Shown piece by piece: positions 1 to 20,000 of a stretch of DNA of 20,000 nt. The notes beneath the pieces are model-generated. The model was given only the letters and a program-made list of their open reading frames with translations, made no database searches and had not been told where the DNA came from. Within the stretch, counting starts at the first letter, position 1. Each line of letters begins with the position of its first letter. A program made the translations under genes and the position numbers. This DNA is from Microthyrium microscopicum (taxonomy: Eukaryota): NCBI GenBank assembly GCA_010405405.1, contig MU004247.1:236202-256201 (forward strand), written 5' to 3'.

Positions 1-1
1 T

Positions 2-1357
2 GCGTTGCTGGAGGTTACTCGTATGGGGTTTCCGCCGCATGCGTGGTTTCGACAGAAGAAGATTGCGACTGGGTATACGGGTGTTTTTGCGAGTTTGCTG
101 GATATTGTGAGGATGGTGGATCCGACTTATTTCACGGACTATTGGACGAAGCCGGGGTATTTGGGATATGAGATGCCGGAATCCTTGAGAAAAGCGAGAT
201 TCAATGCGACCACGCGGATCAAGAAGGTCATCATGACGAAGGAGGCCATGGATCGTGGGTTGCCGGTTTCATTGTCTGGAGCACGAGGTAGTGGGAAAGA
301 GGAAAGTCCGGCGGCGTTTGTGCTGGAGAATGTGCCGAATCATAAGCTGCAGGGCGCCACGTTGAAGTTTTTGTCTGGTTCAGGGAAAGATGGCGAAGTG
401 TATATTTCAGGCCTAGTGGAGAAGGATATCGTGACTTTCGGCTTTGGAGTCCTAGGAGAAGGCAAGATTCGCTCTGTGAAGGAGGGCGATAGCATCCAGC
501 TTGACAACTCAGTCTATCTAGCCGCATTGACCTATCATCGCCATCAAGATCCAGGCCCACTCTATACCGTCTGGAACCAATTCAAGAACGAAGACGGCAG
601 TTACAAGTACCCCCAACGCAAAGTCGAGATGAGTAAACTGCCCCTATCAGGCAGTGGATCCGTACAATCCGGAAAGTTCAACGCCAAGATGATCGTCATT
701 GAAGCTGGATACGACGAGGCTGCATATCCATGGCAAGCGGATTGGTACCGAACAGCAGTGCTGATGAATCAAGGAGAAAAGGCTGATGAGCACTTTCGCC
801 TTTGGGTAGTTGATAAAGCTATGCATACTAGCCCAGATCAGCCAAAGAAGAACGATCCAAAGCCAGCAGAGAACACCAGAATTGTCTCGTACACACCAGT
901 CATTCAACAAGCACTGCGAGATTTGGTGCTGTGGGTTGAGAAGGGCGTGACTCCACCACCAAACAGCAACTATACCGTCAATGATGGACAGGTGCTTCTC
1001 CCAGCAACAGCAGCTGAGCGTCTGAGTGTCCAGCCGGTGGTAAACCTCAAGGTCAACGGAAAAGACCGCGCAGATGTGGCAGTAGGACAACCCGTCGAAT
1101 TCATCGGCACCGTCGAAGTCCCACCGCCAACAGGTACGATCACAACCACGAAATTCGATTTCGAAGGCGATGGTACATTCCCCGTGACAGTCGCTTTCGA
1201 GAAGACAGGATATTATACTGCGCAGGTGAAAACGACGTACAAGTTTGCAAAGGCGGGGACATATTTCCCAGCCTTGATGGGGATAGCTCAGCGAAATACA
1301 ACGTCGCAGTTTGGAAAGGTTGCGAATTTGGGGAGGGTGAGGATTGTAGTTAAGTGA
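2..1357 (+). CDS. 5'-truncated bacterial-type protein: probable tannase/feruloyl-esterase-like alpha/beta-hydrolase fold plus C-terminal PKD/Ig-like domain
   Basis: Frame is open from the window edge to TGA 1355-1357 (~451 codons) and needs no intron. The TTG start at 5 is an ORF-caller artefact. Motifs EVTRMGFPP..WF, DPTYFTDYWTKPGYLG, YHRHQ, DEAAYPWQADWYR, RLW.VDKAMH, QQALRDLVLWVEKG and the C-terminal FDFEGDG...YKFAKAGTYFP...NLGRVRIVVK resemble, from recall, bacterial 'PKD domain-containing' hydrolase-like proteins. Confidence 0.75.
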   Translation, partial: ALLEVTRMGFPPHAWFRQKKIATGYTGVFASLLDIVRMVDPTYFTDYWTKPGYLGYEMPESLRKARFNATTRIKKVIMTKEAMDRGLPVSLSGARGSGKEESPAAFVLENVPNHKLQGATLKFLSGSGKDGEVYISGLVEKDIVTFGFGVLGEGKIRSVKEGDSIQLDNSVYLAALTYHRHQDPGPLYTVWNQFKNEDGSYKYPQRKVEMSKLPLSGSGSVQSGKFNAKMIVIEAGYDEAAYPWQADWYRTAVLMNQGEKADEHFRLWVVDKAMHTSPDQPKKNDPKPAENTRIVSYTPVIQQALRDLVLWVEKGVTPPPNSNYTVNDGQVLLPATAAERLSVQPVVNLKVNGKDRADVAVGQPVEFIGTVEVPPPTGTITTTKFDFEGDGTFPVTVAFEKTGYYTAQVKTTYKFAKAGTYFPALMGIAQRNTTSQFGKVANLGRVRIVVK

Positions 1358-1802
1358 AGCTAACGACGGCGCGACAGCGTTAAAGTATGATAGGTATTTT
1401 TCGAGAATGGAACCCAAACAAAACGATATATGAGCTGATCTACCTAGTGACTGAAGAGTTTATTAGCGATTTTCGTGAACGGACGTCGTGATGTTGGATC
1501 ATATAATACTTTCCCAACAGAATTCTGAGTGCTTCGCCAACCCCTTGACCAGGTTCAGTCAGTTTCTCAAAGTTCTTAAATGCTACAGTCTAGCAAAGCA
1601 TTTCTCCATAGCTTCATTCGATATCCTATGTCGTCTATTAGAGTATACAAGAAGTAGTATGGTGACAAGTATGTTCATGAGAAATTGAGTCTATCGTGCT
1701 AACGCATATCCACCCATTCCGAAATATGCTGGAAATAAATAAATCGTCAATTCAAAAGTAAAAGTGGAGGTGGTATTCGCATGGCCGCAGCATTCGAGAT
1801 AA

Positions 1803-3162
1803 TCAGTCCACATGGACTGTAGAATGCTTCCTCTCCGCCTCCTCACCAGCTTCAGAGCTAGCATCCGTCCATGCACGATCTTCACCCAGCTCTTCCACCT
1901 GCGCTGCTATGACTTCTGTTCTTGCAGCCGCCCGCGAAGCCTCTTGCGCTCGCTTAAAGAAGTCATCTGTTCGGATGCCTCGTAGATCGCGATGGTTGAT
2001 ACCTTTTCTTATAGCGCCGTTCTTGGGGAGTTTCTTGATGAACTCGCGCATTGGTAGCATGGCTGCGTCGCGACATGCTTCTTTGATATCAGAACCTGAT
2101 AGGCCGGCGCTGACTTTGACGAGGTAGTCTACGTCGAAGTTGTCGCGATCGACTTTTGTGTCTTTGAGGACGAGCTTGAAGATTCCGCGACGTTGAGCTG
2201 CATTTGGTAGTGGGACTGGGAACTTTTTGGGCATTCGGCGCAGGATGGCTTCGTCAATGTCTTGGATGCGGTTGGTGGCGCCGAGGATACATATGCGCTG
2301 TGGGCGGCCGGTTGAGCTTGATGAGACGAGACCGTCCCAATGTGTCATGAATCTATAGAATATTAGATTGAATGTAGTATTGAGGAGACAGTTTCACATA
2401 CTCAGCTTTCACCATGGCGCTGGCCTCGTGTTCACCACTTCTCCGCGTGCCTAAAACAGCATCGATTTCGTCAATGAAGACAATCGTAGGCTCCAGTTTT
2501 CGGGCCAGCGAGAACACGGCTCTTACGAGTTTGTTGGAGTCGCCGTACCACTTTTCTGTGAGAGTTGAGATGTGAAGATTGATGAAGCAAGCTCCAGATT
2601 CATGAGCCAAAGCCTTGGCCAACATAGTCTTGCCACATCCAGGAGGACCATAGAGCAAGACACCAGATGGCGCAGAAAGTAGCGATGATGCTCCAGCATA
2701 CATGGACTCTATGGTCAAAGGATATATAACCGACTCCTTGAGCTCTTCTATTATGTCTTCTAGCCCTCCTATATCTTCAAAGGTGACCGGAATGTCTTTG
2801 GCAGCCACTAGCTCTGTGGCGATTGTCTGCTCGTAGGTTGTGAGTTGGATGTCCTCGGCTTTAGGCCTTGACTGGCCATAGGGATACTCTTCATCCTCGG
2901 TATCGGTGTCTTCTGCTTCTCGTCGGCTTCCGATTATGCTTTGTATACGTTTTCGCGCTGTGGCGGCGAGGGCTTTGTCTGATTGTTGTTTTCCTTCGGG
3001 GTCACTTAGATGTGAGAGGAGTTGACGGATAAGGAAGAAGGATACGATAGTCTGCAGGTGTTGTTAGAAAGTAGCAAAGAGAAGGGATGAAAGGTTACAT
3101 ACGGGAGCTGTCCAGAGAAATACATCTTGGAGAAACTCCCACTTTCGAGAGCCACTTGGCAT
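1803..3162 (-). CDS. MSP1: Msp1/ATAD1 mitochondrial outer-membrane AAA+ ATPase (dislocase); 419 aa; exons 3162-3103, 3051-2402, 2352-1803
   Basis: Contains VTFEDIGGL, Walker A GPPGCGKT, pore loop KWYGDSNK, Walker B FIDEID, KAEFMTHWDG (joined across intron 2) and GATNR..DIDEAILRRMP. The N-terminal TM anchor is split by intron 1 (FLQDVFLWTAP/TIVSFFLIRQLL). Introns: 3102-3052 (GTATGT..CTAAC..CAG, 51 nt) and 2401-2353 (GTATGT..CTAAT..TAG, 49 nt). Spliced length 1260 nt stays in frame. Confidence 0.96.
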
Positions 3163-3559
3163 GAGGAAAAGGCGTCGGTCGGCAGCCTCAGGTAGTTGCG
3201 TCTGCAGGTGGATGGAATGAAGGTGCGCGACCTGGACGACGTGGCAAGTATAGCGCGTGTTGGAAGGGCTGAGTTCTAAGAGGAGGGAGTTATATGGTCA
3301 TTAAAGACGATGGAAAAAGTAGCGAAAGATCAGATGTCAAGGCGAGGTCGAGGTTATGCTCGGAAGGTTTGTGTCTGAAGAGCGCGCCTGCCAGCGTGGT
3401 CGTACCGATGACCACTCCAGGCAAGCGACTCCCTAATTGGGGCGGCAATTTTACTGGGGGAGCACCACCACAGCATCCTTGCATCTTCAACAACTTAATC
3501 CATCCTTATGTAAGCAATATATCCAACTTCACTCAACAATTCACAACAACAGCAATGAA
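3163..3559. promoter_or_regulatory. Putative bidirectional promoter shared by MSP1 and TIM21
   Basis: 397 bp between divergent start codons. Contains a CCAAT box on - (ATTGG 3436-3440) inside a CArG-like CCTAATTGGG (3432-3441), and SYGGRG sites at 3415-3420 (-) and 3455-3460 (+). Function is inferred from geometry. Confidence 0.55.
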
Positions 3560-4252
3560 ATGTCGCTGCTTCGTATCCGCCTACCACGGCCCTCCGTGCT
3601 AAATCCAACGACCTACAGCACCGCCTCCATTGTCCCCATCACACGCACGATCCGCCATGCCTCCAACACCTCCAGCCACCGCAAAGTGACCGTCCTAAAC
3701 GACGATGGCCGCGTCCAATGGACCGCCCTCAGCGCCCGCGAAAAAGCAGCCCGCACAACCCAGCAAACCGTCAATCTAGCAGTCATAACAGTAGGCATGC
3801 TCTTAACCGGCGCAGTCGCATACTTGCTCTTCTCAGATGTCTTTTCACCGAATAGCAAAACAAGCAATTTCAACCGCGCAGTCAACAGGGTCAAAAAATC
3901 AAGTCGGTGTATACAGCTGCTAGGCCCTGCAGACTCCATCATGGCTTATGGGGAGAGCCCGTGGGGTTCGTTTGCGCGGGCGAGGATGGCTGGGCCGGCG
4001 CCGTCGAGTAAAGTTGGGAAAGATGAGAAGACTGGCGTGAGTACGCTGAATATGCGCTTTTTGGTCAAGGGGAGTAGGGCAGAGGGCTGGGTGACGTTGC
4101 AGATGGAGAAGGGACCCGAAGACTTGGAGTTTGAGTATGTGCTGCTGGCTCTTGATGTGCATGGGCATAATCGGGTGTATCTTGAAGGCACGAATGGTGG
4201 GTTGTCACGGAAGAAGTCACAAGGGAAAATATTGGGTCTGAAGCTTTGGTGA
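3560..4252 (+). CDS. TIM21: Tim21, TIM23 inner-membrane translocase subunit; ~230 aa, intronless
   Basis: Arg/Ser-rich, acid-free presequence MSLLRIRLPRPS..., followed by the fungal Tim21 motif VTVLNDDGRVQW..LS.REKAARTTQQ, one TM segment (LAVITVGMLLTGAVAYLLF), FSPNSKT..FNRAV..VK, I.AYGE and FEY..LALDV.GH.RVYLE. First in-frame ATG is at 3560. Confidence 0.93.
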   Translation: MSLLRIRLPRPSVLNPTTYSTASIVPITRTIRHASNTSSHRKVTVLNDDGRVQWTALSAREKAARTTQQTVNLAVITVGMLLTGAVAYLLFSDVFSPNSKTSNFNRAVNRVKKSSRCIQLLGPADSIMAYGESPWGSFARARMAGPAPSSKVGKDEKTGVSTLNMRFLVKGSRAEGWVTLQMEKGPEDLEFEYVLLALDVHGHNRVYLEGTNGGLSRKKSQGKILGLKLW

Positions 4253-4408
4253 AGGAAAATGCTTTATATTGTTCATGTAATATTAATATCAAAGGCAAAA
4301 GTATAAATCATAAACTTAACTTACTAAAATTAAGGCAGTCTTGCAGGACCAAGGTGAAGCACCAAAGGTCAGATCGCGAGATGATAAATGCGATGCAAAT
4401 GCTGCCGG

Positions 4409-4540
4409 AACTTACAACGAAAACTTACCAAAATCACGAATGCAAAAACTTACGAGATGCAGAAGTCACGAATGCAAAAACTTACAAATGTAGAAATCAC
4501 GAAACCAAAAACTTACGCAATGCAGAAAGTCCAAAACACC
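4409..4540. repeat. Degenerate ~31-32 bp tandem minisatellite (consensus AAAAACTTACGAGATGCAGAAGTCACGAATGC)
   Basis: ACTTAC cores at 4410, 4423, 4448, 4480 and 4511 (spacing 13, 25, 32, 31), with recurring TCACGAA and ATGCAGAA segments. Lies between the convergent stops of TIM21 and the orphan ORF. Confidence 0.85.
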
Positions 4541-4566
4541 AAAACAGTTGATGCAAACCAAGGAGT

Positions 4567-5775
4567 TTAACATCCTGCGTTTTGGCCTGTCCTTGCCACA
4601 AAGGCCCGGTCCATGTAGTCTGCTGCCTCATTCAAGCCTTCTGGGCAGAGCTCCGCAGGATCCATGGCCGTAATGTCTTTGCAAAGGGCCTGAGCCCAGT
4701 TGACTTGAGAGAGTTTTCGTGGCTCCATACCCCCCTGTGCCTTGCCTCCTCTCTGACGGATGGTAATGTGGAGTTTGGCGAAAGCGCGTTCCACTGCCAG
4801 TTCGACATGCTTGATGTCCCAGCCCGAAGTCGCAACTTTCCACGCGCCGTAGCTCAACTTGCGAGCGAGGCTGTTGATTTCGGCCTGGGTGGTATTACCC
4901 CTCGAAGCACGCGACCTTGCCGGTTGTGGAAGGGCCGGACGTGAAGTGGTGGGTGGAGTTGGGAGAGCCACCGGGGCGAAGGTGATGTTGGAGACCGGCA
5001 TCGATGGCGCGGCCAGGAGGGTGTTGTTGTTCAATGGCGCTGTGTCCTGCGCCATGGAGCAGTTGTTATTTGACGCTGTGTCCTGCGCCGGGAAGAAGTT
5101 GTTGTTGACCGGCATCATTTGCACGGTCGGGAAGGTGTTGTTAAACGATGCTGTGTCCTGCATCGAGAAGAAGCTGTTAAACGACGCTCTGTCCTGCGCC
5201 GATAGGGAAGCGTCCTTGGCCTGCAATTGCTCGGCCTCAACGATGCGGCTGTTCCGCACTAGCCCGGCCAGGTGTGTGGGCAAGGGCAACGTCTCCTCAT
5301 TCGGGAAGAACGGTTCAGCCTGGACGATCCGCGACCGCGCACGACGTTTCTGCTCACGTCGATTGATCTCTGGTGCTGCCTTTTTTGGCAGCCGTGAGGT
5401 CTGCTCTTCCCGAGCCAAGTGGTCTGCGATTGGCGCCAATAGGGCCGCGAGCGCAGCCTCATGGCGCGACCTAGACTCCGCCGTGGCGGTGAGGTCCCGA
5501 GGATCAATGAACTCGGGAAGGCCAGTCACTGTCTCGTCCTCCTCAGACTGGTTGAGGAGTGAGTTTGGGTCGAAGGGACTTTCCTCGACGGTGGCAGATT
5601 CCTGTCCAGATTGGACAGAAGAAGAAGGTCCTGAGATGGGCATATGATGTGACCCAGCGCTCATACCCCAGATGTCACCAGGATTTTCCGAATCGAAGGC
5701 ATCTGGAATATCCGCATAATTTGGATCCAGATACTCAAGGTAGCTGGATCCGTATTCTGCTGCTGAATGATCCAT
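4567..5775 (-). CDS. Hypothetical (orphan) protein, 402 aa: acidic disordered N-terminus, N/F-rich internal repeats, ~100 aa helical-looking C-terminal region
   Basis: Uninterrupted 1209-nt ORF. ATG at 5775 in good context (CCAAAAATGG) with a pyrimidine-rich leader upstream. Internal repeat spacings are multiples of 3 nt. No family recognised. Confidence 0.7.
   Translation of the reverse strand: MDHSAAEYGSSYLEYLDPNYADIPDAFDSENPGDIWGMSAGSHHMPISGPSSSVQSGQESATVEESPFDPNSLLNQSEEDETVTGLPEFIDPRDLTATAESRSRHEAALAALLAPIADHLAREEQTSRLPKKAAPEINRREQKRRARSRIVQAEPFFPNEETLPLPTHLAGLVRNSRIVEAEQLQAKDASLSAQDRASFNSFFSMQDTASFNNTFPTVQMMPVNNNFFPAQDTASNNNCSMAQDTAPLNNNTLLAAPSMPVSNITFAPVALPTPPTTSRPALPQPARSRASRGNTTQAEINSLARKLSYGAWKVATSGWDIKHVELAVERAFAKLHITIRQRGGKAQGGMEPRKLSQVNWAQALCKDITAMDPAELCPEGLNEAADYMDRAFVARTGQNAGC
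4978..5200. repeat. In-frame coding tandem repeat (36-39 nt units, ~111 nt higher-order period) within the orphan ORF
   Basis: GCT(G/C)TGTCCTGC at 5039, 5075, 5150 and 5186; GACCGGCATC ending at 5002 and 5116. Encodes AQDRASFNSFFS / MQDTASFNNTFPT / VQMMPVNNNFFP / AQDTASNNNCSM / AQDTAPLNNNTLL / AAPSMPVSNITF. Confidence 0.85.
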
Positions 5776-6225
5776 TTTTGGCAAGTCCTTGTTGCTGCTT
5801 TGGGTAAGTGAAGTGTGTTAGGTGGTGTCAAGTGAGAACACCAAAGAGGGCAGGTGAAAGGTGAAGTAAGTAAGTATTTGGAGTACGAAGGTACTCAAAG
5901 GGGGAAGCTGTGAAAGGGGAAAGGTAAGTGAAAGTAAGTGGCTTATTGAAGATGCACTACTTGAAAAGGGGATCAGAAGAAAGTGTGAGTTTCTGTGTCT
6001 GAAAAGCTGTGGTAAATGTAGCTAGAAAGGTAAGTATCTGGGCTGGGGAAATCTGGAGAAAGAAAGAAAGACAAAAAGAACGATCGAAAGGGATACTTTA
6101 TAGGCAGGAGTTTGCCTGCCATCAACACGTACCAGACTATCAGAGGCATCAGTCTCTACCACCGCAAGAACATAGCTGACTATGCGCTGCGTATTGCCGT
6201 GTACAGTACCGTCTGTTGAGAGCAC

Positions 6226-6516
6226 GAAAAGAGTTTAGCGCGACTTGAAACTGTTGATGGCAGAGCGTTTTTGCGGACGGAGCTGCGCTATCGTGATGAT
6301 CTGGTACCTGAAGGGGCATGAAAAGAGTTTAGCGCGACTCGAAACTGTTGATGGCGGTGGTTTTTTGCGGACGGAATTGCGCTATCGTGATCAGCTCTGG
6401 TATCTGATTGGGGAATACACCTCAGACGCTCCCATGGTTCAGCAATTTCCAAGCAAGGTTACCAGAAGAACATTTACTGATGGCAGATGCGGCCTGAAAA
6501 GAGTTTAGCGCAACTC
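6226..6516. repeat. 94-bp tandem duplication plus a third partial copy
   Basis: Copy 1 (6226-6319) and copy 2 (6320-~6414) both begin GAAAAGAGTTTAGCGCGACT(T/C)GAAACTGTTGATGGC and share TTTTTGCGGACGGA..TGCGCTATCGTGAT. A third head, GAAAAGAGTTTAGCGCAACTC, is at 6496-6516. Confidence 0.92.
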
Positions 6517-7712
6517 ATGATTGTGAACATGATCGCAACTATTGATGACTCGCAAGTGTTGATGTGACCAGTTTCAAGATTCCTTATAACCACGGGGTAT
6601 CCTCGGTGGCCATGCGATGTTTGAATGATTCTTAGTCTTCAAGGCAGCATTGTGAGATTTCACAATTGGATACACGCCCAGGAACGCCATGGGGGAAGCA
6701 GATAGCAATATGAGAACGATTTTATTGAATCTGAATAGACCATAACACCAAGAACTCGCAGTGATTTCGCCTGCTGTTGAATATGAAGCTGTAGCGACAT
6801 GCTCCTCTTGTTTCCCAAAGGGGGCTGCCTAAGCTAGATGCCATTATCCGATGGTACGCCGTGATGATCTCTGAAACTCAAGCGTTCCGTACCCAGTGAG
6901 GTCAATCCTTGTGGATCGAATGCCCAGCAAAAAGTTGAGAGTTTACTTCTTGATAATTCGAGCATGACCATGGGCTTCAGAGAATCTGCCCAAGATATCA
7001 TTGAGCACAAAGACAATAGAACACCCACTACGCTGCTATCAACTAGCATGCTCAGAGACTACTTCATCTTGCCAGGGTAATAGCAGGTAATCGAAGGTAC
7101 ACCCATCTCCTTCGGTTCGTGGGGCTAGTATGGACAATGCAATGGCCAGGAAACCATTGTGAACAAGAGTGGTCGTTCCGTGGTAGAAACATTGAAGCTT
7201 GAATTTAGCGTACCCGACAATTCAAAGAGTACCAGTCGTCCGTTCGCTCTTCTTGTCGCAGACGTCGTGAGTCGATCAACTCCATCCCTTGAAGAGAGCA
7301 GTAGCTGAATAACCCAGACTCAATTACGATCACAATAGCGATTCCTGAGTTGGATCAGATTGCAGTGCTGACTTTGACGTGCGAGAAAGTTGCTGTTTGG
7401 CGATTTATTTTCCAGTTCTTTGGACCCAATGAAACTCCCTCCGGACAGTTGTGAAGAGCTTTGCTCGGTTACGACTTTTTGACGAGGTCGACTAAGCAGG
7501 AAGGGTCCCCTGAAATTCTTGGTGAAGACTGCAAATGTGCTTCGGTCGCGACAGATCTCCGCGGAGGAGCTAGTCCGGATGTCAACGAAACCAATAGCAG
7601 ATTCTACTACACGTCAGAGTCAAGTCCAAGGCGTAATACGCAGAAAGACAAAAATCGGTAATTCTCGAGATGCTTAATACAATACAGGCGCAACCATACT
7701 TTGTCAAAGCGC

Positions 7713-9342
7713 TCAGCTTTGCAGTCTACCCTTGAGCTTCTCAATACTGCGACGAACAGCATCGTGATTGCCATTCTCTGCGCTGGAAAGAGCGGCAACT
7801 GTCTCATTGATAGCATCATCCAGCCCCTGCACGTCTCTTTCTACATCCTCTGGTAAGAGTTGAACAGACGAGTAGGTCGTAGATGCATATAGTTGCTTCA
7901 AGGCTGACTGCAGCGCCTTTTTCTGCTCATCTATAGCCTTGTTGACCACATCTGCAGTAGACGTAGCTGCAGACGCGTATTGCTCATGCAGTCGCGCTTT
8001 ACTGGCTACTGTAGCAGTTTCCAGAGCGGGGGCACCCACCCTTCCTGGAATCGCAAAGCGACGAAACACCTGCTCCGCTAAATTGATATTGCTGGACGCA
8101 GACTTTGAGTCGGCGCGGCTTGCTAGGCCAGGACGGGCCGATTGCATTTTACTGAGGGGACTCGCTGATTTTTCCGAACCTGAAGTTGCGTTTGGTTCAA
8201 AAAGCTCCGCAAAGGTTGAACTGATTTCCGACAAGACGCTGTTATGATTGCGAAGATCCACGGAACAGGCACTGATGACTTCTAATTGATTGACCATATG
8301 TTCCAAGGTGGCCAGAACATACTCAAGCCACTCATGCTGTGAGCTTTGTGAGTGTTTTTGATTTGTCCGGATGGCTTTGACGAGCGGCTGACGATAATCA
8401 GATCCCACCACAAGCTCCATGACTGACCCGATTTCAGAGCGAAGGCTTTCCACTTCTGCTTCGAGGTCCTCCAGGTTGGTGTCCTCGTCAGAAATATTTG
8501 CGGCACCTGGCTCCTCCATATAATCGCATATGGCCTCATTGATGAGCGTATCGATCCGAGCTTTGGTATCCTGTTCCCTGAGCGAAGCTAGAGCGCGAGA
8601 CCATCCATCAACGGTTGGCACTGTGACAGCCTCTTTTGACAGTGGCATAGTTCTGGGTGCAAGTTTGGAGAGAGCAGCAAGTATCTGATCATCTGCTCCA
8701 AGACGTTCGGATATCTGAGATGTCAAGGAGGACACAGCCTTGGCGGACTGCTTGGTTGCAATACTAAACTCCTCTTCTATTGAGTTGACTAAATCCTCAA
8801 CCTGCAGAAAGGTGTTAGCTTGTCCAGTAGAAGCGAAGTGCTCAGTTTACCGTAAAGTCCAAACTGCCAGCGAGTGTGCGTTTACTACCAGGACTATCAG
8901 CCTCAGCGGCACTTCGACGTTCCAAAGTTTGCCGCTGGAGAGCATGAAGAGCCTCCCTCTGAGCTTCCAAAGTCTCAGCATGTTTCTCAATCAGATCTGT
9001 TGATGTCTGGAGTGAACTGATAGCCGCTTTGAGTTGCGCATCGTTCAGTATAAGCTGGTCTGATGATGGAGGGCCATTCTGATGCGATAATTCTTGATAT
9101 CTAAAATCTTCTGTCAACAGCAGTCTCAGGAGCTACGCAGAATGACATTGTTACATTTGCATCTCATCCGCAGAGAGTAGGGTCTCATCGTGAAGATACT
9201 CCTTGACCCACACAATCATTTCATCCCTTGTTTTTGGAGACGCAAAGGCCCACGATATATCGTCTGCTCCCAACGGAATCTCCCTCTCTTTCAAAGCCGC
9301 GAGCAGTCGCTCCCTGGCCTGGTAGTCCTGGATATTCATCAT
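7713..9342 (-). CDS. HAUS3: Probable augmin complex subunit 3 (HAUS3/Dgt3/AUG3-like) coiled-coil protein; 508 aa; exons 9342-9155, 9100-8851, 8801-7713
   Basis: Introns 9154-9101 (GTAACA..TTGAC..TAG, 54 nt) and 8850-8802 (GTAAAC..CTAAC..CAG, 49 nt) join three ORF fragments in frame (1527 nt). The N-terminus LGADDISWAF...EMIVWVKEYLHDETLLSADEMQIYQEL parallels the recalled human HAUS3 N-terminus (LNGEDFDWLF...FLKWFCGNVNEQNVLSERELEAFSIL). The remainder is heptad-rich. The gene model is more certain than the name. Confidence 0.68.
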
Positions 9343-9934
9343 GATCGCCTCCCCATGTAAAATTGCGACTGAAGTGTGCTCTGCAAACTTGAAGCTACAA
9401 CAGATGAATTGAAGTGAGGTTGTGGAATTTCTGGGCAGGGATGGCCCACCTGCACGTGGCGGGCATGCAGGAGCTGCATTTCTCTAGCAACCAAAGGGGA
9501 AATATTTACATATGCAACAAACACGTTATTTGGACATCGACTTAGAAGATAGATAATTATCAAGGGATTTTGGCTTGACAGAGGGGGACTCGCCGTATTT
9601 AATACTACAGCTTGCCTGCCTAAAATTATTATTGGGAAATGTGGGCATAAATTTTGGTCGATCTCAAAACTCAACCATAGAATCACAACATCGAAATCAT
9701 CATTTCATAATTAAATTAGCTCTTCTTTATTTTCAGGAGGCCGGACAGAAAGGCACTTGCGGTGGACGTAAGAAATACGAGCTGTCTCCGTTGAAGCTTG
9801 ACTGGTAGATGAGAAGCATTTGAAATGCATGAGGCTCATGAGGTGCTTCGTACGCACATGAAGTCACATTTGCCCATCAGTCGGTAAATTATGTATTCGC
9901 AGTTGAGATCTTGAGATAAACACAAAAATGTAAA

Positions 9935-9958
9935 CTACCTACCTACCTACCTACCTAC
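9935..9958. repeat. (CTAC)6 microsatellite
   Basis: Six perfect CTAC units read directly. Confidence 0.95.
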
Positions 9959-12900
9959 AACACATCCTTACTCTAGAGTAGGATTATCATGTTGTTGAAT
10001 GTGCCATCGAAGTTACATTGACGTTCCCGTCCTGTCCGCCAGAAACAGTGGTACAAGATACGACATCTTACAAAGTATGTAAAGCCACCTGGTAATTGTA
10101 ACACTTATATGCTCGACCGAACATACTTCCGCTACATCGCCATCCTCACGATTTCAGTACGCGTGATCGTCAATGTCAGTCTGCATTTCAAGCCCAAGAA
10201 TAAAACCCCGAAACACGTAGATTTCGTTACTCCACACGCAAGCCTCAGACAAGAAAAAGAGGCGTTGACCACCCCCTGAGCCCCCACGTCTCTGGAAAGC
10301 GGCTGGACTTCCCCGATGACTACCGACAGCTTGGAACCGCTGATCAAGTCTGCGCCAACAAGCTCGACGAAAGGGACTGTGGGGAGAATGAATGCAAGTC
10401 TGCAAGGTCTGCAACCCCAAAAGGAAATGGTGGGTGTGGGAAGGGTATCAAAACAGGATGAAAAGACCAGCTTCGTGACTATAATTGGAAGAACAAGTAT
10501 GATCTCCCAGCCCAAAGTGGGAAAGAGTAAAGGAGAAAAGCTGTCTTGAGCGGTTTTGGCCAGGGCCTTGTCTCACCACCATTGCTTGTCATCCACTGAA
10601 TAGTGTTGCAATGAAATCTTGCAGCCAGCGAAGCGACAAAAGAACAGGTCAGGGAAGACCAAGGGGGGTTTCGCGTCAACCCCTGATCATTTTCTGGGGA
10701 TGCTTAACTTGTGGGGAGACAGTTGTCAGATTCGGGCAGCTTCGGCGCGTCCAGAAGAATGCTGTTTTGGCTGTTCTTCTCGGGAATTGATAAGAGGTAG
10801 TCTGGTCCATCTGCCGATCATTTGTGCCAAGTTTCAAGACTCTCTATTTGACTTTCCTTGGTCTTGAAAGTTGAGCAGGTTCGCATATCACCCGGACAAA
10901 ATGAACAGAGAACAATGGGGTTGCAAAAGCTGTGTTGGTTGTGCAAGGCGAAGTACATATTATCATCATCGTCGGGCATCTGATGCATTTCACCCCATGC
11001 AATGTCGGCGGCAGGGCATCGTGCCAACCAAACGCGGCAAACAGCCGGCCGCCTGTTGATTGATGGCTGATGATCCGGGGGGACCCCAAACCCCACAATC
11101 TTTGACCCCCGATGTTGGTTGATACCCCAGAATCCTGAAATGGATTCCAGACGCATCCAATCCTAACATCATTTGCATACAGTCCCAAAGCAAGCGTGGA
11201 GGTAGTCATCTTTCTCCAACTCCTGTTTGATGCTTTCTGTCGATCCAACTCTATATATTGAATTGTTGGGTACAAGGCCCTGTCAAGATACCACCAACAC
11301 ACACGCTCACAGGGCTGGAGATCTGGCCTGAATATCGTACCACGCTTCCAGGTGTTGATTGGCTTTGGCATCATCTTAAGCCCCCGCAGTGCGACTGCTT
11401 AGGTATGTATTCTTTTTCGTCCGCAACGACACATTCAAACAAAGCCGGGGACCCCTTATTATTGGCACAGCGCACCAGATGCTTGGGACATGATTACGGA
11501 GGCAAGTGGTAAGATCTATCGCCGCTTTGGAGCCACCAGGAGGCCCTTCATTTGTCTTGAATGATCACGCTTTTCTTGGTCCAATCACACTGTATAAGGC
11601 TGTCCATCATCACCGAATCCTGAAACATTACAGTGAGCAGATATTAAAGTTCCTGTGCTGAGGTCAAGCCGTGAAGTATCGTTTGGATACAATACCATAC
11701 GTGCCCATTTAGTTATCATATGGAAGAGTGAATGATAAAGGTTTCGAAACTCAACAGTAACGACATCTCGCGATAGGTCAGCCCTGTGGTATATGTATAC
11801 CGATAATAGCTGCGGGGAATCACTTTGAGCGCATTACTGAGTACCATCTACAATTTGGTGTAATCGCAACCTGCGGCATAATAATTGGCTACCAACACCA
11901 AGCAATCCCATCCAACTCCCAAGGATCAGATGCAGCTAAAACCTCAAGAAATCGATAGCAGATACAGTGAACATGGGAGCGCACAGCCTCGACTTGAAAT
12001 CTGTAATCGTCGATAGTATGTTGCTATTTTCGAACATATCGGTGGCCGTGTGCGACGGCTTTGACCCTTTCTCCATTTCCGGATATGTTGCAATTCTTCT
12101 TGTATATTGCAAAATGTATATTTACGGCAACAGCATTTAATGGTTTGGAAATATTGTTAGTTCATCGTCATGCCGATTATCCTGAAGGAAATACGGGCGC
12201 ACCAACAATGATAGGCAGATCGGGTTCTCGATATATTGGGAGCAATTGCGTATCTGGGGGATTGACCCGAGAGATTACGCGCGTCAATAGACATCGTCAG
12301 CTTCGCTTAAGCTGAGGTTTATCCTGACGGCGCAGACCTGTTAAATTTGGTATACAGAGAAGGCAATTTGACTTGAAGAGGTTTGCTCTTTGCACGTTTT
12401 TAGTTGATGGATGCGCAGGTTTGTATCAACCAACTGAGAATCGATTGTGAAGTGCTTAAAAGCCACGGACAGGGGGCCTTGTGTCTTTTTCATGTGAGGC
12501 TTCCCGTATGGAACTGGTTTGGATCACCTACCTCTACACAGTACGACAGTACGATTGGATACGGAGTATCATTATTGCAGCCTGGATAAAGGTAAACTGG
12601 GTAAGATTCGTATCATTACCCGTAAACGCCAAAATTCTAGGAGGCGGTTTTGGATTATGGCTTTCTGCGACCCACGGAAGGCGTTGAGAGACTCCCACGT
12701 ATCGCCTCGCCACACCGGTAGTGCAGGGCTGAAGGCTTTTTTATTTTGCGGCGGTCGGGAAGACCGTTCAGTGTGGGGTCTGGGGATGAGATTTGATGGA
12801 AGCGCTGTGGAATCAAGCCGACAGGGGAGGCGCAGCACAAAGGAAACGCGTCTCGCATTCCGCCAAAGAAGAAAAGAACCGTACTCCTGACGAATAATGG

Positions 12901-13670
12901 AGTTTCAACGCGTTTGCTTGACAGTTTTTGTCGCGCTCAACCCCCTTTCTAGGATGAATTTCCGCGAAAGGGTCTGAGTACGGAATGCTGGTAATGTTAT
13001 TCAGGAACCGTAATCTCTGGATCGCCATGGTTGGGAGTCAGGAAAGGTTGTAGCTAGACAGGTACGAGTTAGTAGTGGTATGGGAGCTTTGTCCTTAGCT
13101 GAATCATTGCTTGCCTGTGACATTGGTTTGCCGAAGACATTTCCTGATAGCTTCGAGTCAAGTAGTAAGTTTCTAAAAGTTCGAGGCCGTGTCAACTGCC
13201 GCACTCCACAATATGCCCAGATTTTGAAGGGAGCTAGCCATTGGTGCCCGAGAGAGAGAGTTTTCCACGTTTGCTAGCGATTGGGGGTTAACAAGAGACG
13301 AGAAGATTAAGAAGGACATTTTTCTGCACTCTAACTTTGTAAATATGATGGAATTGTGGTAGATGAAAGAGAAAACCGTAACTAAGGACTTCTATGGGAA
13401 AAATGAATATTGCGAGTCTGCGACACGGTATTTGATAGATATGGGAGATACACAATCAAGATTGAGTGGCATTTGATGCGCCTCATTTGTTCCGCGGCTC
13501 CAGTGTTTTGCGGATGCGCAAATATCAGAGATTTTACTTTGGAATCTTACCAGTCAACAACGAGCCTGTGAGCCTAGATGTTGGGAATTGCTAAAGAGGA
13601 AAATCAAGAGATGGCATCATAAGACTGATCCAGGCATGGCAAGGACTTGACCAGCAATGAGAGGGGAGAA

Positions 13671-14179
13671 CTGGGGTTGTAGACAGTGCTGGCTCGGGAT
13701 TGATGAGGCAGAGACGCATTCTGATGGCAGAGCCGAACGGAATGGTTTTCATTTGGATGGCCCGGACGCGTGGGGTTTGGCAGCCAGCCAAGCTTACCAG
13801 GCCCAGTAGTTAGTTGTAGTAGTACCCCGTACCTTTGATGGAAATCATGGGATACCCACTGGCAGTCTGGCATACAGCACACTGCTCAATTGTGCTCACG
13901 GCCGCTGCATCAGATTTGTTGATGCTGTGGTGTTGTCGTTGTCGTCGTAGACGCTGGAAGTAGTTGGCGCCCCCTTCAATCCCAGACTCAAAAGTGAAAA
14001 GGTGTGTGCTGGACTGGGCAGTTAAGGCAGTGTATGGATAGACAGTGTGGAGGGTGGCAGAAATGGGGACTGGCGGAGAGAAAGCGCACTGTTGGCTTTC
14101 TTTGGTCTGTGGTCTGTGGTCTTTTTTGGAGTTATTGGGCTCCCCCGGTCCCTTGTCCAGATGTCCCTTGTCCCCCCAG
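13671..14179. promoter_or_regulatory. Proximal cluster of CreA/Mig1-type SYGGRG sites upstream of creA (putative autoregulation)
   Basis: CTGGGG 13671, GTGGGG 13770, GTGGAG 14047, GCGGAG 14073, CCCCGG 14143 (-) and CCCCAG 14174 (-), with several STRE-like AGGGG/CCCCT nearby. Followed by ~325 nt of ATG-free, pyrimidine-rich sequence up to the start codon. Confidence 0.55.
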
Positions 14180-14490
14180 TTAAGGGGCCGCCTACTCCCA
14201 TACCTCCCTAATCCATCTTCCGTAAATTCCCCAACCTGTCCCTTCTCGCATCTCTCCCTTAAACATTTCATCCATCTATCTTGCAACTCTTGTGCTGCCT
14301 GTCCTTGCTCTCACCACTAACAAACATATCCATACCCACCTACTACTACTACAGTCTTCAAAGTATTTACCATTATCATCCAGAAAGCAAGCCTTGATCG
14401 CGCCTCAATCTTGCTCCTACACTCTGCCTCGACTCTATCAGCACCGCTCTATCCAGCAATTCCGCTATTTTCACAGTCCTGCTCCTTGCC

Positions 14491-15731
14491 ATGGAGCAGC
14501 AAAAGCCTATCAGCCTAGTCACGGCTGCTGCGCGCGTCCACACCTTTGATCGAGAACTGCCTCGAGGAGAACTCCCAAGACCATACTCGTGTCCGATATG
14601 CAACAAAGCGTAAGACTCCGCTCCTTGACTGGTCTATCAGTTCTAACAAGACACAGATTTCACCGGCTTGAACATCAAACTCGTCACATTCGCACCCACA
14701 CTGGCGAGAAGCCGCACGCCTGCACATTTCCAGGCTGCACAAAACGCTTTAGCAGATCTGATGAGCTTACACGACATCTCCGCATTCACAACAACCCCAA
14801 CTCTCGGAGAGGTCGTGCACCAGGCATAATATCTGCCGCCGCACGACAAAGTCTTCACCATGACGGTACTCGGTCGGCTGGTATACACGATGCACACATG
14901 ATGCCACCACCTAGAAATATCCGATCTGCTCCAAGCTCCAACATGGCTTCTCCCAACGTCTCTCCACCAAACCATTACATTCCTTTTGCTGAACGAGTCA
15001 ATGCCCTCAACTCCTACGGAATGCACAGTGCAACCAGCAGTGGAGCCCAAAGTCCCGTCGGGCCACCAAGATACAGCGACAACATGAATATCCTATCCAC
15101 AGCTGCTTCTCAAGTCGAAAGAGAGAATGGACTACCTTCGCTACACCGACTTCCACCCATTTCCAACTCGTATGCTGCTGCACGGATTCCAAGCACCAGC
15201 CTTGCTCAATATTCTCTTTCCGCACATCCCATGTCAAGATCCCACTCACACGAAGCCGATGATCCTTATCGCCATCGTCAGACCAAGAAGAGTAGACCAA
15301 ACAGCCCATTCTCTACCGCTCCTCCCTCTCCTACATTTTCACATGATTCTCTTTCCCCCACTCCTGATCATACTCCCATCGTCACACCTGCGCATTCCCC
15401 TCGCCTAAGACCACTATACATGGCCGACAACCATCTTCCTCATCTTCGAAATCTCAGTCTCCATCCAGCTCCCATGCTTCCACCAATGGAACCAATGGCC
15501 GACACAACCGCAAGCCACAGCAACACCAATAGTCGTCCTCAATCAACTTTCAATGGCAATGGCGGTGGTATGCGCATCAGTGATATGCTTTCAAGACCTG
15601 ATGCCAACGACCGGAAACTACCGATTCCGCGATTAGCTGTCACCGAACCATGGAGTGGCCCTAATTCTATAATGGGCGGCCGAGGAAGCAATGGTAGCAG
15701 CATCTCCGGAGAAATGAGTGATCGCGTCTAA
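14491..15731 (+). CDS. creA: CreA/Cre1/Mig1 C2H2 zinc-finger carbon catabolite repressor; 397 aa; exons 14491-14609, 14657-15731
   Basis: Removing intron 14610-14656 (GTAAGA..CTAAC..CAG, 47 nt) restores [66 protein letters not shown]. CreA hallmarks present: [71 protein letters not shown]. No in-frame ATG between the upstream stop (14395-14397) and 14491. Confidence 0.97.
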
Positions 15732-17361
15732 TCCGACACTTTACATCATCATCTCCTACTCCATCAATTAGCACTATACCCTTCAACAATGTTCTTCGAA
15801 TACAACCTCAACATCTCTCGCCATCTCGCCTCTTGTCTCTTTTCTTCGCATGGATTTCATATGTTTGGGCTGGCACGGACGTTACGATTATAGACTGGCA
15901 TTTGCTGCGAGGATTCTGCGGCATTGCGAACCAACTCGCATACTGCTTTGGGATCCAGGGATCTCCTTTACGGCCTCGAATTACCCCCTCCAACTGGTCT
16001 TTTTGTTTTGTTTGGTACAATGACCATTTGACGAATCTCTTTTGTACACGCCTTGGGTACCATAATATTGGCTTATACCTCTTTGTCAAAACTATAGAAG
16101 GAAATGTTTTGGGCTTTCTTACCAACTTCATGTACGAGTAGTTCTGTCTTCTTTGGGAATCAGGTCATGAGTCTATTCTCACAAAACTTCAAGCGGGATT
16201 CTTGATGGTCGAGAATAGCGAAAGAAATTCAAATTAATTCCAGCTCCTCGAGCTATCAAGCCTACTCAATTACCGCTCTATTCAACAACGTGCTCATTCT
16301 AAACTATTGATCCCACAGTTCCCTTATCAAAGATTCCCTCGGCTTTGTTTACTCGGTATATTTGATCTGATAGATGGTGAACACGAGCGTAAATCGTCTC
16401 TTGACAGTTCCTCTGCACAAAAAGAACCCCAGTCAGATCATCTAAGCCTCATGCAGCATGTATAAGCCGCAATAAATTGCAAATCGGTCCAGACGACATC
16501 CCTGGCGATTGCATTCTAGGATTAAAACGACCACGATCCCCGGCCTCAATCATCAAGGTCGATTTATTTTGTGCGACGGGGGCTTCAATAGGCGGTGAAC
16601 AGCGCATAGTTTTGTTCTGGCTTTCCTTTATACATACTCTTCTAAATGCCAGCAGAGTTTGTAAAGATGCACAGTGTTTTCAGGTGCCTAAATTAGGGTG
16701 TTTCTGATAGTTTTAATTTGCTATAGCATATGCATATACATATACGGTATACTTTTCCCAGACATGCCCAGATATTCGAACACAGGCGATGAATCCAGAA
16801 GAGGTAATTACCTCTTTTTCATCTTCTTTGAGAAAAATATCAAAACGGACTGCTCAATAATATGCGCCACACAGCCCTACCTTCGTTCACTTCGTGCACC
16901 CCTTCTGCCGGAAAACCTCGGGTAGTAGAATCATCCTCACATTGCGCACATATCCCTGGGCCCGAGACTTGGTCCGTAGGATTTCTAGAAAGGATATGAA
17001 CACACGTATCTTCCTTCCAAATCGCGACATACATCTAGAACTTCTTTCTAGAAATTGGCAATTATCTCCAAAACCCACCTACCGCAAATGCGCTTCCGCG
17101 TGATTGTCTCCAGTGATTTAAACCTTTGTCAGAACGTTACCATCACACAACTCATCATCAACGATATCATGCTAAGACGAAGAATGACCATCATGTTTCA
17201 CGGCAGTTGAGCCATCTTCCACGCCACAGCGGTTGAAAGGACCGGTAGTTATAACTAGCTTCAACCTCTAGAGTATGTAAATCATCAGGCACGGGATAGC
17301 GGTACGATCAACCCGATTTTCCTTCCCTCGATACTAGATTTACAGCAGAAAAAAAGGAATT

Positions 17362-17452
17362 AGGGAAAATCCATCCCATGCACCCCGGACTTGTACTGGC
17401 GGCAGCTCGTGGGCGATCACAGAATCCGGGGCCATGCCCCATGATTTTCCCT
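17362..17452. repeat. Imperfect inverted repeat (~33 bp arms, ~24 nt loop)
   Basis: Left arm AGGGAAAATCCATCCCATGCACCCCGGACTTGT versus the reverse complement of the right arm AGGGAAAATCATGGGGCATGGCCCCGGATTCTGT. Matching blocks are AGGGAAAATC, CATG, CCCCGGA and TGT. Confidence 0.75.
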
Positions 17453-18914
17453 TTATCGTGGGCTGGAACGTTTTTTGCGTGTGGGGTGGTTGGCAGTTTA
17501 CTTTGGGGTGTGGGATTTAAGGTTTGAGGAAGGTGAAATTGAGGGGAAATATGTTCTTCCCATCGCTTTAACGACTCGTTACTCCACAGATAGCTTAAGA
17601 GGCTCAGATGTCAGGAGGGAAAATGATGGGGTACGTACCCAAGTCATGTAATGCTAGGAATGGTAGGAGAGGAGGAAGTAGCTTGACTCGGGTTCAGCTT
17701 TCTAGAACTCTGAGGCCTCACCACTTCGGTCAGCGAAATGGTCGCCGAATCTTGGTTAGGCACGGTAGGCTAGGAAAGGAACTGTTCCTTTGTGGATTCG
17801 CTGCGGATATCTCCATGAGCTTGAGCTTCTTGACTCGGACAGCTATTCTTGATTTATGGATGACGAATTGCGCAACGTGGTTGTGAGTTATGGAAATGGG
17901 ACTAGACATGTTGGCAAATTTGCAGGCTTGATTCCGTCTTCGGAAACCAAATTCCTGAAAAGGAAATCTACCGTAGCCTTGTTTGAACCAGACTGATTGA
18001 GTATCGACAAATGTTAACCCTGCTCCTCAGTGTACGCAAATGCGCGCGCAGTGTTGATCTCATGAAAGGTAAGCATGATTGGATGATTTGGACGTTATCA
18101 AAATCAAATGGCACGATGCCATCGATTTCCAGATATGGGTGTTTTTTTGCATGTGTTTTCACCTTCTCAAAGACATGTGCTTGGTCAAAACATGTGCCTG
18201 GCTCACCTACAAGCAAATGATAAAAGAGCGTTGCGCATATTCAGACAAAATACCCTTATAGTGCAGAAACACACCCGAGTCTTCCCGACCACCACGTACA
18301 ATATCGATACATTTGATGCTCATACCATCATAGTGTTTTTTGAGGACTCTGCTTTTCGAGAAGCCAATGTCGCCATCGCAATTTCCAGGGAACATTTACC
18401 GTTTGTTCATCATGTCTAATTTTACGTTATCATTTAGAAATTTATATGCCTTGATCATGTAAAAAGAAACTAGGCGCTCGAATTATCGCAGGACAAGTCA
18501 TTCAATGCTGAAAACATCCTTGACTCTTATCTCATTCATGCATCAAAATCTCACCAGTCTCCGCACATGCTGAAAACATGGCCTCGCTGAACGATTCCCC
18601 GCATATCTCGCGATTTCTCGCGGTGTTGTTGCTGACTGGTTTTACTTGGAAGATTATGGTTTGTTTGGTGGGGAAAGGCTAGGACGTAACAGGATATCAT
18701 TGGCTTCTCCTGCAAGGCTATCAAACTATGCACGATAAGTGCCAGCCATCTGGGACCACAAGTCTCCTTTGATGCTTCCAATATCCAGTGATGATGCAGA
18801 GCCGAACGACATCCCGCAGCTTCCGCACCCAACAGCCGCAACCTCCACATTCACCGACTTGTTTGTGTGAGATCGTAAAGGGACGACGTGGTTCCGCTAA
18901 CCCTCAGAAAATCG

Positions 18915-20000
18915 CGCTAGAAAAATTAGTAATCTTTACTATACGAGGGCCTATATATAGCTTACCCTTAGTATATAGTGGCGTAATACTCCTATATAAT
19001 CTATATCTCTATATATTATATATATAAAAGTAGCATATATAGCCTTTATATAAAAGTATATAAACTAATATATTACGTAATATAAGTATTATTATAATAG
19101 ATAATTAGTATATACTTATTATAGACTAGTCTTAGTATATAGAATTTAATTATAATAATATAGCTATATTAAACCTTATAACTAATCTAATTAATTTTAT
19201 ATTATTACTCTAATATATATTTAAGTTACTATATAACTATATTCTTATTATAGCTTAAGCTTTATAGCTAATTATTTATATATACTTTACCTACATTATC
19301 TATATTCTTAAAAACTAAACTTATAAAAGTTAAGAATAAAAATAAAGAAGAATAAGTATTTAAATTTAACTAAAGCTAACTAAAAGCTATTTATATATCT
19401 CTACTTAGTATATATTATATTAATATAATATATAAGAATACTTTACTTAGTATAGGTTAACTATAAGTAGTAATAATATTAAATCTATATAAGTCTTTAA
19501 ATACTAAATATATATAATATTCTCTCTTTATTTATATACTACTAATAGAAGTATTCTTTATATAGTATCTCTACTATAGAATCTATAGCTAGTATACTTT
19601 AGATCTATGCTTATAATAAAGAAGAAGGACTTAGAGGCTTTAAGAATAGTAAATAATATCTTAAAGTAGTTTATATTATTTATAAGGCTAAAATAATAGA
19701 AGATATTAAGTACGTACTAACTATACTTAGGTTTAGTTTAGCTATTAAAGTATTAATAGTACTAAGCCTATAATACTTAAATTTCTACTCTATACTAGTA
19801 AAAATAATAATATAACGTATATTTATTATTACTACTAGAAATACTTAGGTATTTAAGTTTATTAGTACTAATATCCTTATATTCTTAATATAAATTTAAT
19901 ATACTCTTATATTAATCTTAGTAAAATAAATAAGTTATATAACCTTTATAAATTATAGAGATATATATTAAAGCTAAAAGTATAATTAAAAGAAAGAATA
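18915..20000. mobile_element. RIP-degenerated AT-rich repeat / transposon relic, family unidentifiable, continues beyond the window
   Basis: Abrupt switch to very AT-rich sequence with a large TpA excess and near absence of CpA/TpG dinucleotides, with stops in all frames. This is the classic signature of repeat-induced point mutation. Confidence 0.85.

Follow-up and report, generated by a model that had tools for sequence, protein, structure and literature searches.

Why does an intronless gene of a filamentous ascomycete carry the same six-base word, repeated and inverted, on each of its flanks? The question arises in a window of 20 kb (the whole stretch of DNA analysed here, C18 236202-256201, in a genome of 37.1 Mb and 58 contigs), where a sequence-only reading had described five copies of ACTTAC on one side of an orphan open reading frame (ORF) and six copies of its reverse complement GTAAGT on the other. 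It had offered three explanations: pairing between the leader and the 3' UTR, perhaps masking U1-binding sites, protein-binding arrays of a mobile cassette, and compositional coincidence.

Arrangement of the hexamers

A motif scan of the window found ACTTAC on the + strand at 4319, 4410, 4423, 4448, 4480 and 4511 and GTAAGT on the + strand at 5804, 5866, 5870, 5924, 5934 and 6030, with just one further copy of the hexamer in the 20 kb, a GTAAGT at 13165. All eleven copies reported previously were verified; the left array of five was correct as far as it went, and the copy at 4319 had been overlooked. On the sense strand of the orphan, six ACTTAC precede the start codon and six GTAAGT follow the stop codon. 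The former constitute the leader array (5804..6035, - strand), located in a C/T-rich leader, and the latter the trailer array (4319..4516, - strand), in which each hexamer is followed by T. Both arrays lie in the presumed UTRs, between a TATA-like box and an AT-rich end zone. ACTTAC is the top hexamer of the leader, while GTAAGT ranks second in the trailer, behind TAAGTT. The core common to all twelve copies is the donor hexamer at positions +1 to +6, with variable flanks, and the donor-like hexamers face outward from the ORF.

Rarity of the arrangement

Across 800 kb of the same genome, sampled as 80 loci, the hexamer occurs once per 4.0 kb per strand, in agreement with the chance rate of about 1 per 4 kb assumed by the sequence-only reading. 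This background contains two clusters of three hexamers within 240 bp and no cluster of four or more. Six copies were reached by 0 of 2000 dinucleotide-preserving and 0 of 2000 trinucleotide-preserving shuffles of each 300-nt flank; because of these shuffles and the absence of comparable background clusters, compositional coincidence in its plain form can be rejected, while its other form, two separate slippage repeats, stands as a possible explanation. None of 266 sampled ORFs has an inverted hexamer at least three times on both flanks, and an inverted word is shared 3 and 3 times by 27 of 70,756 random flank pairs.

The whole genome was also scanned for three close ACTTAC (gaps of up to 60, four patterns). 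Of the 23 distinct places found, 18 are AT-rich (five measured, with GC of 0.20-0.26, and 13 judged from the printed match) and three are (ACTT)n microsatellites, which leaves the two arrays at this gene. Nor is ACTTAC a common word of leaders in this species, an objection that had been anticipated: it is present in 6 of 100 regions upstream of long ORFs, in a single copy each (ORFs taken mechanically from the 71 of 80 loci with GC above 0.42). The two-sided inverted layout is thus real and very rare. It is a genome-unique sequence arrangement around a real orphan gene, for which any functional reading is weakly supported and has a strong neutral rival.

The orphan gene and its neighbours

The orphan ORF (4567..5775, - strand) is intronless, comprises 402 codons (402 aa) and is coding-like. 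Its codon score of 0.109 exceeds the 75th percentile of 112 long ORFs and stays below the 90th, and the remaining five frames over the ORF have negative scores. The start codon has the context AAAATGG, no upstream ATG is present in 5776-6100 (325 nt), and a TATAAA element read from the sequence at 6102-6097 (6097..6102, - strand) is the probable core promoter.

DNA and protein searches, the former of a kind that skips simple repeats, found the locus in a single copy in the genome. Only the protein itself was recovered among 5.8 billion sequences (8000 candidates scored) and among 1.84 billion representative sequences, and no homolog was found in metagenome contigs, viral contigs or elsewhere in its own genome; likewise, no ortholog was found in any collection searched. 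The ESM Atlas features gave no usable match for residues 290-402 or 1-190, the full protein has no match in Pfam, PHROGs or NCBIfam, and the C-terminal domain has none in Pfam or NCBIfam at E<=10. In composition, the protein is acidic at its N-terminus, carries a basic patch near residues 130-150 and is of low complexity in the middle. A bZIP reading of the patch was rejected, with no Pfam match. The C-terminal domain was modelled with low confidence as four helices (pLDDT 59); Foldseek returned 0 matches at E<=0.001 against BFVD, and the best structural match of this model (pLDDT 59), at a VIA Z of 6.0 (rmsd 4.0, 80 aligned), was not a clear one. The product would resemble a transcription factor in layout only, and it poses a separate puzzle of an ordinary kind.

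The orphan is convergent with a TIM21 gene (3560..4252, + strand; Pfam PF08294, E 6e-31), which has 93 homologs at E<=1e-30 and a nearest named relative 52% identical. Twelve TIM21 loci from distant fungi have no other gene in common with the window. TIM21 is arranged head to head with an AAA ATPase gene (1803-3273), presumably Msp1-like, across a promoter of about 300 bp; this sharing of a promoter by two mitochondrial genes was not seen at the 12 distant loci. Upstream of the orphan lies a multi-exon HAUS augmin-like gene (HAUS3-like; 7713..9323, - strand, 5' end approximate), named after its source annotation and a UniRef label at 100% match, with a weak Pfam match under the cut-off (PF14932, E 0.0035). 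Its intron at 8800-8848 is spliced and has the uncommon donor GTAAAC. Farther away, an ORF end at 23-1357 gives weak Abhydrolase_10 and PKD matches, and a C2H2 zinc-finger gene at 14490-15731, which we take to be similar to CreA/Mig1, probably contains an intron near 14610-14657 and is preceded by about 5 kb with few ORFs. At 18900-20000, GC falls abruptly to 15-19%, as is typical of RIP-mutated repeat DNA.

Protein-binding arrays or a mobile element as possible explanations

One way to account for the layout is at the level of DNA: a protein, possibly the orphan product, would bind the inward-pointing ACTTAC at both gene ends, serving autoregulation, a gene loop or an insulator, or else the words would be what is left of the subterminal sites of a former mobile cassette. 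Protein-binding arrays usually look like this, with one short word repeated in inverted orientation at varying distances, and the acidic N-terminus and basic patch of the product are transcription-factor-like. However, no DNA-binding family or fold was matched, and neither set of sites is in the upstream promoter, which a separate 94-bp repeat occupies: one set follows the TATA-like box and the other is in the trailer. We consider this explanation unlikely on balance.

The mobile cassette favoured by one of the earlier explanations is unsupported. A search for extra copies, which had been suggested, found none in the genome; outside the hexamer the two arms are not homologous, and the longest direct repeat between the outer ends that could pass for a target-site duplication (TSD) is, on assumed ends, CTTTATA, of 7 bp. 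The best inverted match, 15/18, was reached by 190 of 500 controls, with no long pair of arms, and to judge from these comparisons the two arms are not diverged inverted repeats. DNA transposons such as hAT, CACTA and Foldback elements carry inverted subterminal binding arrays of a short word at both ends; unlike them, the single-copy locus described here has neither terminal inverted repeats (TIRs), nor a TSD, nor a transposase.

Origin of the arrays by local duplication

Both arrays bear marks of duplication. Three trailer hexamers are held by a 32-bp minisatellite of 3.1 copies (4431..4528; TRF score 147 and alignment), and those at 4423 and 4410 align with two shortened units of it; the 32-bp unit was found nowhere else in the genome, its three matches at up to 3 mismatches all falling at this locus. 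The minisatellite had already been cited as a reason to regard the left set as non-independent, which TRF bears out, but the same caution had not been extended to the right array, which is also duplicated: it contains a 4-bp overlap of hexamers (5866/5870), a 10-bp tandem at 5919-5940 and a degenerate duplicated stretch of about 62 bp. The same hexamer has thus been multiplied twice, in opposite orientation, by local duplications with unrelated histories, and since both arrays were made by duplication, the twelve copies amount to few independent events.

Tandem repeats extend beyond the arrays. Upstream of the promoter, a 94-bp repeat is present in two copies and a partial third (6222..6516), the coding region includes a degenerate repeat of 36 bp (12 codons) in 4.8 copies (5026..5200), both identified by repeat search, and the locus also has a 17-bp repeat. 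Four tandem arrays fall within 4431-6564, and only one place in 710 kb has as many in 2.2 kb. Moreover, ACTTAC self-overlaps at period 4 and (ACTT)n microsatellites occur in the genome; at L049:1500-1630 (G000:C10), where GC is normal, a compound (GTAA)n(GTAG)n microsatellite illustrates that the hexamer is slippage-prone. Inside the duplicated units, the hexamer shows no significant retention (p about 0.2 on the left and 0.09 on the right, from hand-counted differences).

It is quite possible, if somewhat short of probable, that the layout is a neutral coincidence without function, in which short units were amplified to the left and right of the ORF at a young locus prone to slippage, and those of both sides contained ACTTAC by chance. 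The density of tandem arrays, the small number of independent events and the self-overlapping word all speak for this, as do the absence of homology or pairing beyond the hexamer, the unspliced RNA contig described below and, as we infer, the many chances offered by a scan of some 250,000 windows. What it has to accept is that the word most amplified on one flank is complementary to one of the two top words on the other, in the face of the 0 of 266 ORFs and 27 of 70,756 flank pairs mentioned above, and that this word is also the best donor of the genome among the hexamers tested.

Several other short sequences at the locus deserve a record. Thirty-three bp of the 94-bp repeat (window 6228-6260) recur once, at 97% identity, at L002:1501-1533 (G000:C3:2284468-2284500), about 500 bp upstream of a small ORF (L002:2028-2564) with a signal-peptide-like start and several cysteines; this is possibly a shared promoter element. 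A 13-mer of the same repeat is not enriched, with 44 matches vs 63 for a control. TGCAT is repeated on the orphan sense strand at 4380-4545, with four TTGCAT among the top trailer hexamers, largely as a product of the minisatellite; UGCAU is, we assume, the Whi3 motif. A G+C-rich short hairpin-like palindrome was seen by eye at 6590-6609, past the promoter repeats.

Donor likeness of the hexamer

The sequence-only reading pointed out an exact U1 decamer at 6028-6037. This segment, about 60 nt downstream of the TATA-like box on the - strand, reverse-complements to ATACTTACCT, the 5' decamer of U1 snRNA. The match is correct but not special alone, as the decamer has 186 copies in the genome, vs 80 for a reversed control; places with multiple decamers on C4 proved to be AT-rich repeat DNA. 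As for genes of structured RNA, identity with U1 snRNA or another Rfam RNA was dismissed with no Rfam match, the Rfam models giving only two sub-threshold matches to unrelated families in 3000-8000, and telomerase RNA was dropped on the same ground, with one TAACCC at 7310.

Among 8 hexamers tested in this genome, GTAAGT is the most donor-like: 98 of 313 copies have a branch site and YAG in the next 80 nt, vs 7% and 10% for two control words. The same is true of 0 of the 12 array copies, which for this reason we regard as unpaired donors. In five of six trailer copies the exon-side G is missing, and their pairing with the U1 decamer reaches only -5.4 to -5.7 kcal/mol (-5.4 to -9.1 for the trailer as a whole), while the leader copies read on the + strand pair at -6.7 to -11.7 kcal/mol. 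Being the better U1 targets on the + strand, the leader copies would fit a role on antisense RNA as well as one in masking.

RNA evidence

The RNA data consist of one run, guessed to be RNA, in which the neighbouring genes show three spliced introns. One contig starts at 3565, extends past 9000 and is free of joints up to 8799; it covers the orphan at a depth of 282 and both arrays, which are unspliced in the main assembled form. Its strand is not readable and it carries no information on ends or rare isoforms, so that major splice use alone is excluded; spanning several genes, it does not demonstrate a single transcript and may stem from TIM21 or read-through RNA. The contigs leave 3274-3564 uncovered, a gap that proves nothing. 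The contig is also jointless across the 1.6-kb interval 6100-7713, where the longest ORF has 83 codons, and the RNA there may be read-through, a long UTR or lncRNA. An introner-like element or stwintron was rejected, with donors facing outward and the region unspliced.

Could the arrays nevertheless be real donors that are rarely used? They might define an NMD-triggering 3'-UTR intron, undergo first-step cleavage and decay, splice antisense RNA to 6206, or circularise the ORF by back-splicing. Pattern scans found branch-like sites downstream of both arrays: a weak candidate 3' end for the trailer donors at 4338..4373 (- strand), with TCTGAC and, as the first AG, an AAG about 29 nt on, which would give introns of 76-177 nt, and a candidate antisense 3' end at 6175..6206 (+ strand), GCTGAC followed by CAG, 177 nt from the donor-like 6030. 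A back-splice candidate in the leader has CTAAC about 5821 and CAG about 5795. Precedents exist as well, since in Podospora about 3% of the genes contain an intron in the 3' UTR, and in Neurospora regulation of this kind is reported to be functional (PMC9801653, in part). Against this, the contig is unspliced over 3565-8799 while three neighbouring introns are spliced, no joint at 4338-4373 or 6175..6206 appears in the RNA contigs, 0 of 12 copies fit the short-intron pattern, and the only trailer acceptor is a distant AAG. Rare donor use of any of these kinds seems to us very unlikely.

Possible leader-trailer pairing

Since the two arrays are complementary on the same strand, the RNA ends could pair. 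The cofold gain was -24.7 kcal/mol with 4300-4566, reached by 1 of 100 dinucleotide shuffles, and -28.0 kcal/mol with 4400-4566, reached by 3 of 100; the minimum has four nested ACUUAC:GUAAGU helices, one with 5 of 6 pairs. When the hexamers were scrambled, the mean gain fell to -19.8 and 1 of 30 controls reached the real value, whereas when the spacers were shuffled and the hexamers kept, the mean was -26.0 and 16 of 30 matched or beat the real gain. The gain therefore comes from the hexamers alone, and complementarity beyond the repeated word is absent (16 of 30 motif-kept controls in cofolding and 190 of 500 in best local alignment equal the real sequence). When the full RNA of 1741 nt is folded, the probability of pairing with the trailer is 0.03-0.52 for the leader hexamers, while two of the six trailer hexamers exceed 0.8 for pairing with the leader. 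The spacing puts four of six copies in register at a tolerance of 3 nt, as do 77 of 1500 gap permutations; the agreement is less striking at 5 nt (176 of 1500), and the test was picked after the spacing was seen.

These models make leader-trailer pairing possible and marginal. The co-folding proposed by the sequence-only reading thus favours its end-to-end pairing over dinucleotide shuffles, though not over spacer-shuffled controls that keep the motif, and the masking of U1 sites that it envisaged finds no leader ACUUAC paired with the trailer above 0.52. A stronger version would be an RNA proofreading switch, in which the mRNA carries its own U1 mimic: six leader ACUUAC, the outermost within the full U1 5' decamer, would pair in register with the six GUAAGU, and only full-length transcripts would escape U1-dependent retention or decay. 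We hold such a switch to be improbable.

A possible role for U1 and its neutral alternative

The reading that we prefer, tentatively and at rather less than an even chance, is that the 3' UTR carries unpaired U1-type donors which hold 3'-end processing or export in check, and that the complementary leader masks them or acts on antisense RNA. On this view, the hexamer copies would owe their preservation to recognition by U1 snRNP. The mRNA has no intron, and U1 bound to the six GUAAGU pseudo-donors in its 3' UTR would hold back polyadenylation or export, or else favour decay in the nucleus. As for the leader array, it could serve as a cis competitor that masks the trailer sites in the full-length mRNA, ACUUAC being U1's own pairing sequence; alternatively, it could be the same element acting on an antisense RNA that would run from TIM21 across the gene.

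Function is favoured because the same word is inverted on both sides, is the best donor, is limited to six bases and is genome-unique in this layout; the equal counts of 6 and 6, with 4 of 6 in register, are also counted for a U1-type role. Accident is favoured because the locus duplicates, the word self-overlaps, retention is not significant and the scan was large. The depth of 282 over the orphan does not suggest silencing and, like the pairing of five of six trailer copies at -5.4 to -5.7 kcal/mol, stands against a U1-type role. The precedents for effects on polyadenylation or export are from animal cells and viruses, and the same action of U1 is assumed for fungi. We regard the U1-type and the neutral readings as nearly tied, by judgement rather than computation.

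Either outcome would be instructive. If functional, the locus would provide a natural example, in a fungus, of a U1 role other than splicing, exerted via a dedicated pseudo-donor array, and possibly an mRNA whose leader competes with U1 in cis; if neutral, it would demonstrate that slippage at one locus is able to mimic regulatory architecture well enough to pass every shuffle test.

Comparison with known systems

Literature searches, with partial coverage of subscription papers, found no report of paired ACTTAC/GTAAGT arrays in fungi, and searches of similarly partial coverage found none on U1, pseudo splice sites, antisense and termination in filamentous fungi. Individual features of the locus do have counterparts, cited here from parts of the respective papers. 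The internally symmetrical stwintrons of Hypoxylaceae likewise tie a fungal inverted symmetry to splicing, but they are multi-copy excised introns with terminal inverted repeats of 45-55 nt (PMC8469720), whereas the present locus is single copy, has outward donors and a 1.2-kb ORF inside, and lacks a long inverted repeat. The 3' CITEs of plant viruses similarly bring RNA ends together by short complementarity, the 5' and 3' UTRs kissing through 4-8 complementary bases (PMC4995689); there, however, the contact is loop-loop between hairpins of an uncapped viral RNA, while here it would involve six repeated hexamers, for which presenting hairpins were not demonstrated.

Closer to the reading preferred here, some intronless mRNAs of budding yeast undergo spliceosome-mediated decay, among them BDF2 (PMC3792478, in part), likewise a fungal intronless gene with a donor and downstream branch-like sequences. 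BDF2 was shown to be spliced and degraded, whereas the RNA contig here has no junction, and a donor array with a complementary leader is a feature of this locus that is not described for BDF2 in the available part of that paper. In flies, an intronic pseudo-donor is reported to act through U1 proteins (PMC13100119). In human cells, a 5' splice-site motif retained in the terminal exon impairs 3' processing and export (PMC4380460), and this too is a donor motif in unspliced mRNA; it is depleted from terminal exons and intronless mRNAs there and strongly enriched at one locus here. Finally, the late elements of papillomaviruses (HPV16/18/31) hold U1-binding 5' splice sites (PMC5618011, in part) and, like the trailer described here, present several unpaired 5' splice-site motifs at the start of the 3' UTR that could bind U1 snRNP. 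The present case differs in being a fungal nuclear gene with six exact GUAAGU derived from a minisatellite and a complementary array in the leader; by analogy with these viral elements, the locus may work like a U1-binding 3' element.
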